From: a virus | Taxonomy: Duplodnaviria > Caudoviricetes | IMG/VR virus record: IMGVR_UViG_3300020123_000165 | Coordinates: 1-62,768 of that record | Length of the DNA stretch: 62,768 nt | Direction: 5' to 3' (one strand) | Shown: piece by piece, positions 1-62,768 of the stretch | Layout: every line of letters begins with the position of its first letter | How positions within the stretch are numbered: the first letter of the stretch is position 1 | Program-made: the position numbers and the translations under genes | The notes under the pieces: generated by a model | Database searches by the model: none | What the model saw: the letters and a program-made list of their open reading frames with translations, nothing else | Told to the model about the DNA's origin: nothing

Positions 1-127
1 ACGTCATGGGTCACTGCGTCGGCGACTATTGCGACGATGTAGCTTCTGGCCAGACAGGTATCTACTCTCTGCGAGACAAGAGCGGAAAGTCTCACGTAAC
101 GATTGAGACTAGCAAAAGTAAGAGAGT
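1..127. repeat. 127-bp terminal direct repeat (copy 1), probable assembly circularisation overlap
   Basis: Identical to 62642-62768; a reading frame runs straight through the junction. Confidence 0.95.
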
Positions 128-683
128 TCCTGATAAAGAACCTTTACAGATTTACGAAGAACTTCCTCAAGAACTTCGACAGAAGCTTTATAATCGTCAT
201 GGCCCCGAAAGTGAGCTAGGATTCTCTGAACGTATCTGGACAGATCCTGATATGCGAAAATATGTGGCCGAGAATTATCCTCTTACGCATAATCTTGAAC
301 AGATTCAGCAGATCAAAGGCTCAGGTAAGAAAGACTCGATGCAGCGCATTCTACCTGAGGACATTCCCAAGTATCAACCATACCTCAAAGACTTTCTCAA
401 TAGTCAGCCCTGGGGAACCGTAAAGGACATGAAGAACACTGGGTTGATAGATTCTCATGTACGCTACACTCCGGCAAAGGAGCAAGGCCTTCCTCGCTTC
501 ATGACGGAAGAAGAACTGAAGCCATACCAGGATGTTTTTGGTAAGTCCGATATGGAAAAAGCTATTGATGATCCCAATTTTGGTCAAGGTTGGGAGCCGG
601 ATGAGCAAATTGAGTTTGCTAATGGTGGTTTGGTCCGAGAGCCGGACTATTTTCAGGATCTTGACGCGTTCCTTGCTCGGTAG
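1..683 (+). CDS. C-terminal part of a 682-aa PcfJ-like-domain protein that starts at 61276 and spans the origin
   Basis: In frame across the junction; motif EGDVMGHCVGDY..G...IYSLRD..G..HVTIE is typical of PcfJ-like domains; ends with FANGGLV tag. Confidence 0.8.
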   Translation, partial: VMGHCVGDYCDDVASGQTGIYSLRDKSGKSHVTIETSKSKRVPDKEPLQIYEELPQELRQKLYNRHGPESELGFSERIWTDPDMRKYVAENYPLTHNLEQIQQIKGSGKKDSMQRILPEDIPKYQPYLKDFLNSQPWGTVKDMKNTGLIDSHVRYTPAKEQGLPRFMTEEELKPYQDVFGKSDMEKAIDDPNFGQGWEPDEQIEFANGGLVREPDYFQDLDAFLAR

Positions 684-718
684 TTGAGGTATAATAAGAA
701 AAATTTTCGGAGAAACTC

Positions 719-856
719 ATGCCTCTAGCTAAGTCCGCCTCTAAAAAGGCCGTCTCCAAGAACATCAAGACCGAGATAGCCGCGGGGAAGCCTCAGAAAC
801 AGGCTGTCGCTATTGCTCTATCAGTTCAACGGAAAGCCAAATCACGTGGAAAATGA
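719..856 (+). CDS. Small basic phage protein (45 aa, MPLAKSASKKAVSKNIKTEIAAGKPQKQAVAIALS)
   Basis: Read manually (below track cutoff); GGAG RBS; KPQKQAVAIALS motif common before portal genes. Confidence 0.8.
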   Translation: MPLAKSASKKAVSKNIKTEIAAGKPQKQAVAIALSVQRKAKSRGK

Positions 857-3539
857 CCTCAACCCCTTAACTTTGGGTGAGACTCCTGAAGATTTGATCG
901 AGAACCCCGATGGTTCGGTGGATGTGCCTCTCGAAGACTCTTCCGAGCCCCATTCTGGCGAGTTTATGGAGAATCTGGCGGAGGAATTGCCAGAAAGTGA
1001 GCTTATCGACATCGCCACTGAGCTTTGTGAGCTCATTGAGAAGGACAAGAAGAGCCGTGAAAAACGTGATAAGCAGTATCAGGAAGGCCTTCGTCGCACT
1101 GGTTTGGGTGACGATGCTCCAGGCGGAGCTGAGTTTGAGGGCGCTTCTAAGGTGGTACATCCAGTGTTGGCCGAAGCCTGTGTGGATTTTGCTAGTCGCG
1201 CAATCAAAGAACTGTTCCCGGCCTCTGGTCCTGTAAAGCCTTGGGTCATTGGGACCATTTCACCAGAGAAGCTTGAGCGGGCCAATCGTAAGACTCGGTA
1301 CATGAACTGGCAGCTCACGACCCAGATCAAAGAGTATCGTGATGAGCTGGAACAGATCCTGACTCAGGTCCCGATGGGTGGTAGCCAGTACCAAAAGTTC
1401 TGGTATGATGAGCGCTTTCATCGAGCTAAGGTCGAATTTGTCCCAATCGACGATGTCTTTCTGCCGTTCTCTGCCACCAATTTCTACACGGCTCAGCGAG
1501 TAACTCATCGCCAGTCGATCACGAAGTATGAGTATCAAGAACGAGTCAAATCAGGGCTCTATCGTGACATCTTCATACCGTCGAAGAACTCGGCTCCTGA
1601 GCAATCTCGGTCAGCGAAAGCTAATGACAAGATCGAAGGTCGTGAAGAAGACGGTTACAATGAGGATGGCCTTCGCGCTATCCTGGAGATCTATACCTGG
1701 CGTGGACTCGAAGGCGATGAACTGACCGCTGGGGAGTACGCCCCTTACATCATCACCATCGATGAAGACACCGAAGAAGTCTTGGCTATCTATCGAAACT
1801 GGAAAGAGAACGATCCCACTTTCGAGAAGCTGGACTGGTTCGTCGAATGGAAGTTCATCCCCTGGCGAGGCGCATATGCGATTGGTCTTCCTCATCTTAT
1901 TGGCGGCCTTAGTGCTGCTCTTACAGGTTCTCTGCGGGCCTTACTCGACTCTGCCCATATAAACAATGCCGCGACTATGCTCAAACTCAAGAGCGGTCGC
2001 ATCATTGGACAGAACACTCAGGTCAACGTAACACAGGTACAGGATATTGAAGGTCCTGCGGGTATTGACGACATTCGCAAGCTCGCGATGCCGATGCCGT
2101 TCAATCCCCCGAGCCCCGTCCTATTCCAGCTCATGCAAGAGCTGTATGGCCTGGCTAAGGGCGTAGTTGCTACGGCTGAGGAGAAGATTGGCCAGGTGGG
2201 CGATCGTACTCCAGTCGGAACGACGATGGCATTGATTGAGCAAGGATCAAACACCTACTCAGCCATCCACGCTCGTCTACATGAGTCTCAGAAGAAGGCT
2301 CTGGCCATTCTGCACCGCATCAATCAGGATTACCTGGATGAGCAGAATTCTACCTTTGATCTGGGTGAACAGACAGTATCTCGAGAAGACTTCCAGGGAA
2401 CAATGGACGTCATCCCAGTCTCTGATCCCACGATCTTCTCTGAGGCTCAACGATTCGCTCAAGCTCAAGCCGTCCTTCAGATGGCTCAGCAAGATGCGGG
2501 GAATCCGAAGGTTCCATGGAATCAAATTGCGGTACGTCGCCGGATCCTGAAGCAGATGCGAATCGAGGGGGTAGATGAACTTCTACCTGCTGAGAAAGAA
2601 CCTATCACCTCGGACTCCCTGACCGAGAACACAATGCTTCTTCAGGGCCATCCACTGGAAGCCGCTCCAGAGCAAGACCATTATATGCATATCCAGTCGC
2701 ATATGATGTTTTTGTCCAGCCCGATTCAACTGAAGAATCCGCTGGTTCAACCTCAGGTATTGATGCAGCTGCTAGGGCATATTGGAGAGCATATTCAGAT
2801 GTACCAGACTCGCTTGGTCATGAGTATCGCTGAGCAAGGCGGCATGCAAGATCAGGCCATTCTTCAGGGTATGGTGAAAGCTCAACAGGTTCTCACTACC
2901 CAGCTTGGTGAGCTTCTTACCCAGATTCCCCAAATTCAACAAGAGCTCCAGAAGCGTATTCCTCAGGCTCCAATGCCTCCTGAAGTTCAGGCCTCCCTCC
3001 AGATTGCTCAGATGGATACGCAACGTAAGGCTCAGTTCGATCAGGCCACTATCCAGTCTAAGCAAGCTGAACAACAAGCGGCTCAGCAGTTGGAGAATGC
3101 TAAGGTTCAGATGAAGCAGGCTGAGATGCAGTTCAATCAACAGGTTGAACAGATGAATCAGCAATTTGAGCAGCAGATGCGTCAGCTTGAGCTGAAGATC
3201 GAGAATGACTCTCATCAGGCACGCCAGCAAGTTGAGCTCATGAAGAATGAACAGGACAATCATCAGAAACAGATGACTGACCTGATCAAGAATCGAGATG
3301 ATAATGAGACTAAGGTTCTCATCGCACAGATGAGTAAGCAACTGGAGGCTATGACCCAAGTTAAGCCTCCGGAGAGCCCTATTGCTTCTCAAGTAGACCT
3401 CACTCCGCAGATCGAACAGCTTAATGGCCTTCTGGATCAACTGGGCAAGCAGCAAACTAGTGACGCCTTAGCTGAGACCATGAACAGTCTGAAAGCTATG
3501 GTCGAAGGTTTGAGTCAACCAACCACTAAGGTATACTGA
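846..3539 (+). CDS. Portal protein with long Q-rich coiled-coil C-terminus
   Basis: Position near terL; VHPVLAEACVDF, MNWQL, PVGTTMALIEQG..YSAIHARLH motifs; GTG 846 preferred over the track's TTG 813. Confidence 0.9.
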   Translation: MENDLNPLTLGETPEDLIENPDGSVDVPLEDSSEPHSGEFMENLAEELPESELIDIATELCELIEKDKKSREKRDKQYQEGLRRTGLGDDAPGGAEFEGASKVVHPVLAEACVDFASRAIKELFPASGPVKPWVIGTISPEKLERANRKTRYMNWQLTTQIKEYRDELEQILTQVPMGGSQYQKFWYDERFHRAKVEFVPIDDVFLPFSATNFYTAQRVTHRQSITKYEYQERVKSGLYRDIFIPSKNSAPEQSRSAKANDKIEGREEDGYNEDGLRAILEIYTWRGLEGDELTAGEYAPYIITIDEDTEEVLAIYRNWKENDPTFEKLDWFVEWKFIPWRGAYAIGLPHLIGGLSAALTGSLRALLDSAHINNAATMLKLKSGRIIGQNTQVNVTQVQDIEGPAGIDDIRKLAMPMPFNPPSPVLFQLMQELYGLAKGVVATAEEKIGQVGDRTPVGTTMALIEQGSNTYSAIHARLHESQKKALAILHRINQDYLDEQNSTFDLGEQTVSREDFQGTMDVIPVSDPTIFSEAQRFAQAQAVLQMAQQDAGNPKVPWNQIAVRRRILKQMRIEGVDELLPAEKEPITSDSLTENTMLLQGHPLEAAPEQDHYMHIQSHMMFLSSPIQLKNPLVQPQVLMQLLGHIGEHIQMYQTRLVMSIAEQGGMQDQAILQGMVKAQQVLTTQLGELLTQIPQIQQELQKRIPQAPMPPEVQASLQIAQMDTQRKAQFDQATIQSKQAEQQAAQQLENAKVQMKQAEMQFNQQVEQMNQQFEQQMRQLELKIENDSHQARQQVELMKNEQDNHQKQMTDLIKNRDDNETKVLIAQMSKQLEAMTQVKPPESPIASQVDLTPQIEQLNGLLDQLGKQQTSDALAETMNSLKAMVEGLSQPTTKVY

Positions 3540-4045
3540 TGACAGACTTCAATTCAGCCTTTGATAAGATGATTGTCAATGAAGGCGGGTATAAACTCAC
3601 TGAGGTGAAGGGTGATCGGGGCGGGCAGACCTATGCCGGGATCGCTCGGAAAGCTTGGCCGCGTTGGGATGGTTGGACAGCTATCGATGATGGCCAAACA
3701 CCTTCTACTCAGTCGGTCCGCGACTTCTACAAAGTCAACTTTTGGGACAAGGTTCAGGGAGATTTCCTGGAGCATCAGCGAGTAGCGGTAAGCCTGTTTG
3801 ACTTCGCCGTCAACGCAGGTGTTAAGACGGCCATCAAGTTGGCTCAGATCATCGCTGGCACAGCTCCGGACGGAGTGCTCGGGGATAAGACTCTCGGTGC
3901 TCTCAACACCATTCCCGAGGATGATTTCGTCGCTCGCTATGCCCTGGCCAAGGTCGCTCGTTACGCACAGATTGTTACACATGACCGCTCACAAGGCAAG
4001 TTTCTCCTGGGCTGGATTAACCGTACACTTCGGGAGGTCGTATGA
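3539..4045 (+). CDS. Endolysin, glycoside hydrolase family 108 with C-terminal peptidoglycan-binding domain
   Basis: EGGY..DRGGQTYAGI motif; FDFAVNAG; FLLGWINR. Confidence 0.92.
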   Translation: MTDFNSAFDKMIVNEGGYKLTEVKGDRGGQTYAGIARKAWPRWDGWTAIDDGQTPSTQSVRDFYKVNFWDKVQGDFLEHQRVAVSLFDFAVNAGVKTAIKLAQIIAGTAPDGVLGDKTLGALNTIPEDDFVARYALAKVARYAQIVTHDRSQGKFLLGWINRTLREVV

Positions 4046-4455
4046 GTATTCTAACTGACTTGGTCTCGGGCGGTGTAGGTGGAATCATTGAGTCTGTGGG
4101 CAAGGTGGCCGGGGATTTGATCACCACTGACAAAGAACGAATGCAGGCAGACCTGGATGCCTACAACGCGGAAACGACGCGGATGCAGGGGCAGGTGGAT
4201 GTCAATAAGATCGAGGCGGGTAGCAGTTCCTTCTTCGTGGCCGGCGCTCGCCCCTTCATCATGTGGATCTGCGGTATCGCCTTCGCATATGCCAGTGTGG
4301 TGGAGCCGATGCTCAGGTTCGGCGCGAAGGTCTGGTTCGGCTATCACGGTGACTTTCCTATCATCGACACCAACCTGACTATGCAAGTCCTCTTCGGTAT
4401 CCTGGGGCTTGGAGTAATGCGTAGCTACGACAAGAAAGCCGGCACTGCCAAGTGA
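4042..4455 (+). CDS. Holin (3TM/GTA-type)
   Basis: ARPFIMWICG and LGLGVMRSYDK motifs, hydrophobic segments, adjacent to lysin. Confidence 0.85.
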   Translation: MSILTDLVSGGVGGIIESVGKVAGDLITTDKERMQADLDAYNAETTRMQGQVDVNKIEAGSSSFFVAGARPFIMWICGIAFAYASVVEPMLRFGAKVWFGYHGDFPIIDTNLTMQVLFGILGLGVMRSYDKKAGTAK

Positions 4456-4471
4456 CTAAAGGACACTAGCA

Positions 4472-4786
4472 ATGGACACTCAAATCATTCTACTAATTAT
4501 CTCTGGCACCGGCGTGGTCATGTGGTACTTGCTTAGGCAAAAGGACCAACAGCAGGCCGACTCTATCGCCCTCCTGTTCAAGAAGCATGACGATGACTAT
4601 GCTGAGCTACAGGCTTTGAAATTACAAATTGCCTCACACTACTATGTCAAGAGTGAGCTGGATGTGAAGTTTGATAGGCTGGAGACGGCCTTCAACAACG
4701 GCTTTAATACTCTAGGCCTGAAGTTCGATAAGCTTGGAGATGCCCTGACAAACCATATCAATATGGAAGACGTACGTAAGCCCTAA
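4472..4786 (+). CDS. Membrane-anchored coiled-coil protein of the lysis module
   Basis: N-terminal TM helix then heptad-like region; follows holin. Confidence 0.6.
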   Translation: MDTQIILLIISGTGVVMWYLLRQKDQQQADSIALLFKKHDDDYAELQALKLQIASHYYVKSELDVKFDRLETAFNNGFNTLGLKFDKLGDALTNHINMEDVRKP

Positions 4787-4806
4787 ATTAATTCATACTC
4801 AGCCAG

Positions 4807-4828
4807 ATACCCCTTCGGGGGTATTTTT
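4807..4828 (+). terminator. Intrinsic terminator
   Basis: ATACCCC-TTCG-GGGGTAT followed by T run. Confidence 0.9.
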
Positions 4829-4852
4829 GTAGACGAGTTTCAAATATATTGG

Positions 4853-4869
4853 GCTTGACGTGGTAAAAT
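4853..4869 (+). promoter_or_regulatory. Putative late promoter (extended -10 TGgTAAAAT)
   Basis: GCTTGACGTGGTAAAAT, 15/17 identical to 59940-59956; after terminator, before head operon. Confidence 0.5.
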
Positions 4870-4914
4870 TTGAACTAGGCAAGACCCAGTCACTCATCAT
4901 GCAAGGAGAAAGAA

Positions 4915-5073
4915 ATGGGAAAGTTGGCTCAGCAACTCAGCGGGCAAAGCCAAGTCAAGGCTTATAAGAACGGCGGTAAGGTCAATGATGATGCTAAGGC
5001 AGATAAGAAGCTCATCAAAGAAGAACTCAAGAAGAGTGGCTGTATGAAGCGCGGTGGAAAGGTGAAGAAATAA
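4915..5073 (+). CDS. Small Lys-rich protein (52 aa) with two GG tags (YKNGGKV, MKRGGKV)
   Basis: Read manually; AAGGAG RBS; stop overlaps next ATG. Confidence 0.8.
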   Translation: MGKLAQQLSGQSQVKAYKNGGKVNDDAKADKKLIKEELKKSGCMKRGGKVKK

Positions 5074-5249
5074 TGGCCAAGTTCCTGGTTACCTATGCCG
5101 ATGGCTCTCAGAAAACTGAGGAGCAATCCGACTGCTCTACGGTAGAGCAATTCATCAACTGCCGCTTCGGTACGGCCGATACTTCTGGTGTCAAGGTCGA
5201 GCTGGAAGGTGAGGAAGCTCCAGTGGCTAAGAAGGCCAAAGGTAAGTGA
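5073..5249 (+). CDS. Hypothetical protein (58 aa, MAKFLVTYADGSQK...)
   Basis: Read manually; TAATG and GTGA coupling to neighbours. Confidence 0.7.
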   Translation: MAKFLVTYADGSQKTEEQSDCSTVEQFINCRFGTADTSGVKVELEGEEAPVAKKAKGK

Positions 5250-5428
5250 GCCTTACTGGTCAACTCGTCCTGAGTATCAAGAACCGGATTCAAGAACTCC
5301 GGGAGGATCTATCGGACCTTTCTGCCACTGATCTATATGTAGTTGGTAAACTACAAGGCAGGATCCAGGGCCTTAAAGAGTCACTGATGCTCCTGGAGAA
5401 CCTCATAGAAGAGACCGACAAAGATTAA
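5246..5428 (+). CDS. Hypothetical small helical protein
   Basis: ORF track; coupled to previous gene; Y..GKLQG..QGL motif. Confidence 0.7.
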   Translation: MSLTGQLVLSIKNRIQELREDLSDLSATDLYVVGKLQGRIQGLKESLMLLENLIEETDKD

Positions 5429-5495
5429 GTCTACCTCACTCTCCGACGGGAGAGGACATCTGCCCCGATGTCATGAGGTAGACCCTAATGGGGCA
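5429..5495 (+). ncRNA. Putative structured RNA: three-way junction with pseudoknot, upstream of groES
   Basis: Perfect stems 5429-38/5474-83, 5439-44/5449-54, 5455-60/5467-72; loop TGCCCC complementary to GGGGCA at 5490-95. Confidence 0.7.
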
Positions 5496-5510
5496 TATTG
5501 GAGAATCGAA

Positions 5511-5918
5511 GTGATTCCAGCATCAAAGTTAGAAGACGCCTTCCCGGCGGTAGAACCTGGCGTGTATCCATTGGGCACCCGTGTCTTGGTTCAACTTCGG
5601 ACGGTACGACAGAAGACCGCCTCGGGGATTGTCCTGGTGGAGGACACCAAGCAATTTAATAAGGTGACCACTCAACTGGCCAAGGTAGTTCAACTTGGCC
5701 CCATCTCCTTCTGTAATCGCGAGTCAGCCAAACCCTGGCCTGAAGGTGTCTGGGTGCGAGCAGGTGACTTCATTCGGATGCCCAAGTATGGCGGTGATCG
5801 CTTCGAGCGAAAGATTCCCGGCACCGAGGATACCGCCCTCTTTGCTATCTTCCAGGATCATGAGATCATCGCAAAGGTAGACCCATCGGCCTTCGAAGAA
5901 CTGGACGACATACTATGA
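5511..5918 (+). CDS. groES: GroES-like co-chaperonin
   Basis: PLGTRVLV..KTASGIVL..AKVVQLGP..GD..KYGG motifs; GTG start after GGAG. Confidence 0.9.
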   Translation: MIPASKLEDAFPAVEPGVYPLGTRVLVQLRTVRQKTASGIVLVEDTKQFNKVTTQLAKVVQLGPISFCNRESAKPWPEGVWVRAGDFIRMPKYGGDRFERKIPGTEDTALFAIFQDHEIIAKVDPSAFEELDDIL

Positions 5919-6229
5919 GTGCCGATACTCAAGTCGAGGATATGATCCTCCGTAAAGGCCTGACCGCTCCGCGTGTCACTCCCGCTCAGATCGAAGCTTT
6001 GGTGGGTCGAGTACATCACACTTATGAGGTCCAGGGCACCTCAACTTTCTGTCATGCCTTTCTGGATGGGAAGTTCTACCTGGGCTCGGGCCACTCCGCC
6101 TGTGTGTCTCCTGAGAACTTTGATGAGGGAGTGGGTCGCACGGTCGCCTTCAATAATGTAGGGACAGTCGTACGCAATAAGCTTTGGGAACTCGAAGGCT
6201 ACTCTCTGTACAAGGAACTCAACAAATGA
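5915..6229 (+). CDS. N4 Gp49/Sf6 gp66 family protein (Acb4-like nucleotide sponge candidate)
   Basis: GLTAPRVT..IE, GHSACVSPENFDEGVG, KLWELEGY motifs. Confidence 0.8.
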   Translation: MSADTQVEDMILRKGLTAPRVTPAQIEALVGRVHHTYEVQGTSTFCHAFLDGKFYLGSGHSACVSPENFDEGVGRTVAFNNVGTVVRNKLWELEGYSLYKELNK

Positions 6230-6381
6230 AACTTCGATTTGAACTGACGCCGGAAGAGGCCAACCTGGTAGTAGCTGGCTTGTTGGAACTGCCCGCCAAG
6301 AATTCGATGGCCCTGATCCAGAACCTGCAACAGCAAGCTGCTGCTCAGCTTACCCCCAAGGAGGAGAACAATAATGGCTGA
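6226..6381 (+). CDS. Hypothetical protein (51 aa)
   Basis: ATG 6226 overlaps previous stop; L.ELP...S..LI..LQQQA pattern. Confidence 0.7.
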   Translation: MKLRFELTPEEANLVVAGLLELPAKNSMALIQNLQQQAAAQLTPKEENNNG

Positions 6382-7324
6382 TGAGATTGAACTAAATATC
6401 GAGACGGGTGAAGAGGTTCTTAAGAACTCTGCGCCTGAAGATGAGCATCTTGACCAACCAGAGGGAGTCAAGGAGGAGGGTGATGAAGATCGTCCTCTTA
6501 ATACCGACAACGCCTCGGATGAGGAGCTCAACAATGCCGAAGACGATGAAGAACGAGAAGCAATTCGTGAGCGTCGTCGTCAAGAGCGCAAGCATCGTAA
6601 AGAGGCTCAGCGTGAACGTGAAGATACCCTTCGCCGAGAACTGGCTTCACGTGATGCAGTCATCAATGAGCTTCGTGGTAAGGTTGACCTTATTGAGCGT
6701 CGCAATACCGGGAGTGAGCTAGCTCAGGTAGACAATGCCATCCAGCAAGCTCAATCTGCCTACGCTTTCTTCAAGAACCAAATCCAGGTCGCCACTGAGG
6801 CTCAGAATGGCGCAGCGGTAGCTGATGCCACTGAGAACCTCTTCAAGTCTCAACGCAAGATTGAGGAACTGAATGGGCTGAAGAATGCTTTCTCTCAGCG
6901 TCAAGCTCAGCCCCAGCCCCTCGATCCCCGCATGAAGACACATGCTGAAGGCTGGATGAAACGCAACTCCTGGTATGACCCAACGGGTCGGGACCAAGAC
7001 TCTGAGATCGCTATGCGACTGGATCAGCGTATGGCCCAAGAAGGCTGGGATCCTACTACCGCCGAGTACTGGACGGAGTTGGATTCAAGAGTGAAAAAAT
7101 ATTTACCACATCGCGCAACTAGTGGTAAAATTCCCAGTAACAAGCCACGATCGGTTGTTACTGGATCTGGACGTGAAAGTAGTGGAAACGGTTCTTCTAC
7201 CACCTACAAACTTTCCGCTGATAGGGTTTCGGCTCTGAAAGAGGCTGGTATGTGGGATGATCCGAAGAAACGTGCTGAAGCTATCAAACGCTTCCGTGAC
7301 TATGACAAACAGAACAAGGCTTAA
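6374..7324 (+). CDS. Capsid scaffolding protein (probable)
   Basis: Acidic N-terminus, coiled coil, W..RNSWY; upstream of capsid genes. Confidence 0.7.
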   Translation: MADEIELNIETGEEVLKNSAPEDEHLDQPEGVKEEGDEDRPLNTDNASDEELNNAEDDEEREAIRERRRQERKHRKEAQREREDTLRRELASRDAVINELRGKVDLIERRNTGSELAQVDNAIQQAQSAYAFFKNQIQVATEAQNGAAVADATENLFKSQRKIEELNGLKNAFSQRQAQPQPLDPRMKTHAEGWMKRNSWYDPTGRDQDSEIAMRLDQRMAQEGWDPTTAEYWTELDSRVKKYLPHRATSGKIPSNKPRSVVTGSGRESSGNGSSTTYKLSADRVSALKEAGMWDDPKKRAEAIKRFRDYDKQNKA

Positions 7325-7336
7325 GGAGCGATCAGA

Positions 7337-7894
7337 ATGAGCGATAACAAAATTATGGGTAGCGATGACAGGCTGAAGAAGTCTGCGGCTCCAGGTGTTC
7401 GCGGTGATCGCGTAGAGGATGATGCCTCAAGAACGCAAGTCGATGGTACTGCTATGAGTATGGAAGAGCGTCGGAGAATGCTTCGCTCTGAAACCACTCA
7501 GGATGTGCTGCCGCAACCCCCTAACATGCCGGGCTGGCATTACTGCTGGTTATCTACTACGAACTCGACTGATCCAATCTACAAACGGATGCAGAAAGGT
7601 TACGAGCCCGTTCGGGTCAGTGAGATCCCGGGTTTTGCCCAGTTCACGGCAACTAGTGGGGAATTCGAAGGCTGTGTAGCTTGTAATGAGATGCTTCTCT
7701 TCAAGCTTCCAGAGGAGCTCTACCAGGAGTTGATGTTAATCAACCATTATGAGCGTCCGCTGGAAGAAGAGGAGATCCTCAAAGCTAATGCCGTAGATGC
7801 CGTCAAAGAACGTGATAGCGATGGCCGGGATCTGGGTGAAACCCAGGGCTTTGACTCCCTAGGCCGTCGTGTCAAACCACCTCAATTTGCTTAA
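7337..7894 (+). CDS. Conserved head-module protein
   Basis: PG..Y.W, GYEPV, NEMLL.K.P.E motifs; between scaffold and capsid. Confidence 0.6.
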   Translation: MSDNKIMGSDDRLKKSAAPGVRGDRVEDDASRTQVDGTAMSMEERRRMLRSETTQDVLPQPPNMPGWHYCWLSTTNSTDPIYKRMQKGYEPVRVSEIPGFAQFTATSGEFEGCVACNEMLLFKLPEELYQELMLINHYERPLEEEEILKANAVDAVKERDSDGRDLGETQGFDSLGRRVKPPQFA

Positions 7895-7903
7895 GGAATA
7901 AAC

Positions 7904-8473
7904 ATGGCACTTGTTGCTTCTCCTTCGGGCTTTTTGCTGCGTAAGAATCCTTCGGGCCAATCGCGCGCAAATACCTACACCATCGGCACCGGTTACGCCT
8001 CGGCTATCGGTTACGGTGATCCCGTTCTCCTCAACACCGACGGCACGCTGAACATTGCCACCGCTGGCGCTGATATCATCGGCATCTTCGCAGGTGTTCA
8101 GTACACCGACGCAACCGGCAAGCCGACGTTCTCCAAGAACTGGCCGGCCAACACCACGGCAACCAACATCGTTGCCTACGTGTATGACGATCCTACAGAT
8201 GTGTACGAAGTCCAGGTTGCCTCCGGTGGCACTGGCTACGTTCAAACTGCCATCGGTGCGCAGGCCAATGCAGTGTTCAATGCACCGAACGCTACCACCG
8301 GCCAGTCTACTTCTTCGCTGAACGCCACGCTGATCGCCGCCAGTTCGCAGGGTCAATTCCGTATCATCGGCTTTGGTCCAGATGGCGTGTATGATGCTAC
8401 CCTCAACCCGTTCCCGACTGTTTTGGTGCAGATTGCTCAGCATCAGTACATCGCTAACAAGACCGCTATCTAA
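7904..8473 (+). CDS. Capsid decoration/minor capsid protein
   Basis: Beta-rich, A/T/G-rich; YDDP..VYEVQ; directly before MCP; strongly biased codons. Confidence 0.7.
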   Translation: MALVASPSGFLLRKNPSGQSRANTYTIGTGYASAIGYGDPVLLNTDGTLNIATAGADIIGIFAGVQYTDATGKPTFSKNWPANTTATNIVAYVYDDPTDVYEVQVASGGTGYVQTAIGAQANAVFNAPNATTGQSTSSLNATLIAASSQGQFRIIGFGPDGVYDATLNPFPTVLVQIAQHQYIANKTAI

Positions 8474-8484
8474 GGAGAGCTAGA

Positions 8485-9396
8485 ATGGCTGGCACTATTA
8501 TGCGTAGTACTCAGTTTCGCTCGATCGTTGAGCCGATCCTGAATCAAGCCTTCGACGGCGTCTATGATCAACGTACTGATGAGTACAAAAAGATCTTCAC
8601 CGAAGAGAACGGCACTCCTCGCGCTTACCATGAAGAAGTTGTCCTGTATGGTATGGGCGCTGCTCCGATCCTGCCGGATGGCCAGGCTATCACGTACGAT
8701 GAGGGCGGTCAGCTCTACGTCAAGCGTTACACCTACGATGTCTATGGTCTGGCTTTTGCGCTGACCAAGGTCCTTGTGGAAGATGGTGATCACATCCGTG
8801 TGGGCTCGACGATGTCCAAGCATCTGGCCCAGGCCATGGATGAGACCCTGGAGACCGTCACGGCCAATCACTTGAACCGCGCTTTCACCTCTGGCTACAA
8901 CGGCGGCGATGGTGTGGTCCTCTGCTCGGCCTCGCACCCGGTCATCAGTGGCACTCAGTCTAACGTTCTGACTTCAGCCGCTCTGTCTCAGACCTCGGTC
9001 GAGCAAGCTCTGATCCAGGTTCGTCAGGCTCAAGACAGCCGTGGTAAGCGTATTCGTCTGACGCCGAAGAAGTTGATCGTGCATCCGGCCAATATGCTCC
9101 AGGTCGAAGTTCTGCTGAAGTCCATCCTGCGCACTGGTACCACCAACAATGATCTTAACCCGATCAAGTCTGCTGGTTCCCTCCAGGACTCCGTGGTCAT
9201 CAGCCGCCTGACCTCTTCGACCGCTTGGTTCGTCCAGACCGATGCCCGTGATGGCTTGAAGGTTCTCTGGCGTCGTAAGCTGGAAAAGGCCATGGAAGGC
9301 GACTTCGAAACCGACAGCGTTCGCTATAAGTCCACCATGCGCTTCGGCTCTGGCTGGACTGACTGGCGGAACATCTACGGCAACGCTGGCGTTTAA
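8485..9396 (+). CDS. Major capsid protein (HK97 fold)
   Basis: GGDGVVLCSASHP, PKKLIVHP, GDFETDSVRYK..RF..GWTDWR; followed by strong terminator. Confidence 0.9.
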   Translation: MAGTIMRSTQFRSIVEPILNQAFDGVYDQRTDEYKKIFTEENGTPRAYHEEVVLYGMGAAPILPDGQAITYDEGGQLYVKRYTYDVYGLAFALTKVLVEDGDHIRVGSTMSKHLAQAMDETLETVTANHLNRAFTSGYNGGDGVVLCSASHPVISGTQSNVLTSAALSQTSVEQALIQVRQAQDSRGKRIRLTPKKLIVHPANMLQVEVLLKSILRTGTTNNDLNPIKSAGSLQDSVVISRLTSSTAWFVQTDARDGLKVLWRRKLEKAMEGDFETDSVRYKSTMRFGSGWTDWRNIYGNAGV

Positions 9397-9413
9397 CTAC
9401 TCTGGTGTTAAAT

Positions 9414-9437
9414 ATAGGCCCTTCGGGGCCTATTTTT
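9414..9437 (+). terminator. Intrinsic terminator after MCP
   Basis: ATAGGCCC-TTCG-GGGCCTAT plus T run. Confidence 0.92.
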
Positions 9438-9514
9438 GTATTATCTAGACATGGACTCTAAACTAGTCTAGTGGTAATATAACTGTATCAAGCAACTAGA
9501 TAACCTCTGATATT

Positions 9515-9982
9515 ATGTCTAGTAAACTCATAGCTCAATTAAAATCTAAGATTCTAATAGACCAAGGTGAGTGTTGGAATTGGGTAGGTTTGCTTAACCA
9601 TGAAGGGTACGGTCGAAATGGCTTTGGACTGGCTCAAGGATTTTCAAGGAGAGCCCACCGAGCTTCTTGGCAAGTCTTCAATGGGGACATTCCAAAGGGA
9701 CTAATGGTTTGTCATAGTTGTGATAATCCCTCTTGCATCAATCCTAAGCATTTGTTCTTATCTGATAATGCTGGAAATTTAAAAGATATGCGGGATAAAG
9801 GGAGAAGTCCTTTAGGGGAGAAACACTGGAAGCATAAGTTATCTGACCCAGAGATTAAGCAAATAAGAGAGTCAAAACTAAGCGGTCTTGAACTATCACA
9901 GTATTTTAAGATCTCCAAGAGTCAAGTTAGTAATATCCGTAGTAATAGACGACGTTTTTCTCAACCCTTAAACTTTTCATGA
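9515..9982 (+). CDS. HNH homing endonuclease (HNH_3 type)
   Basis: CWNW..GYG..AHRASW..VCHSCDNPSCINPKHL; AT-richer than flanks. Confidence 0.9.
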   Translation: MSSKLIAQLKSKILIDQGECWNWVGLLNHEGYGRNGFGLAQGFSRRAHRASWQVFNGDIPKGLMVCHSCDNPSCINPKHLFLSDNAGNLKDMRDKGRSPLGEKHWKHKLSDPEIKQIRESKLSGLELSQYFKISKSQVSNIRSNRRRFSQPLNFS

Positions 9983-9997
9983 AGTGAAGGAACTAAA

Positions 9998-10711
9998 ATG
10001 CAAATTTCCGACGACCTGATGCTCGGTCCCGTAGTCTCCGGCAAACCAAATACTGATGGCCCTTCTATCATGGACACTGGTGTTGGCCCGATGGGTCGTG
10101 TCTATGTCTTCGACGTGGTCCCGCTTGCCCTCAACCTAACTGGCCTTGCCGCTGCTCAAGCTGTAGCTGGTGCCGGGAACTTGACCCTGACGGCTGGTAC
10201 GGGTGTCACTCTGACCAACGGCCGTTACGTCCTGGACACTCCGCGTTGCGTTGACATTCTGTCTTCCAGCGCCGGTGATACCACGCAGACCGCCACCGTC
10301 TCGGGCTTTGACCAATACGGCCAAGCCATGAGTGAACTGATTGCTTTCAACGGCACGACTCGCGTTGCCGGCAAGAAGGCATTCAAGTCGGTTACCAATG
10401 TGGCTATCAGTGCCGCTCTGGCCGGTAACGGCTCCGTCGGTACTACCGATACCATCGGCCTTCCATATCGTCTGTTGTCCAAAGACTACATCACCTTCAA
10501 CTACAATGCGACGGTTGGTCTTCTGGCGGCAGTTACGGCTGCGGTCACAACTTCGCCGGCAACCACGACCACTGGTGACGTTCGCGGTACCATTGCTCTG
10601 GCCTCGGCTTCTGACGGTGCTAAGCGTTTGGTAGCATTCATGGCGATGCCCGCTATTGCTTGTGGCCCAAACGCTACTCGCATCGGTGCCCTGGGCGTTA
10701 CTCAGGCCTAA
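9998..10711 (+). CDS. Virion structural protein
   Basis: A/T/G-rich beta protein, TTTTGDVRGT motif; codon bias like MCP. Confidence 0.7.
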   Translation: MQISDDLMLGPVVSGKPNTDGPSIMDTGVGPMGRVYVFDVVPLALNLTGLAAAQAVAGAGNLTLTAGTGVTLTNGRYVLDTPRCVDILSSSAGDTTQTATVSGFDQYGQAMSELIAFNGTTRVAGKKAFKSVTNVAISAALAGNGSVGTTDTIGLPYRLLSKDYITFNYNATVGLLAAVTAAVTTSPATTTTGDVRGTIALASASDGAKRLVAFMAMPAIACGPNATRIGALGVTQA

Positions 10712-10720
10712 GTTGTAGTA

Positions 10721-10746
10721 AAACCGGGGGCTTCGGCCCCTAGTTT
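10721..10746 (+). terminator. Probable intrinsic terminator
   Basis: GGGGC-TTCG-GCCCC hairpin then short T run. Confidence 0.65.
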
Positions 10747-10760
10747 CTAGGAGTACGAGT

Positions 10761-11027
10761 ATGATCGCAGATAAACTTGGGTATTTTAACCAGGCCACTA
10801 CGGCGGGTGTACAAATCAAGTCCGGCCCCTCGGGGTTCTTTGGGGTGGTTTCCACTGTGGGCGGCGGGGCTTGCACCATTTATGACGGCACCGATACCTC
10901 TGGGAAGATCCTGTTCACCAAGACCCTGGCCGTAGGTGATGTTATCCACTTTGGTGGTTTGGGTTTCGCGGCTAAGTTGGGTCTCTTCATCGTAGTCACT
11001 GGCACTGTCAACGTGCTCTACACTTGA
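10761..11027 (+). CDS. Small virion protein
   Basis: AGGAG RBS; beta-rich; within structural module. Confidence 0.65.
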   Translation: MIADKLGYFNQATTAGVQIKSGPSGFFGVVSTVGGGACTIYDGTDTSGKILFTKTLAVGDVIHFGGLGFAAKLGLFIVVTGTVNVLYT

Positions 11028-11028
11028 T

Positions 11029-12057
11029 ATGGCTACCTCCGGAACCGTTGGCACTACGGTAATCAATACCTCCAAAATCGTGGAGAAAGCCCTGCGGCGA
11101 GTAGGATTGATGCCACAAGCTTTGACCCCGGAGATGGTAGCTACCGCCGAGGAAGACCTGTACTTGCTCCTTCTGAGCTTGTCTAGTCGAGGACTTAACC
11201 TCTGGTGCCTGGATCAAATCTTCATCCCTCTGGTGGCTAACACTGCCACTTACACCCTTCCGGTTGGCACTCAGAATCTGCTCAATGTGGTGTACTCCCC
11301 CGGCACTGTAGTGTCTTTAGGGGCCACGGTAAGCTTTGGGGCTACTTTGGTTGGGGATGACTATTTCCCGGGAGAGTATGTTAAAGTGGTTTTGACCACT
11401 GGACAGACACTCAGTCAAGTGGGTGTTCAATTTCCGGGATCCGAATGTACCTCATTCAAGGTCCAAGGATCGAATGATGGCATCAGCTGGACCACGCTTC
11501 GTGAGGTTGATGGAAACTATCAACCCACTCGGTACAACTGGTTTGAGGTATCTTCTGATGTTGCATATACTCAGTATCGGAAGGTGTTTCCTCGAACGAC
11601 GGGATCAGTAGCCAGCTCGAGTTCATTTGATATCATCAACGGCCTGAGGAGAGATTTACCGATCACTCCTCTGAACCACGATGACTACATGCAGCTTCCT
11701 GACAAGTTCAATAAGTCGCTTATCCCGACGTCATTTTACTTCGAGAAGCTGATCAATCCTCAGATTACTCTCTGGCCAGTCACGCCAGATACTCAAGGCT
11801 ATATGACTATCCTGAGAAGTCGCCAGGTCCAGGACATCGGAACTTTGACTCAGGAACTAGAGATTCCGGCTCGCTGGACCGAGTCTATCACCTGGCAACT
11901 GGCCGTGAGGCTATCCTTTGAATTCCCAGGAGTAGATCCGGCTCGACGAGCTGAGGTGATCCAGATGTCCCAGGGTATGACCGTAGAAGTCGAGAGCGAT
12001 GAAACTGATAACGCTCCTACCTACCTGTCTCCTAACATTCGGGCCTATACAGCATGA
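11029..12057 (+). CDS. Head-tail adaptor-like protein with inserted discoidin/F5-8-like domain
   Basis: MATSGT start, RGLNLW, VQGSNDGISWTTL, Y..LPDK, ITLWPV. Confidence 0.65.
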   Translation: MATSGTVGTTVINTSKIVEKALRRVGLMPQALTPEMVATAEEDLYLLLLSLSSRGLNLWCLDQIFIPLVANTATYTLPVGTQNLLNVVYSPGTVVSLGATVSFGATLVGDDYFPGEYVKVVLTTGQTLSQVGVQFPGSECTSFKVQGSNDGISWTTLREVDGNYQPTRYNWFEVSSDVAYTQYRKVFPRTTGSVASSSSFDIINGLRRDLPITPLNHDDYMQLPDKFNKSLIPTSFYFEKLINPQITLWPVTPDTQGYMTILRSRQVQDIGTLTQELEIPARWTESITWQLAVRLSFEFPGVDPARRAEVIQMSQGMTVEVESDETDNAPTYLSPNIRAYTA

Positions 12058-12284
12058 GCCTTTATGAATCGGTCTCTACAAAAGGTGTCGTCGCTATCGG
12101 CATCTGTGACCGGTGCAAGAAAAAGGTTCCTTACACTGAACTGAGGCCCGACGGGAATAGCCCGGGCCTGAGGGTCTGTCAAGATCCTGGATGTTGGGAT
12201 GTGAAAGATCCCTGGAGACTTTCAGCTAAGAAGTCTGAGAATATCTCACTAAGATACCCCCGACCTGACGAACCATTGGAGTAA
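12054..12284 (+). CDS. Small Cys/Zn-binding morphogenesis protein
   Basis: ICDRC ... VC..PGCWD..DP ... LRYPRPD. Confidence 0.65.
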   Translation: MSLYESVSTKGVVAIGICDRCKKKVPYTELRPDGNSPGLRVCQDPGCWDVKDPWRLSAKKSENISLRYPRPDEPLE

Positions 12285-12286
12285 CC

Positions 12287-12904
12287 ATGGCAGGATCCAT
12301 GACTTATGATAGCTTAGTCCAAGATCTATCGAATTACTGTGAGCGAGATGACGAGCCATTTATGTCTCAGATACCTCGTTTCATCACCCTGGCTGAGATG
12401 CGGATTGCCTCGGAGGATAAGCCTTTGGGTTTCCTGCGCACTGTAGGCGGAACACTCTCGGGAAATACTCTGGCGAAGCCGGCCCGGTGGAGGAAGACTA
12501 AGAACTTCTCGCTAATTGTGGGGGCTGAGCGTCGGCATCTTTATAGTCGAGCTTATGAGTATCTGCGAGTTTACTGGCCGAACAGCGCTTTGCAAGCTGT
12601 TCCAATGTTCTATGCTGACTATGATTATGAGCATTATTTCATCGCTCCTAATCCCGACTTGGCTTATCAATTCGAGATCCAGTACTACGAACTTCCTGAA
12701 CCTCTGTCCAGTGTAAAGCAGACTAGTTGGACTACTCAATATGCTCCTCAGCTCTTGCTATATGCCACCTTAATGGAGGCCCAGCCTTTCTTGAAGACTT
12801 CAGAACGTATTGCCGAATTCCAAGCCTTGTATGACCGAGCTCTGCAGGCTATCGTTAAAGAAGACCAGGGACGCAGCTTAGACTCGTCTGCCGTGAGGAG
12901 CTAA
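12287..12904 (+). CDS. Tail adaptor/tubular-type protein
   Basis: MTYDSL, IP.FI.LAE.RI, LLLYATLMEA..FLK motifs. Confidence 0.7.
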   Translation: MAGSMTYDSLVQDLSNYCERDDEPFMSQIPRFITLAEMRIASEDKPLGFLRTVGGTLSGNTLAKPARWRKTKNFSLIVGAERRHLYSRAYEYLRVYWPNSALQAVPMFYADYDYEHYFIAPNPDLAYQFEIQYYELPEPLSSVKQTSWTTQYAPQLLLYATLMEAQPFLKTSERIAEFQALYDRALQAIVKEDQGRSLDSSAVRS

Positions 12905-12905
12905 T

Positions 12906-15413
12906 ATGGCTTATACTGATGTTTTTGGAAACCAAACCCTACCCCCTTCGGAGTATGGGTATAGTTCACTAGTCATTGTAGCCAATGCTACTCTAGTCTG
13001 GCCCTTCAATACCGACGACTCCACCCTGGCCATCGCCAAGATCATGAACGTTTCCTGCGGACCCGGAAACGTAGTCACACTGCCGGATGCCACTGAAGTA
13101 TCTACGGGAGAGGACTTCCTGCTTCGCAACGTAGGAGCCAATACTCTAACCGTTAAAGACTCTTCGGGAGTACAGATTGCCACGGTCGCGGTAGGGGCGG
13201 CCTCTTACTTCTACCTGACAAACAATACTACCGCTGCTGGAGTATTTGGGGTCATTGGGTTTGGAGTAGGAACTAGCACGGTTGACGCCGCCTCACTGGT
13301 GGGCTATGGCATCAAGGCCATTGGAGCCTCTCTGAACCAGTCCCATCCGGTAGTCCCCACAAACACCGGGATCACCCTGGGTTCTGATCATCGATCTAAG
13401 CTGGTAACCTTCACCGGTGGAGTAGCTACTTTTGATCTTACCTCAGCCGCTACTTTGGGTGATGACTATTTCACCCTGTTCCGTAATCAGGGAACTGGCA
13501 CAGTGACTTTGGACCCGGCTTCGGCTGAGACCATTGATGGTATGGCCACTATGCAGGTCCAGCCAGGTGAGTCTTTGATGCTCATTTGTACGGGCACCCA
13601 ATGGTATACCGTTGGCTATGGCCGCTCGACCCTGTACCAGTTTACTCAACTGACTAAGGATGTATCTGGAGGCGGCACTATTACCCTGACGGCTACTGAG
13701 GCGGCCAATAAACTGATCACCTTCATAGGTAACCCCGCCGGTGCAGTAACGGTGGTGGTGCCGTCGATAGTGGCGGTTTATTATACTCAGAGTTCAATCT
13801 CGACGGCCCAGACGATCACTCTGAAGACCGCGGCAGGGACGGGTATTGGCCTCACTCAGGGGTCTCGTATTATCGCTCTATGCGATGGCACTAATGTAGT
13901 GGCCGCTCAATCCGCTACTGCCAATGCCTCACTCTCCTTGATTGATGGAAGTGCGGCAGTACCCTCTCTATTCTTCGCTTCCAAGACTAACACCGGCCTC
14001 TTTAAGTCTGGGACTCAGGACCTTGGTGTCACGGTCAACGGAACGCTAGTGGGGATCTTTGGTTCTACGGGCCTCCAGATCGCCAGTGTTGGACCAAATA
14101 GTTCCCAACAACACCTGGTGCCGGCAGTAGCCTCTGACGTATTCGCTCTGGTAACGGCCTCCCAAGTATTCAATAATAAGTCAATTAACCTGACCACTAA
14201 CACACTTAGTGGTACCTTGGCCCAGTTCAACACCGCCTGCTCCGACGCGGATTTTGCGTCACTGGCTGGAGCTGAAATACTGACCAATAAGACACTCAAT
14301 CTCGCCAACAACACGTTGACAGGAACGCTTGCCCAGTTCAACACGGCTTGTTCTGATGCTGACTTTGCATCAATTGCCTCGCCAACATTTACAGGCGACC
14401 CCAAAGCACCTACTCCGGCAGTCAATGACAACGATACGTCGATCGCGACTACTGCTTACGTATTTGCTGAACGAGCTAATACGATCACACTAACTAACAA
14501 GACGTTAGCCGCCGCCACCAACACGGTAGAAGCGACCAGTGGGCCGAATAGCTCACCATTTAGTTTCCGTAATCGGATTATCAATGGGGACATGCGTGTT
14601 GATCAAGTCAATAATGGCGCCGCACAAACTATTACCTCGGCAGCATTCCAGTATTGTCTGGATATGATGATTGCCACGGCAAGTAGCACTTCATTCTCAG
14701 GGCAGAGGGTCGCCGGGGCTGTGCCAGACCAATTCCTGTGGCAAGCTACGGGCGCTGGAGGCGTTACTGGTTTGTCCTTCGGTACAAGAATAGAATCAAA
14801 CAACATTGCAGATCTTGCAAGTTCCACAGTTACATTCTCCTGTGAACTGTCGAACAGCTTGCTCACTACCGTCAATTGGTTAGCCACTTATGCCAATTCT
14901 ACGGATAACTTTACAACCACTACCGCAATCGCCAGTGGATCTTTCACTGTCAATAGTTCACTCGCCCGGTATTCTGCACAAATAGCCCTCCCAGCCAATG
15001 CAGTAAATGGTATACAGATCGCCCTTAGTGTTGGGGCACAGACCTCTGGTACCTTCAAGGTTGGGGAGTTGCAACTGGAAGCAGGTTCAATAGCCACGCC
15101 GTTTGAACGCGTGCCCGTAGGTCTCGAACTAGCACTCTGTCATCGCTACTTCTATCGCTCAGCCAACAATGAGTTCATTTGGTCTGGTAATACAACCAAT
15201 GGCGTTACCTACTATCAGGAATACATACTTCCTACCCCCATGCGAGTCACCCCAACAATCAGTAATATCACATCTGCAGCGGGGTTCGGATTCCCAGCGA
15301 CAACCGCTGCTAATGCTAATACCAATAGATCTGGTTACTACAACAACAATGCAAATGCCACTCAGAATGGTTCCTTCATGTATTTCGGTGCTGACTTTTC
15401 CGCGAGGTTGTAA
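12906..15413 (+). CDS. Tail fibre/receptor-binding protein
   Basis: 835 aa, T/A/S/G-rich; SPTFTGDPKAPTP and NRIINGDM..QLEAGSIATPFE..CHRYF modules. Confidence 0.85.
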   Translation: MAYTDVFGNQTLPPSEYGYSSLVIVANATLVWPFNTDDSTLAIAKIMNVSCGPGNVVTLPDATEVSTGEDFLLRNVGANTLTVKDSSGVQIATVAVGAASYFYLTNNTTAAGVFGVIGFGVGTSTVDAASLVGYGIKAIGASLNQSHPVVPTNTGITLGSDHRSKLVTFTGGVATFDLTSAATLGDDYFTLFRNQGTGTVTLDPASAETIDGMATMQVQPGESLMLICTGTQWYTVGYGRSTLYQFTQLTKDVSGGGTITLTATEAANKLITFIGNPAGAVTVVVPSIVAVYYTQSSISTAQTITLKTAAGTGIGLTQGSRIIALCDGTNVVAAQSATANASLSLIDGSAAVPSLFFASKTNTGLFKSGTQDLGVTVNGTLVGIFGSTGLQIASVGPNSSQQHLVPAVASDVFALVTASQVFNNKSINLTTNTLSGTLAQFNTACSDADFASLAGAEILTNKTLNLANNTLTGTLAQFNTACSDADFASIASPTFTGDPKAPTPAVNDNDTSIATTAYVFAERANTITLTNKTLAAATNTVEATSGPNSSPFSFRNRIINGDMRVDQVNNGAAQTITSAAFQYCLDMMIATASSTSFSGQRVAGAVPDQFLWQATGAGGVTGLSFGTRIESNNIADLASSTVTFSCELSNSLLTTVNWLATYANSTDNFTTTTAIASGSFTVNSSLARYSAQIALPANAVNGIQIALSVGAQTSGTFKVGELQLEAGSIATPFERVPVGLELALCHRYFYRSANNEFIWSGNTTNGVTYYQEYILPTPMRVTPTISNITSAAGFGFPATTAANANTNRSGYYNNNANATQNGSFMYFGADFSARL
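14175..14372 (+). repeat. Tandem duplication (111-nt period) in the tail fibre
   Basis: GTLAQFNTACSDADFAS occurs twice, 37 aa apart. Confidence 0.9.
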
Positions 15414-15416
15414 ATC

Positions 15417-15791
15417 ATGTATAAACTGACCAATACTACTTCAATCCAGCGACTTACCGATGGCGCTCTTATCCCCACCGATGAAGGAAATGCTGATTAT
15501 CAACAATACCTAGCTTGGGTTGCAGATGGTAATACCCCAGAGCCGGTTGATCCTATTGTCAAGGTAATTCAGCCTGTCTCTCCACGTCAAATCCGGCAAG
15601 CCCTCACCGCCTTGAATTTTCGCGCCGGGGTGGAAGCGGCTGTTGCAGCGGGTGATCAAAACCTGAAAGACTGGTGGGAGTTCTCCACTGCTTTCGAACG
15701 CGGCCATGAGGAAGTTGTCACGATGGGAGAGCAACTCGGAGTTTCCCCTGAACAACTCGATGGCCTTTGGCTGGTCGCAGGTGCACTGTGA
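15417..15791 (+). CDS. Tail fibre assembly/chaperone-like protein
   Basis: [19 protein letters not shown]; [10 protein letters not shown]; directly after fibre. Confidence 0.7.
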
Positions 15792-16165
15792 ACAAGGTCT
15801 CATGGACCCCGAAGTGGCAAATCCCGCTTCGGCGAAAACTCAACCCCCTGTTCTGGGTGGAGAACCTCGATGACCCGGTGCCTCCTGCCTGGTACACCAA
15901 AGGAAAGTTTCGCTGGTGGTGGCGTAATCCGTTTCACAACCTGATGTTCTATTGTCTTGGTTTTCAGGACAAGCCGTCAGTTTCCTATGGTCGTTACCCC
16001 AGTCAAGTGTTCTCTGATGCTTTGGGGTGGAACTGGGCGATTACGGTAGTCAAGGGTTGGTTCCCAGCACCGTTCGTGTCACACAAAGGGAAATGGGTTC
16101 GTTGGTATGCTGGGTGGAAGTGTCCGGGGGCTAGTCTCGGGTTTGAGTTTAGGCGGAATTCATGA
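15788..16165 (+). CDS. Trp-rich tail-associated hypothetical protein
   Basis: GTG overlapping previous stop; WWWRNP..N motif. Confidence 0.6.
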
Positions 16166-16542
16166 ATCCGAACCAAGAGGCTGAACTCACTGGGGGCGGA
16201 GACTGTTTCTTACACCACCACTCTGCCGACCAAGCCCCAAGCCAAGAGCTTCTTCACGGGCTCCAGATGGTGGCTTCTCAGAAACCTATCTCCTCTGACA
16301 CCACTCTGGTGGGTACCGAGGATTTTGTTTTGGTGGACACTACGGCCCAGAGCCTTAATATAACCCTGCCAAGGGCCATCAATGGACTTGAACGAGAGAT
16401 CATGAAACTGGTGAATCCAAACACTATAGTGGTGCTACCTCAGGGAACCGATACTATCCTGGGGACTTCTGGAGTGACTATAAGCTCGGGTGGAGCTTCC
16501 TTGCGGTTCAAAGCTATTGGCACCGACTGGAGACCGATATGA
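16162..16542 (+). CDS. Tail-associated structural protein
   Basis: VLVDTT..NITLP beta motif; coupled ORF. Confidence 0.6.
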   Translation: MNPNQEAELTGGGDCFLHHHSADQAPSQELLHGLQMVASQKPISSDTTLVGTEDFVLVDTTAQSLNITLPRAINGLEREIMKLVNPNTIVVLPQGTDTILGTSGVTISSGGASLRFKAIGTDWRPI

Positions 16543-17801
16543 GTTACCTTCCACTGGACCAAATGGCTTACCGAGATGGACCTGGTCTAGATGCTTTCGG
16601 TCGCTTGAGAATAGCGGACAGTATTCAACTGCTCGGGGCAGCACAGGAATATACCTTCCATCCACTGACTTGGGATCACTTCACTTCTGGTGCAGGTACG
16701 GCCACCTACAGCGCCAATACCTCCAGCACCGTTCTTCGCACTGGGGCTTCTACCAGCGGAGCACGCGCTCTAAGACAAACCAAGATTTATTACCGCTACA
16801 ATCCTGGGAAATCACACCTGATCAAGTTGACGGGAACCATACGGAAGTCAGGAACACCGGCAGGAGCTTCCTTTACTTCACTGGGATACTACGACGACGA
16901 CAATGGTTTGTTCTTTCGCAGCAAAGTGACTGGGGTATATGTCACCAGCCGAACCAACACGTCGGGAGCTCCAGTAGAAACTGAAGTAGTTCAGTCCAGT
17001 TGGAATCTGGATAAGCTGGACGGCACCGGTTCTTCTGGGGTGACCGTTGATTGGACCAAAGAACAAATCTTTATCTTTGACCTCCAATGGTTGGGCGTAG
17101 GAAGAGCACGGTTTGGTTTGTTCATTGGTGGATCCATCATCTATGTTCATGAGATGTTGCATTCCAACTTGTTCACCGCCGCCTACATGCGAACCGCGAA
17201 TCTTCCAGTTCGGTATGAGGCTTTCAACTCCGGTGGTGCTGGAGCAGACGTTTCGCTGGAAGCCATCTGCGCCTCAGTAGAATCTGAGGCTGGTGTTCAG
17301 GAAGATAACTTCTACCCTTTCTCCTATTCAGCTTATCTTACAGCCATGGCGCTGGACACCACTCTGCGTCCAGTGGTGACTCGTCGACTGCGCGATACCT
17401 TCAATGGCCTCACTGTTCGCGGACACGCCACTCTGTCGGATTTTCAGTTGCGAGTAGGTACGAATGATATCTACTGGGAAATTCGGTATAACCAGACGGT
17501 GACTCTTGGTGGCGGCGGTTCAACCACCACCAATAATGTTGATGCCACTTACTCTATCAGCGAGTACGATACCTATGCAGGAGCGGCGAATACCGTCAGT
17601 GGTGGAATACTTATTGCTAGCGGGTTTGTCTCTACTGGGGCTGGATCAGTTAGAGGAGTTGATCAGATCAGTGCGGCAGATTCCTTGTTGATACTTGGTC
17701 GCACATACGCTAATGTCAGAGACTCCTTTACTTTGTCGGCTCGTTCAATGACAGGTGCAGCGACACTATCCCTAGCTTCAAACATCAAGGAGCAATATTG
17801 A
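16539..17801 (+). CDS. Virion protein with probable lectin-like beta-sandwich
   Basis: DAFGRLR, YNPGKS, W.LDKLDGTG.SG, QWLGVG motifs. Confidence 0.6.
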   Translation: MSYLPLDQMAYRDGPGLDAFGRLRIADSIQLLGAAQEYTFHPLTWDHFTSGAGTATYSANTSSTVLRTGASTSGARALRQTKIYYRYNPGKSHLIKLTGTIRKSGTPAGASFTSLGYYDDDNGLFFRSKVTGVYVTSRTNTSGAPVETEVVQSSWNLDKLDGTGSSGVTVDWTKEQIFIFDLQWLGVGRARFGLFIGGSIIYVHEMLHSNLFTAAYMRTANLPVRYEAFNSGGAGADVSLEAICASVESEAGVQEDNFYPFSYSAYLTAMALDTTLRPVVTRRLRDTFNGLTVRGHATLSDFQLRVGTNDIYWEIRYNQTVTLGGGGSTTTNNVDATYSISEYDTYAGAANTVSGGILIASGFVSTGAGSVRGVDQISAADSLLILGRTYANVRDSFTLSARSMTGAATLSLASNIKEQY

Positions 17802-19537
17802 TGGCGGAAATCAAGAAACTCTATCAAGTCACCTCCCTGTCTGGCATTAAGCGCGATGGAACTGTGCTGGATGGTGACAATTTCTCCGATGGTCAGTGGA
17901 CTCGGTTCAATCGAGGTCGGCCTAAGAAAATAGGTGGCTATCAGGAGAATAATACCTCTATTCCCGGGCCTATTCGTGGCTTAATCGTATGGTCCAGGGG
18001 CCTATTCAATGCCCTTATCTGTGCTAGTCAGTCAGCTATTACTCAGTCTAATGTTGATCAGAATGGAGGATCAGGCACCTCTTATGACCGTACGCCCGTG
18101 GGGATGACCTCACTGGATGGTTGTTGGACCCTGGATACCATGTATGATGACGCGGTGGGTAGCAAGAATACTATCGTAATAGCTCATCGTAATAATGCCC
18201 TATCTCAGATAGATGAGGCTACAGCATACCCTGTCTACTTTGGAGTAGCTGATGATACCGCTCCCCTTACTGCTATTGCTGGCCTTAGCGTTTCTGGTGG
18301 TATTGTCTGCATTGCCCCTTATCTGGTATATTATGGCTCGGATGGCCTCGTGGGATGGTCTGATGTCAACCAACCACAAACCCTTAACAGTGGAGACGCC
18401 GGAACCGATAGAGTCACAGGAACCAAAGTAGTTAAAGGCCTGCCCCTTCGATCTGGTACTGGACCAGCGGCTATTCTGTGGTCACTAGACTCGGTTATCA
18501 GGATGGATTATATCGGGGGATCCACCATCTTCAGATTCTCTACACTGAGCGCTCAGTCTTCTATCCTGTCACAGAATGGGGTCATCGAGTATGATGGTGA
18601 CTACTTCTGGGCCGGAATCGACCGCTTCCTGGTCTACTCCGGAGGGAAGGTTCAAGAGCTCCCCAACCAGATGAACAAGAACTGGTTCTTTGACAATCTG
18701 AACTATTCTCAGCGCCAGAAGGTGTGGGTCACCAAGATTCCACGTTTTGGTGAGATTATTTGGCATTTCCCCTTTGGGGACTCCACTGAGTGCAACAAAG
18801 CGGTGGTTTATAACGTACTAGAAAGAGTCTGGTATGATTTCGAGGTTTCTCGGACGGCCGGTTACTATTCCCAGGTTTTCAAGTATCCCGTGTGGGCCGG
18901 TGATTCTTCTCTATTCAAGACCTACGTAAAGCTATCGGGAGTGACTGGGAGCTATGTTGTGGGAGACAGTGTATTGGGATCCTCTACTAATGTTCCCGGG
19001 ATTGTGGATTCGGTCATTAGCTCTACCGAACTGACCATCCGGGCTCAGAACCCTGCCAGAGTTCCACTTATCTCCGTTGGCGAGAACCTGGTCAACAATA
19101 CCCGTTCTGGGTCTGGGGGAGTCACTCGAGTCGACGAGATCCACTCTGCTTATATTCATGAGAAGGGCTTGAATGCTGTTACTTCCGCTGGGGAGCAGGC
19201 TATCCTGGCCCACTTTACTACCTCGGACTTCGGGTTTCCCACCGGGGGAGCTCAGCAAAATAACATTGAAGGGCTGAATCGCTGGACACGTTTGATCCGT
19301 ATCGAGCCTGACTTCATACAGTCGGGGGATATGGAAGTTCAGGTAGTCCAGAGTGAGTTTGCTCAGAACCCAGATACGACAAGCGAGGTATTTACGTTTG
19401 GGCCAGACACGGGTAAAATTGATATGCGGAAACAAGGTAGACAAATTCGTCTCAAGTTTACTAGCAACACATTAAATGGGAACTTTGAAATGGGTCGAGT
19501 CATCCTGCATACTGAACCCGGCGATGTAAGGAGCTAA
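17801..19537 (+). CDS. Tail nozzle/tubular B-like (beta-propeller) protein
   Basis: GIKRDGT, RF.RGRPKKIGG, FGEIIWHFP, R..GRQIRLK; podovirus position. Confidence 0.75.
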   Translation: MAEIKKLYQVTSLSGIKRDGTVLDGDNFSDGQWTRFNRGRPKKIGGYQENNTSIPGPIRGLIVWSRGLFNALICASQSAITQSNVDQNGGSGTSYDRTPVGMTSLDGCWTLDTMYDDAVGSKNTIVIAHRNNALSQIDEATAYPVYFGVADDTAPLTAIAGLSVSGGIVCIAPYLVYYGSDGLVGWSDVNQPQTLNSGDAGTDRVTGTKVVKGLPLRSGTGPAAILWSLDSVIRMDYIGGSTIFRFSTLSAQSSILSQNGVIEYDGDYFWAGIDRFLVYSGGKVQELPNQMNKNWFFDNLNYSQRQKVWVTKIPRFGEIIWHFPFGDSTECNKAVVYNVLERVWYDFEVSRTAGYYSQVFKYPVWAGDSSLFKTYVKLSGVTGSYVVGDSVLGSSTNVPGIVDSVISSTELTIRAQNPARVPLISVGENLVNNTRSGSGGVTRVDEIHSAYIHEKGLNAVTSAGEQAILAHFTTSDFGFPTGGAQQNNIEGLNRWTRLIRIEPDFIQSGDMEVQVVQSEFAQNPDTTSEVFTFGPDTGKIDMRKQGRQIRLKFTSNTLNGNFEMGRVILHTEPGDVRS

Positions 19538-19543
19538 CCCAGC

Positions 19544-21622
19544 ATGGCACTAACCTCCTACGCTGACTATCTCGCCCAGAACACTACGGACAATCCCAAC
19601 TACCCTAGTTCGTGGAATGTGTTACCGTGGATGGCCCACGATGATGACACTGGCACTCCTGCTCCGCAGGCCACGATCACGAACAAAGGTTTGCTGGACT
19701 ATCTTGACTATGCTATGCCGGGTCAAGTACCCCAGGATGTAGCGGACAGCTACAAGCGTCAGTTGGACGCTACCGGACAGCCGGGTGGCTTCGGTGACAG
19801 CATGGGTTTCCTTACCGGGGCGTGGAGCACCAATCCGATCACCGGGAACATGAATTTGACGCCGCAGGAATATCTTCGCGGAAGAACTGATCTACCTCAG
19901 GAAGTGCTAGACGCGCTTTATAATCCGAGCGATGCACGATTGCACAGTTCCGATCCGACGGTTCAGCGTCTCAATTCCATGTACAAGTATCAACCTGAAT
20001 CCTACGGGTATTTGAATCAAGATACTGGTGGAGAGTTCCCGATCATTAGCAAAGGAAAAGGGGGTCTTGGGTCTTGGGACTTGGGCGACGGCAAAACGCT
20101 TGTTCCTGTTAGAGAAGAGCAGTATGAAATTGCTCCGGGCCAAAGTCAAGCAGATGGTTCTATTGGCTTTCTACAAGGTTTCAATTCACTAGCCCCGACC
20201 GCCTACAATCCAGATGGTTCCTTCAACCCATCCGGGTGGCGTGTTGCTGACTTACGCAGTGAATCGCGCCGTCAAGCCCAAGGGCATCTGAAAGGTGTGG
20301 CAAGCGTTCTGGGCGCAGCTCTGGGAAGCTATCTTATGGGTCCGGCGGGTGGCGCTGCTGCGGATATTCCAGCTGGTTCTGAGGGTGTGATGACTGCTGC
20401 CCCCGGAACTACCGCCACGGCAGGAACCGCAACAACTTCTCCCGGTGTGTTCGGTCAGTCTTCTCTGGATACGGGTAGCCAAGTTGGAAACAAAGCTATC
20501 GAGAGTGGTATCAAATCCTATGTAATGAGTGGGGGTGATCCGAACAAAGCCTTGTTAGGGGCTTTGAGTGCTCCTCTGGCCAGTACTGTGAGCTCTTCTA
20601 TAGGGGATTCTGCGGGTGACTTTTCCTCTGGCCTGGGAAAGCTAGCCACTAACCAAATCATGAGCCTGTTGGCGGGAAAGGGGTTGAACCTGAATCCCAT
20701 GCAACTGGCTTCATTAGCACCAGGGGCTCTGAAGAGTGTCTCCGACTGGTCGCCTAACACCTCTTCCATGGATACGAACATGCCTGACGACTTTGACGCT
20801 TCCTCATATACCCCCGAATGGTCCTCTATCTCCGGAGACTCTGGCCTTAATAGCTACCTTGGATACGACAGTAATGGTAACTACGTCGGTAATGGAATAA
20901 ACACTGACTATAGCAATTTTGGCCTCGGCGACACCTCTCCCGGCATCAGCGGAGACTCCTCACTCGATGACTACCTAAGGTCTATCCTGAGCGGAGTCAA
21001 TACCAATGAGGGTACTTTCCAAGGTGCTCCGGCGGCTGATACTTCTTGGGATCAGGCAGCTCAACTGGCGGCCTTGAATAATCAGGCGGCTAAGCTTCCA
21101 ACGAGCGGATCTTCTGGCCCAAGGGCTGGCTCCGGCTCCGGCTCAGGTTCTGGAGTCAATTCGGCCCTCTCTGGACTCAGCCTGGCCCTTGCCCTGGCTC
21201 AGGCTCTTAGAAAGAACCCTACGGCTCCAGTCTCTTCTCGGGGCAATCAGGGCCAAACTTTTGCTCCCGCCTACCGAGGAGCCACCGCCCCCCGGACCAA
21301 GTATGCTTCCGGTGGCGATGTGCAAGCTCCCGGTGGTCTGTCGGCCATCACCGCTGCACTAGCTCAACATGCTCAGCGTCGGGGATTGCTTCATGGTAAT
21401 GCTGGGGGCCAGGATGATGTTCTTGATATCAAGGCTGCGCCAGGTGAGTATGTGATGGATGCCGAAACGGTATCTCATCTGGGAGATGGCAGCACGGATG
21501 AGGGAGCTCGTAAGTTGGATCAGATGCGGGAAGCTATTCGAGCCCATAAGCGTATGGGTCCTCTATCTCAAATCGCCCCTAAGGCAAAAGATCCTATGCA
21601 CTATCTGAGGAAGGGGAAGTAA
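19544..21622 (+). CDS. Probable internal virion/ejection protein
   Basis: G/S-rich; YASGGDV tag followed by GGQDD...GEYVMDAE.VS.LGDGS..GA.KLD domain. Confidence 0.65.
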   Translation: MALTSYADYLAQNTTDNPNYPSSWNVLPWMAHDDDTGTPAPQATITNKGLLDYLDYAMPGQVPQDVADSYKRQLDATGQPGGFGDSMGFLTGAWSTNPITGNMNLTPQEYLRGRTDLPQEVLDALYNPSDARLHSSDPTVQRLNSMYKYQPESYGYLNQDTGGEFPIISKGKGGLGSWDLGDGKTLVPVREEQYEIAPGQSQADGSIGFLQGFNSLAPTAYNPDGSFNPSGWRVADLRSESRRQAQGHLKGVASVLGAALGSYLMGPAGGAAADIPAGSEGVMTAAPGTTATAGTATTSPGVFGQSSLDTGSQVGNKAIESGIKSYVMSGGDPNKALLGALSAPLASTVSSSIGDSAGDFSSGLGKLATNQIMSLLAGKGLNLNPMQLASLAPGALKSVSDWSPNTSSMDTNMPDDFDASSYTPEWSSISGDSGLNSYLGYDSNGNYVGNGINTDYSNFGLGDTSPGISGDSSLDDYLRSILSGVNTNEGTFQGAPAADTSWDQAAQLAALNNQAAKLPTSGSSGPRAGSGSGSGSGVNSALSGLSLALALAQALRKNPTAPVSSRGNQGQTFAPAYRGATAPRTKYASGGDVQAPGGLSAITAALAQHAQRRGLLHGNAGGQDDVLDIKAAPGEYVMDAETVSHLGDGSTDEGARKLDQMREAIRAHKRMGPLSQIAPKAKDPMHYLRKGK

Positions 21623-21623
21623 G

Positions 21624-22514
21624 ATGGCCACGATGCCCGTTACCCAAAACACGGAGTACATGTACCCCCAAGCCGTCAACCAAATGACGGATACCGCGGC
21701 CAACTATGCTTCCGGTATCCCCGGACTGGCTACTCAAGCCTATCAAAACTGGTATGATCAGCCCCTGTCCACTGGTCAGACGCCCATGCAGACTCAGGCA
21801 TGGGATACGGCAATGTCGAACCCTTCGCAGCAGTGGCTTAGCCCGCTGCAGCAGGCTTCTTCGATGTACCAACAGGGTGGGACTTACGATCCAAACCAGC
21901 TTCAGCAATTCCTGGACCCCTACACCAATGATGCGGCCAATGCTACAATGGCCCAAGTCAATCGGAACCTGACAGAGAACATCCTGCCCCAAGTCAATAG
22001 CACCTTTGCTGGCAATGGTCAGTTTGGCTCTAGCCGGAATGGTGATTTTGAGAATCGTGCTATCCGGGATACCCAAACGGGGCTGGCCGAGACCCTGGCT
22101 AAGCAGAATGTGGCTAACTACAACCTGGCTAATCAGGATTACCTGAACTGGGCTAGGCAGCAGCAACAGAGTGCGCAAGGGCTGCAGGGGGTGGCTGGCA
22201 CCGGCTCGAACATCACTCAGACGGGTCTGACCAACCAACTAATGGCGGCTCAAGCTCAGCAACAACAAGAGCAGTCTACCCTGGACAAGAATTACCAAGA
22301 TTATCTGACTCGTCAGCAGTTCCCTCTTTCCGCACTTCAAGCTATTGGATCTGCCACTAGCAACATTGGTCGGACCGAGAATCCAAATGTCAATACCCCA
22401 ACGGTTCAGCCTGATGCGGTGTCTCGAGCTTTGGCATCCCTTCAATTACTGCAGTCGGGATTGAATAGCACGGATATTCAGTCTCTGATGTCCTCCATGG
22501 GCCTTTCCTTCTAA
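21624..22514 (+). CDS. Probable ejection protein
   Basis: Q/N/A-rich helical; F.DPY, G.FGSSR motifs. Confidence 0.65.
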   Translation: MATMPVTQNTEYMYPQAVNQMTDTAANYASGIPGLATQAYQNWYDQPLSTGQTPMQTQAWDTAMSNPSQQWLSPLQQASSMYQQGGTYDPNQLQQFLDPYTNDAANATMAQVNRNLTENILPQVNSTFAGNGQFGSSRNGDFENRAIRDTQTGLAETLAKQNVANYNLANQDYLNWARQQQQSAQGLQGVAGTGSNITQTGLTNQLMAAQAQQQQEQSTLDKNYQDYLTRQQFPLSALQAIGSATSNIGRTENPNVNTPTVQPDAVSRALASLQLLQSGLNSTDIQSLMSSMGLSF

Positions 22515-22523
22515 GGATCTAAT

Positions 22524-24101
22524 ATGCCACTAATGAATCAAGCTCCGGCCCAAGATCCTAATAGTGTTCAGGGAGTCCTTCAGAAGCTCTTGACAACTCA
22601 AACAGATAATCGTGATCAGCTTAAGCAGCAGCAACAGACGGCACAGCAGAGCTATCGAGACGTATTAGGTGAGCCTCTTCCTGATATTGACCCGGTGCGT
22701 AGAATGGTCAGTGATTACCTTCAGCGATACTCTACTAATACGAGTCAGCGATGGAATGCTATGGCTGGCGCTATTGGAGCTGAGGCGGGTCGTCAACAGG
22801 ATATGGATGTAGCTCAACAGGCCCGTCGCGAGAATGCAGCTAAGCTGGGTCTGGGCATGTCCGATACTAACCTGAAAGAGGAAGACGCTTATACTGCCAA
22901 ACTGATGGCTGCCGCTGCACGAAGCGGTAAGATGGGTGCTGGAGGCTCACCCGTGGTGAAGATGGATAAGGATGGAAACATGGTAGTTTATGATCCATCC
23001 ACCCAGGAGACCAAGGTAGTTCATGCCTCTCAGCGGGGAGAGTACCAGCGAATCTGGACTTCCGCCTATCAAAAGGCAGTGTCTAATGAGATGGAAGATC
23101 CTGAGGGATATGCTCATACCATAGCTAGTCAGGTCTTGTCGGCTTCTCCCGGATTCAATCCCCAGAAGTCGGCTATTCCCTCTTCTAGCTCTACAGTTCC
23201 TTCTGAGAACCTTCCTCCGATCCCGACGGGCATTACTCCCTCTCAGGCGCCACAAGCGGCTCCAGCTCCGAGTAGTCTGGCCCAAGGCCAGGCTCAGTGG
23301 AATGCTAATGGTCCTCGTAATGTGGAGCTTATTAAGCAGGAAATGGCTCGTCCAGAGAACCAGACTCCCGATAAGCAACTCATCTTTAAGCAAGAGCTGG
23401 AAGCTGAAATGGCTAAGCAAGGTCAGGCTCCGGTATCGACCGCGACTTCTGCCGCTCCTCAAGTAGCTCCTTCAACTCCTACTCCAGTGGCTCGTGGTAT
23501 GGAGTACAAGGATCCCCGGGTGGCAGCCCAGCAGAAGGGATATGGCGGTAAGGAAGGTGAAGGACTGTATAAAGAACGTCAGGCCCTTACTGACCTAAGT
23601 GGAGCTAATACTAAGCTCCTTGGTCAGTTGGATGCTCTTGAACAGATCTATGCCAATCCGAATATTCCCCAGGGTGAGTTGGCTAACCTTCAACAACAGG
23701 TTCGTTCCGGCCTTGTTACTCTGGGGGTTCCCGGGGCTAAAGAGGTTGGGGTTACCGACTTCGCCAAGGCACTTGGAACGAGCCTGTCCCTAACACAAAA
23801 GAATGCTGATGGGCAGAATCTGCTGCCGGGCGCGATGTCTAACTACGAAGATCAGCTGCTCCAGAAGATGGCCCCCACTCTGTCATTGACAAATGAGGGT
23901 CGGGTCATGTTGGTTCAGTTCATGAAGCAAGTGGCCGCGGCGAATCTTCGAATGGCTCAGGAAGGCACTAAGATGGCTGCGGCCAACAAAGATATGTTGC
24001 CACCCAACTGGTATGAACGCAAAGAGCGTATCATGCGAGAGGAGATGGCTAAGCTTCGTCTTCTGTCTTCTAAGATGATCCAAAACTCTGGAGCTCAATA
24101 A
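22524..24101 (+). CDS. Probable ejection protein
   Basis: Large helical protein; PGAMSNYE..LL..P.L motif; position after tail genes. Confidence 0.6.
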   Translation: MPLMNQAPAQDPNSVQGVLQKLLTTQTDNRDQLKQQQQTAQQSYRDVLGEPLPDIDPVRRMVSDYLQRYSTNTSQRWNAMAGAIGAEAGRQQDMDVAQQARRENAAKLGLGMSDTNLKEEDAYTAKLMAAAARSGKMGAGGSPVVKMDKDGNMVVYDPSTQETKVVHASQRGEYQRIWTSAYQKAVSNEMEDPEGYAHTIASQVLSASPGFNPQKSAIPSSSSTVPSENLPPIPTGITPSQAPQAAPAPSSLAQGQAQWNANGPRNVELIKQEMARPENQTPDKQLIFKQELEAEMAKQGQAPVSTATSAAPQVAPSTPTPVARGMEYKDPRVAAQQKGYGGKEGEGLYKERQALTDLSGANTKLLGQLDALEQIYANPNIPQGELANLQQQVRSGLVTLGVPGAKEVGVTDFAKALGTSLSLTQKNADGQNLLPGAMSNYEDQLLQKMAPTLSLTNEGRVMLVQFMKQVAAANLRMAQEGTKMAAANKDMLPPNWYERKERIMREEMAKLRLLSSKMIQNSGAQ

Positions 24102-25912
24102 TGGACACTTCTCAAATGTCTCCTGAACAACTTGGTGAGTATTTGGCGGGTTTGTCCGACAAAGAGCTTAATGAGATCGCTTTGGGTGGAGCTATCACTG
24201 CGGCCAAGCAGCGTCAAGCTACTCCTGAACCCGTAAAGTCGCCTAATGACCTCACGAAAGGTATGTCAGGTCCAGAGCTCTTTGCTGCTGGCATGGGTCA
24301 ACGAGCTATGCAAATTCCTCGGGGCTTGAAAGAGCTAGGAGTGGGGGCTTTCGGTACTCCAGAAGAGATCGCTGCCCACAATCAAGAAAAGGCGGCCCAG
24401 TCGGCTATCGATGCTCCTCTGCTGAATACCTGGGAGGGAAAAGCTGGAGGTTTTGGCACGGACGCTCTGCTAGCTGCTCTAATGCCAGCTCGGTCTGGAG
24501 TTCAGGCACTGACTCAGGGGGTAGGAGCAGCGCTCAGCCCCACACCGGGCCCTATCAGCGGCCTTGATTTGCCGGCCCGTGCACTACAGGGAGCGACAGC
24601 CGCCGGTACGACTGCCTTGATTGCCTCACCTCTGCAACTATTGGGTAGGGTAGCTGGGGCGGCTACTAAGCGTTATACCCCCGAAGGCCAGGAAGCTCTT
24701 CGCTTGAATGATGCTGCCAACCGTCTGGGGGTTCGCCGGAATGTCGGGGGCTTAGATCCTTCTTCTTCTATCAACGCATTTGAGACTAATCTTCCAGGCT
24801 ATGCTCGTACCGTTGAAGAGCAAGCTAAGAATTTCTCCAAGGCTGCGGATGTTACGAAGGATATTCCTTCAAAGACCGGTAAGTCTTTTGAGAGCCGGAA
24901 GCTGGGCGGTGAGAATCTTCGCCAGGCCGTGGAGGAAGGTGGTAAGAATCTAGAGGGTGTCGGCGGATCTCTCTGGAAAGACCTGGATTCTTTCATTGTC
25001 CAGAACAACATCGCCCCAGTGGGAGCTAAGAACACTCAAGCTCGTGTCAATGATATTGTTCAGAAGTATACTCCCATCACCAAGAAGGGTATGCAGATAG
25101 ATAAGAATCCGGCCATTCAGCGGATCAGTGAGTATGACCCTGACTCAGCCCAGTTAATGACTCAACTGCTAGCTAATCCTGGCCAGGTTCCTACGGTTCC
25201 TTTCTCTGACCTGCATAAGCTCTCTTCAGCCGTTGGTAAAGCTATGGGGCGAGCTGAGAAAGATGCCTCGGCTCCCGGGGCTTCCCTACTGGATCGCCAG
25301 ATGAAGCGTGAACTGAAGGACCTATACGGTAGTCTGATGTCCGATGTAGATAACTGGGGAACTAAGAACCCTCAAGCCAAGTCTATGTATGACGAGGCTA
25401 AGACTTTTTGGCGGGATGCGGTAGTACCCGGTGCTTTGACTAATAAGGTCTATAGCAAAGCCTCTAAGGGGGTCTATGGAATGAATCCCCGGGGCTACTC
25501 TGAGCCTTCTCAGCTGTACTCTGATGTAGTGAAGAATCCACGAGCTATGCAGGATCTTTACCCTTATATGAGTCAGCCAGGCCGTGACTTGACAGACACA
25601 CTTCAGACTATGCCAGATGTGGCCCGCTCCCTGATCACGAATACTCCGCATCCCCCGGCCCCGGGAATGGGCACACTGACGACCCTGGCGGGTATGGCTG
25701 TAGGTTCTCCCCTCCAGCTGGTGAAGGGGGTGATCTCTCACACCCCGGGATTCCAGACACTAGCTACTTCTGATCCCGCTAAGAGACTGTATTTCTCTCG
25801 TGATGTTCTTCGAGATACTCCAGCAGGTCGAGCTGCATATGGGGCATTACAGTACCCGCAAGATCAGTTGGAAGGGGGGGTGAATCGTTTCGTAGGGGCA
25901 CGAAGGCAGTAA
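24101..25912 (+). CDS. Probable ejection protein
   Basis: 603 aa, A/G-rich helical; last gene of late arm. Confidence 0.6.
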   Translation: MDTSQMSPEQLGEYLAGLSDKELNEIALGGAITAAKQRQATPEPVKSPNDLTKGMSGPELFAAGMGQRAMQIPRGLKELGVGAFGTPEEIAAHNQEKAAQSAIDAPLLNTWEGKAGGFGTDALLAALMPARSGVQALTQGVGAALSPTPGPISGLDLPARALQGATAAGTTALIASPLQLLGRVAGAATKRYTPEGQEALRLNDAANRLGVRRNVGGLDPSSSINAFETNLPGYARTVEEQAKNFSKAADVTKDIPSKTGKSFESRKLGGENLRQAVEEGGKNLEGVGGSLWKDLDSFIVQNNIAPVGAKNTQARVNDIVQKYTPITKKGMQIDKNPAIQRISEYDPDSAQLMTQLLANPGQVPTVPFSDLHKLSSAVGKAMGRAEKDASAPGASLLDRQMKRELKDLYGSLMSDVDNWGTKNPQAKSMYDEAKTFWRDAVVPGALTNKVYSKASKGVYGMNPRGYSEPSQLYSDVVKNPRAMQDLYPYMSQPGRDLTDTLQTMPDVARSLITNTPHPPAPGMGTLTTLAGMAVGSPLQLVKGVISHTPGFQTLATSDPAKRLYFSRDVLRDTPAGRAAYGALQYPQDQLEGGVNRFVGARRQ

Positions 25913-25946
25913 ACTCATGTAGCCCATGTTCCCTCCAACTATCATC

Positions 25947-25978
25947 GCCCCACGGTCTAACTGTGGGGCTTATTTTTG
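25947..25978 (+). terminator. Terminator at convergence of the two arms
   Basis: GCCCCACGG-TCTAA-CTGTGGGGC then TTATTTTT. Confidence 0.8.
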
Positions 25979-26404
25979 GTGGGTTAGGTTCGCCTCCGAA
26001 CCACCAGTTTGAACAGGTACCCATAGATCCTCCATTGATATCGTTAAGGCATCCAACTCACTTCGAGTCATTTCATTAAACTCCCTGGCATGTTTTCCTG
26101 GGATGATGTAAGTAATGTCCAGGTCCTCTACATAACCTGCTATATAGCATCGGCCTCCAACACGAGAACGCTTATATAACCAGACAACCTGCTCGGGCCG
26201 TAAACACCCCTTGAATACGGGGGTGTCTGATCTCTTGGGCATGGTCTTCACCTGTTTAAATTCGACCCAAAACTCAACTCCCTCGATACAATCGTTGAAG
26301 TCAGGAGTCCCAGGGCAAGCTGGGTTCTCCACCCGAATGTCGTGACCCGCTTTCAACTTGCTTCTGAATCTCTTTCCGAACCGTGTCTCGGGGTTTGCTG
26401 CCAC
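25970..26404 (-). CDS. Holliday-junction resolvase/VRR-NUC-like nuclease
   Basis: RVEN...GTPD....G.EFWVEFK...LRPEQ..W PD-(D/E)xK signature. Confidence 0.8.
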   Translation of the reverse strand: MAANPETRFGKRFRSKLKAGHDIRVENPACPGTPDFNDCIEGVEFWVEFKQVKTMPKRSDTPVFKGCLRPEQVVWLYKRSRVGGRCYIAGYVEDLDITYIIPGKHAREFNEMTRSELDALTISMEDLWVPVQTGGSEANLTHQK

Positions 26405-26633
26405 TCTTGCTCTCCTTAATGAATCGATGAATTAGACCTTCAAGGGGATGCGTGACAGTAACATGCTCAGGCATATGAAGCCTTTCGTAGATAACATCCC
26501 ATTGAGTGCGCCCAGGCTGACGAACCTGCATCAGTTGCCAATCACCCCTACCAGGGCGATACTCTATTCCCTGAGTGTCTAGCCACTGCTTAAGTTCTTC
26601 CAACTTATCTTTATGTAATAGGTTTCTGGACAT
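26301..26633 (-). CDS. Hypothetical phage protein (MSRNLLHKDKLEELKQWL...)
   Basis: AGGAG RBS before ATG 26633; 3' end overlaps resolvase by 104 nt. Confidence 0.7.
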   Translation of the reverse strand: MSRNLLHKDKLEELKQWLDTQGIEYRPGRGDWQLMQVRQPGRTQWDVIYERLHMPEHVTVTHPLEGLIHRFIKESKSGSKPRDTVRKEIQKQVESGSRHSGGEPSLPWDS

Positions 26634-26655
26634 CTTGACTACTCCTGATGCAAAA

Positions 26656-26686
26656 GTGGGGAGCCGCATGACCGACCCCCCACCCT
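26656..26686 (-). terminator. Probable intrinsic terminator
   Basis: Minus strand GGGUGGGGGGUCG-loop-CGGCUCCCCACUUUU with G-U pairs. Confidence 0.65.
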
Positions 26687-26704
26687 TGTACTGCCCCGGA
26701 AAAC

Positions 26705-26935
26705 TTACTCGGCGTCGGCCGTAGCTTCTTCCTTCTCAGCCTTAGCTGCCGGCGTCAGGAGGGCGACGATTTCTTCCTTGCGTTCGATCGGGAAGACCCA
26801 GCGGAAGCCTTCGCCCTTGGCATCGGCCAGCTTCTTGCGCAGCTTGACACGAGCGCCCTGCGGCTTGATGCCCATTTCCTTGCAGATCTCGGCGAGAGTG
26901 ATTTCGTTGGAATTGACTTCTTGGTTTTCGGCCAT
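26705..26935 (-). CDS. Small HTH DNA-binding protein (paralogue family member 1)
   Basis: ITLAEICKEMGIKPQGARVKLRK...RWVF; AGGAG RBS. Confidence 0.8.
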   Translation of the reverse strand: MAENQEVNSNEITLAEICKEMGIKPQGARVKLRKKLADAKGEGFRWVFPIERKEEIVALLTPAAKAEKEEATADAE

Positions 26936-26966
26936 GGTATTTCTCCTAGATGTTGATGTAAAATGA

Positions 26967-28262
26967 TTACAGGTTTGTTGAACCAGAACTTTCATTATAT
27001 GGAAGTTTGGAGTGCTTGTAAATGGCCATAATAGCTTCTGACAACTTTTTCTTCTCGACTACGGCATTATAAACCACTTCATCCATAGTGCCTTCGATGA
27101 GTAGATAATAGTATCGTACCCAGGGAGTATCTACCAAGACGATACGATCCTTGAACTGCTCCCATTTGAGGTAGGAATAGTTCATCGAGAAGATGATCAT
27201 ATGGTTGTGGTGGGCCAGGTTGATAGCTTCCCCGGCTGAGGGATTGAGCAGGGTCACCTGGCTACGATCTTTTGGGTCATACTGATGCTTACCACGAATC
27301 TGGACATGAGTAATACCCCGTTCTGTGAGTCCCTGATCAATAGCATCCATCTCAGCTTTGTAGTTAGCTACAACGCAGATTGATTGTCCTTTAAGCTCCC
27401 CGTCAATCAAGCTCCAAAGGTAGTCCAGCTTATCTTGGTGTACTGAGTGAGTTGTTCGTTCATCATCCTTAACAAACCCCCCACAGACTTGGTGTAACTT
27501 GAGTGCTTTCGTGAGGGCCATTGGGGCCGTAATCAGGTTCCCCTGGATTTCCGTCATCAGGGCTTTTTCTAATTCCATATATGGGCGCCAGAAGGCCTCT
27601 CCGGCCTTAATACGGCACTTCCTGGACTGTACCATAGTCTTCACAGTGGATACTTCGTCCCGAGTGATGCGGAAAGAAATGCCTTTGAGGATCTCTTTGA
27701 ATTGCTCCTGGTTCTTGTATCCCTCAATGGTGGGAAAAGGGTCTTCTCTCCCATTGATATATCGCTCTCCAATGATTAGGTACTTCTCCGAGAATTCTCC
27801 CCAGGTAGGGAAGAGGTCAGGGCGTATGAACTTGAGTTGAGAGTAATAATCTTCACACCCATTTCCTTGTGGGGTTCCCGTCAGGATTAGCCTTTTCTTG
27901 GCCTTTCTTCCTACTTTCCAACAAGCCTTTGTCTGTTGGCTCCCTCGCTCCTTAATACGATGTGACTCATCTATAATCACTAAAGCTCGGTTCCTGACTA
28001 GGCTCAGGTGTTTAATTCTAAAAGACTCGAAGCTAAATATCTCGAATTCTTCTAGTTTTAATCCCATCCTAGTAATTTCTTGAGACCATACAGGTATGGC
28101 CTTTTTGGGACAAATGATGAGATTATCATGACAATCCCATCTTTTTGAAAGCTCTAGGGCGGTTATAGTTTTTCCCGTCCGAGGTTGCATAAATAGTCCG
28201 TAGCCATCATGTGATAGTGCGGCCATTACGGCTTGTTCTTGATAATCTCTAAGTATAATCAT
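26967..28262 (-). CDS. SNF2-family helicase
   Basis: LRDYQ, PRTGKT, IIDESHRIK, LTGTP, helicase C-terminal motifs. Confidence 0.92.
   Translation of the reverse strand: MIILRDYQEQAVMAALSHDGYGLFMQPRTGKTITALELSKRWDCHDNLIICPKKAIPVWSQEITRMGLKLEEFEIFSFESFRIKHLSLVRNRALVIIDESHRIKERGSQQTKACWKVGRKAKKRLILTGTPQGNGCEDYYSQLKFIRPDLFPTWGEFSEKYLIIGERYINGREDPFPTIEGYKNQEQFKEILKGISFRITRDEVSTVKTMVQSRKCRIKAGEAFWRPYMELEKALMTEIQGNLITAPMALTKALKLHQVCGGFVKDDERTTHSVHQDKLDYLWSLIDGELKGQSICVVANYKAEMDAIDQGLTERGITHVQIRGKHQYDPKDRSQVTLLNPSAGEAINLAHHNHMIIFSMNYSYLKWEQFKDRIVLVDTPWVRYYYLLIEGTMDEVVYNAVVEKKKLSEAIMAIYKHSKLPYNESSGSTNL
26994..27022 (-). promoter_or_regulatory. Sigma70-like promoter
   Basis: TTTACA-N17-TATAAT on minus strand. 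Confidence 0.75.
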
Positions 28263-28702
28263 AGATGACTCCAGGAACTTCGAAGCTTTATCTTGCTTAC
28301 CATACTTTGAGTGATTCTATATTCTTTAGCTATAGTAGACTGAGTTCTAGTATCCCGCCTAATACTGATAACCTGATCCGGGGATAGCCGACTCATCCCA
28401 TTTCTAGAGCCTATAGTTTGACGTGATCTGCTTACCTTATCTTTCACATTGTCAATATCATTACCCAGCCTAAGATGCATAGGATTACAACACTTTCGAT
28501 TGTCACAAGAATGAAGTACATCCCATCCCAGGGGAAGCTCTCCTCGGGTTAATAAGTAGGCTACCCGATGAGCTCCCACTACTGACTTTTGGAAAGTGAC
28601 TCTTCCATAGCCGTTGGGAAAAGAACTCCGCGTCCACTCCCAACATTCGTCTAGTCCAGCAACTCTGACTTTACTCCAGAATAGGCTGCTACCCATTAGC
28701 AA
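28259..28702 (-). CDS. HNH homing endonuclease
   Basis: FWSKV..ECWEW..GYG..AHRVAY..HSCDNRKCCNP.HL. Confidence 0.9.
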   Translation of the reverse strand: MLMGSSLFWSKVRVAGLDECWEWTRSSFPNGYGRVTFQKSVVGAHRVAYLLTRGELPLGWDVLHSCDNRKCCNPMHLRLGNDIDNVKDKVSRSRQTIGSRNGMSRLSPDQVISIRRDTRTQSTIAKEYRITQSMVSKIKLRSSWSHL

Positions 28703-29153
28703 AACACTCCTTCAGCATACCAGCAATCTTATCGGCCTCTTCCGGAGACCAGGCCCAGCGCCCGCCGGGCTTCTCGACAAGCTTCCGAAGGAACTTTCGG
28801 CACTTGGAAGGCTCCCAGTTATTCGCCTGCGCGATTTCCTCCAGGGATACACTAGTCCCGGAAAAACTAGCCCGCTCTTCTGGGGCCTCCGATTCGCTGG
28901 AATACCCTAATACCCCCCGCAAAATAACCCGGGCCTGGCGGGAAATGGACAGAAAACTCTTCAGATACACCTCGGCGAAGTGTTCTGGAGTATGCTTCTC
29001 ATATTTCTTGAACCGAAGGTAGTCTTTGGCGGTAAGCTGAACGCAGTCAATGCCCCCACTACACATCGTGACAAAGTGTCGGGTCTTTCCAGCATCCCGA
29101 TACTGTAAGTAGGTGTGGCGATTCCGATCCTGATATACGGCGTATTCTGACAT
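28689..29153 (-). CDS. Protein with C-terminal HTH (paralogue family member 2)
   Basis: SLEEIA...EPSKCRKFLRK...GRWAW; GGAG RBS before ATG 29153. Confidence 0.7.
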   Translation of the reverse strand: MSEYAVYQDRNRHTYLQYRDAGKTRHFVTMCSGGIDCVQLTAKDYLRFKKYEKHTPEHFAEVYLKSFLSISRQARVILRGVLGYSSESEAPEERASFSGTSVSLEEIAQANNWEPSKCRKFLRKLVEKPGGRWAWSPEEADKIAGMLKECFANG

Positions 29154-29191
29154 TTGATGGGCTCCGATTGGGTACAAACCCATTATATGAC

Positions 29192-29213
29192 AAAAAGCCC
29201 TCTATGAGGGCTT
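29192..29213 (-). terminator. Intrinsic terminator, directly upstream of a TATAAT box (29182-29187)
   Basis: AAGCCCTC-ATA-GAGGGCTTTTT on minus strand. Confidence 0.75.
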
Positions 29214-29345
29214 CTTACTTACTTTCTTTCTCATCCACTCGATGAGCCTTCGAGATTGCCATCCAGCATATGAGCCTATCATGAAAGATAGACCCATAGC
29301 CAGGATGACATCTCCGCGACCGGCGAAGATGCCAACCGTACTCAT
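29202..29345 (-). CDS. Small membrane protein (47 aa)
   Basis: Read manually: MSTVGIFAGRGDVILAMGLSFMIGSYAGWQSRRLIEWMRKKVSKKPS. Confidence 0.55.
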   Translation of the reverse strand: MSTVGIFAGRGDVILAMGLSFMIGSYAGWQSRRLIEWMRKKVSKKPS

Positions 29346-29346
29346 G

Positions 29347-29835
29347 TTAGCTAAAGGCTTTCAATGGGTGGGGTAGGTTTGAATCACATCGGCTTTGCTC
29401 ACCGGCATGAGGACCTTTCAGGAAGTCGTCGGCAATGTAGCAACCTAGCGACTGGCTGGAGGTAGAACACCAGATTTGCTTCTTCTCAACCTCTTTACCC
29501 TGAACTCGCATGATATTGACCCATGCCCAACCACTGCCCTGGGGACAAGCCGGGGAGATTTGGTCGTCGGTATGGGGGATCTTGGTCCAGGTTGTGTCGA
29601 ACCGGGGATTGGTGGCGAAGTAGGCTCCGGCGTTTTTGGTGGCGTTGTTGAGTGCGGTAGAACGCTGTTGCTCCAGCAGGTCTTGGAGCTTGGCATTTTC
29701 TGCGCTTTTGGCCAAGGCCGAAGCTCTCTGTTCTTCCACTGTCGGGGGACGAGCAACTTCTTCCTTACCACAGGCGGTGATGAGGATGGCAACAGCCGCC
29801 AGGATGGCAGCAATAGCGAAACGATTCTTTTTCAT
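29347..29835 (-). CDS. Lipoprotein
   Basis: MKKNRF + hydrophobic stretch + ITAC lipobox; four further Cys. Confidence 0.8.
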   Translation of the reverse strand: MKKNRFAIAAILAAVAILITACGKEEVARPPTVEEQRASALAKSAENAKLQDLLEQQRSTALNNATKNAGAYFATNPRFDTTWTKIPHTDDQISPACPQGSGWAWVNIMRVQGKEVEKKQIWCSTSSQSLGCYIADDFLKGPHAGEQSRCDSNLPHPLKAFS

Positions 29836-29893
29836 GTGATTTCCTTGGAGTGAGTTGGGGCTACTCATCAGAAAGACTTTTGCCCCGAATTAC

Positions 29894-30484
29894 TTAAGCT
29901 TCAGTCAGCTCGGAGGGGTCGAGTTCCCACTCCTCCTCGTTACCGTCGACCTTCACCAGGACGACGACCTTTCCGCTCTCCATACCCTGGACAGTACCTT
30001 CCATCTGAGAGCCGTCAAAGTCGAAGGTTACCTTGGAACCCTTCTTCGGGCCTTTGGTTGCCGTGGAAGAGGAGGATTCCGTCGGAGCGGCATCACGCAG
30101 GAAGTCCATGATACGGGGCTTCTGCTTACCCTGGTAGGTTTCGTTGCCGATGGCTGCCATCGTCTTCATACCGATGTAGTCCTTGAAGGACAGGGCCATC
30201 TTACCATCGGTGACATCCACTCCCAGGCACTCCAGGAGACCCTTCAGGCGCCACAGAGCCGTCGGCTTGAGAGAGGTGTTATCATAGATGGTGACACCCT
30301 TGTAAGTGCCATCGGCCACCTTCCACTTCCAGGCCAGATAGGCATTGCCTTCTTGAGATTCTTTCTCTTCGATTGAGAGAACCTCCAACAGGTACTCACC
30401 ATCAGGAACGGAACGACCGCCGGATTCAACACCGCTGAAGTCAACCGAGACATCAGAACGCTTACGACTGCTTGGACCTGCCAT
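29894..30484 (-). CDS. DUF669-like ssDNA-binding protein
   Basis: VDFSGVE...VPDGEY, ALWRLK..L..LG; adjacent to Sak4. Confidence 0.8.
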   Translation of the reverse strand: MAGPSSRKRSDVSVDFSGVESGGRSVPDGEYLLEVLSIEEKESQEGNAYLAWKWKVADGTYKGVTIYDNTSLKPTALWRLKGLLECLGVDVTDGKMALSFKDYIGMKTMAAIGNETYQGKQKPRIMDFLRDAAPTESSSSTATKGPKKGSKVTFDFDGSQMEGTVQGMESGKVVVLVKVDGNEEEWELDPSELTEA

Positions 30485-30486
30485 GA

Positions 30487-31257
30487 TTATTTCTCCTTAG
30501 AAACAGAACGACGAACGGGTTTGACTTCACCTTGAGCCATCAGCTCATTGATCTTGTCGAAGGTGGGGTCGATGATGTACTCCGGGATGGTAGTCCCCAG
30601 GGGGTTTCTCATCTTCGTGGTGTAGTATGCGTGAGGACCGATCCGCATGCAGTATTCCACCTTACGGGTCTTGTCTTCCAGGAAGACCTCCCGAACGAAG
30701 GTGTTGCCGATGGCCTTCACCGCACCATTCAGCATACCCGCCACACTGGGCATCAGACGAGCCCCGATCTGAGGGTCGATGGTATCATCATCCTCACCAG
30801 ATTCACCCTTACTGGCACGATCATGGGCCAGGAAGATGACATTGATACTGTCCTCGACCAGGTCTCGATAGTTCAGCAACCAGGTCTTCATCAAGCCGGA
30901 AGTCACACCCCACAGGCGCTGAGACATTACCTCCTTGCCTTCCTCTGCCATGGCATGTTCCATCGCGAGGTCTTGCATAGAGCTGATCTGGTCCAAGATA
31001 ACTGACTTGTACTTCTTCTCTTTCTTCAGGTACCAGAAGACCTCCTCCAGCTCTGACCAGGACTGGATTGAGACTACATCCACTCCATCACGGTCAGCTA
31101 TGCTGTCAGTGCCTTTCTCCCGAATGTCTATCAGAAGAGCCGGAGTGGGAAAGGATGCCCCAAAGGTAGTCTTCCCCGTTCCTGAGCGCCCATAGACCAG
31201 CATGGACAAGACCTTCGGCAGTGCCTTCACCGAAGTAATACGTTCTAACACAGACAT
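30487..31257 (-). CDS. Sak4-like AAA ATPase/single-strand annealing protein
   Basis: LVYGRSGTGKTT, SVILD, VIFLAH; AGGAGGAG RBS before ATG 31257. Confidence 0.85.
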   Translation of the reverse strand: MSVLERITSVKALPKVLSMLVYGRSGTGKTTFGASFPTPALLIDIREKGTDSIADRDGVDVVSIQSWSELEEVFWYLKKEKKYKSVILDQISSMQDLAMEHAMAEEGKEVMSQRLWGVTSGLMKTWLLNYRDLVEDSINVIFLAHDRASKGESGEDDDTIDPQIGARLMPSVAGMLNGAVKAIGNTFVREVFLEDKTRKVEYCMRIGPHAYYTTKMRNPLGTTIPEYIIDPTFDKINELMAQGEVKPVRRSVSKEK

Positions 31258-31268
31258 TAACTCCTCCT

Positions 31269-31316
31269 TCCCTATTTGATAGGAAAATGGTCCGAAGGAT
31301 CGGTCGGACCTACCGA
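31269..31316 (-). promoter_or_regulatory. H-type RNA pseudoknot plus hairpin in the Sak4/SSB leader
   Basis: UCGGU-A-GGUCCG-ACCGA-UCCUU-CGGACC, then UUCCUAU-CAA-AUAGGGA next to the RBS. Confidence 0.6.
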
Positions 31317-31323
31317 ACAGCAA

Positions 31324-31755
31324 TTATACCAGGTTAGCTACTGATTTCCAGCTCTTCTTCCTTCGAATTCTACTAATCTGAGCTTTACTAATTTTATACT
31401 CTTCAGACATCACTTTAAGCTCCCTTGAGTCTAATAGAATAGCCAGAACTTTGTTCGGGGATAGCTTAGAAGCCTGCCGACCCTTAGCTTTCATATCATC
31501 CATATTATCTTGATCCGTACCACAGAACAGATGACAAGGATTACAACATTTGCGATTATCACAGGAATGACATACTTTCATCCCTGGCGGGATAGGGCCA
31601 CGGGTTAGCTCATAAGCTATCCTGTGCGAACGTTTAGCATGACCACTTACCCCAAACCACCCATACCCTTTCTCGGTTAATCCCGCTCGCCACTCCCAAC
31701 ATTCATCTAGTCCAACGACCCGGATTTTACTCCAGAATCGTTGAGCTAATTTCAT
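31324..31755 (-). CDS. HNH homing endonuclease
   Basis: FWSKI..ECWEW..GYG..SHRIAY..VCHSCDNRKCCNP.HL. Confidence 0.9.
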   Translation of the reverse strand: MKLAQRFWSKIRVVGLDECWEWRAGLTEKGYGWFGVSGHAKRSHRIAYELTRGPIPPGMKVCHSCDNRKCCNPCHLFCGTDQDNMDDMKAKGRQASKLSPNKVLAILLDSRELKVMSEEYKISKAQISRIRRKKSWKSVANLV

Positions 31756-32687
31756 TTTGATTCCTTGACAGTAAACATTTGTTTACGAGTGAAAGATGAA
31801 TCTATACCTCGCACCTCAGCTGAACAAATCTGATAGTAGGTACAGGATTTACAATCGCGAGTTAAATTGCGACAGAAGTGCTTTCCCGGGTGCTGGATGA
31901 TCTCTCGGGCCGTCCCAAAGAAATCCCCCACCACTGATTCGATAAGTTCTTCAGCGGGCTTGGGAAGGTACACTCGCTTGAAGAAGGTGTTCTTGGCAGT
32001 CAGAGCCAGCATATCAGCATAGTCAGCCGGATCAAGGCCATTAGCCTGAATGGTAGCAAGGTAAGTGTCAGCATCACAGTCGATGTTCTTACGCTTACTA
32101 AGAGTACCATTCTTCAGAACCTCGGGAGCCGTAGGCGGCTTGGTACGCAGGTAATCCCAGAGGATTCCGTCGACATGCTCACCATTCTCCCGCATACCCC
32201 AGTAGTACAGAACCGTCTGGATGTCGGAGAAACGGGTGTGTTCATCGGGCAGGACCTTATGGGTCTTGTGGTCATCCAACCAGCGTCGGCCATGTTGATC
32301 GTCAGGAAGAGCGTCGATGATACCCTTGAACTTCATCCCTTCGAATTCGGCTTCCAGGGTAATTTCGGCTCGGCCACCATAGTCCAGGCCGTCATTGGCC
32401 CAATGCCTGTTGTATCGGATGATGGTAGATTCCAGCTCCTCTGGAGTAGGATAGCCCTCTGCCTCCTCGCCCCAAAGCGTACCAAAGACTTTCCGGTACT
32501 CCTCCAGAGGAACTCGCCAGTCAGTGCCTTTGATCTGGGCTTCCAGCATGGCATGCAGAGTGGTGCCCCGAAGCAAAGCGATCGGAGCCGCTTTCCTGAC
32601 CAGTCCTTGAATGTATTTGTATTCATAAGACTTTTGGCAGCGTCTCCAGGTCTTTACTTTGGATTGGCTGAAGTAATCTACTTCCAT
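31752..32687 (-). CDS. Cas4/RecB-like PD-(D/E)xK exonuclease
   Basis: S.S....RCQ, GTTLH, GIID...DHKT, C-terminal C..C.Y..IC. Confidence 0.88.
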   Translation of the reverse strand: MEVDYFSQSKVKTWRRCQKSYEYKYIQGLVRKAAPIALLRGTTLHAMLEAQIKGTDWRVPLEEYRKVFGTLWGEEAEGYPTPEELESTIIRYNRHWANDGLDYGGRAEITLEAEFEGMKFKGIIDALPDDQHGRRWLDDHKTHKVLPDEHTRFSDIQTVLYYWGMRENGEHVDGILWDYLRTKPPTAPEVLKNGTLSKRKNIDCDADTYLATIQANGLDPADYADMLALTAKNTFFKRVYLPKPAEELIESVVGDFFGTAREIIQHPGKHFCRNLTRDCKSCTYYQICSAEVRGIDSSFTRKQMFTVKESK

Positions 32688-32688
32688 G

Positions 32689-32895
32689 CTAATAACTCCT
32701 ATCGGTGATAAGTAAGCAGTTTCCTACAGTGGCGTTGAATTTAACCATATCCTTGGCCAATACTATCTGGGGGATTCCGCGACCTTCCAAAGCCCTCTGA
32801 AGTGTCAGGGCAGCCTCTTCCTGAGAAGGAGCACAGACGACAGCTGAGCTCCCCATCAGGTAGTGACCTTTGAAAGTATTGTTGATGAAGATCAT
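32689..32895 (-). CDS. Hypothetical protein
   Basis: ORF track; fits operon. Confidence 0.6.
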   Translation of the reverse strand: MIFINNTFKGHYLMGSSAVVCAPSQEEAALTLQRALEGRGIPQIVLAKDMVKFNATVGNCLLITDRSY

Positions 32896-32940
32896 TGTTC
32901 GTCAGTGGCGTTCAGCTTGAAGAGAGCACGCTTAACCATG

Positions 32941-33702
32941 TTATTCCCCCTGAGTAGCGTAAGTAGAAGCCAGGTCGAACAGTTCAGCGTTGAACTTGAA
33001 GTCACGCTTAACATTCTTCACTGGCATGATATTGAGAGTTCGGTTGTTAGAGGTATGTCCCGTGAATCCCCCTTGGGTCAAGTTCTCCTGGACGCGGTTG
33101 AAAACGTGCCAGAGGTCATTGCCACGGTCAGGATCGCGCCGGGCCAACAACAGTTGCTCGGCCGTTACGGGGGTCTTTTCACCCCAGCGAATGGCAATAG
33201 CTTTGTTAGCAAATTCCTCTTGGGCTTTGAAGGGAACTTCAACATCCATCCACTGTTTGACCGTTCCGGAGAGTTTCTTGGTCAGGTCATCCATCTTACC
33301 CGTGACAGCAGTAATCTGGTCTTCCAGGTTCTTGATGTTGTAGTGCTTCAGTGAAACGCCTTCCCAGACACTGCCGGCGACCATACCGTTGCAGCAGACC
33401 ATCCGAAACATGCCCAGAGCCATACGCAAAGCCCAGGAACCATTGTGTGAGTTCAGGACGATCAGCTCGGGAATGACTCCGCCTTCAGCGATGTCCGAGA
33501 AGTCAGGATGGCGCAGCCGAAGAGCATGGCGAGCGAACTGAGGAGCCTTAGAGTGCCGGGCAGCGTTAGCCGAAGCTACCTGCCAGCCCATACCTTGAAA
33601 GCGGGAAAGTACGTCAGCCGTCTTGATATGAACGTACTTCTCAGACATCTTCGAAGAATGAGTTTCGGAGAAGACGGCGGAGGGAAGAATGAGGTCAGAC
33701 AT
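32941..33702 (-). CDS. DUF932/DUF945-family protein
   Basis: S.KY.HI.T, NSHNGS, FRMVCCNG, LWHVFNRVQENL..GG. Confidence 0.85.
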   Translation of the reverse strand: MSDLILPSAVFSETHSSKMSEKYVHIKTADVLSRFQGMGWQVASANAARHSKAPQFARHALRLRHPDFSDIAEGGVIPELIVLNSHNGSWALRMALGMFRMVCCNGMVAGSVWEGVSLKHYNIKNLEDQITAVTGKMDDLTKKLSGTVKQWMDVEVPFKAQEEFANKAIAIRWGEKTPVTAEQLLLARRDPDRGNDLWHVFNRVQENLTQGGFTGHTSNNRTLNIMPVKNVKRDFKFNAELFDLASTYATQGE

Positions 33703-33757
33703 TTGAATCCCCTTAAAGTGGTGGTAACCAGGATCAGCGGTCAGTGCCGATAAGTTC

Positions 33758-33787
33758 ATTATATGACAAGTAAGGGATGTTATGTAA
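33758..33787 (-). promoter_or_regulatory. Putative sigma70-like promoter
   Basis: TTACAT-N18-TATAATGAA on minus strand. Confidence 0.55.
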
Positions 33788-33995
33788 CCTTCTTCTTGTA
33801 CTTATCGCAAATATGTAGTTTTCCTTTCTTTCCAAAGAGTCTCCACCCTTCTCCAGTAAGTTCCCAGTGGAGGGTGGATTTTCCGCAGTATTTGCAAGTC
33901 TTCAATGATGAAGCTGGCCGAACAGATCCATAGGGGTTCCACTCTGGATAGGCATCCATCATATCGTCGATTAGGAAGTCAGCCATCTCACCCAT
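33780..33995 (-). CDS. Small Zn-ribbon protein
   Basis: CKYCG..L.W....WRL......H.C. Confidence 0.7.
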   Translation of the reverse strand: MGEMADFLIDDMMDAYPEWNPYGSVRPASSLKTCKYCGKSTLHWELTGEGWRLFGKKGKLHICDKYKKKVT

Positions 33996-33997
33996 GA

Positions 33998-35179
33998 TCA
34001 GCTCTTATCTTCTCTGATACGGAAGAAGCGAGGGTGGCGAAGAGACCCATCGGGAGTAATCTGGTGATAATGGATCTCGATCACCTTGTCCTTGATGAGT
34101 GAGGGAGTATCCCAGAAGAGCTTACGTTCCTCATCAGACCAGCCGGCACCTACACTCACTCGCTTACCGTTGAACTTGACAATGACTGCGCCCAGCATCC
34201 CATAGTACTTACCTTCACCCTGGACCAAGGACTCCACTCGTAGGTCTACATCATTGACCTCCTTGAGTTTGAGCCAATCCCGATGCTTACCTTTCCTGTA
34301 AAGGCCTTTCACATTCTTAACGATGGCTCCCTCATACCCTGAGTCCAGGAAGCGGTTGTAAAGGGCCATGACTTCATCATCTGTCTCCACTCGGAAAGAG
34401 GGAACTAGCTTCAGGTTCTTATGTTCCACTCCCCCAGAAAATAGGCCTTCAAGAGCCTGGCGACGTTGGTAATAATGTCGGGATGGGCTCTTCCACTCAT
34501 CCATGTCCATGACATCGAATAGATGATAATTGGTATGCTCATTCTGCTGTTCCTTACGGCGAACGGCCGAGCTGGATTCATTGAAGTTTCCAGATATCAA
34601 CTCACCATCCAGAACACAGTCACCGAATTTCTTGGTAAGAACCAGGATCTGTTCTTTCAAGTGGTCTGAGGATGTGAAGGGAAGACCATTGCGAGAGAGC
34701 AGAGTAACACTCTGGCCATCCACAATAGCTACGCAGCGTAGACCATCATACTTGGGTTCCACGGCATAGGCCAGGCGTGGTTTGGCCCCATCATACTTAT
34801 GAGCTCGCATAACCTTGAACTGACGAATCAAGTCAGGGTAGGCTCGAAGGACCAGCTGAGGACCAATTCCACAGCGAAGGTCCTTCCGAATGATACGGGT
34901 GACCAATTCCTGGTCCTCAGCATCCAGGCAGGCCTCGCCCAGTAATCGGCGGGCTTCACTCCCGGTCAGGTCACGTTTGGCGCAGCGTTCCAGGATTTTG
35001 AAGGTGTCAGCCAAGCCCAGAGGCTCTCCTTCCACTGAGGTGATCCCGAAGGTGATAAAGGGGTCAGTGGCCAACCGAAGCACTTCCTTGAGCTCCCCCT
35101 GATATGGGTAGGCCTTGATCAGGTTGACTTTGTCATCGGGCGAGTTGAACTCGGCGATAGTATTGAATAGTTCAATCAT
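33998..35179 (-). CDS. ATP-dependent DNA ligase
   Basis: EPKYDGLR, LDGEL, YEGAIVK, WLKLK, SLRHPRF. Confidence 0.95.
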   Translation of the reverse strand: MIELFNTIAEFNSPDDKVNLIKAYPYQGELKEVLRLATDPFITFGITSVEGEPLGLADTFKILERCAKRDLTGSEARRLLGEACLDAEDQELVTRIIRKDLRCGIGPQLVLRAYPDLIRQFKVMRAHKYDGAKPRLAYAVEPKYDGLRCVAIVDGQSVTLLSRNGLPFTSSDHLKEQILVLTKKFGDCVLDGELISGNFNESSSAVRRKEQQNEHTNYHLFDVMDMDEWKSPSRHYYQRRQALEGLFSGGVEHKNLKLVPSFRVETDDEVMALYNRFLDSGYEGAIVKNVKGLYRKGKHRDWLKLKEVNDVDLRVESLVQGEGKYYGMLGAVIVKFNGKRVSVGAGWSDEERKLFWDTPSLIKDKVIEIHYHQITPDGSLRHPRFFRIREDKS

Positions 35180-37661
35180 TGTATTTCTGTCCTTTCCAAG
35201 TTTGGCCGGCGCCCCAGGTGCCGACTTCAATGTCCGCTACGATCGGGACAGGTAATTCTATCCCAAATTTGGCCAGCCACTCAGGGTTCTCCATACATTC
35301 TTTTATTCGGGGGAGCATCTCGTCCAGGTACTCAGTCTTTACCCACATGAGTATAGAGTCATGAACCTCGCCCTTGATACGAAGCTTAGCTCCATTGTCA
35401 GGAGCCTGTAGATTGTGATAGACAGATAGCATCCCCATCACCTTCAGGTCACCAATGAATCCCTGGACAGGGCTGTTGATAGCCTGGCGTTCAGCTTCAG
35501 CTTTAACCTGGCGATCCGGTGACCAAATACCCGGAAGCCGACGCTTACGACCCGATAGACTGCGAACGAATCCATCAATCTTGACCATAGCTCGTTGTCG
35601 ATCGTGCCATAGCGGGAGTGAAGAATAAGTTGAGAAGAAGCCATCTCGGATGTCAGAAGATTCATTGAAACTCACATCCCACTCATACTTCAACTTAGCG
35701 TATTCACAGAACTTGTTGGCTCCCATTCCGTAGACATACCCGAAGTTCACGCCTTTAGACTGTTTCCGTTTTTCTTTCCAGTGCTTGTTGATAGAGACCG
35801 CCTCATCTGGCCCCATATTCTCCAGAATGTCCAGGATACCCGTGACCGTCTTAGGTTCCCCTACCTGATGCCTTTCACAGTATACTTGAACTGTTCTTCG
35901 GGCTACTGAGAGATCCGTGGGATTTCCGCCCATTCGGAGGATGCCTAGAGTGGTTCTCCAGTGGACGTCGATGCCTTCATTGTAGCACTTGACCAACTCG
36001 GGGTCTTGTGAGACGATAGCGATGACTCGGAGCTCAGCCTGAGAAAGGTCACCCTGAATGAATGTCCAGCCTTCAGGAGCTTCAATTAGATTGCGAATAG
36101 TCCCATCTCGGGGAACAGTATGCATGCGGGAGGAGAATCGCCCCGTGACCGTTCCATGGAGTTTGGTCCCTAAGAACAAAGATGACCCAACCATATACTC
36201 ATCCCAACCATCTATATAGGTTGAGAGCATTTTCTGGTGTGATCGATAATCATTCAAGAGAGCCACTACGGGATGACCTTCCATCTCCGCCAGGGCGGCT
36301 TCTCCAGTAGACGGAGCCCCTTTGTCAGTGAATACCTGGGGAGTGAGGCCCAGCTTTCCGTACAGGACCTCTCCCACCTGCTTAGGACTATTCCAATTGA
36401 CTACAGATCCCGCCATCTTATTGAGCTGTTCCTCAGCGGCTTTCATCAGGATCTCGAGGTGTTCTTTTGCCTCCGCTTTGCGCTTCAGATTGACATGATG
36501 ACCTTCCCGCTCGATGACTTCATACATACGTGAGGCTGGCATCGTAAGGTGCTCATAGATATTGCGAGTCTCCTTATCCTGCATAAGCATCCGACGGAAT
36601 AGCCTGGCCAGAAGATAGGTGCGGTAACAGTCTCGGCCGCAATAGGTGAATAGCTTCGAGGCCTCAACATTACCTTTCTTCTCTGAAGTGGTTAGGTCGT
36701 AGTCCGGGGCGTTCAGCCAAAGGCGGGAGTTCTCTTTCAGGCCATGCGGAGTGTTCTCGTCCAGGTTGTAATGCATGAGCATCGTATCATCCTTGTTGTA
36801 GAATGATACTCCCATCTTCAGCCAGAGCCAGAGGCTATCGAATTTCCAGTTCTGGTTGATGACGGGAATGCCCTGATCTGCCATCCAGTGCAATAGCTTA
36901 CGCTGGGCTTCAGTGGGTAAAGTGGGGGCTTTTCGTACCGGAAGAACCCAGCAGGAGTCCGATTTAGGCAGGTAGAAGCCCGCACAGTTTATGTAACTGG
37001 CCGGGTTATACCAGTCCAAACCGGAAGTTTCCAAATCGCATACGAATTCTGGTTCATCTTGGTAGAGATCCATGAATTCTTGAAGATTTGATCGATCAAT
37101 GATACGGATCCGAGGCTCTACCCACTCAGTCTCAGCCGTTCCTTTGACCAAGTCCCCGAATCGCTTGATGATTCGTTTGAATTCGGGTTCTTTACTGGGA
37201 TCGCGAAGGACATAGGCAGGGGAGTAGCAGGGAACGTAAGTCACTCCGTCCTTCTCAATAAACTTACCAGCTACACTTGAGAGATTAGCTGCTTTCACCA
37301 CCGCTTTAGCCGCGGTCGCTCCGATGACCAGGACATACTTGGGTTTCTGCTCTTTGAGCTCATCCTGGATATATCCAGCACAGGCCTTGCACTCAGATGG
37401 TTCCACTTTCTTTCCATCTGGAGGCTGACACTTCACTACCCCGGTGGCATAGAAGTCTTTGATCCCCACACGCTCGAGCTCTGAGATCAGTACCTTACCG
37501 GGACCTCCAGTCAGGTACTCTTCTCGGTGGATGTTAGTGGCACTAGGGGCATCCCCAATGACCATCACTCCAGAGGAAGCAGCAGATCCATTCCCCCACA
37601 AACAGACTACCGCCGAGGATTGGTTAAGTGAGCATAGGGTGCATTTCTCATTTCTCATCAT
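35172..37661 (-). CDS. polA: Family A DNA polymerase with N-terminal UDG-like (SPO1-type) and 3'-5' exonuclease domains
   Basis: DLETSG, DLSQAELRV, K.VNFG..YG, VHDS; N-terminal C..C....C, GDAP, KCQPP. Confidence 0.95.
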   Translation of the reverse strand: MMRNEKCTLCSLNQSSAVVCLWGNGSAASSGVMVIGDAPSATNIHREEYLTGGPGKVLISELERVGIKDFYATGVVKCQPPDGKKVEPSECKACAGYIQDELKEQKPKYVLVIGATAAKAVVKAANLSSVAGKFIEKDGVTYVPCYSPAYVLRDPSKEPEFKRIIKRFGDLVKGTAETEWVEPRIRIIDRSNLQEFMDLYQDEPEFVCDLETSGLDWYNPASYINCAGFYLPKSDSCWVLPVRKAPTLPTEAQRKLLHWMADQGIPVINQNWKFDSLWLWLKMGVSFYNKDDTMLMHYNLDENTPHGLKENSRLWLNAPDYDLTTSEKKGNVEASKLFTYCGRDCYRTYLLARLFRRMLMQDKETRNIYEHLTMPASRMYEVIEREGHHVNLKRKAEAKEHLEILMKAAEEQLNKMAGSVVNWNSPKQVGEVLYGKLGLTPQVFTDKGAPSTGEAALAEMEGHPVVALLNDYRSHQKMLSTYIDGWDEYMVGSSLFLGTKLHGTVTGRFSSRMHTVPRDGTIRNLIEAPEGWTFIQGDLSQAELRVIAIVSQDPELVKCYNEGIDVHWRTTLGILRMGGNPTDLSVARRTVQVYCERHQVGEPKTVTGILDILENMGPDEAVSINKHWKEKRKQSKGVNFGYVYGMGANKFCEYAKLKYEWDVSFNESSDIRDGFFSTYSSLPLWHDRQRAMVKIDGFVRSLSGRKRRLPGIWSPDRQVKAEAERQAINSPVQGFIGDLKVMGMLSVYHNLQAPDNGAKLRIKGEVHDSILMWVKTEYLDEMLPRIKECMENPEWLAKFGIELPVPIVADIEVGTWGAGQTWKGQKYND

Positions 37662-38073
37662 ACAACTCCACGGGTATTCCTACTGATCTCAATAGCTGAG
37701 TACCTGAGTCATCTCGATAGGGAGTCTTGTAAACTACCCGAGCTATTCCCGAGTTGATGATCAATTGACTACATTTTAGGCAGGGTTGATGGGTACAGTA
37801 TAATGTCCCCCCTTGTAGCTTTATTCCAGACCTGGCGGCATAAGTGATAGCTCCCGCTTCGGAGTGAACAGTTCTATTACAAGGTGAGGCGGGACTGCAA
37901 TTCGTGGAATCACAGTGGGGAACTCCCGAGGGGGCTCCAGCATAACCCGTGGAGACTATTCGCCCATCTTGGGAGATCACCGAACCCACTTTAAGTCTGG
38001 TACAGGTGGACCTGAGGGCCATCAGCTCAGCGGTTTTCATGAGTAAAGAATCTCGACTTATACGGTCTTCCAT
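37648..38073 (-). CDS. dCMP deaminase
   Basis: RSTC.R..VG, HSE, PCLKC. Confidence 0.92.
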   Translation of the reverse strand: MEDRISRDSLLMKTAELMALRSTCTRLKVGSVISQDGRIVSTGYAGAPSGVPHCDSTNCSPASPCNRTVHSEAGAITYAARSGIKLQGGTLYCTHQPCLKCSQLIINSGIARVVYKTPYRDDSGTQLLRSVGIPVELYDEK

Positions 38074-38495
38074 GATTTCCTTTTCCTAATATTGCAAATG
38101 TGTCCGGGAGACACTTTAAATTCAGCTGATAGTTCTTTGCAAGTCTTCGTAGAATCCCTAATGCTCATCACTTCAGCCACTGTTAATTTTACTATATTAT
38201 GGTGAATCCCAGATAAAGATCTTCCTTTATTTACTTTATCTTTTTCGTTATCAGTTCTAGTTCCCAGTGACAGATGCTCGGGATTAACGCACAGTTTATT
38301 GTCGCAGCTATGCATTACTTCTAATCCCTCTGGAATGACTCCCTTATATAGCAAATAAGCTATACGATGAGCCCAACTTGTTCCTAGGTATTTCTTATAG
38401 GTTTGGTAGACTCCATAGCCATTCTTAGCCGTCGAGCCCTTCCATACCCAACAATCGGGTGACTTTTGGAATCTTAGTTCAAATCCATTTGAGGA
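38058..38495 (-). pseudogene. HNH endonuclease lacking an in-frame start (frameshifted or degenerate)
   Basis: Frame is open from the stop at 38496-98 and encodes DCWVW..GYG..AHRIAY upstream of the track's TTG; the coupled ATG at 38533 is in another frame. Confidence 0.6.
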
Positions 38496-38529
38496 TTACC
38501 ATTAAGAATCCTAGGAAACCCGAATTTCT

Positions 38530-39420
38530 TCATTTCAACCACCCCATCAGGGTATTGATGTCGGTGGAGAAGCCCGCGGCATTCTTATGACCCCCACCGC
38601 CAAAGGCCCTGGCGATAAGTGAAACATCATAATCTCCATTGCTGCGCAAGGAGCATTTGACTTTGTTGTCTTGATCAACATACCAGATAAGACCGTAGGT
38701 GAGCCCGGCATTAGCTAGTTCATGGCCTATCTCAGACATATGGATATTGGTATTGATGGCCAGGCCCAAGTAGTGATGCCATTCAGGAAGGTCATCTTCA
38801 TGCGTGTAGTGCTTCACCACCAGGTCACAGCTTCTGGCTTTTTTCGCCATAGACTTGACCTGACGTTCTTGCTCAGCCAAGAGGATCGACCCCTCGAATA
38901 CAATCTGCGTCAGGTAGTCTGATCCAACATCTGTACGCCACTGATCGAAGGTCCAGGGCTTACGAGCGGCCATTCCAGCATGGAATGACTTGCTATCATT
39001 GATTTTGAACTGCCAACGATCACGATCATCGATGCAATGAACCCAATCAGGTACCTTGGTCCCTGGATGGAAGTATTTCCAGGAAAGCATAGCCCCTGAC
39101 TTGTTGTTGTCCAGGACAATGTAAGTGTATTCAGTCTCATCGACATACAACTGACGTTCATCCCCCGCCCAGTTTTCAAAGGCGGTCTTATGGTGATCCA
39201 ACCAAACGACATACTCAGCCTGTTGGATGATATCTTTCATCACTTCCGCAGGAAAGCTGAAGTCCAGGATATGCACTGATCGGCCAGCTACTTCACAAGG
39301 TATAGGATTACCATAGTCCACTGGAATATACTCTGCAGTATCACCCATCGCCAGCCATGCAGCGAAGGCGGCACCGAAACCATCAGTGCAATTGGCATGG
39401 TAAATCACGAGTCGTTTCAT
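38530..39420 (-). CDS. DHH/DHHA1 phosphoesterase
   Basis: YH..C.DG, LDFS, LDHH, D.RDRW, SLRS, GGGGHKNAAG. Confidence 0.92.
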   Translation of the reverse strand: MKRLVIYHANCTDGFGAAFAAWLAMGDTAEYIPVDYGNPIPCEVAGRSVHILDFSFPAEVMKDIIQQAEYVVWLDHHKTAFENWAGDERQLYVDETEYTYIVLDNNKSGAMLSWKYFHPGTKVPDWVHCIDDRDRWQFKINDSKSFHAGMAARKPWTFDQWRTDVGSDYLTQIVFEGSILLAEQERQVKSMAKKARSCDLVVKHYTHEDDLPEWHHYLGLAINTNIHMSEIGHELANAGLTYGLIWYVDQDNKVKCSLRSNGDYDVSLIARAFGGGGHKNAAGFSTDINTLMGWLK

Positions 39421-40046
39421 CTTCTTGTCCCCATATTCATAAACATCATTAAATCTTCAAGTCCTTGAGCCTGACTTCCGTAATAAGAAGGTGGACTCTC
39501 TCGTCGGGGGTCACACTCATAAGACCAGTCGGCGATAGCTTCAAGGCACTTATCACAGAGAGCTCGGCGATGCTGAATCAGCAGATAGTCTTGAATAGCC
39601 TTAGTCCGATTCTGCTTAGCTACTACCTGAATAGGATTGAACCCCTTGACCCGAATACGTCTTCCCACTTGTCTCCATCGTTTAGCGGTGGCCCGTAACC
39701 CCTGAAGGCCTTTCATCAGATCTTTACGAGTGTATTTGAAATGGTCTCGGACCTCCTTCATGAGGTCAGTATATTCTACATCACTCGCCTCAGCCACTGT
39801 AGAGAAAACCTGAGCTATGATCTCGAAGACGCTCGATTCTTGTTGGGATCCCGTCTCCCCTGTAGAATCATACCGTTGACGCTTCTCATCATCCATAAGA
39901 ACTTCGTAAGCTTTCTTAATCTGTACGAACTTCTCATGAGATCCCCCTTTGTCAGGATGATGCTTGGAAGCCTTAGTACGATAAGCTTTCTTAATGGTCG
40001 CCGAGTCCGCATCACGAGCTACTCCTAAGTCGTCATATAGGCTCAT
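39417..40046 (-). CDS. J-domain (DnaJ-like) protein
   Basis: Y..LGV, IKKAYR, HPDK, AYEVL.D..R..YD. Confidence 0.9.
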   Translation of the reverse strand: MSLYDDLGVARDADSATIKKAYRTKASKHHPDKGGSHEKFVQIKKAYEVLMDDEKRQRYDSTGETGSQQESSVFEIIAQVFSTVAEASDVEYTDLMKEVRDHFKYTRKDLMKGLQGLRATAKRWRQVGRRIRVKGFNPIQVVAKQNRTKAIQDYLLIQHRRALCDKCLEAIADWSYECDPRRESPPSYYGSQAQGLEDLMMFMNMGTRR

Positions 40047-40255
40047 GATGATATCTGAGCTTGAAGAGGAACTTCAGTAAGGCCATACTCCTCTGCCTGG
40101 CCTTCGAATTCCTGTTTGTCATACATGAAAGCGAACTTCCCTTGGGTTACATCATCTACCAGCCTACGGGCTTCTCCGTAGTCTACCCCTAACACTTTAG
40201 AGTAGCAGTTTGCTAGGTTACTACCCAATCCATAAGTCACGAAAAATTCCGGCAT
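40043..40255 (-). CDS. Hypothetical protein
   Basis: ORF track; coupled to next gene. Confidence 0.65.
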   Translation of the reverse strand: MPEFFVTYGLGSNLANCYSKVLGVDYGEARRLVDDVTQGKFAFMYDKQEFEGQAEEYGLTEVPLQAQISS

Positions 40256-40262
40256 AATTTCC

Positions 40263-41057
40263 TCATTTCAATACTACTTTGTCGGTTTGAAAGCAGTGTA
40301 GCGACGTGATGTGCATGGTGAGAGTTCCCGGAACCACGTTAGCCCAGTCCATCTCGGGTCGGGCCAGACGACACTGATCCAAGACCCAGAGCTGTAACCG
40401 TAAGGTAAGATAGACATCATCCCGAAAGTGTCGAACAAAGTCGCATGAGCGTAAGTAGTAAACGCAGTGTAGTCGATTGTTCCGCATGATGAAGTGATAG
40501 CCCAAAGAGCAGGGCACCCTCTTCTCCTGAACGGCGGCGCCCAAGTCCTCGGGAAACCAGACTGGCAAGTATGCTTGACGAGTCGTAGGTTCGTTAGCCA
40601 GGATCGTAACCAAATCATCTAAGTCTCCGTAAATGAAACGAATTCCATGGTGGGGTGATATATAATCTGAATGGAGGATTCCTCCAGAGGTTGTTCCAGC
40701 GGCTTTTGGCCAGTATCGTTCAGCATAGCTGTGGTCAAATTGGGGATCTTCTTCACCCTCTCGGCGATGTGTGTCGGCAGACGCTGAATAAGGCCAGATT
40801 CGCCATGTTTGTCCAGGATTGATCGGATCACCACTAACTCTCTCCTCGAGAAAGTGACGGTCTGCCCAGGGGAGGTTAGGTTTGATTTGCTCACGATAGA
40901 AGTCCAGATCCTCGGTAGGAAGATCATAAGTGAAGGAGTAATTCAACAGTTCCAGCATCGGCTGTGGAGCTTTGATAGACTGCCAACGAGTACCCTCGAC
41001 GATTGAAGCGTTCCTCAGTCGAGTGGAGACGTCTTGAGGTATGTTATCGAAGATCAT
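40263..41057 (-). CDS. Thymidylate-synthase-fold enzyme, probable dCMP hydroxymethylase/methylase
   Basis: TTRQA, RVPC, RSCDFVRHFRDD (Asp at the specificity position), SLH. Confidence 0.8.
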   Translation of the reverse strand: MIFDNIPQDVSTRLRNASIVEGTRWQSIKAPQPMLELLNYSFTYDLPTEDLDFYREQIKPNLPWADRHFLEERVSGDPINPGQTWRIWPYSASADTHRREGEEDPQFDHSYAERYWPKAAGTTSGGILHSDYISPHHGIRFIYGDLDDLVTILANEPTTRQAYLPVWFPEDLGAAVQEKRVPCSLGYHFIMRNNRLHCVYYLRSCDFVRHFRDDVYLTLRLQLWVLDQCRLARPEMDWANVVPGTLTMHITSLHCFQTDKVVLK

Positions 41058-41241
41058 TGATGGTGTCCAGGTCAATTACTTCCATTTTCTGGCTGAAAGT
41101 GGGGCAGGTACATGGTTTCTCTGGATCGACCAGCTGAGCGGGCAGCGCCCAGAAAGGTACAGGAAATTCACAGACATAGTACCCGGTGGTCGTCTTCTGG
41201 CTGATATGAACACAGTTCTTGCATTGTTCACGATCCGACAT
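41044..41241 (-). CDS. Small Cys-rich protein
   Basis: CKNC..C..C.C pattern; AAGGA RBS. Confidence 0.6.
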   Translation of the reverse strand: MSDREQCKNCVHISQKTTTGYYVCEFPVPFWALPAQLVDPEKPCTCPTFSQKMEVIDLDTINDLR

Positions 41242-41425
41242 GTTTATTCCTTTCTTCTAACATGGTTTGAGCAATACCGTAACATTGACCAGCCGCGTAT
41301 CGGCCAGAGGCTAAGGCTGACTGAGCGAAGTGATCCAACAGGACCTCTTTGAGAAGCTTATTCTGTCGCTCCAGGTAGTTGATCCGGGACTCATAAGTGG
41401 CTTGGTCATCCTTCGTTATCATCAT
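41228..41425 (-). CDS. Hypothetical phage protein
   Basis: DHFAQSAL...Y.IA..ML.ER pattern. Confidence 0.6.
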   Translation of the reverse strand: MMITKDDQATYESRINYLERQNKLLKEVLLDHFAQSALASGRYAAGQCYGIAQTMLEERNKHVGS

Positions 41426-42149
41426 CCTCTCCAATTCCTTCATCATTAAAGCTGGCCCCATTGGCCGTACAGTAATCTGCCAGGGCCTTACAGTCCAATT
41501 TCTCCTGGGCTATACCCCACATTTTAACCCTATGCTTATATGCGTACCGGCATTCCTTCTCATAGAATTTAGCTGTGGCATTCAAGAAGGTTCGGTAGTA
41601 TCGTGGATCATGCTTCTTCAGAAGCTCATAGAACTCCACAGCGTCGGTATGCTGAAACAGGATAGGAGCGAAGAGGGCCGTGAGAAAGCAATTTGCAAAG
41701 TAGAGTCGGTAGGTTCGTGGAGTGTGAGCAAGGCCCAGCTGACCAAGGATAATTGGAAGCAGCGCATAGTCAGCGGTGTGTTTTTGGATGAGCTCAGTAG
41801 ATCGGTATATGACATCCACTTCGGTCCATTTTGGCGTTTGTGTAATGATGATGGACCGTATACAATGACCTTGAGATCGTGCATCCTTCTTTTCTCCCAG
41901 TGTATTGAGGGCCACAGAGGTATGTGGCGATTTGCGGCGGGCCGCTAGTTTTGTCCGGGCGGCGTCCACTTCAGCCTGATTGAAATAGTTCCGCATCAGC
42001 TGGGCCACTTTACCCCCGCGATACCCCAACTGAGCCAGGTCCACCTCAGGTAGGGTGTTCATTTCCCAGGATACGCCTTGAACGACTTTGCGTACCCCCG
42101 TATAGATACCAGGTTGTTGAATGACATGCTTACAAAGATCAACTAACAT
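41406..42149 (-). CDS. Divergent second thymidylate-synthase-fold protein
   Basis: QGHCIRS (PC equivalent) and YRSTELIQKHTAD (RSxD..D equivalent); near TS gene. Confidence 0.6.
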   Translation of the reverse strand: MLVDLCKHVIQQPGIYTGVRKVVQGVSWEMNTLPEVDLAQLGYRGGKVAQLMRNYFNQAEVDAARTKLAARRKSPHTSVALNTLGEKKDARSQGHCIRSIIITQTPKWTEVDVIYRSTELIQKHTADYALLPIILGQLGLAHTPRTYRLYFANCFLTALFAPILFQHTDAVEFYELLKKHDPRYYRTFLNATAKFYEKECRYAYKHRVKMWGIAQEKLDCKALADYCTANGASFNDEGIGEDDDNEG

Positions 42150-42541
42150 TACGCTCCTAACAAGAATGATACTACGGATGGTATTTGAACGACTTTATTC
42201 ATTTTACGCTGAGAACGCTTTCGAGCTGCTTCCCTCTCCTTGACTCCTTCGTTGAGCCGATACTCTGCTTTAGTGATGAGATGTGGTTTTTGAGGTTCAT
42301 TGTCATTAGCACCCCATAGATACTCGGGAGTCCAACGACCTTGTGGGCTATCTCTCCTCCATCCGGTGATATGGATTTCTTTCATGGAGTGAAGAAGGCT
42401 AAGGTACTCGCGCCCATTACGTGCCGAGATGAAACATCTGGCCTCAATATCATGGAAAGTAAGCTTCTGTCCTTTCTGAAGCTCCCGCCTGATGCGATTC
42501 ATATTAGGATGCATTACCCTTGGGAGCATTTGATGGCACAC
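42149..42541 (-). CDS. Winged-helix-like DNA-binding protein
   Basis: R.YL..LH..IHI.GW.R....P.Y.WG. Confidence 0.55.
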   Translation of the reverse strand: MCHQMLPRVMHPNMNRIRRELQKGQKLTFHDIEARCFISARNGREYLSLLHSMKEIHITGWRRDSPQGRWTPEYLWGANDNEPQKPHLITKAEYRLNEGVKEREAARKRSQRKMNKVVQIPSVVSFLLGA

Positions 42542-42777
42542 TGGACAAGTCGATCAACCTCATCATCAGAGTAGTCATGTGAGACCATCATCTGAGTCAC
42601 GTCATCTGACATATGGGTATAGAGTGGATAGTCTACTAGATCACACCAAGTACCCTCTGGCCAGTAATAGATAGATCGCATACTCTTCTTCCCAAAGATG
42701 AGGTCATAGTTCTCTCGACCCTGCTCACTCAAAGCTTTGGAGACTAACCGATCCCCCGTGATATCATTCTTACTCAT
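42514..42777 (-). CDS. Hypothetical protein
   Basis: NDITGD..SK and WPEGTWC..HMSDD motifs. Confidence 0.6.
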   Translation of the reverse strand: MSKNDITGDRLVSKALSEQGRENYDLIFGKKSMRSIYYWPEGTWCDLVDYPLYTHMSDDVTQMMVSHDYSDDEVDRLVQCAIKCSQG

Positions 42778-43001
42778 GACTTGACCTCATAGCAAACGCT
42801 TTGTTGGATCAGAGAATCAGCTGTGTTCTTGGCGTTGTTCTCGGAGATTGCCATCAGCTTGACCTCGTAATTGGCGTCTGAGGTGTAGTAATTATATGTC
42901 CGCCATTCCTGCCATAGCAGGTGATACCATTTCTTGTATTCGACCGTGAAAGTCTTCCCTATGGGGTCATGCACTACGCGTGCTTTACGGTAGAGCCTCA
43001 T
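42774..43001 (-). CDS. Hypothetical protein
   Basis: ORF track; coupled. Confidence 0.6.
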   Translation of the reverse strand: MRLYRKARVVHDPIGKTFTVEYKKWYHLLWQEWRTYNYYTSDANYEVKLMAISENNAKNTADSLIQQSVCYEVKS

Positions 43002-43276
43002 TATTCATTCTCCAGTTCTTGCGGGGATGGAATGATGTGGAGGGGCTTTCGCTTTCCATATACCTGCTCTTGATAGATTCCGGGTATCGCTGACTTATGC
43101 ATTGGATGTCCAGAACCATCTATGTAGGCTGCTGCTGGCTCCTTCCGCAGCTTCTCGATCATGGCGAGTTGGATGTCGCAGGCGAATTTTTGGGCTATAG
43201 ACGCACCGACAGAACTGCTATCACAAGTCTTTACCCAAATTTCTCTAACTTCTTGCTCAGTCAGCAAAATGCTCAT
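43001..43276 (-). CDS. Hypothetical protein
   Basis: ORF track; coupled. Confidence 0.6.
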   Translation of the reverse strand: MSILLTEQEVREIWVKTCDSSSVGASIAQKFACDIQLAMIEKLRKEPAAAYIDGSGHPMHKSAIPGIYQEQVYGKRKPLHIIPSPQELENE

Positions 43277-43662
43277 GATTCCTCCGAGGGGGATGGTGCA
43301 GGTGGAAGTGGCATCCAGTGGGATACGCGATAATTCTTAGGACAGTCGTCCTCGTCAGCATCTTCGCTATACCAGTTTCCGGACTTCCTGTTATCAAGAC
43401 CGCCGTCTTTCAACTGGAACCACAATGTTTCCATCCCGTATGATTTGTGCCATACAAGGTAGCTACCCCATTCCGTAGGCGCAGTTTCAATCGGCATCCA
43501 CTGTGGCGAACTCAGTGCGGCTTGCCAGCCAGTCCACATTGATTGAATATGCTCGTGGTCGTATTTGAATTCACAGCTCCAAGTATCAACACGGCCAGTG
43601 ATATCAAGGCTCCTTGATTTTGCCCACTTCTCGAACTGCTTACGGATTTTCTGGTTGGTCAT
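43273..43662 (-). CDS. DUF551-like protein
   Basis: WMPIETAP ... VSHWMPLPPAP. Confidence 0.8.
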   Translation of the reverse strand: MTNQKIRKQFEKWAKSRSLDITGRVDTWSCEFKYDHEHIQSMWTGWQAALSSPQWMPIETAPTEWGSYLVWHKSYGMETLWFQLKDGGLDNRKSGNWYSEDADEDDCPKNYRVSHWMPLPPAPSPSEES

Positions 43663-43775
43663 TTCAATTCATCCTTATGAATAAAGACGCTGGAGTTATC
43701 TGAAAAGTAAAGTGTGTAGAATTGACCACACAAAGAGTGAAGTTTTCTGGTTACATGCTTCCCTTTGTAAGTCAT
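43659..43775 (-). CDS. Small hypothetical protein (38 aa)
   Basis: Read manually; ATGA overlaps at both ends. Confidence 0.45.
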   Translation of the reverse strand: MTYKGKHVTRKLHSLCGQFYTLYFSDNSSVFIHKDELK

Positions 43776-44311
43776 GGTTTCCACTCCCCTTTCCTGATCT
43801 TGTCTGCGATGTCCATTAGATGACAGTAAGCCTCTTTGACAAAGCCTAGTGCAATCCTCTCCACCAGCTTCGCGTCATGCTCACGGAGGGTGGAATTATC
43901 GGATTTGGTTGCGAGGGCCGCATGCGCAAGATCAAGCACCGATTCCGTGTAGTGATCTTGGTGCATATGCGGGGTTTTAGTGATCTTCTGCAAAGCCTCC
44001 CGCAGCTTATCGTTCTCAGCCTGCGCTTGGGCAAGTTGCTGGCGGAGTCCCCTTTCGGACTCACAACAGTCGGCATAGTGAACCTCTGTTTCTTTGAGTG
44101 AGATATTCTCAGCCTCCAGTTCTCCAACCTTGGCAGCGTAGTCAGAGATGATTGTATTATCCAGAGCTACCTTGGCTTCTAGGTCGGCTCGGGCGAAGGT
44201 GGAGAAGGCTTCAAGTGCCTCAAACTCACCGGCAATATCACCTTGGGGGAAGCAGTAGATTTCTGATTCCTTTGCCCACTGCACTACCTGCTCTTTGGTC
44301 GGTATGGTCAT
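43772..44311 (-). CDS. Hypothetical coiled-coil protein
   Basis: ORF track; coupled. Confidence 0.6.
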   Translation of the reverse strand: MTIPTKEQVVQWAKESEIYCFPQGDIAGEFEALEAFSTFARADLEAKVALDNTIISDYAAKVGELEAENISLKETEVHYADCCESERGLRQQLAQAQAENDKLREALQKITKTPHMHQDHYTESVLDLAHAALATKSDNSTLREHDAKLVERIALGFVKEAYCHLMDIADKIRKGEWKP

Positions 44312-44571
44312 TTCATTCCCCCTTTCTTTAGTAATTCAGTATCCTCTTTGCGGGAATCAAGATCGAGCAGTTCGCTGTACCCATAGCATCGTTGCCCATC
44401 AGTGAAGCCTGCCGCGATAGGTTCCCTGAAAAGACGTGTCCAGTTGTACCCACCTGTCTTGATGTGGGATAACACCTCGGCAAACGCATCATGGCCGATT
44501 GATTTCGGGAAGATGAAAAGCTGCTCGCCGTCTTCCTCGCACGTAACGACTACATATTTCATTTCAACCAT
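44308..44571 (-). CDS. Hypothetical phage protein
   Basis: MKYVV..FIFP..H...AGF..CYG.S..L.SR..D. Confidence 0.7.
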   Translation of the reverse strand: MVEMKYVVVTCEEDGEQLFIFPKSIGHDAFAEVLSHIKTGGYNWTRLFREPIAAGFTDGQRCYGYSELLDLDSRKEDTELLKKGGMK

Positions 44572-45124
44572 TTACTTTCCCCTTAACGGTGGCTAGGGCG
44601 TCGCATATAGCCGTCCTAATTTTAAAATAGCGTTCTGTCTCAAGAGGTTGTCCTACGGTCGCGTATATCTGATTATTGACCGATTCCAACGCATCCACCA
44701 GCACCTTCACCTTGTCTTGCTCGGCGGAGAGTTGTTGCCTAAGACTTTGCTTACTATGTAAAGCCTCGTTGAGTGCTTGCTGTAAAGAAGTATTAGAAGC
44801 CTCAAGCTCGGCTACTCTGGCGCGGAGGGCTTCGATTTCAGTCGCAGACCTACCATAGGCATAGGCGTCATCGTCTCCACTGAGTTTCACTGGGAGAGGG
44901 TGGGTGAAAAGGTAGGTTCCTACAGGGGGTAAAGGAGCCAGCTGTTTGAGGGCTGTGAATTTAGCAAAACCATTGTCGGTGTTGACCACCTCGGCCACCG
45001 GCTCCTGCTTGCTCAGTTCTGCGACCAGGGCGTGGGCGAAGTCTTGCGTCAGCCCAGCAGGGAGGCCAATTCTGAATCTGCTTTCGCCGTTGACCAAACG
45101 CAGGGCGATTTCTTTAATGTTCAT
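44564..45124 (-). CDS. Hypothetical protein
   Basis: QEPVA..LPPVGT.LF motif plus coiled coil. Confidence 0.6.
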   Translation of the reverse strand: MNIKEIALRLVNGESRFRIGLPAGLTQDFAHALVAELSKQEPVAEVVNTDNGFAKFTALKQLAPLPPVGTYLFTHPLPVKLSGDDDAYAYGRSATEIEALRARVAELEASNTSLQQALNEALHSKQSLRQQLSAEQDKVKVLVDALESVNNQIYATVGQPLETERYFKIRTAICDALATVKGKVNG

Positions 45125-45414
45125 TCATATCTCCCGTAATTGCTGAACAATATACCTGTATGTTTTGAGTACCGAAGACGGTAGTAGAAGCGACCAACCC
45201 TGATAATGAACCCAAAACTGTAGCGATCCCATAAAGACCAGAAACTAATCCCTTGCGGCGGGATCATCCCTTCCTGCCTGATGATGTGAATCATCGCGTG
45301 CTCCTCAGCAATGTTTCCACTTGCCGCACATGTGGCAACGGTACGTATATTCTGTAGCATCACCCCCGCAATATGACCACTGGCAGGGGATTCCGGATGT
45401 GGTTTGTATGTCAT
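45121..45414 (-). CDS. Hypothetical protein
   Basis: AAGGAG RBS; ORF track. Confidence 0.55.
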   Translation of the reverse strand: MTYKPHPESPASGHIAGVMLQNIRTVATCAASGNIAEEHAMIHIIRQEGMIPPQGISFWSLWDRYSFGFIIRVGRFYYRLRYSKHTGILFSNYGRYE

Positions 45415-45426
45415 TTCATTCTCCTT

Positions 45427-45540
45427 ATCAGCTAACCCTGAAGCCCCGTCGTGATTCGAAAACTAATACCCGAAGGGTGGCACGACAACTACCGGCTAAT
45501 CAAGAGGGCACGTCCTCTGTCGACTCCAGGGCTAACTGAT
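45427..45540 (-). ncRNA. Putative structured RNA (19-bp closing stem, multibranch interior)
   Basis: AUCAGUUAGCCCUGGAGUC/GGCUUCAGGGUUAGCUGAU with 4 G-U pairs; inner stems AGAGG/CCUCU and GUCGUG/CACGAC; two UUCG loops. Confidence 0.7.
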
Positions 45541-45845
45541 CATAGCGCCGGTAAGGCGCGAAGTTCTTGGATCTTCTGGTCAATCTCATTGATCTTGAGT
45601 TGAGTCTCTGCCAGAAGCTTGGCTTTTTTGATTTCAAACATGTTGATAGTCTGGAGGGTAAAGTCATTGTCTTCGGCTTCGAAGACAATGTGAGCTTGTC
45701 CCACTCTGATCCAGCCATGCCCACTCATATCTTGTGAATAGAATGACATCTGCCCGATGATATCCTTGGGAGACATCTGCGGCCAAAGGGATGTGTTAGT
45801 GTATTCGCTGGTAATCCAAGCGGACAGGGTTGCTTTTACTCTCAT
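45540..45845 (-). CDS. Hypothetical protein
   Basis: ATG overlaps upstream stop; ORF track. Confidence 0.6.
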   Translation of the reverse strand: MRVKATLSAWITSEYTNTSLWPQMSPKDIIGQMSFYSQDMSGHGWIRVGQAHIVFEAEDNDFTLQTINMFEIKKAKLLAETQLKINEIDQKIQELRALPAL

Positions 45846-46288
45846 GATTTCTCCCACCAATAAGGTGCTGGACGCCCACGGTTCCACTGGGCAAAGGTTT
45901 TGGTATGGTAATACTTGCGATATGCTTCTACCGGATCAGTGCAGCGCATACTTTCTGGCATACACTGAACGAACTCGGAGACTCCTACGGGAAAGCGATT
46001 TCCCTCATTGGCCAGGGATGCGATGATCTTCTGGCACATATGGACCTTCTGGTAGCGGAAGGTGTATTCCTCGCATAGGGCCAGAGCATGCATAGCCAGC
46101 CAGTTATAATTGGTCCGGTTCTTTCTGGCCCAGAGGGTACAGGGGTGGTTCATATGGCTGATCCTGTATGGGCCGTCAGCCACTGCACTCATTATCTGAG
46201 TAGACTCCAAGCATTGTTTGACTATGTGTTTGTCACATAGCATTTGAGCTGCTAAAACTGGGTTTGTGTCTACTACGAAGATTTGCAT
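45842..46288 (-). CDS. Pyrimidine-dimer DNA glycosylase (endonuclease V-like)
   Basis: M.IF....P..AA...CDKH.VK..LE..Q, H.NHPC..W, EY..RY.K.H, DPV.AYR.YY. Confidence 0.85.
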   Translation of the reverse strand: MQIFVVDTNPVLAAQMLCDKHIVKQCLESTQIMSAVADGPYRISHMNHPCTLWARKNRTNYNWLAMHALALCEEYTFRYQKVHMCQKIIASLANEGNRFPVGVSEFVQCMPESMRCTDPVEAYRKYYHTKTFAQWNRGRPAPYWWEKS

Positions 46289-46290
46289 GA

Positions 46291-46854
46291 TTACCTCTTG
46301 TGTTTAGAGTAGAATTTAGCCATCAGAATAAGCTCATCAATCGTAGCATCTTTCTTCAGTATGTTAGCCCGACGACTTACTATTATTATATTCTCTTTTG
46401 TGTACCCTTTATCATTCTCTATTCGATCAATAGATGGAGCATTCATCCAAGTCGATTTATCCTCTCTATGCAAAGGTATACCAAATACCGGGCAGGTTTC
46501 GGGTATGATTATGTCAGAGAGTTGTATAGTGTGTTCCATGCCAAGTTTCTTGGCTCGTTGGCGAGAATTTCTCCATATTACATAAGCCGCTTTATGAGTC
46601 CAATTTCTAGAACGTCTAGCTTGTACTATATCACCTCGTCCACATTTCTTGCACTGAGACTTCTTTCCGGAACTAAGGTCTCCCCGTATATTGTAAGAAA
46701 AGGCCCCTTTAGGTTTAGCCTCTCCACATGAAATGCAAACTTGATTCTCACCCATGTTAGATTCAAGTCTTTTCTTTCCGTTGAATTGATTAGAGCAGGT
46801 ATTAGAACAGAATTTTCGTTTGGTGGATTTTCCACAATTGGGACAAATATTCAT
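46291..46854 (-). CDS. HNH endonuclease with Zn-finger N-terminus
   Basis: CPNCG..FCS..C; CPVFG; PSIDRI....GY...N......AN..K. Confidence 0.85.
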   Translation of the reverse strand: MNICPNCGKSTKRKFCSNTCSNQFNGKKRLESNMGENQVCISCGEAKPKGAFSYNIRGDLSSGKKSQCKKCGRGDIVQARRSRNWTHKAAYVIWRNSRQRAKKLGMEHTIQLSDIIIPETCPVFGIPLHREDKSTWMNAPSIDRIENDKGYTKENIIIVSRRANILKKDATIDELILMAKFYSKHKR

Positions 46855-46914
46855 GGTTTATTCGAGGTGAAAATTACATTTTACACTAGATAATCGAGTT
46901 AGTGCACTTGCTTG

Positions 46915-47203
46915 TTACAGTTTCTCCATGAACTCAGCAGAGAATACCATGAAAGCCACCACTTGCTCATCTTTGGGGACTTTGGCTACCACTGCGTGCA
47001 GGTTCTTGATGCATTCGTTGATCCGGTCACGCTGGTCGCTCGGAAGACTGGCGATCATGCCCAGGGCCAGGACTTTCTCCAGGCTGAGCTGAGGACGGTA
47101 CTGGTCGACAGGAACCATCACAGTGTAGTCGCATTTGACGCAGAGAGGAGCTTTCGATCCCTCTTTCTGGGTTCCGCATTTAGGGCAGACATATGCAACG
47201 GTA

Positions 47204-47214
<11 letters not shown>
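46915..47214 (-). CDS. Hypothetical Zn-ribbon protein
   Basis: CPKC...CVKC. Confidence 0.6.
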
Positions 47215-47766
<552 letters not shown>

Positions 47767-47770
<4 letters not shown>

Positions 47771-48081
47771 TGCTCTTGCTCCTTAGCGAAGTCAAATAGG
47801 CTTTTCCAGAGCTGCTCACGATACTCAAGAACCTGCTCTTGTTGCTGTTTGTTAAGGTTGCCGGCATGGAGTCCGGGAAACAAGTATTCAATAACGGAGA
47901 ACTTGTCTTTGATATCAGCTTTAATGAAGTCAAGCAAAGGACGAGTGAGGGGGTATGTAGGAATATACCGGCCATGGATTTCGTCCTCTACGGAGGTGAT
48001 GCAGTCGCAGATGTAAGGCGAGTATTTCTCGTCATACTTGAGACGAGCTTTAACCAGGATTTCATACAGGGTGTGTGCCAC
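47767..48081 (-). CDS. Hypothetical protein
   Basis: ORF track; GAGG RBS. Confidence 0.6.
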
Positions 48082-48120
48082 TTGAGTACCTCTTTATTGA
48101 ATTGGGACAATTCATTATAT

Positions 48121-48163
48121 GAGAAATTGGGTCATTTCGGTGGCCCAATTTCTCTTTTCTTTT
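48121..48163 (+). terminator. Strong hairpin, T-tailed on the + strand
   Basis: GAGAAATTGGGTCA-loop-TGGCCCAATTTCTC then TTTTCTTTT. Confidence 0.65.
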
Positions 48164-48548
48164 ACAGTGATTGTACCATCTTCTCAAGCTCTTCCAACGG
48201 CGTCTCGCCCAACTGATCTCTCTTCTTCTGGGCGATGAGAGCCATGATCTCCTGCTTTTTCTGGCGATTCTCTGCCTCAGTAGCAGCAGCATCACGCTCA
48301 GCTAATTTGACGTCGATGATATGTTTCACGATATCAAAGGCCAGTTGAACCGTCTCATCCGACTTGCGTTCTTTGATCACGAATGAGACGTCTTCGCTGT
48401 TCTTCAACTTAGCATGCAGATTGCGAGCAATGTCATCCAGATTAGTTTTAGATGCACTGGTGAGGGGCAGATCCCATAGATCCGATACAAACAGCATACC
48501 AATCGGGGTATCGAAATGAAGTTTGATACGAGAGGCTTTTTCAAACAT
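48162..48548 (-). CDS. Conserved hypothetical phage protein
   Basis: MFEKASR.KL.F....G....DLWDLPL...LD.IA. Confidence 0.75.
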   Translation of the reverse strand: MFEKASRIKLHFDTPIGMLFVSDLWDLPLTSASKTNLDDIARNLHAKLKNSEDVSFVIKERKSDETVQLAFDIVKHIIDVKLAERDAAATEAENRQKKQEIMALIAQKKRDQLGETPLEELEKMVQSL

Positions 48549-48559
48549 GGTGTTACTCC

Positions 48560-50566
48560 TTAGAACTTGATGTTAATGATACGAGAGAAGCTGCCCTTGA
48601 CCCGGCAGACAAGTGAGTTGCGTTGCGTACTGCTAAAACCGAGGCCACTCAGTTGATCCCGGGATTCTTCTGTACGCATACGGGAGCCCACCATCTCCAT
48701 GACCTTACGATGCGATTCCAGTGACGTATTGAGGAACTCATTATAGAATCCCCGAGCCGTACCGTCATTCTGACAACCATCGATCATGAAGAAATAATGG
48801 CGATTGCCTACTCCCTGACCATCCCAGTGGTTTGGTGATAGCATGATAGCATTAACCCGCTGGAAGGTTCGGGTCTGGATACCCCACACTTCTTGGGTCT
48901 TAACCTCTTGGGATGAAGATAGTGACTTGATCATCTCAATACCTTTATCATGTGAGTACCTGAACTGGGCCACCAAGATCGTCTCTCCATCCCTGACCGC
49001 CTTTTCATAAGCAAAGCGATGAACGTCTCCCAAGAAATCCATTTCTACTTCAAACCCCACATTTGTAGACTCACGTTTTCGGTAGTTATGTACTATCAGT
49101 TGGTAGACACCTTCTTTCATTGCCCGCTTATTGCCGTAGAAGATATTCTCTACTGGTTCCCGAGTAGATCCTACTCCAGCATTCATGTCAACGTCCAGGC
49201 GACCACCACTGGGAGAGGTATTGTTACGATTTCCAAAATAAATCTCGTAACCCCCCGGCTCTTGCATATGAAAGTCAAGGTCATCAAAATTGAACCAAGC
49301 TAACCGACAGCATAGATCACCTGAGACGTTCCCACCCGCTTTCTTTACCCGTTCTTTGATACTGTCAGTCACGTCACCATTGTATGACCAGCTGAATCCG
49401 TTGTCCCACTTGAATAGCCGCTGGGCAGTAGGGTCGACTGGAGCAATCAAACTGACCAGGTTGCCGGTGTGACTGTTGTCCATCATCACTTCAATACTGT
49501 CAGCCTTGGGAAGAATGTCAGTGATGAACTTGTCAATACTGACTTCTTCTATCCGATCTAAGCGAGGCACGCTGTCTTTGGTACTGGAAGCCAGGTCGTC
49601 GAACACACTACCTTCCATCCGCTTTCGAGCTGAACGGTCGGCGAACAGTACGTTGTTGACGGAGATGTCAGGCAGCTTGGCGTACCGCCGTTCAAGTGAT
49701 GAGGTCAATCCCAAGTCTTCCACCGTTTCCTTGGCCTTGTCAATCATCGCCTTGGTCACGAGTGCTGTCGGGCGCTTGTAGTTCTGGGGGGCCACCATCG
49801 CTTCGAACCGTTTAACAGCGTCTTCCAATTCCATGCCTTCGGACAGTTCGGTGAGCAATGTGCCAATACTGGTGTTGCGGATACGAGTGATAGCCTGAGA
49901 AATGCTGGCACTGACCTTGGTCCACACCCAGATATCGTCGGTGTATTGGGCCTTTAGTTTCTTGAACTCTGAGACCGCGAACCGGTTTTCTTCCCCTTTA
50001 TACAGGCTATTCTGATCGATGAGTTCAAGGACGGTGTCCAACGCCTCGAAAGTGATCTCATTAAGACCACGCTTGAATACGTCGAAGGTGGATCGCTTTT
50101 CGCCGAGATATGCACCGGGATCTTTCTTGACATACTCTGCAGGGATGTTGATGAAGAAGTGGTTCCAGGTCTTGACACCGTTGATAGTGTCTTCGAAGTT
50201 CTTGTCCGTGCCGGCAGTACGTTCTTCATGCGTGAACACGTTGTCAATCGGGAAGGACTTAACGAAAAAAGCCATCTTATCAGCAACATCCTGATACTCA
50301 GGCTCACCACTGATAGTCGTGTCCCAGAGACTGACTACCTTGCCGTCAATGATAGCGACCACATTGCCGACCGCACGAATGAACTGTTTGCAGCACGAGC
50401 AGTCATGCTCAGTGCGTTCACGATACAGCGGATTGGATCCCTCAGGAAAGCTGTTGAGATAGGTATCCCACAGACCTTCCTTTGGAGCCTGTGTGCGGTA
50501 CAGCGGGTGTTGTTGCATAGTGGCGAATTGCCGAGCAACCGCCTCTTTAAAAGCTACGAAATTCAT
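48560..50566 (-). CDS. Large conserved phage protein (668 aa) with HDCxxC and YfaP/DUF2135-like region
   Basis: HDCSCCKQFIR; DDLDFH..P....IYF; GRLDVD.N...PVENI. Confidence 0.7.
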   Translation of the reverse strand: MNFVAFKEAVARQFATMQQHPLYRTQAPKEGLWDTYLNSFPEGSNPLYRERTEHDCSCCKQFIRAVGNVVAIIDGKVVSLWDTTISGEPEYQDVADKMAFFVKSFPIDNVFTHEERTAGTDKNFEDTINGVKTWNHFFINIPAEYVKKDPGAYLGEKRSTFDVFKRGLNEITFEALDTVLELIDQNSLYKGEENRFAVSEFKKLKAQYTDDIWVWTKVSASISQAITRIRNTSIGTLLTELSEGMELEDAVKRFEAMVAPQNYKRPTALVTKAMIDKAKETVEDLGLTSSLERRYAKLPDISVNNVLFADRSARKRMEGSVFDDLASSTKDSVPRLDRIEEVSIDKFITDILPKADSIEVMMDNSHTGNLVSLIAPVDPTAQRLFKWDNGFSWSYNGDVTDSIKERVKKAGGNVSGDLCCRLAWFNFDDLDFHMQEPGGYEIYFGNRNNTSPSGGRLDVDMNAGVGSTREPVENIFYGNKRAMKEGVYQLIVHNYRKRESTNVGFEVEMDFLGDVHRFAYEKAVRDGETILVAQFRYSHDKGIEMIKSLSSSQEVKTQEVWGIQTRTFQRVNAIMLSPNHWDGQGVGNRHYFFMIDGCQNDGTARGFYNEFLNTSLESHRKVMEMVGSRMRTEESRDQLSGLGFSSTQRNSLVCRVKGSFSRIINIKF

Positions 50567-50593
50567 TACGAATCTCCTTAAATGGCAAACAAG

Positions 50594-50839
50594 TTAGTTG
50601 TGAATGATGCCGCCATTGAGTTGACGGCGACGACGAGCGATCTCGCGCTTGCCATTGGTCTGTCCACCCAGCATTTCCCTCCAAGGGGTTCCGGAATTGG
50701 TCTGGCCTTTCCCACTGGGCTTGTTTTGACCATGGCCGCGAGAAACATATTCCCCCATTTGAGACAATGCAGCATTGAGACCCGACATGGCAATAAGGGC
50801 CATCATAGCTTTGGCTCGAGCGAACGGATTTGACTTCAT
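50594..50839 (-). CDS. Small basic hypothetical protein
   Basis: AAGGAG RBS; ORF track. Confidence 0.6.
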   Translation of the reverse strand: MKSNPFARAKAMMALIAMSGLNAALSQMGEYVSRGHGQNKPSGKGQTNSGTPWREMLGGQTNGKREIARRRRQLNGGIIHN

Positions 50840-50929
50840 TTACTTCTCCTTAAGGCTTAGGTTGTGGAACGTGTCCACGATGATCATGCCAGCTCATTTC
50901 TCGCTCCAGGTATGGGTTAGTGACAATTC

Positions 50930-50958
50930 ATTATATCCTAACCCAATCCCATGGTCAG
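50930..50958 (-). promoter_or_regulatory. Sigma70-like promoter
   Basis: CTGACC-N17-TATAATGAA; -10 flanked by TGGGTTAG/CTAACCCA inverted repeat. Confidence 0.65.
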
Positions 50959-51497
50959 TACTTGTTCTGGATTCTTTCTTCGTTAGTGCGATGCTTAGCC
51001 ATGTAAATAGCATGGAAGTCATGGCCTTGATGACGAATCACCATCAGCAGACGATAAAGCACCTGGGCGACTTGAGCTTGGAACTGCTCCAGATCGGTAA
51101 CCTGGGGATTCCGTTTCCAATGTTTGGCCTTCAGCATGTTAACTGCCAGGCCCAGAGCGATAGACACGTCCAGCATTTGGTAGGTCCAAGGGAGGCCTTC
51201 GTATTGGTCTGCCTGGCGCAGTGCTTCGATCCGGTCACTGGTAATGCCCGCCAGGATACAGAGTTCTACCGCGAAGTGGAGACAGTCAGCCAGTTCTTCG
51301 CTCAGTGACTGGGGAGTGGCTGTCCAAACCTCTACCATTTCCTCTTGCAGATACCAGGACATCAGCCGGAACCAATCTTGACCGGCTCGACTGGTAAAAT
51401 CTAGCGGAACCGGGGGTGGGGTATATCCCAGTTCGGTTTCGACAGGAGCCAGTTTTTCCATCAGGCTACGTTGGAATTCAAATACTTTTTGCAGCAT
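50955..51497 (-). CDS. All-alpha NTP pyrophosphatase (dUTPase/dCTPase, MazG-like)
   Basis: EE..E, EELADCLHF, LK.K.WK, Y..K...N..R....Y. Confidence 0.8.
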   Translation of the reverse strand: MLQKVFEFQRSLMEKLAPVETELGYTPPPVPLDFTSRAGQDWFRLMSWYLQEEMVEVWTATPQSLSEELADCLHFAVELCILAGITSDRIEALRQADQYEGLPWTYQMLDVSIALGLAVNMLKAKHWKRNPQVTDLEQFQAQVAQVLYRLLMVIRHQGHDFHAIYMAKHRTNEERIQNKY

Positions 51498-51498
51498 T

Positions 51499-51984
51499 TT
51501 ACATCCTTTCCAGTGCAGAAGTGAGGTTGCGAAGAAGTGTTGGATAAGAACGGGGGTTGGTGAAATCATATATGAAATCAGGCTCCAGCTCCATCATCAG
51601 ATCCTGATATGCGTCGTACAATGCTATGAGATTCTCATGCGTTCCTTGCATCTGGTCACGCAGTTCGTATGTGGCCTTGATCGTTTGGATGTTCGGGCAG
51701 CAGAAGACCAGGTAATGTTTGGCCCGAGCCTTATATGCCGCTTCTTTGGTCATGGCTGTGGTACTGCGGATGATGGGACCATATACCAGGTCACTGATAT
51801 TCGGGTGACGGTCCAAAATCAAAGTTTTCGGGCAGGCGTTTGCCCAGTTGTGCCACCGCTGTGCCTCTTCCAGTGACTTCGCCGTTGAGCGATGCGCGTG
51901 TGCGTACGGGAGCTTAAAATGCTCACTGAGCTGATTGATCAAGGTGCTCTTCCCTGCGTTATCCATTCCTTCTATGATTATCAT
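51499..51984 (-). CDS. dNMP kinase (thymidylate-kinase-like)
   Basis: IIEGMDNAGKSTL, ILDRH..SDLVYG. Confidence 0.85.
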   Translation of the reverse strand: MIIIEGMDNAGKSTLINQLSEHFKLPYAHAHRSTAKSLEEAQRWHNWANACPKTLILDRHPNISDLVYGPIIRSTTAMTKEAAYKARAKHYLVFCCPNIQTIKATYELRDQMQGTHENLIALYDAYQDLMMELEPDFIYDFTNPRSYPTLLRNLTSALERM

Positions 51985-52125
51985 TGATGTCCCCGGAAAT
52001 AAAGATACATTATAAACTAAAACTTTTAGACGAGTTTAATTTTTCAGGGTAAAATGGAACTCCCTGGACAGAAAAAATGATCTCTGTTGTAGGGGAAGAT
52101 AACAATTCACGTAGGGAAAGATAAC

Positions 52126-52341
52126 ATGATAAGTGTAGGTGAGGCGGCTACTCAACTGGGGGAGAGTTACCATTGGGTCTCTCGTTGGGTGAAGAAAAAG
52201 AACCTGGGTCAGAAGTGTGGTTGGGGTGTAGTCCTGAGTGAGGACGATGTAAAAACTCTGAAAACCTGCGGAAGACTTGGGAACAACCATGGTAATGAAA
52301 AGATTGCACAAAACCCCTCCGCAGATCACGCGATTATATAG
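52126..52341 (+). CDS. Small HTH protein
   Basis: SVGEAATQLGESYHWVSRW. Confidence 0.65.
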   Translation: MISVGEAATQLGESYHWVSRWVKKKNLGQKCGWGVVLSEDDVKTLKTCGRLGNNHGNEKIAQNPSADHAII

Positions 52342-54415
52342 TAGGGGCATCAAAAGCGTTATACCTCTTCTGCACGGAAAATCCCCAGGATATGAGGGTT
52401 GGCAGAAGGTTACTGATGAAGAAGCTCAGAAGAAAATCTGGGGATGGTCAGGTGACCAGGAAGACCAGAAAGTAAACTTCGGTTTGCGTCTCGGTCCTCA
52501 ATGGGGCGATATATGTGACATTGACCTTGACAGTAGCGAAGCTCGTCAACTGGCGGATTATTACCTGCCTGAGACGGCTAAGTTCGGTCGAGGAGGCAAT
52601 TGTACTCACTACCTGTATAAGCAACTTGGCGGTAAGAGTGACAAGAACCCATCTAAGCGATACCAATGGGACAAGCGTAACGAGAAATCGGTATTGCTTG
52701 AGCTCAGGGCTTCGGGTCAGACAATGGGACCTGGGAGCGTACACCCTGAGACAGGTGAAGCGATCGAGTGGATGAATGAAGAGGAGATCAGGGAAGTTGA
52801 ATCTGCCGATCTCCTTCGTTGCGTTAATAACCTCGCTGCAGCATCTCTTCTGTTTCGCGATTGGCAGAGTGGTGGTCGCGATGAGCTGGCTGTGTGCCTT
52901 GTGGGATCCATGGTACGCGGTGATTGGGATGACTCTGACATAGACGCGTTCCTTGAACCCATATTGATTGAGTCTGGGGATGAGGAGAGTGTCAAGCGTC
53001 TGAAGGCTGAGCGTCTTCGTCATGAGCTTGAAAGTGGCGGCCGCGTTCCGGGTCTCAAAAGACTGCGAGAACTCTGTTCGGGTGGTGGTCTGGGTGTCCA
53101 GGGATTCGAGCGTATCGTTGAATGGCTCGAACTGGGTGGTGGTGACATACTTGAGGAAATCAATAATGACTTTGCTGTGGTGTCTCTTCGTGGGGGCGGT
53201 GTCGCTATTATGCGTGAGCGAGGCGAGAGCGTGGAGTTTATGGATAAGTCTAGCTTCAATCTACTCTGGGCTAATCGTATGGTGGGCCATCGTGGTCGAG
53301 ATGTCACAGCGGACCGTTTTTGGCTCGCTCACAAAGATCGTCGCGAATATCTAGGCGGAGTGGTCTTTCGTCCTGGCCAGGAATGTGCGCAGGGTGAGTA
53401 TAATCTCTGGCGTGGCTTCTCAGTGGAGCCGGCTGAGGGAACCTGGGGATGTGGATGGGAGATCTTCCGTGATCATCTGATGGGTGATGTCTGTGGGGGT
53501 GATGAGCGTATCTTTGAATGGCTCATCGGCTGGATGGCTCATCGTGTTCAACGCCCCTGGGAGGTTCCTGAGTCCGCTGTAGTGTTGATTGGTGAACGCG
53601 GCGATGGCAAATCATCTGTATTCAAGATCCTGGGATCGCTGTTCGGCAAGCATTATATGACCGTGACCAACCCTCGACAGTTGATGGGCAACTTCAACGC
53701 TCACCTGATGGATAAAGTTCTGGTCCTGGCGGATGAAGCTGTCTGGGGCGGTGATAAAACCAACGAAGGTATTCTGAAGGTGATGATCTCGGAAGATAAG
53801 CGGGTCATCGAAATCAAAGGCAAGGACGCTTTCGAGGTTGATAACTGCACTGCCTATGGTATATGCTCAAACAACGATTGGGTGGTCCCTGTTGGTCGCC
53901 AGGAGCGTCGCTTCCTGATCCTACGTACAGGTAGTAGTAGGCAGGGTGACCTCGCGTTCTGGGATCAGATGTATGATGTGATGAGTGCTAGCGGCGGTGG
54001 TCTTGCACGCATGCTGTACGACCTTCAGGCAGTGGATCTTTCGACGTGTGTGGGTGGGCAACAGTGGCGGGGCAATCGGCCGCCATCAACCTCGGAGCTT
54101 CAGCTGCAAGCATCTCGTGGCATGGAGCATTGGGTGCAATTCCTGGTATGGAAGTGGGAGAAGGATGCTTTCTCTGGTGGGGGAGTGTTCGCCGACGACC
54201 TGTACACCGAGTATTGCAGTTGGGTCTCTCGTATGGGTTGGCGATGTGAGACTGAGAAAGTGTTTCTAACCTGCGTAGATCGAATGCTAGGGGGAGTGAT
54301 GGTGAAGGTTCGCCGCCGTAAAATGCTCAGAGACGGCTCTCACTGTATGAGAAACCGCCTGGAGTTCGGGAGTGTAGCAGAAGTTAAGGGGGCCATCGAT
54401 TCATTTGTAGGATAG
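52289..54415 (+). CDS. Primase-helicase (Prim-Pol plus SF3-type helicase)
   Basis: DIDLD, HYLY, GS.HPETG; GERGDGKS, FN, ADE, SNN, RRF; exact start uncertain (52289/52295). Confidence 0.9.
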   Translation: MVMKRLHKTPPQITRLYSRGIKSVIPLLHGKSPGYEGWQKVTDEEAQKKIWGWSGDQEDQKVNFGLRLGPQWGDICDIDLDSSEARQLADYYLPETAKFGRGGNCTHYLYKQLGGKSDKNPSKRYQWDKRNEKSVLLELRASGQTMGPGSVHPETGEAIEWMNEEEIREVESADLLRCVNNLAAASLLFRDWQSGGRDELAVCLVGSMVRGDWDDSDIDAFLEPILIESGDEESVKRLKAERLRHELESGGRVPGLKRLRELCSGGGLGVQGFERIVEWLELGGGDILEEINNDFAVVSLRGGGVAIMRERGESVEFMDKSSFNLLWANRMVGHRGRDVTADRFWLAHKDRREYLGGVVFRPGQECAQGEYNLWRGFSVEPAEGTWGCGWEIFRDHLMGDVCGGDERIFEWLIGWMAHRVQRPWEVPESAVVLIGERGDGKSSVFKILGSLFGKHYMTVTNPRQLMGNFNAHLMDKVLVLADEAVWGGDKTNEGILKVMISEDKRVIEIKGKDAFEVDNCTAYGICSNNDWVVPVGRQERRFLILRTGSSRQGDLAFWDQMYDVMSASGGGLARMLYDLQAVDLSTCVGGQQWRGNRPPSTSELQLQASRGMEHWVQFLVWKWEKDAFSGGGVFADDLYTEYCSWVSRMGWRCETEKVFLTCVDRMLGGVMVKVRRRKMLRDGSHCMRNRLEFGSVAEVKGAIDSFVG

Positions 54416-54608
54416 CTCTTAAGCCTTGAGTGGTCAAGTGGTAAGATGAGAGGTACGGGAAATGCTCCAGCGGTGGACGTTGGGGCATTCCTTTTGTGTA
54501 GTGCATCCAGAGCTGTCGTCGCGTGAAGCGGGGCTGTTCGGTGAGTGCCTTGAGAGCTTTACGTAAGCGAGATGGTGAATATGGTATGGTGGTCGTGGTC
54601 GTGGTCAT
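54384..54608 (-). CDS. Hypothetical protein
   Basis: ORF track; ATGA coupling to upstream gene. Confidence 0.45.
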   Translation of the reverse strand: MTTTTTTIPYSPSRLRKALKALTEQPRFTRRQLWMHYTKGMPQRPPLEHFPYLSSYHLTTQGLRAILQMNRWPP

Positions 54609-54922
54609 TTGAACCATTCCAGAGGGAACTCGACAGTGCGGATCAGCTTCTGGGATTGTGGGGTTCGTGAGTATTTAACAGTTGATGCTAGCTCTGCGGG
54701 AAGTATTGCTCGAAGTTTCCTGAGGGGCATATTGACCACTTGAGCTAGTCTGGCTAACGGTACCCTACCTTTATAGGAGGAGGCTATCAAATCCTTGATC
54801 GCTTGGGATTTTAGAAGACTGGAGATATCTCTTACCTTTTTGTAGTCCTCAGACAAAGTAATACTAAGGTAGCTTACAGTATCTTCTAAGCGGCGTATAC
54901 GTTCTTCGAGTGACGGTTTCAT
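54605..54922 (-). CDS. Hypothetical protein, possible HTH
   Basis: ORF track; directly after promoter. Confidence 0.55.
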   Translation of the reverse strand: MKPSLEERIRRLEDTVSYLSITLSEDYKKVRDISSLLKSQAIKDLIASSYKGRVPLARLAQVVNMPLRKLRAILPAELASTVKYSRTPQSQKLIRTVEFPLEWFK

Positions 54923-54951
54923 GTGAGTCCATTGGGTTAGTGGAGTGATAA

Positions 54952-54980
54952 ATTATATTCCAAGTGGGTCATCTTGTATA
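54952..54980 (-). promoter_or_regulatory. Sigma70-like promoter
   Basis: TATACA-N17-TATAAT on minus strand. Confidence 0.65.
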
Positions 54981-54984
54981 TAAA

Positions 54985-55400
54985 CAAACTGATTTACCTT
55001 TAGCACATTGGAATATGTTTTTAGAATAAGGTAAATCAGAAAAAATTTTCCTGAGTATAAAAAATAGGCAAAAAAATGAAAAAACTTAGATGAATCAATT
55101 CCCATCTGTCCTAAAATATGTTTTTATGCTAACAAAAAGTTATATAAATCAGGGGTTTAGAATTAACTTAGACGACTTAGACCAGACGCGGGGTTCCCGG
55201 TCCGTAAATTTTTTCACTGAAAAAAAAGCCCTTTTCAAAAAAACACCTTTTTACTATTTTACTTTTTTGTTAGGTTAGTCTAAGAATATACTATAAGTTA
55301 CTGATATATATACTTTTTTTTTATTGACGAAGACTTAGATCAAGATATGAGAATCTATTGTAGGACGTATCAATATTTTAGGACATAGGCATATACTCTC
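54985..55400. other. AT-rich non-coding region with inverted repeats; candidate replication origin
   Basis: A/T tracts; IRs 54989-55000/55028-39 and 55107-19/55373-85; repeated ACTTAGA. Confidence 0.5.
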
Positions 55401-55421
55401 GATGGCAAATCGAGCCGCAAC

Positions 55422-55447
55422 AAAAATGCCCCCGGGGGTGGGGGGCA
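55422..55447 (-). terminator. Probable intrinsic terminator
   Basis: TGCCCCC-loop-GGGGGCA-TTTTT on minus strand. Confidence 0.6.
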
Positions 55448-55519
55448 GTGGGGTTTTAAAGGTACCTGGGAGATTACTGGCGGGGTGTACGCTGGCGGCG
55501 TATCAGTGCCGCGGTAGGG

Positions 55520-55708
55520 TCACTTACCCGCGTAACTGAAGGCCGCTACGAGGGCGATCAAGACAATGAGGTAATATACCAATTCTCGACCTGAACATGG
55601 AAATGGCTGAGGCTCGAGAGGAGCCTCGTTCCGATGCGGCGGGAACAGCTCCCCAATGAAATTCACCACCATGATGACGCCGAGGATCAGGCCGATGAAG
55701 TGGATCAT
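55520..55708 (-). CDS. Small two-TM membrane protein
   Basis: Two hydrophobic segments; coupled ORF. Confidence 0.6.
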   Translation of the reverse strand: MIHFIGLILGVIMVVNFIGELFPPHRNEAPLEPQPFPCSGRELVYYLIVLIALVAAFSYAGK

Positions 55709-55932
55709 GACAGCAGTCTCTGGCCAGCACCAGACACGGGACGGCCCGCGGGGATATGAGCCTTGGAACCTGCCTGATAACCCGCGTGGGACATGTTATG
55801 CTTGCCTCGGCGTCCTGAACCATCCTCCCCAAATGCCTCGACCATCGCTCGATCCCGGGGAGCCGCCGCAGGGTCTGCAGCGAGCGCCAGCAGCTTGCGG
55901 ATCTTATCCTGTAGTCTGGTATCAGTACGCAT
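55705..55932 (-). CDS. DUF2786-like protein, apparently internally deleted
   Basis: KIRKLLALA N-terminus joined after few residues to GYQAG..A.I C-terminus; only 75 aa. Confidence 0.55.
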   Translation of the reverse strand: MRTDTRLQDKIRKLLALAADPAAAPRDRAMVEAFGEDGSGRRGKHNMSHAGYQAGSKAHIPAGRPVSGAGQRLLS

Positions 55933-55943
55933 GGCGTAGCTCC
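55922..55943. repeat. 22-bp direct repeat, copy 1 (RBS + start, MRTD)
   Basis: TCAGTACGCATGGCGTAGCTCC identical at 56301-56322. Confidence 0.95.
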
Positions 55944-56159
55944 TTAATACGGCGGGGTGTCAGCGAGGAAGTCGAACAGGTCAGCCTCAGCACGGCGTTC
56001 CAGTCGGCAGGTGGGAGTGCGACCGGCCAGGATGTGGTTCGCAGCTTTCTTGAACCGGCGATCCAGGGTACGGCTGAGGACAGCCTGCCTCTTGGTCAGG
56101 CCACCGTAGGCCATGTCCAGGGCGATCAGCTTGGCGTAAGTATATTCGGGCATGATCAC
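55944..56159 (-). CDS. Hypothetical protein
   Basis: ORF track; coupled. Confidence 0.55.
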   Translation of the reverse strand: MIMPEYTYAKLIALDMAYGGLTKRQAVLSRTLDRRFKKAANHILAGRTPTCRLERRAEADLFDFLADTPPY

Positions 56160-56311
56160 ATTCCGATGAAGGCGAAGGTCAGGTCAGAGAACCAGTGGTT
56201 CCCGCGATCCTGGGCCGTGGGAGCCAGGTCCTTGCAGTGCAGGACCATAGCACGGTAATAGGCGGGGCTCAGTCCCATCAGCGATGGGCAGATACGGATG
56301 TCAGTACGCAT
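56156..56311 (-). CDS. Hypothetical protein (51 aa, MRTDIR...)
   Basis: GGAG RBS within the 22-bp repeat. Confidence 0.55.
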   Translation of the reverse strand: MRTDIRICPSLMGLSPAYYRAMVLHCKDLAPTAQDRGNHWFSDLTFAFIGM

Positions 56312-56322
56312 GGCGTAGCTCC
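56301..56322. repeat. 22-bp direct repeat, copy 2
   Basis: Identical to 55922-55943. Confidence 0.95.
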
Positions 56323-56483
56323 CTAGCTGGGGCCCAACCGAGTCGGGCCAGGTCCTCCTGAACCTCTTCCAATGAACCTGACAGCAGAGGACCATCGCCC
56401 AGCTGATAGCTGTAATGGCCTCGTTGCCAGAGAATAGCCCGGTCAGTACCATTTTTGACCATGGGGCAGATAAAGTTGACCAT
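56301..56483 (-). CDS. Hypothetical protein
   Basis: AGGAG RBS before ATG 56483. Confidence 0.5.
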   Translation of the reverse strand: MVNFICPMVKNGTDRAILWQRGHYSYQLGDGPLLSGSLEEVQEDLARLGWAPARELRHAY

Positions 56484-56545
56484 GTCACTTCTCCTGTGTG
56501 GGTAGATGTGCAGGGACCGCGGAAGGCAGTCCCTACCATCTGCCA

Positions 56546-57157
56546 TCACTCAGCAGCGTCGTCAGCTTCAGCTGCCTCAGCTCCCTGCTCAGCTGAGCGG
56601 GCCATACCCTCTTCCAGTTGTTCCTGGGTCATGTTCAGGACGTCCAGTGCAGCCGCCATTGGATTGGCCTTCGGAGGGTTCAGGGCCGCCTTAACTTTGG
56701 CCAGGTCTTCGCTGTCCTTGGTCCACTCCCAGCGGCTGCCAGTGCCGACGTTGCCCAGGGCCTTACGAAGAACCCGGCGGGCGATGCGTGGTACGACATT
56801 CAGCTCGTGGCACAGCTCCTTGAGGGTGACCAGATTCGGGTCGCGTTCAGCGGGGGCAGCCTTCTCTTTGGCCTCCTCCTCCTTGTGAGCGTCGCCGTTG
56901 GCCGCTTCCACCTGGGCCAGTGAGGCAGCCAAGGAACCACCGCGCTGGGCGGCCAGATCAGCAGCCTCAGCTTCCAGCTGTTCCTGGTCAGTTAGAACCT
57001 CCTCCTCCCAGGGACCGCGGACCACGTGTTTCTTTTGGACCGTCAGGGTGTCGCCAGCCTCGTCCTGGACCTGCCAACAGATACCCTTGTTGGCGATAAC
57101 CTGGAAGACGCCGGACAGGTTGGCGGACTTTACTTCTACGAATTTGTGCTTGGTCAT
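56546..57157 (-). CDS. Protein with internal HTH (paralogue family member 3)
   Basis: VTLKELCHELNVVPRIARRVLRK...SRWEW; GGAG RBS. Confidence 0.75.
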   Translation of the reverse strand: MTKHKFVEVKSANLSGVFQVIANKGICWQVQDEAGDTLTVQKKHVVRGPWEEEVLTDQEQLEAEAADLAAQRGGSLAASLAQVEAANGDAHKEEEAKEKAAPAERDPNLVTLKELCHELNVVPRIARRVLRKALGNVGTGSRWEWTKDSEDLAKVKAALNPPKANPMAAALDVLNMTQEQLEEGMARSAEQGAEAAEADDAAE

Positions 57158-57550
57158 GATCAGCTCCGGTTAGTTAAGTGGGTCGGTATTCAGTAGTGAG
57201 TGCCGATGAATTCATTCTAAACTAATTTGGGTCCTACCGTGGGCGGGGCAGAGATATTTTTTGGATTGCTAATAATCATTCTCAACACCACCTCACTTAT
57301 ACAACCGCGGGTGCGCCCACGCGTGCGTATACAGTACACTGAATGGTTTGTCCATGTCCACATCAATGCCGATCCTGTATCACATTGCGGCGCGTCTGTC
57401 CATGATATGCCATTGTCCTGGGCTTGCATGCCTATGTCATATGACGAATGGTGGGGAGCCCCAATTTGTTTTTACTATTAGATCTGGCTTCATCCGCGAA
57501 ACTCATAGAAAATTTTAAAAGCAACTCTCTACTCCAAGACTACCCACATC

Positions 57551-57559
57551 TGATATAAT
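57551..57559 (+). promoter_or_regulatory. Extended -10 promoter element before terS
   Basis: TGaTATAAT about 30 nt upstream of ATG. Confidence 0.55.
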
Positions 57560-57588
57560 CCCCCGTATCATCGAGTCTTGAGAAAATC

Positions 57589-57945
57589 ATGACGACACAT
57601 CCGCTTCATCCAAACAAAAGAGACAAAGGTCAAGTTGAGGTCCTCTCCGGCATGGGAGCCTCTGAAGACTTCATCGCGAATCACCTCTCTCTATCCATAG
57701 AAGAGCTTCACCTCCACTACCGCCAACAGCTACAGTCGGGCATCGAAGAGGCGAATCTCCAGGTCGCCAAGACCTTCCATGAGATGGCCACATCAGGCGA
57801 GCATCCCACCATGACCTTAGCTTGGCTCAAGATGCGCGCAGGTTGGTCCGACGCCAAGCAAGCCGAGGAAGAAGACACGACCGACTACCTGGCCGAAGCC
57901 AAAGAGAAGCTCCTCAAGCTACTCAACCGCGCTCACTCGGCATGA
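57589..57945 (+). CDS. terS: Terminase small subunit
   Basis: HTH, A..G......WLK.RAGW motif; directly before terL. Confidence 0.8.
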   Translation: MTTHPLHPNKRDKGQVEVLSGMGASEDFIANHLSLSIEELHLHYRQQLQSGIEEANLQVAKTFHEMATSGEHPTMTLAWLKMRAGWSDAKQAEEEDTTDYLAEAKEKLLKLLNRAHSA

Positions 57946-59438
57946 CCACACTCACCACACTCACCACACAAATAGTCACGCGTGAGGACATCGAGGCCCT
58001 CACTCTCCGAGAGGTCGTCGCTCTAACGCATGACTGGACCTTGTGGGCCAGACCTAATCAGCTACCACCTGACCTACCTCAGTCATCCAACTACTCAGAA
58101 GACCGAATCCTATGGGACTATTGGGTCGCTCTCGCCGGTCGAGGCTTTGGAAAGACGCGCCTGGGGGGCGAGCAAGTCCTGCGCTGGGTAGATCAGGGCT
58201 ACCGACGGATCGCGATCATCGCACCGACGACGGCTGATACGCGAGACGTGGTCACTGAAGGTGAGTCGGGCATCATGACTATTGCCCACCCGCGCAAGCG
58301 ACCAATCTATGAGCCCTCCAAGCGGCGCCTCACCTTCCCAAACGGGGCGATCGCCACCCTGTACTCCGCTGAAGAGCCGGAACGCTTACGGGGTCCACAG
58401 TTCGATGCGGCTTGGTTGGATGAGATCGCTGCTTGGCAGTATCCACAAGAGGTATGGGACATGCTGCACTTCGGCCTGCGCTTGGGCCGTCATCCGCAGG
58501 TGGTCGTCTCTACCACCCCGAAGCCGATTCCACTCATACGGCGACTCATTGACCAGGCGCGCAAGAACCCTAATAGTACAGTACTCACCACCGGATCCAC
58601 CTATGAGAACAAGGCCAACCTGGCGAAGACATTCTTCACTCAGGTATCGCAATATGAAGGCACTCGCCTGGGTAGGCAAGAGCTGCATGCGGAGCTCATT
58701 GACCCGAGAGAGGCAGGGATCATCAAGCAACCCTGGTTCAATCCATGGCCACACTCCCAAGCACTACCACGCTTCGAGCATATCCTGCAGAGCTACGACA
58801 CCGCGTTCACTGAGAAGACTCTGGATCGCAAGACCAAAGACCCTGACCCAAGCGCGCAGAGTACCTGGGGCGTGTTTGCGATCACTCAGACGCACAGAGA
58901 CATCGCCAAAGAGCACCAGCCGATACCGAAGCACGTCAAGTATGGCATCCTCCTACTCGACTCCTGGTCAGATCACTTGGGATTCCCTGAGCTAAGGCAG
59001 AAGGTCAAGAATGAATACTCCAATTCTTATTACGGTCCGGAAGGCGATGAGCGGCGCGCAGACACCGTACTGATTGAAGATAAAGGCTCCGGCATCTCCC
59101 TTCGTCAAGATCTGCAGCTCTCTGTACCCGTAAGAGCATACAACCCTGGCAAGGCTGATAAGGTAGAGCGTCTGCATGCGGTAAGCAACATCCCCTGCAT
59201 GGGCATGGTGTTCATTCCAGCCAGCAGCAAAGATCCAAGCAAGTTCGCTAAGTGGGCGGATCCCCTGGTCGACCAAGTATGCTCATTCCCCTTGGTTGAG
59301 CATGATGACTTGACAGACACCTTCAGCCAAGCGCTTCAGTACTTGAAAGATGCCGGCTGGCTCGTACCCGATGAGCAAGAAGAGGAAGACGAATATGCAG
59401 ATGATGTTCCGACAGCACGTAATCCATATGCTGTATAA
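57942..59438 (+). CDS. terL: Terminase large subunit
   Basis: AGRGFGKT, LRGPQF..AWLDE, TTP, SYDTAF, HDDLTD..SQAL; ATG 57942. Confidence 0.95.
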   Translation: MTTLTTLTTQIVTREDIEALTLREVVALTHDWTLWARPNQLPPDLPQSSNYSEDRILWDYWVALAGRGFGKTRLGGEQVLRWVDQGYRRIAIIAPTTADTRDVVTEGESGIMTIAHPRKRPIYEPSKRRLTFPNGAIATLYSAEEPERLRGPQFDAAWLDEIAAWQYPQEVWDMLHFGLRLGRHPQVVVSTTPKPIPLIRRLIDQARKNPNSTVLTTGSTYENKANLAKTFFTQVSQYEGTRLGRQELHAELIDPREAGIIKQPWFNPWPHSQALPRFEHILQSYDTAFTEKTLDRKTKDPDPSAQSTWGVFAITQTHRDIAKEHQPIPKHVKYGILLLDSWSDHLGFPELRQKVKNEYSNSYYGPEGDERRADTVLIEDKGSGISLRQDLQLSVPVRAYNPGKADKVERLHAVSNIPCMGMVFIPASSKDPSKFAKWADPLVDQVCSFPLVEHDDLTDTFSQALQYLKDAGWLVPDEQEEEDEYADDVPTARNPYAV

Positions 59439-59465
59439 TGATAGTTCACTAACTAAAGGACTATC

Positions 59466-59735
59466 ATGATACCTATCATACGCATCGAACTACAGAGTAT
59501 GAAAGAAACTCTGTCGGTGGCTATCCATGAGCATCTGCTAAAACAAGATGAGATGATACAGGCAGCTATCAATGCCATCACTCCCGAGCAAGTAACTGAG
59601 CTCATCAACCAAGAGATAAAGAAGATCTTGAAAGAGTCAGTTCAGAACTCATTGTCCTCCTATTACTTACATGGCAATGGTAGCGAGAAGATTAAAACAA
59701 TGGTCAAAGAGATTTTAGATCATGGCACTCGCTAA
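59466..59735 (+). CDS. Hypothetical protein
   Basis: AAGGA RBS; ORF track. Confidence 0.6.
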   Translation: MIPIIRIELQSMKETLSVAIHEHLLKQDEMIQAAINAITPEQVTELINQEIKKILKESVQNSLSSYYLHGNGSEKIKTMVKEILDHGTR

Positions 59736-59955
59736 TTCCTCATTCAATATCATCATGCGCCAAGAGCAATGGCACCAGGACAACATAGAGCGCCAGAAAG
59801 CCAATCGCATAGAAGTGGTAAAGGCGGGAGGATCCTGCCAGACCTGTGCGAAAGGAAAGAAAGCACTCTCTATGATCAAGTGCTCTCATAAGCAAAAGTT
59901 GCTCAACCCGTTTAATTACTGTGACGTTTACAAGCCCAAGCTTGACGCGGTATAA
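59722..59955 (+). CDS. Small Cys-rich protein
   Basis: C..C...C...C pattern. Confidence 0.55.
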   Translation: MALANSSFNIIMRQEQWHQDNIERQKANRIEVVKAGGSCQTCAKGKKALSMIKCSHKQKLLNPFNYCDVYKPKLDAV

Positions 59956-59956
59956 T
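59927..59956 (+). promoter_or_regulatory. Promoter for the effector cassette
   Basis: TTTACA-N18-TATAAT; contains GCTTGACGCGGTATAAT motif. Confidence 0.6.
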
Positions 59957-59983
59957 AGTGTAACATAGCCGTTGGAGTATTAA

Positions 59984-60607
59984 GTGCCGCCAATCGTCAG
60001 CCCTCTTCAAAAGGTGTTTCAAGCTATTCAGCGGTTGGCCAAAGGCACCGACCTCGCAGAGCCGGCAATAGAAAGAGCCCGATCTCTACCTGAGTACATT
60101 GACCCCTCCCGTTACAGTCCTCCGGCTCTCGCGAGAGCAACTCTGCAAATGCCAGCAGCTCAGAAAGGCTTTGCAGAGAGTCTAGTCTCCCAGAGACCGC
60201 CATTCGCATCCACTCTGGTCCGTCCAAGTGAGTGGGCTGAACATACACCACCGCTCGACTCAGTGCATGATGCGAACATTATTGAATACCTCAGAAACTC
60301 CTTAAGCAAGGACAAACTCAAAGAGCTCCCCGTCCTCTGGGCCGATCAGTACCCCCATGGGCTAGATCTAGGCTACGAAGGTCGCCACCGCATGGAAGCC
60401 TTGCGCCAGCTGTACGGTGACGATCCGGTGCTCACTAACCTGATCAAGGGCGATCGCTTTGATATAGTCAATAGCCCATACTACAAAGATCCAGTGAGAG
60501 AGTATCGTGGTGATATCAATATGAGTCCACTTGAGCTTCTCAGGCAACAGATGCAGTTCGGCGACAAACCATTCAAGGTAGACCCTCTCTGGATGAGCGA
60601 CAAGTAA
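59984..60607 (+). CDS. ParB/Srx-like domain protein
   Basis: P.L.......GYEGRHRMEAL resembles the ParB DGHHR box. Confidence 0.65.
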   Translation: MPPIVSPLQKVFQAIQRLAKGTDLAEPAIERARSLPEYIDPSRYSPPALARATLQMPAAQKGFAESLVSQRPPFASTLVRPSEWAEHTPPLDSVHDANIIEYLRNSLSKDKLKELPVLWADQYPHGLDLGYEGRHRMEALRQLYGDDPVLTNLIKGDRFDIVNSPYYKDPVREYRGDINMSPLELLRQQMQFGDKPFKVDPLWMSDK

Positions 60608-61071
60608 TGCCAAGCCCACTTGAACTCTTGAAGCGGGTCATAATGACCTCCAAAGATATGCCTGACTTCTTAGAGGCATTCAATCACATCCGTCGCCGTA
60701 CCCCGGACATCAACAGTACGAATGAATGGAACAAGGTCACGCTTCCTGATGAGATGGCAAACAACATGCAGCATCCTGACGTTCGCACTCATGTATTTTT
60801 TGACCCCTCAGGTCGAGCTCAGGGCGCATATCAACTAGACTCCCGGCAACAGATCCCGTACCTTCTATCTGATATGCCAGGCCTAGGTGCGCATCTTCTG
60901 GATGACGCTTATTTTGTTGCGCCTCAAAAGCCTCTAAGCTTGCATGCCATCCCCGGCAGTGAAGGATTCTACCGTAAGCAACCTGGCTGGGTAGAGTCGC
61001 AAGACGAAGGCATTTCCAAATTCATTCGTAAGGCCCAAGGCGGCCTCTGTCAATGTAGGGGTATGAAATGA
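60607..61071 (+). CDS. GNAT-like acetyltransferase
   Basis: PGLGAHLL (motif A) and L.AIPGSEGFYRK..GW (motif B); C-terminal KAQGGL. Confidence 0.65.
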   Translation: MPSPLELLKRVIMTSKDMPDFLEAFNHIRRRTPDINSTNEWNKVTLPDEMANNMQHPDVRTHVFFDPSGRAQGAYQLDSRQQIPYLLSDMPGLGAHLLDDAYFVAPQKPLSLHAIPGSEGFYRKQPGWVESQDEGISKFIRKAQGGLCQCRGMK

Positions 61072-61274
61072 GCAAACTTTCCACCAAAGCACGTAAGAAC
61101 CTTTCCAAGTCAGAGTTTGGTGAGCCATCGAAACGTAAGTATCCGATGCCTGACCGAGCTCATGCCGCTAATGCGAAGGCTCGTGCTTCTCAGCAGGTTG
61201 CTAAGGGTAACCTCTCCCGCAGCGAAGAGAAGAAGATTGACGCAAAAGCTAATCGTATCTTGAAGAAGAGCTAA
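61068..61274 (+). CDS. Small basic protein (DUF6582-like)
   Basis: L..K.RK.L..SEF..P..RKYP.PD..HA.NA.AR. Confidence 0.75.
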   Translation: MSKLSTKARKNLSKSEFGEPSKRKYPMPDRAHAANAKARASQQVAKGNLSRSEEKKIDAKANRILKKS

Positions 61275-61275
61275 C

Positions 61276-62768
61276 ATGGGACGTGCTACCGGTAGGAACA
61301 ACCGTGACCTTGGGCCTCTCGATTTATTGAGGGGTTTATATGAGACACTGGGTGGAGCAGCTAAAGGCGTAACCTCGGCGACCTTAGGCCTGCCAGGCGA
61401 TCTTGAGGGCCTCGCCCGAATGCTCATCCCTCGCATCTCTAATGAGTCTTCTCTGCCAAATACTGAAGATCTCATGAGACGCCTCCCAGGCCCAAACAAC
61501 ACAATGTCTGAGCTGGGCCGCAACCTGCCTTTGACGCCCACTCAAGCGGCTAAGCTTGGAGCCCCCCTCACTCGAGCCGCGGCTCAAGGTATTCATGAGG
61601 CGATGCAAGGTCGCGGTCCGCTTCAGGCGGCATTCTCAGCCATTCAACCAAAGTACGTGATCAAAGAACGTGGGGGTAATTGGTTGCCTGAAGGCTTGCC
61701 GATGCCGCAGAACCCTAAAGAGGCCCTTCAGCCTTACATTCCGGGGGGTGGCAGAAGCCGAGAAGAACTGCTTAAGGTATATGGGGAGAATCCTAACAAA
61801 GAAGCTATTCGTGGGGTAGATAATGCCAAAGTCATAGATCATTGGGTCAATGGACCCCTCCGCAAGTATATCATGCGGGATATGGCTACAGTGGACGACC
61901 CCATACGAAAACTAGCCGATCAGGGGATCCTCCACGTCGACCCCCAAGAGCTCAATTACAATATGCATAACTATGGTCGCTGGCCCCTTGAAGGACAAAC
62001 TTTCCACGCTAAGTCTGACATGGCAAAAGCTTGGGAAGGTGCATCAGACAATGCCGTTGGAATGTCCCCGCGATGGTCACTAGCTCCGGAACCGGGCTCT
62101 AGCAAGATCTCTCGCGAGCACCCCTGGATAGATAAGTTGCCGGAAGATACGAATCTGTATGGTATCTCAGACTCGAAGAACTTTGCCAATGACCTCGGAC
62201 TTGATCGGCTTATCGAATCCACCTATGATGATCTTCTGACTGGTCGCTTGACTCCTGAGCAACTTAAATCAGGATCCTTTAGTGTAGATGCCGCCGTACG
62301 TCAAGCTCACAACCGTCGCATGGAAGAAGTGGCTAAGCAAGAAGCTGAGCAGCTCAAGAATAGTCGCAATGCCGCAACGGTAACCCACAAAGAGTACCCT
62401 GATAGCCCCGAAGGCTTCCACTGGGTGCAGATCAAGCCTACAGGAAAAAAGGGGCTCCCCGAGGGATATACGGTAGAACCAGACTCTACCTATATGGGTA
62501 AGACTGGGTATCAGTTACGTATGCCAGATGGAACACGCTTAGGGCTTCCTCAGGAATCTGAAGAGTTGGCTTTTGCAGAGTTGAAAGACCCTCGTTATCA
62601 AGTAGATGGTGACCTTCAGAAAGCTCTCACTCATGAAGGTGACGTCATGGGTCACTGCGTCGGCGACTATTGCGACGATGTAGCTTCTGGCCAGACAGGT
62701 ATCTACTCTCTGCGAGACAAGAGCGGAAAGTCTCACGTAACGATTGAGACTAGCAAAAGTAAGAGAGT
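61276..62768 (+). CDS. N-terminal part of the 682-aa PcfJ-like protein (continues into 1-683)
   Basis: Read manually: ATG 61276 stays open to the window end, in frame with the ORF at 6. Confidence 0.85.
   Translation, partial: MGRATGRNNRDLGPLDLLRGLYETLGGAAKGVTSATLGLPGDLEGLARMLIPRISNESSLPNTEDLMRRLPGPNNTMSELGRNLPLTPTQAAKLGAPLTRAAAQGIHEAMQGRGPLQAAFSAIQPKYVIKERGGNWLPEGLPMPQNPKEALQPYIPGGGRSREELLKVYGENPNKEAIRGVDNAKVIDHWVNGPLRKYIMRDMATVDDPIRKLADQGILHVDPQELNYNMHNYGRWPLEGQTFHAKSDMAKAWEGASDNAVGMSPRWSLAPEPGSSKISREHPWIDKLPEDTNLYGISDSKNFANDLGLDRLIESTYDDLLTGRLTPEQLKSGSFSVDAAVRQAHNRRMEEVAKQEAEQLKNSRNAATVTHKEYPDSPEGFHWVQIKPTGKKGLPEGYTVEPDSTYMGKTGYQLRMPDGTRLGLPQESEELAFAELKDPRYQVDGDLQKALTHEGDVMGHCVGDYCDDVASGQTGIYSLRDKSGKSHVTIETSKSKR
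62642..62768. repeat. 127-bp terminal direct repeat (copy 2)
   Basis: Identical to 1-127. Confidence 0.95.

What the first reader, a model, noticed from the sequence alone, without database searches (positions are those of the whole stretch)
45427..45540. 114-nt strand-specific multibranch RNA among the small early genes
Seen on the minus strand: a 19-bp closing helix containing four G-U pairs, which would be A-C mismatches on the other strand, so selection appears to act on the RNA. It encloses hairpin AGAGG-ACGUGC-CCUCU, a linker UGAUUAGCCGGUAGUU, and stem GUCGUG/CACGAC holding two mini-hairpins with UUCG loops. It begins at the upstream stop codon and ends immediately before the AAGGAG SD. 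I could not place it in a known class. Inference: a processed sRNA (decoy, antitoxin or anti-CRISPR type), a ribozyme, or an RNase III-released element.
Basis: partly seen in the sequence, partly recalled or inferred. Interest (0 to 1): 0.75.

Follow-up and report, generated by a model that had tools for sequence, protein, structure and literature searches.

The report
Lone palindromic insert in phage operon
A single 114-base stretch wedged between two small phage genes folds, on the transcribed strand only, into one unusually long 19-base-pair RNA stem; the stem is real, but the elaborate branched interior is no better than chance and nothing like it was found elsewhere, so it is most likely an inserted hairpin that host RNase III could cut, not a new RNA class.

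Summary
The 19-bp closing helix with four G-U pairs is real, strand-specific and rare. Minus strand: -46.9 kcal/mol, z -3.70. Plus strand: -31.9, z -1.10. It is the best uninterrupted helix in this 62.8-kb phage, and only 1 of 60 genome shuffles matches it. It runs from the A of the upstream TGA to the base before the AAGGAG SD.

The 76-nt interior alone folds no better than shuffles (z +0.78), so the multibranch anatomy is unsupported, and one 'UUCG mini-hairpin' is mis-drawn.

No Rfam family, tRNA or second genomic copy was found. Sequence, pattern and covariance-model searches of the related viral records, and exact-pattern scans of the viral, metagenome and genome collections, found no homologue. 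Covariation therefore cannot be tested, and no RNA data exist.

The block is otherwise tightly packed. Removing 112 or 114 nt at short direct repeats would restore a junction typical of the block, which suggests an insertion.

Best reading (about 0.4): a single-copy palindrome-ended insert whose RNA stem acts in cis. It keeps the spacer folded, leaves the SD free, and is a plausible RNase III substrate, like T7 early processing signals or transcribed Correia elements. Rivals are an inert insert, a released sRNA, or translational bypass. Interest is modest.

The parts
45427..45540 (-). The element as defined by the closing helix (114 nt)
   Evidence: MFE -46.9, z -3.70 on the minus strand. Single copy in the genome. 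Persists in a 231-nt context fold.
45522..45540 (-). 5' arm of the 19-bp helix; its first base is the A of the upstream stop codon TGA
45427..45445 (-). 3' arm of the 19-bp helix; ends one base before the SD
45446..45521 (-). 76-nt interior (5-bp hairpin, 16-nt linker, 6-bp stem with 27-nt loop region); not more structured than shuffles
   Evidence: z +0.78, 154 of 200 shuffles as good. The linker has no complementary target in the phage other than itself.
45540..45842 (-). Upstream gene (101-aa form, P0001; the longest ORF reaches 45887). Member of an unnamed family of phage proteins of about 105 aa.
   Evidence: 101-aa form; pLDDT 0.84, look-alike viral clusters; 87 remote relatives, aligned end to end.
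45421..45426 (-). Shine-Dalgarno AAGGAG of the downstream gene; unpaired in the context fold
45121..45414 (-). Downstream 97-aa orphan gene; ends in a 4-nt overlap with the next gene
45411..45431 (-). Six codons in the upstream gene's frame (from CTG at 45431-45429) ending in a TGA (45413-45411) that overlaps the downstream ATG; a possible relic of the pre-insertion 3' end

Best explanation
It is a single-copy, palindrome-ended insert of about 112-114 nt. It sits at the very 3' end of a small phage gene, inside a long and otherwise gap-free polycistronic unit on the minus strand. In the mRNA its two ends pair into a 19-bp stem, and that stem is the only feature with statistical support. I infer that the stem acts in cis. 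It folds the 114-nt untranslated spacer away, so that the next gene's ribosome-binding site stays free and little unstructured RNA is exposed. It also offers host RNase III a near-ideal fully paired duplex. Cutting both strands would separate the upstream cistrons from the downstream ones and release a by-product of roughly 90 nt. This resembles the RNase III processing signals of the T7 early mRNA and transcribed Correia repeats.

Shown: the helix, its rarity, its strand specificity, its exact placement from stop codon to SD, and the free SD. Inferred: the origin by insertion, cleavage by RNase III, and any effect on expression.
For: Helix and strand asymmetry. Rarity: best helix in the genome; 1 of 60 genome shuffles. 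Placement in one of 8 gaps of >=30 nt among 45 junctions. Context fold keeps the helix and leaves the SD and AUG essentially unpaired. The signal lies in the stem only. Size fits RNase III substrates, and fully paired target sites lack the loops or bulges that restrict cleavage to one strand: passages of PMC3867540, which also mention five RNase III processing signals in the T7 early polycistronic precursor. Transcribed Correia inverted repeats form RNase III-bound or RNase III-cleaved hairpins: passages of PMC2649163. Insertion-like flanks: the upstream gene's frame continues after the element for six codons to a TGA that overlaps the next ATG. That junction type makes up 10 of 45 junctions in the block and 6 of the 10 nearest, and a neighbouring junction ends in the same nine bases. 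Short direct repeats sit at the borders (GCT 114 nt apart, TGAT 112 nt apart). The upstream gene is a real family member aligned to its relatives end to end.
Against: There is no RNA evidence. No RNA run holds the stretch, and the DNA contigs laid on it carry the element unchanged, so neither cleavage nor a discrete transcript is shown. No homologue was found, so there is no covariation. The other gaps of the operon do not hold a comparable stem: the 38.4-kb gap has no dominant helix and no strand bias, and the 48.1-kb hairpin is short. The phage therefore shows no series of processing sites as T7 does. The host is unknown, so its RNase III rules cannot be applied. The helix is 19 bp, under the idealised 22 bp. 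The strand bias of the wobbles is only a 1-in-16 event, or 1-in-8 if the UUAG self-pair counts once. The border repeats overlap the palindrome and could be chance.
Confidence: 0.4

Rival explanations
1. It is an inert selfish or accidental insertion: a MITE-like or fold-back palindromic insert near the 3' end of the upstream gene that brought its own stop codon. It is tolerated because it folds on itself, and it has no dedicated function at the RNA level.
For: Insertion-like flanks and a restorable canonical junction. TIR-like 19-bp ends, a size of 114 bp and no coding capacity fit the MITE definition in passages of PMC11602168. The interior is at chance level. Phage genomes do carry occasional MITEs (passages).
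Against: It is a single copy in the genome. Exact-pattern scans found no other copy: the two-arm pattern gave 0 hits in viral contigs, 0 in metagenome contigs and 1 in genome contigs. That one hit (L012) shares only the 13 nt the pattern forced, and its own sister copy lacks them. All four arm mismatches are G-U on the transcribed strand, which a purely DNA-level element does not predict. No transposase was seen in the proteins scanned.
Confidence: 0.28
2. It is a trans-acting small RNA (decoy, antitoxin or anti-defence RNA) excised from the mRNA by cuts in the stem. The roughly 90-nt product is the functional part.
For: A long stem enclosing an interior is how RNase III releases stable RNAs from precursors (rRNA precursors are mentioned in passages of PMC3867540). 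The location among small early genes fits.
Against: The interior has no structure beyond chance. The linker has no complementary target in the phage other than itself. There is no match to any of 4227 Rfam families even at E<=10. No partner protein was identified: the flanking proteins have no Pfam or PHROG family, and no Ro/Rsr, RtcB, RNase III or reverse transcriptase was found among the 37 ORF translations scanned with Pfam. There are no tandem repeats as in type III antitoxins (one search lists none there).
Confidence: 0.1
3. It is a tRNA-like or degenerate tRNA element. It has a D-loop-like AGCCGGUAG and a T-loop-like UUCGAAUC in the right order, under a long 'acceptor' stem.
For: These motifs can be seen. 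A look-alike in L010 (about 20-bp closing helix plus three hairpins) is called tRNA-Asn by ARAGORN and shares two 8-mers with the element.
Against: ARAGORN finds nothing at default, 90% or, on the element's own strand, 80% thresholds (the only call at 80% lies on the opposite strand with a 116-nt intron). The call at 70% is noise: 152 of 300 shuffles and 155 of 293 genome tiles also get one. The Rfam tRNA model has no hit at E<=10. The shared words are non-collinear and are reached by 26-39 of 2000 shuffles before correcting for the candidates inspected.
Confidence: 0.03
4. It is a DNA-level signal (a replication or single-strand initiation site, a recombination site or an inverton), or simply a chance palindrome.
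For: The single-stranded DNA fold is also better than shuffles (z -2.56, 2 of 200). 1 of 60 genome shuffles does give such a helix.
Against: Arms 76 bp apart are a poor cruciform or operator. No recombinase or invertase was found in the proteins scanned. The strand-specific wobbles and the exact stop-to-SD placement are not expected of a DNA site. The chance expectation is further reduced by the location in a rare gap.
Confidence: 0.08

Closest known systems
RNase III processing signals of the phage T7 early polycistronic mRNA
   Same: An intercistronic position in a phage early polycistronic transcript, and a double-helical element about two helical turns long between a stop codon and the next ribosome-binding site (PMC3867540 passages).
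   Different: T7 has a series of five such signals in its early precursor (PMC3867540 passage); here there is one. From memory, and not from any call, the T7 signals are simple hairpins with an internal loop that restricts cutting to one strand. Here the stem is fully paired and encloses 76 nt. There is no sequence similarity, and cleavage is untested.
Correia repeat-enclosed elements (Neisseria) and similar transcribed palindromic repeats such as ERIC
   Same: About 100-150 bp, with terminal inverted repeats. They insert next to or into genes and, when transcribed, form a hairpin that RNase III binds or cleaves (PMC2649163 passages). My statement that ERIC elements behave similarly is recalled, not read.
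   Different: Correia elements are present in about 120-250 copies per genome, with a TA target site and a conserved core. This element is single-copy, has no relative anywhere I searched, and sits in a phage.
Prokaryotic and viral MITEs as surveyed by Nadal-Molero et al. 2024 (PMC11602168)
   Same: The size (the median prokaryotic MITE is 104 bp), TIRs of >=10-15 bp, a non-coding interior, and occasional presence in viral contigs.
   Different: No second copy and no cellular counterpart were found. The target-site duplication is ambiguous. The paper's supplementary MITE lists, which include IMG/VR contigs, could not be opened and might hold this contig.
Phage T4 gene 60 coding gap (translational bypass)
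   Same: From memory only: an untranslated insert inside a reading frame, matched codons at its two borders, a stop codon right after the take-off codon, and a stem starting at the take-off site. Here CTA followed by TGA, and CTG, lie 114 nt apart in frame.
   Different: The gap would be more than twice as long as T4's 50 nt. Only six codons would be regained. There is no evidence of a nascent-peptide signal, and nothing has been tested.

Membership tests
Any Rfam family (ribozymes, sRNAs, riboswitches, tRNA, Y-RNA-like) | Covariance-model score at or above the family's gathering threshold | tested here: not met
   0 matches in the whole window; only E=4.8-8.1 noise at 8.5-15 bits against gathering scores of 40-49.
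tRNA / tRNA-like | Cloverleaf recognised by ARAGORN or the Rfam tRNA model above background | tested here: not met
   nothing at 100% or 90% thresholds, and at 80% only an opposite-strand call with a 116-nt intron; the 70% call is matched by 152 of 300 shuffles.
Bacterial RNase III substrate | Regular double helix of about two turns (idealised 22 bp; many cellular substrates about 20 bp or less) | tested here: met
   19 uninterrupted pairs; criteria from PMC3867540 passages.
Bacterial RNase III substrate | Absence of antideterminant base pairs in the proximal box; actual cleavage by the host enzyme | not testable with these tools
   The host is unknown, the cleavage register is unknown, and no RNA data exist.
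Phage RNase III processing system (T7-like) | A series of such signals between cistrons of the same transcript | tested here: not met
   The other gaps lack a comparable stem, and the covariance model R1 finds only the element itself in the window.
MITE | Terminal inverted repeats of at least 10-15 bp, size 50-800 bp, no transposase inside | tested here: met
   19-bp arms (15 of 19 complementary as DNA), 114 bp, no ORF of note; definition from PMC11602168.
MITE | Target-site duplication of 2-10 bp | tested here: inconclusive
   GCT (114 nt apart) and TGAT (112 nt apart) flank the element but overlap the palindrome itself.
MITE | Several related copies in the same or the host genome | tested here: not met
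   Single copy. The two-arm pattern gave 0 hits in viral and metagenome contigs and 1 coincidental hit in genome contigs. Interior and arm words gave only chance hits.
Type III toxin-antitoxin RNA | Tandem repeats of about 34-36 nt upstream of an endoribonuclease toxin gene (definition recalled) | tested here: not met
   No direct repeat is listed at the locus. The downstream 97-aa protein has no family or look-alike.
Translational bypass element (T4 gene 60 type) | Matched take-off and landing codons, and a stop codon after the take-off codon (definition recalled) | tested here: inconclusive
   CTA then TGA at 45545-45540 and CTG at 45431-45429, in frame. The two Leu codons are synonymous, not identical, and the protein product cannot be tested here.

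The most novel reading that the evidence does not exclude
The insert is a programmed translational bypass element. Ribosomes finishing the upstream gene would take off at the Leu codon CTA, with TGA in the A site at the foot of the stem. They would skip the 114-nt folded insert and land on the Leu codon CTG exactly 38 codons downstream. They would then read six more codons to a TGA that overlaps the next gene's ATG, which would restore the termination-reinitiation coupling that is the rule in this operon. It would be a far longer hop than the 50 nt of T4 gene 60, and it would be carried by a hairpin-forming mobile insert, as in yeast mitochondrial 'byps' (both precedents are recalled, not read).
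Probability: 0.04. Interest if true: 0.85.

Novelty: new member of a known kind. Interest (0 to 1): 0.3.

Why it matters
If the stem is an RNase III site or a stabiliser, it would be one more case of phages using host dsRNA processing to uncouple cistrons, in a lineage far from T7 (the nearest isolates share about 40% DNA polymerase identity). It would also show how a palindromic insert can be tolerated inside a tightly coupled operon. That is useful but not surprising. The value of this check is mostly corrective. The attractive multibranch anatomy carries no signal, and the element is an orphan, so it should not be listed as a candidate new structured-RNA class without RNA data. Only the low-probability bypass reading would be of wide interest.

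Tried and rejected
1. Known RNA classes: Rfam at gathering threshold on the whole window and at E<=10 on 801 nt and 151 nt gave noise only.
2. tRNA-like reading: rejected.
3. Sequence homologues: blastn against phages with 801 nt and 161 nt gave none or chance hits at E of 2-6. blastn and nhmmer against 9 related loci gave none.
4. Synteny: 9 viral loci were found through the 668-aa protein. None encodes any of the 11 small neighbouring proteins.
5. Covariance model R1, built from the element alone, finds only the element itself in the window plus 10 loci and matches 0 of 5 whole related records.
6. Exact-pattern scans: arm 17-mer, 1 chance hit, L011. Inner-stem 19-mer, 0. Two-arm degenerate pattern, 0 viral, 0 metagenome, 1 genome (L012), judged coincidental. 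Interior 20-mer, 1 hit (L017) sharing only 22 nt inside an unrelated ORF.
7. Flanking proteins: the word-based search found only the window's own proteins. Full HMMER then found 87 remote relatives of the upstream protein, but I could not fetch their loci. The alignments were too loose. The 3-sequence alignment gave 0 confirmed of 274 pattern matches. P0019 gave 0 of 7. tblastn of three members against phages gave 0. The profile against 9 related records gave 0.
8. Sequencing runs: no RNA holder is listed. Four DNA runs hold short pieces that are identical or near-identical (0-6 differences); the one piece over the element (45395-45586) has 0 differences, and no empty-site joint appears at the element.
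9. A second element of the same design in the operon: not found.
10. SD sequestration or a riboswitch-like switch: the context fold leaves the SD free.
11. Trans target of the linker: only the element's own complement.
12. L010 look-alike: it is a tRNA-Asn with an extended acceptor stem, and the shared words are not significant after correction.
13. Atlas look-alikes gave no RNA-related function for either neighbour.

Full report
WHAT THE WINDOW IS. The window is a complete viral record of 62,768 bp with direct terminal repeats. The plus strand carries structural and packaging genes, including a terminase at 57822-59438. A long minus-strand block (about 26.3-52.4 kb) carries replication and nucleotide-metabolism genes: family A DNA polymerase, ATP-dependent ligase, dCMP deaminase, a thymidylate-synthase-like protein, an SNF2 helicase, a PD-(D/E)XK nuclease, and three HNH-type endonucleases. 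It also carries many small genes of unknown function. The nearest isolated phages share about 40% identity in DNA polymerase, so the lineage is poorly sampled.

THE OBSERVATION. On the minus strand, 45540-45522 pairs with 45445-45427 as 19 uninterrupted pairs, four of them G-U. The minus strand folds to -46.9 kcal/mol (z -3.70, 0 of 200 shuffles as good). The plus strand folds to -31.9 (z -1.10, 26 of 200), with the helix broken at exactly the four wobble positions. The element starts at the A of the upstream TGA. It ends one base before AAGGAG, which is followed by 6 nt and the ATG of the next gene. A scan of both strands for uninterrupted helices within 250 nt shows this is the best in the genome; the only other 19-bp run has 7 wobbles. 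Only 1 of 60 whole-genome dinucleotide shuffles gives a helix of >=19 bp with >=15 Watson-Crick pairs. By a crude longest-ORF gene call, the block has 45 junctions: 25 overlap, 12 have gaps under 30 nt and 8 have gaps of 30 nt or more. The 125-nt gap holding the element is one of those 8. The helix is therefore real, rare, strand-specific and precisely placed.

WHAT IS NOT THERE. The 76-nt interior folded alone gives -16.7 kcal/mol and z +0.78, and 154 of 200 shuffles fold at least as well. The 5-bp hairpin and the 6-bp stem exist as drawn, but together they are what random sequence of this composition gives. One 'UUCG mini-hairpin' is off by one base, and the other has three weak pairs. RNAfold pairs the two UUCG segments with each other instead. 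The finding is therefore a long stem around an unremarkable spacer, not a designed multibranch RNA. All four wobbles being G-U on the sense strand is a 1-in-16 event for independent transitions. Two of the four come from UUAG pairing with UUAG, so it is nearer 1 in 8.

KNOWN CLASSES. Rfam gives nothing at gathering thresholds for the whole window, and only noise at E<=10 around the element. ARAGORN finds no tRNA in the window. I followed the D-loop-like and T-loop-like words in the interior. ARAGORN at lowered thresholds gives a sense-strand call only at 70%, where 152 of 300 shuffles and 155 of 293 genome tiles also get one; the only call at 80% lies on the opposite strand with a 116-nt intron. 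No Ro/Rsr, RtcB, RNase III, reverse transcriptase, transposase or recombinase appeared among the 37 ORF translations I scanned with Pfam. I did not scan every ORF.

SEARCH FOR RELATIVES. The element occurs once in the genome. blastn against 50,697 phage records gave nothing beyond chance. Nine related viral loci were obtained through the conserved 668-aa protein 3 kb upstream (34-59% identity). They contain none of the 11 small neighbouring proteins and nothing like the element by blastn or nhmmer or by a covariance model built from it. Zero of 5 whole related records matched that model. Exact-pattern scans of the three public collections gave one 17-mer hit in an unrelated stretch with no palindrome, no hit for the inner stem, and no two-arm hit in viral or metagenome contigs. 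A 22-nt coincidence fell inside an unrelated ORF. There was one two-arm hit in a genome contig, L012. L012 is a perfect 28-bp palindrome with an AT-rich interior, and it shares only the 13 nt per arm that the pattern demanded. It has a diverged sister copy in its own genome that lacks that core. I therefore treat the match as coincidence, although its SD-start flank resembles the window's. A helix scan of the related loci turned up one look-alike (L010:1745-1850, about 20-bp closing helix and three hairpins, z -6 to -7). It lies in an array of 26 tRNA genes and is itself called tRNA-Asn. Its two shared 8-mers with the element are non-collinear and are reached by 26-39 of 2000 shuffles before correcting for the candidates I inspected. 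No homologue is in hand, so covariation cannot be assessed.

EXPERIMENTAL DATA. No RNA run holds the stretch. Five DNA runs hold 5-8% of its sampled words. Laying four of them shows short contigs that are identical or near-identical to the phage (0-6 differences per piece), from soil, rhizosphere and drinking-water samples. One 192-nt piece covers 45395-45586 with no difference, and no joint skips the element. There are thus no variants to use, no empty site, and no information on expression.

THE NEIGHBOURS. The downstream 97-aa protein is an orphan with a poor predicted model. The upstream protein looked like an orphan by the word-based search. However, it has a confident predicted fold (pLDDT 0.84) with look-alike unnamed viral clusters, and full HMMER finds 87 remote relatives (26-43% identity, 92-152 aa) aligned essentially end to end. 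It is therefore a real gene that ends about where its family ends. That retrieval remains the single most useful step left.

INSERTION-LIKE FLANKS. In the upstream gene's frame, the element spans 38 codons with three stops. The sequence after it then reads six codons from CTG (45431-45429) to a TGA (45413-45411) that overlaps the downstream ATG. Four-base overlaps of this kind make up 10 of the 45 junctions and 6 of the 10 nearest ones. The junction at 44308-44311 ends in the same nine bases, with its upstream protein also ending in Met-Lys. GCT occurs at 45546-45544 and again at 45432-45430, 114 nt apart. TGAT occurs at 45542-45539 and again at 45430-45427, 112 nt apart. Removing either interval would leave a junction type that is normal for this block: either the 4-base overlap, or stop, SD, spacer and start. 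By my own rough estimate, not a computed one, a matching frame with an A after the ATG arises by chance about 1 time in 15, and the repeats overlap the palindrome. This is good circumstantial evidence for an insertion, not proof.

MECHANISM. The context fold of 231 nt keeps the stem and leaves the SD and AUG essentially unpaired. The element therefore does not sequester the ribosome-binding site. What the RNA offers is a 19-bp regular duplex at the foot of a junction. According to the passages I read in PMC3867540, the idealised E. coli RNase III substrate is 22 bp and many cellular substrates are about 20 bp or less. Loops or bulges at the target site limit cleavage to one strand and can leave a stabilising 3' hairpin, and RNase III acts on five signals in the T7 early polycistronic precursor. 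According to passages of PMC2649163, the inverted repeats of transcribed Correia elements form hairpins that RNase III binds or cleaves, with effects on neighbouring genes. I therefore commit, at about 0.4, to a cis-acting stem. It packs away an inserted spacer, which would otherwise be about 125 nt of untranslated and possibly Rho-accessible RNA (that part is inference). It is probably cut by host RNase III on both strands, separating the upstream and downstream cistrons and releasing a by-product of roughly 90 nt. Only the structure and its placement are shown; everything enzymatic is inferred.

EVIDENCE AGAINST. The phage has no series of such sites. The 38.4-kb gap has no dominant helix and equal z on both strands, and the 48.1-kb hairpin is short. 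The host is unknown. The main rival, at about 0.28, is that the insert is simply tolerated and has no function. A released trans-acting RNA (about 0.1) is weakened by the chance-level interior and by the lack of any target or partner. DNA-level roles or pure chance get about 0.08, and tRNA-like about 0.03.

MOST NOVEL READING NOT EXCLUDED. CTA followed by TGA at the 5' border, and CTG at the 3' border, are synonymous Leu codons exactly 114 nt apart in frame, and the regained tail ends in the operon's usual overlap with the next start. That is the layout of a translational bypass element as I recall it for T4 gene 60. An insertion with a 3-bp duplication explains the same facts, so I give bypass about 0.04.

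VERDICT. The element is a new, orphan example of a known kind of thing: a palindrome-ended insert that forms an intercistronic dsRNA stem. It is not a new structured-RNA class on present evidence. Interest is 0.3.

Noticed in passing
window 48106-48154 and 50922-50936: A 15-bp hairpin (48121-48154; the 100-nt stretch holding it folds with z -4.05) is directly followed on the minus strand by the motif ATATAATGAATTGTC, which recurs exactly at 50922-50936. This looks like a stem-loop plus promoter-like cassette present twice upstream of the small-gene block.
   Followed up: partly
window 47259-47454: A repeat with 9/12-nt periodicity (GCA/GCAT units) lies inside the Imm5-like ORF 47204-47770 and encodes a long Ala/Tyr/Asp low-complexity tract.
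   Followed up: no
window 28259-28702 and 31324-31755: Two paralogous HNH_3 endonuclease genes share an 88%-identical 49-nt segment 3056 nt apart, and a third HNH-type endonuclease lies at 46291-46854. The genome appears repeatedly invaded by homing endonucleases.
   Followed up: no
window 38355-38529: This 175-nt intergenic gap folds better than shuffles on both strands (z -3.07 and -2.83) but has no dominant structure. Its function is unknown.
   Followed up: partly
window 11545-11590 (+): A 19-bp helix with 7 G-U pairs and a 46-nt span lies inside ORF 11029-12057.
   Followed up: no
L010 1-6000, especially 1745-1850: A 360-kb phage record with direct terminal repeats carries 26 tRNA genes in 6 kb. 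The flanks of one tRNA-Asn(GTT) extend its acceptor stem to about 20 bp (z -6.1). ARAGORN calls it, but the Rfam tRNA model does not at E<=1.
   Followed up: partly
L006 6720-6995: Several perfect 20-bp inverted repeats lie in a 1.4-kb ORF-free, AT-rich stretch of an 88.6-kb viral contig. It could be an origin or a repeat cluster.
   Followed up: no
L012 4567-4704 and G010:C47:22497-22762: A palindromic repeat with perfect 28-bp arms sits in the 5' leader of a lipoprotein gene in a bacterial MAG, with a diverged second copy elsewhere in that genome. It is probably a small MITE family and is unrelated to the window element.
   Followed up: partly
window 45540-45842 (P0001): The upstream protein belongs to an unnamed family of phage proteins of about 105 aa (87 remote relatives) with conserved GW, G-x-A and IQEL motifs. 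The word-based search had missed them all.
   Followed up: partly
window 44300-46700: Short identical or near-identical contigs (0-6 differences per piece) of this phage occur in DNA runs labelled soil, rhizosphere and drinking water, from three studies.
   Followed up: partly
window 48560-50566: A 668-aa protein with no Pfam family is conserved at 34-59% identity in nine viral contigs, including records of 150 kb and 360 kb.
   Followed up: no
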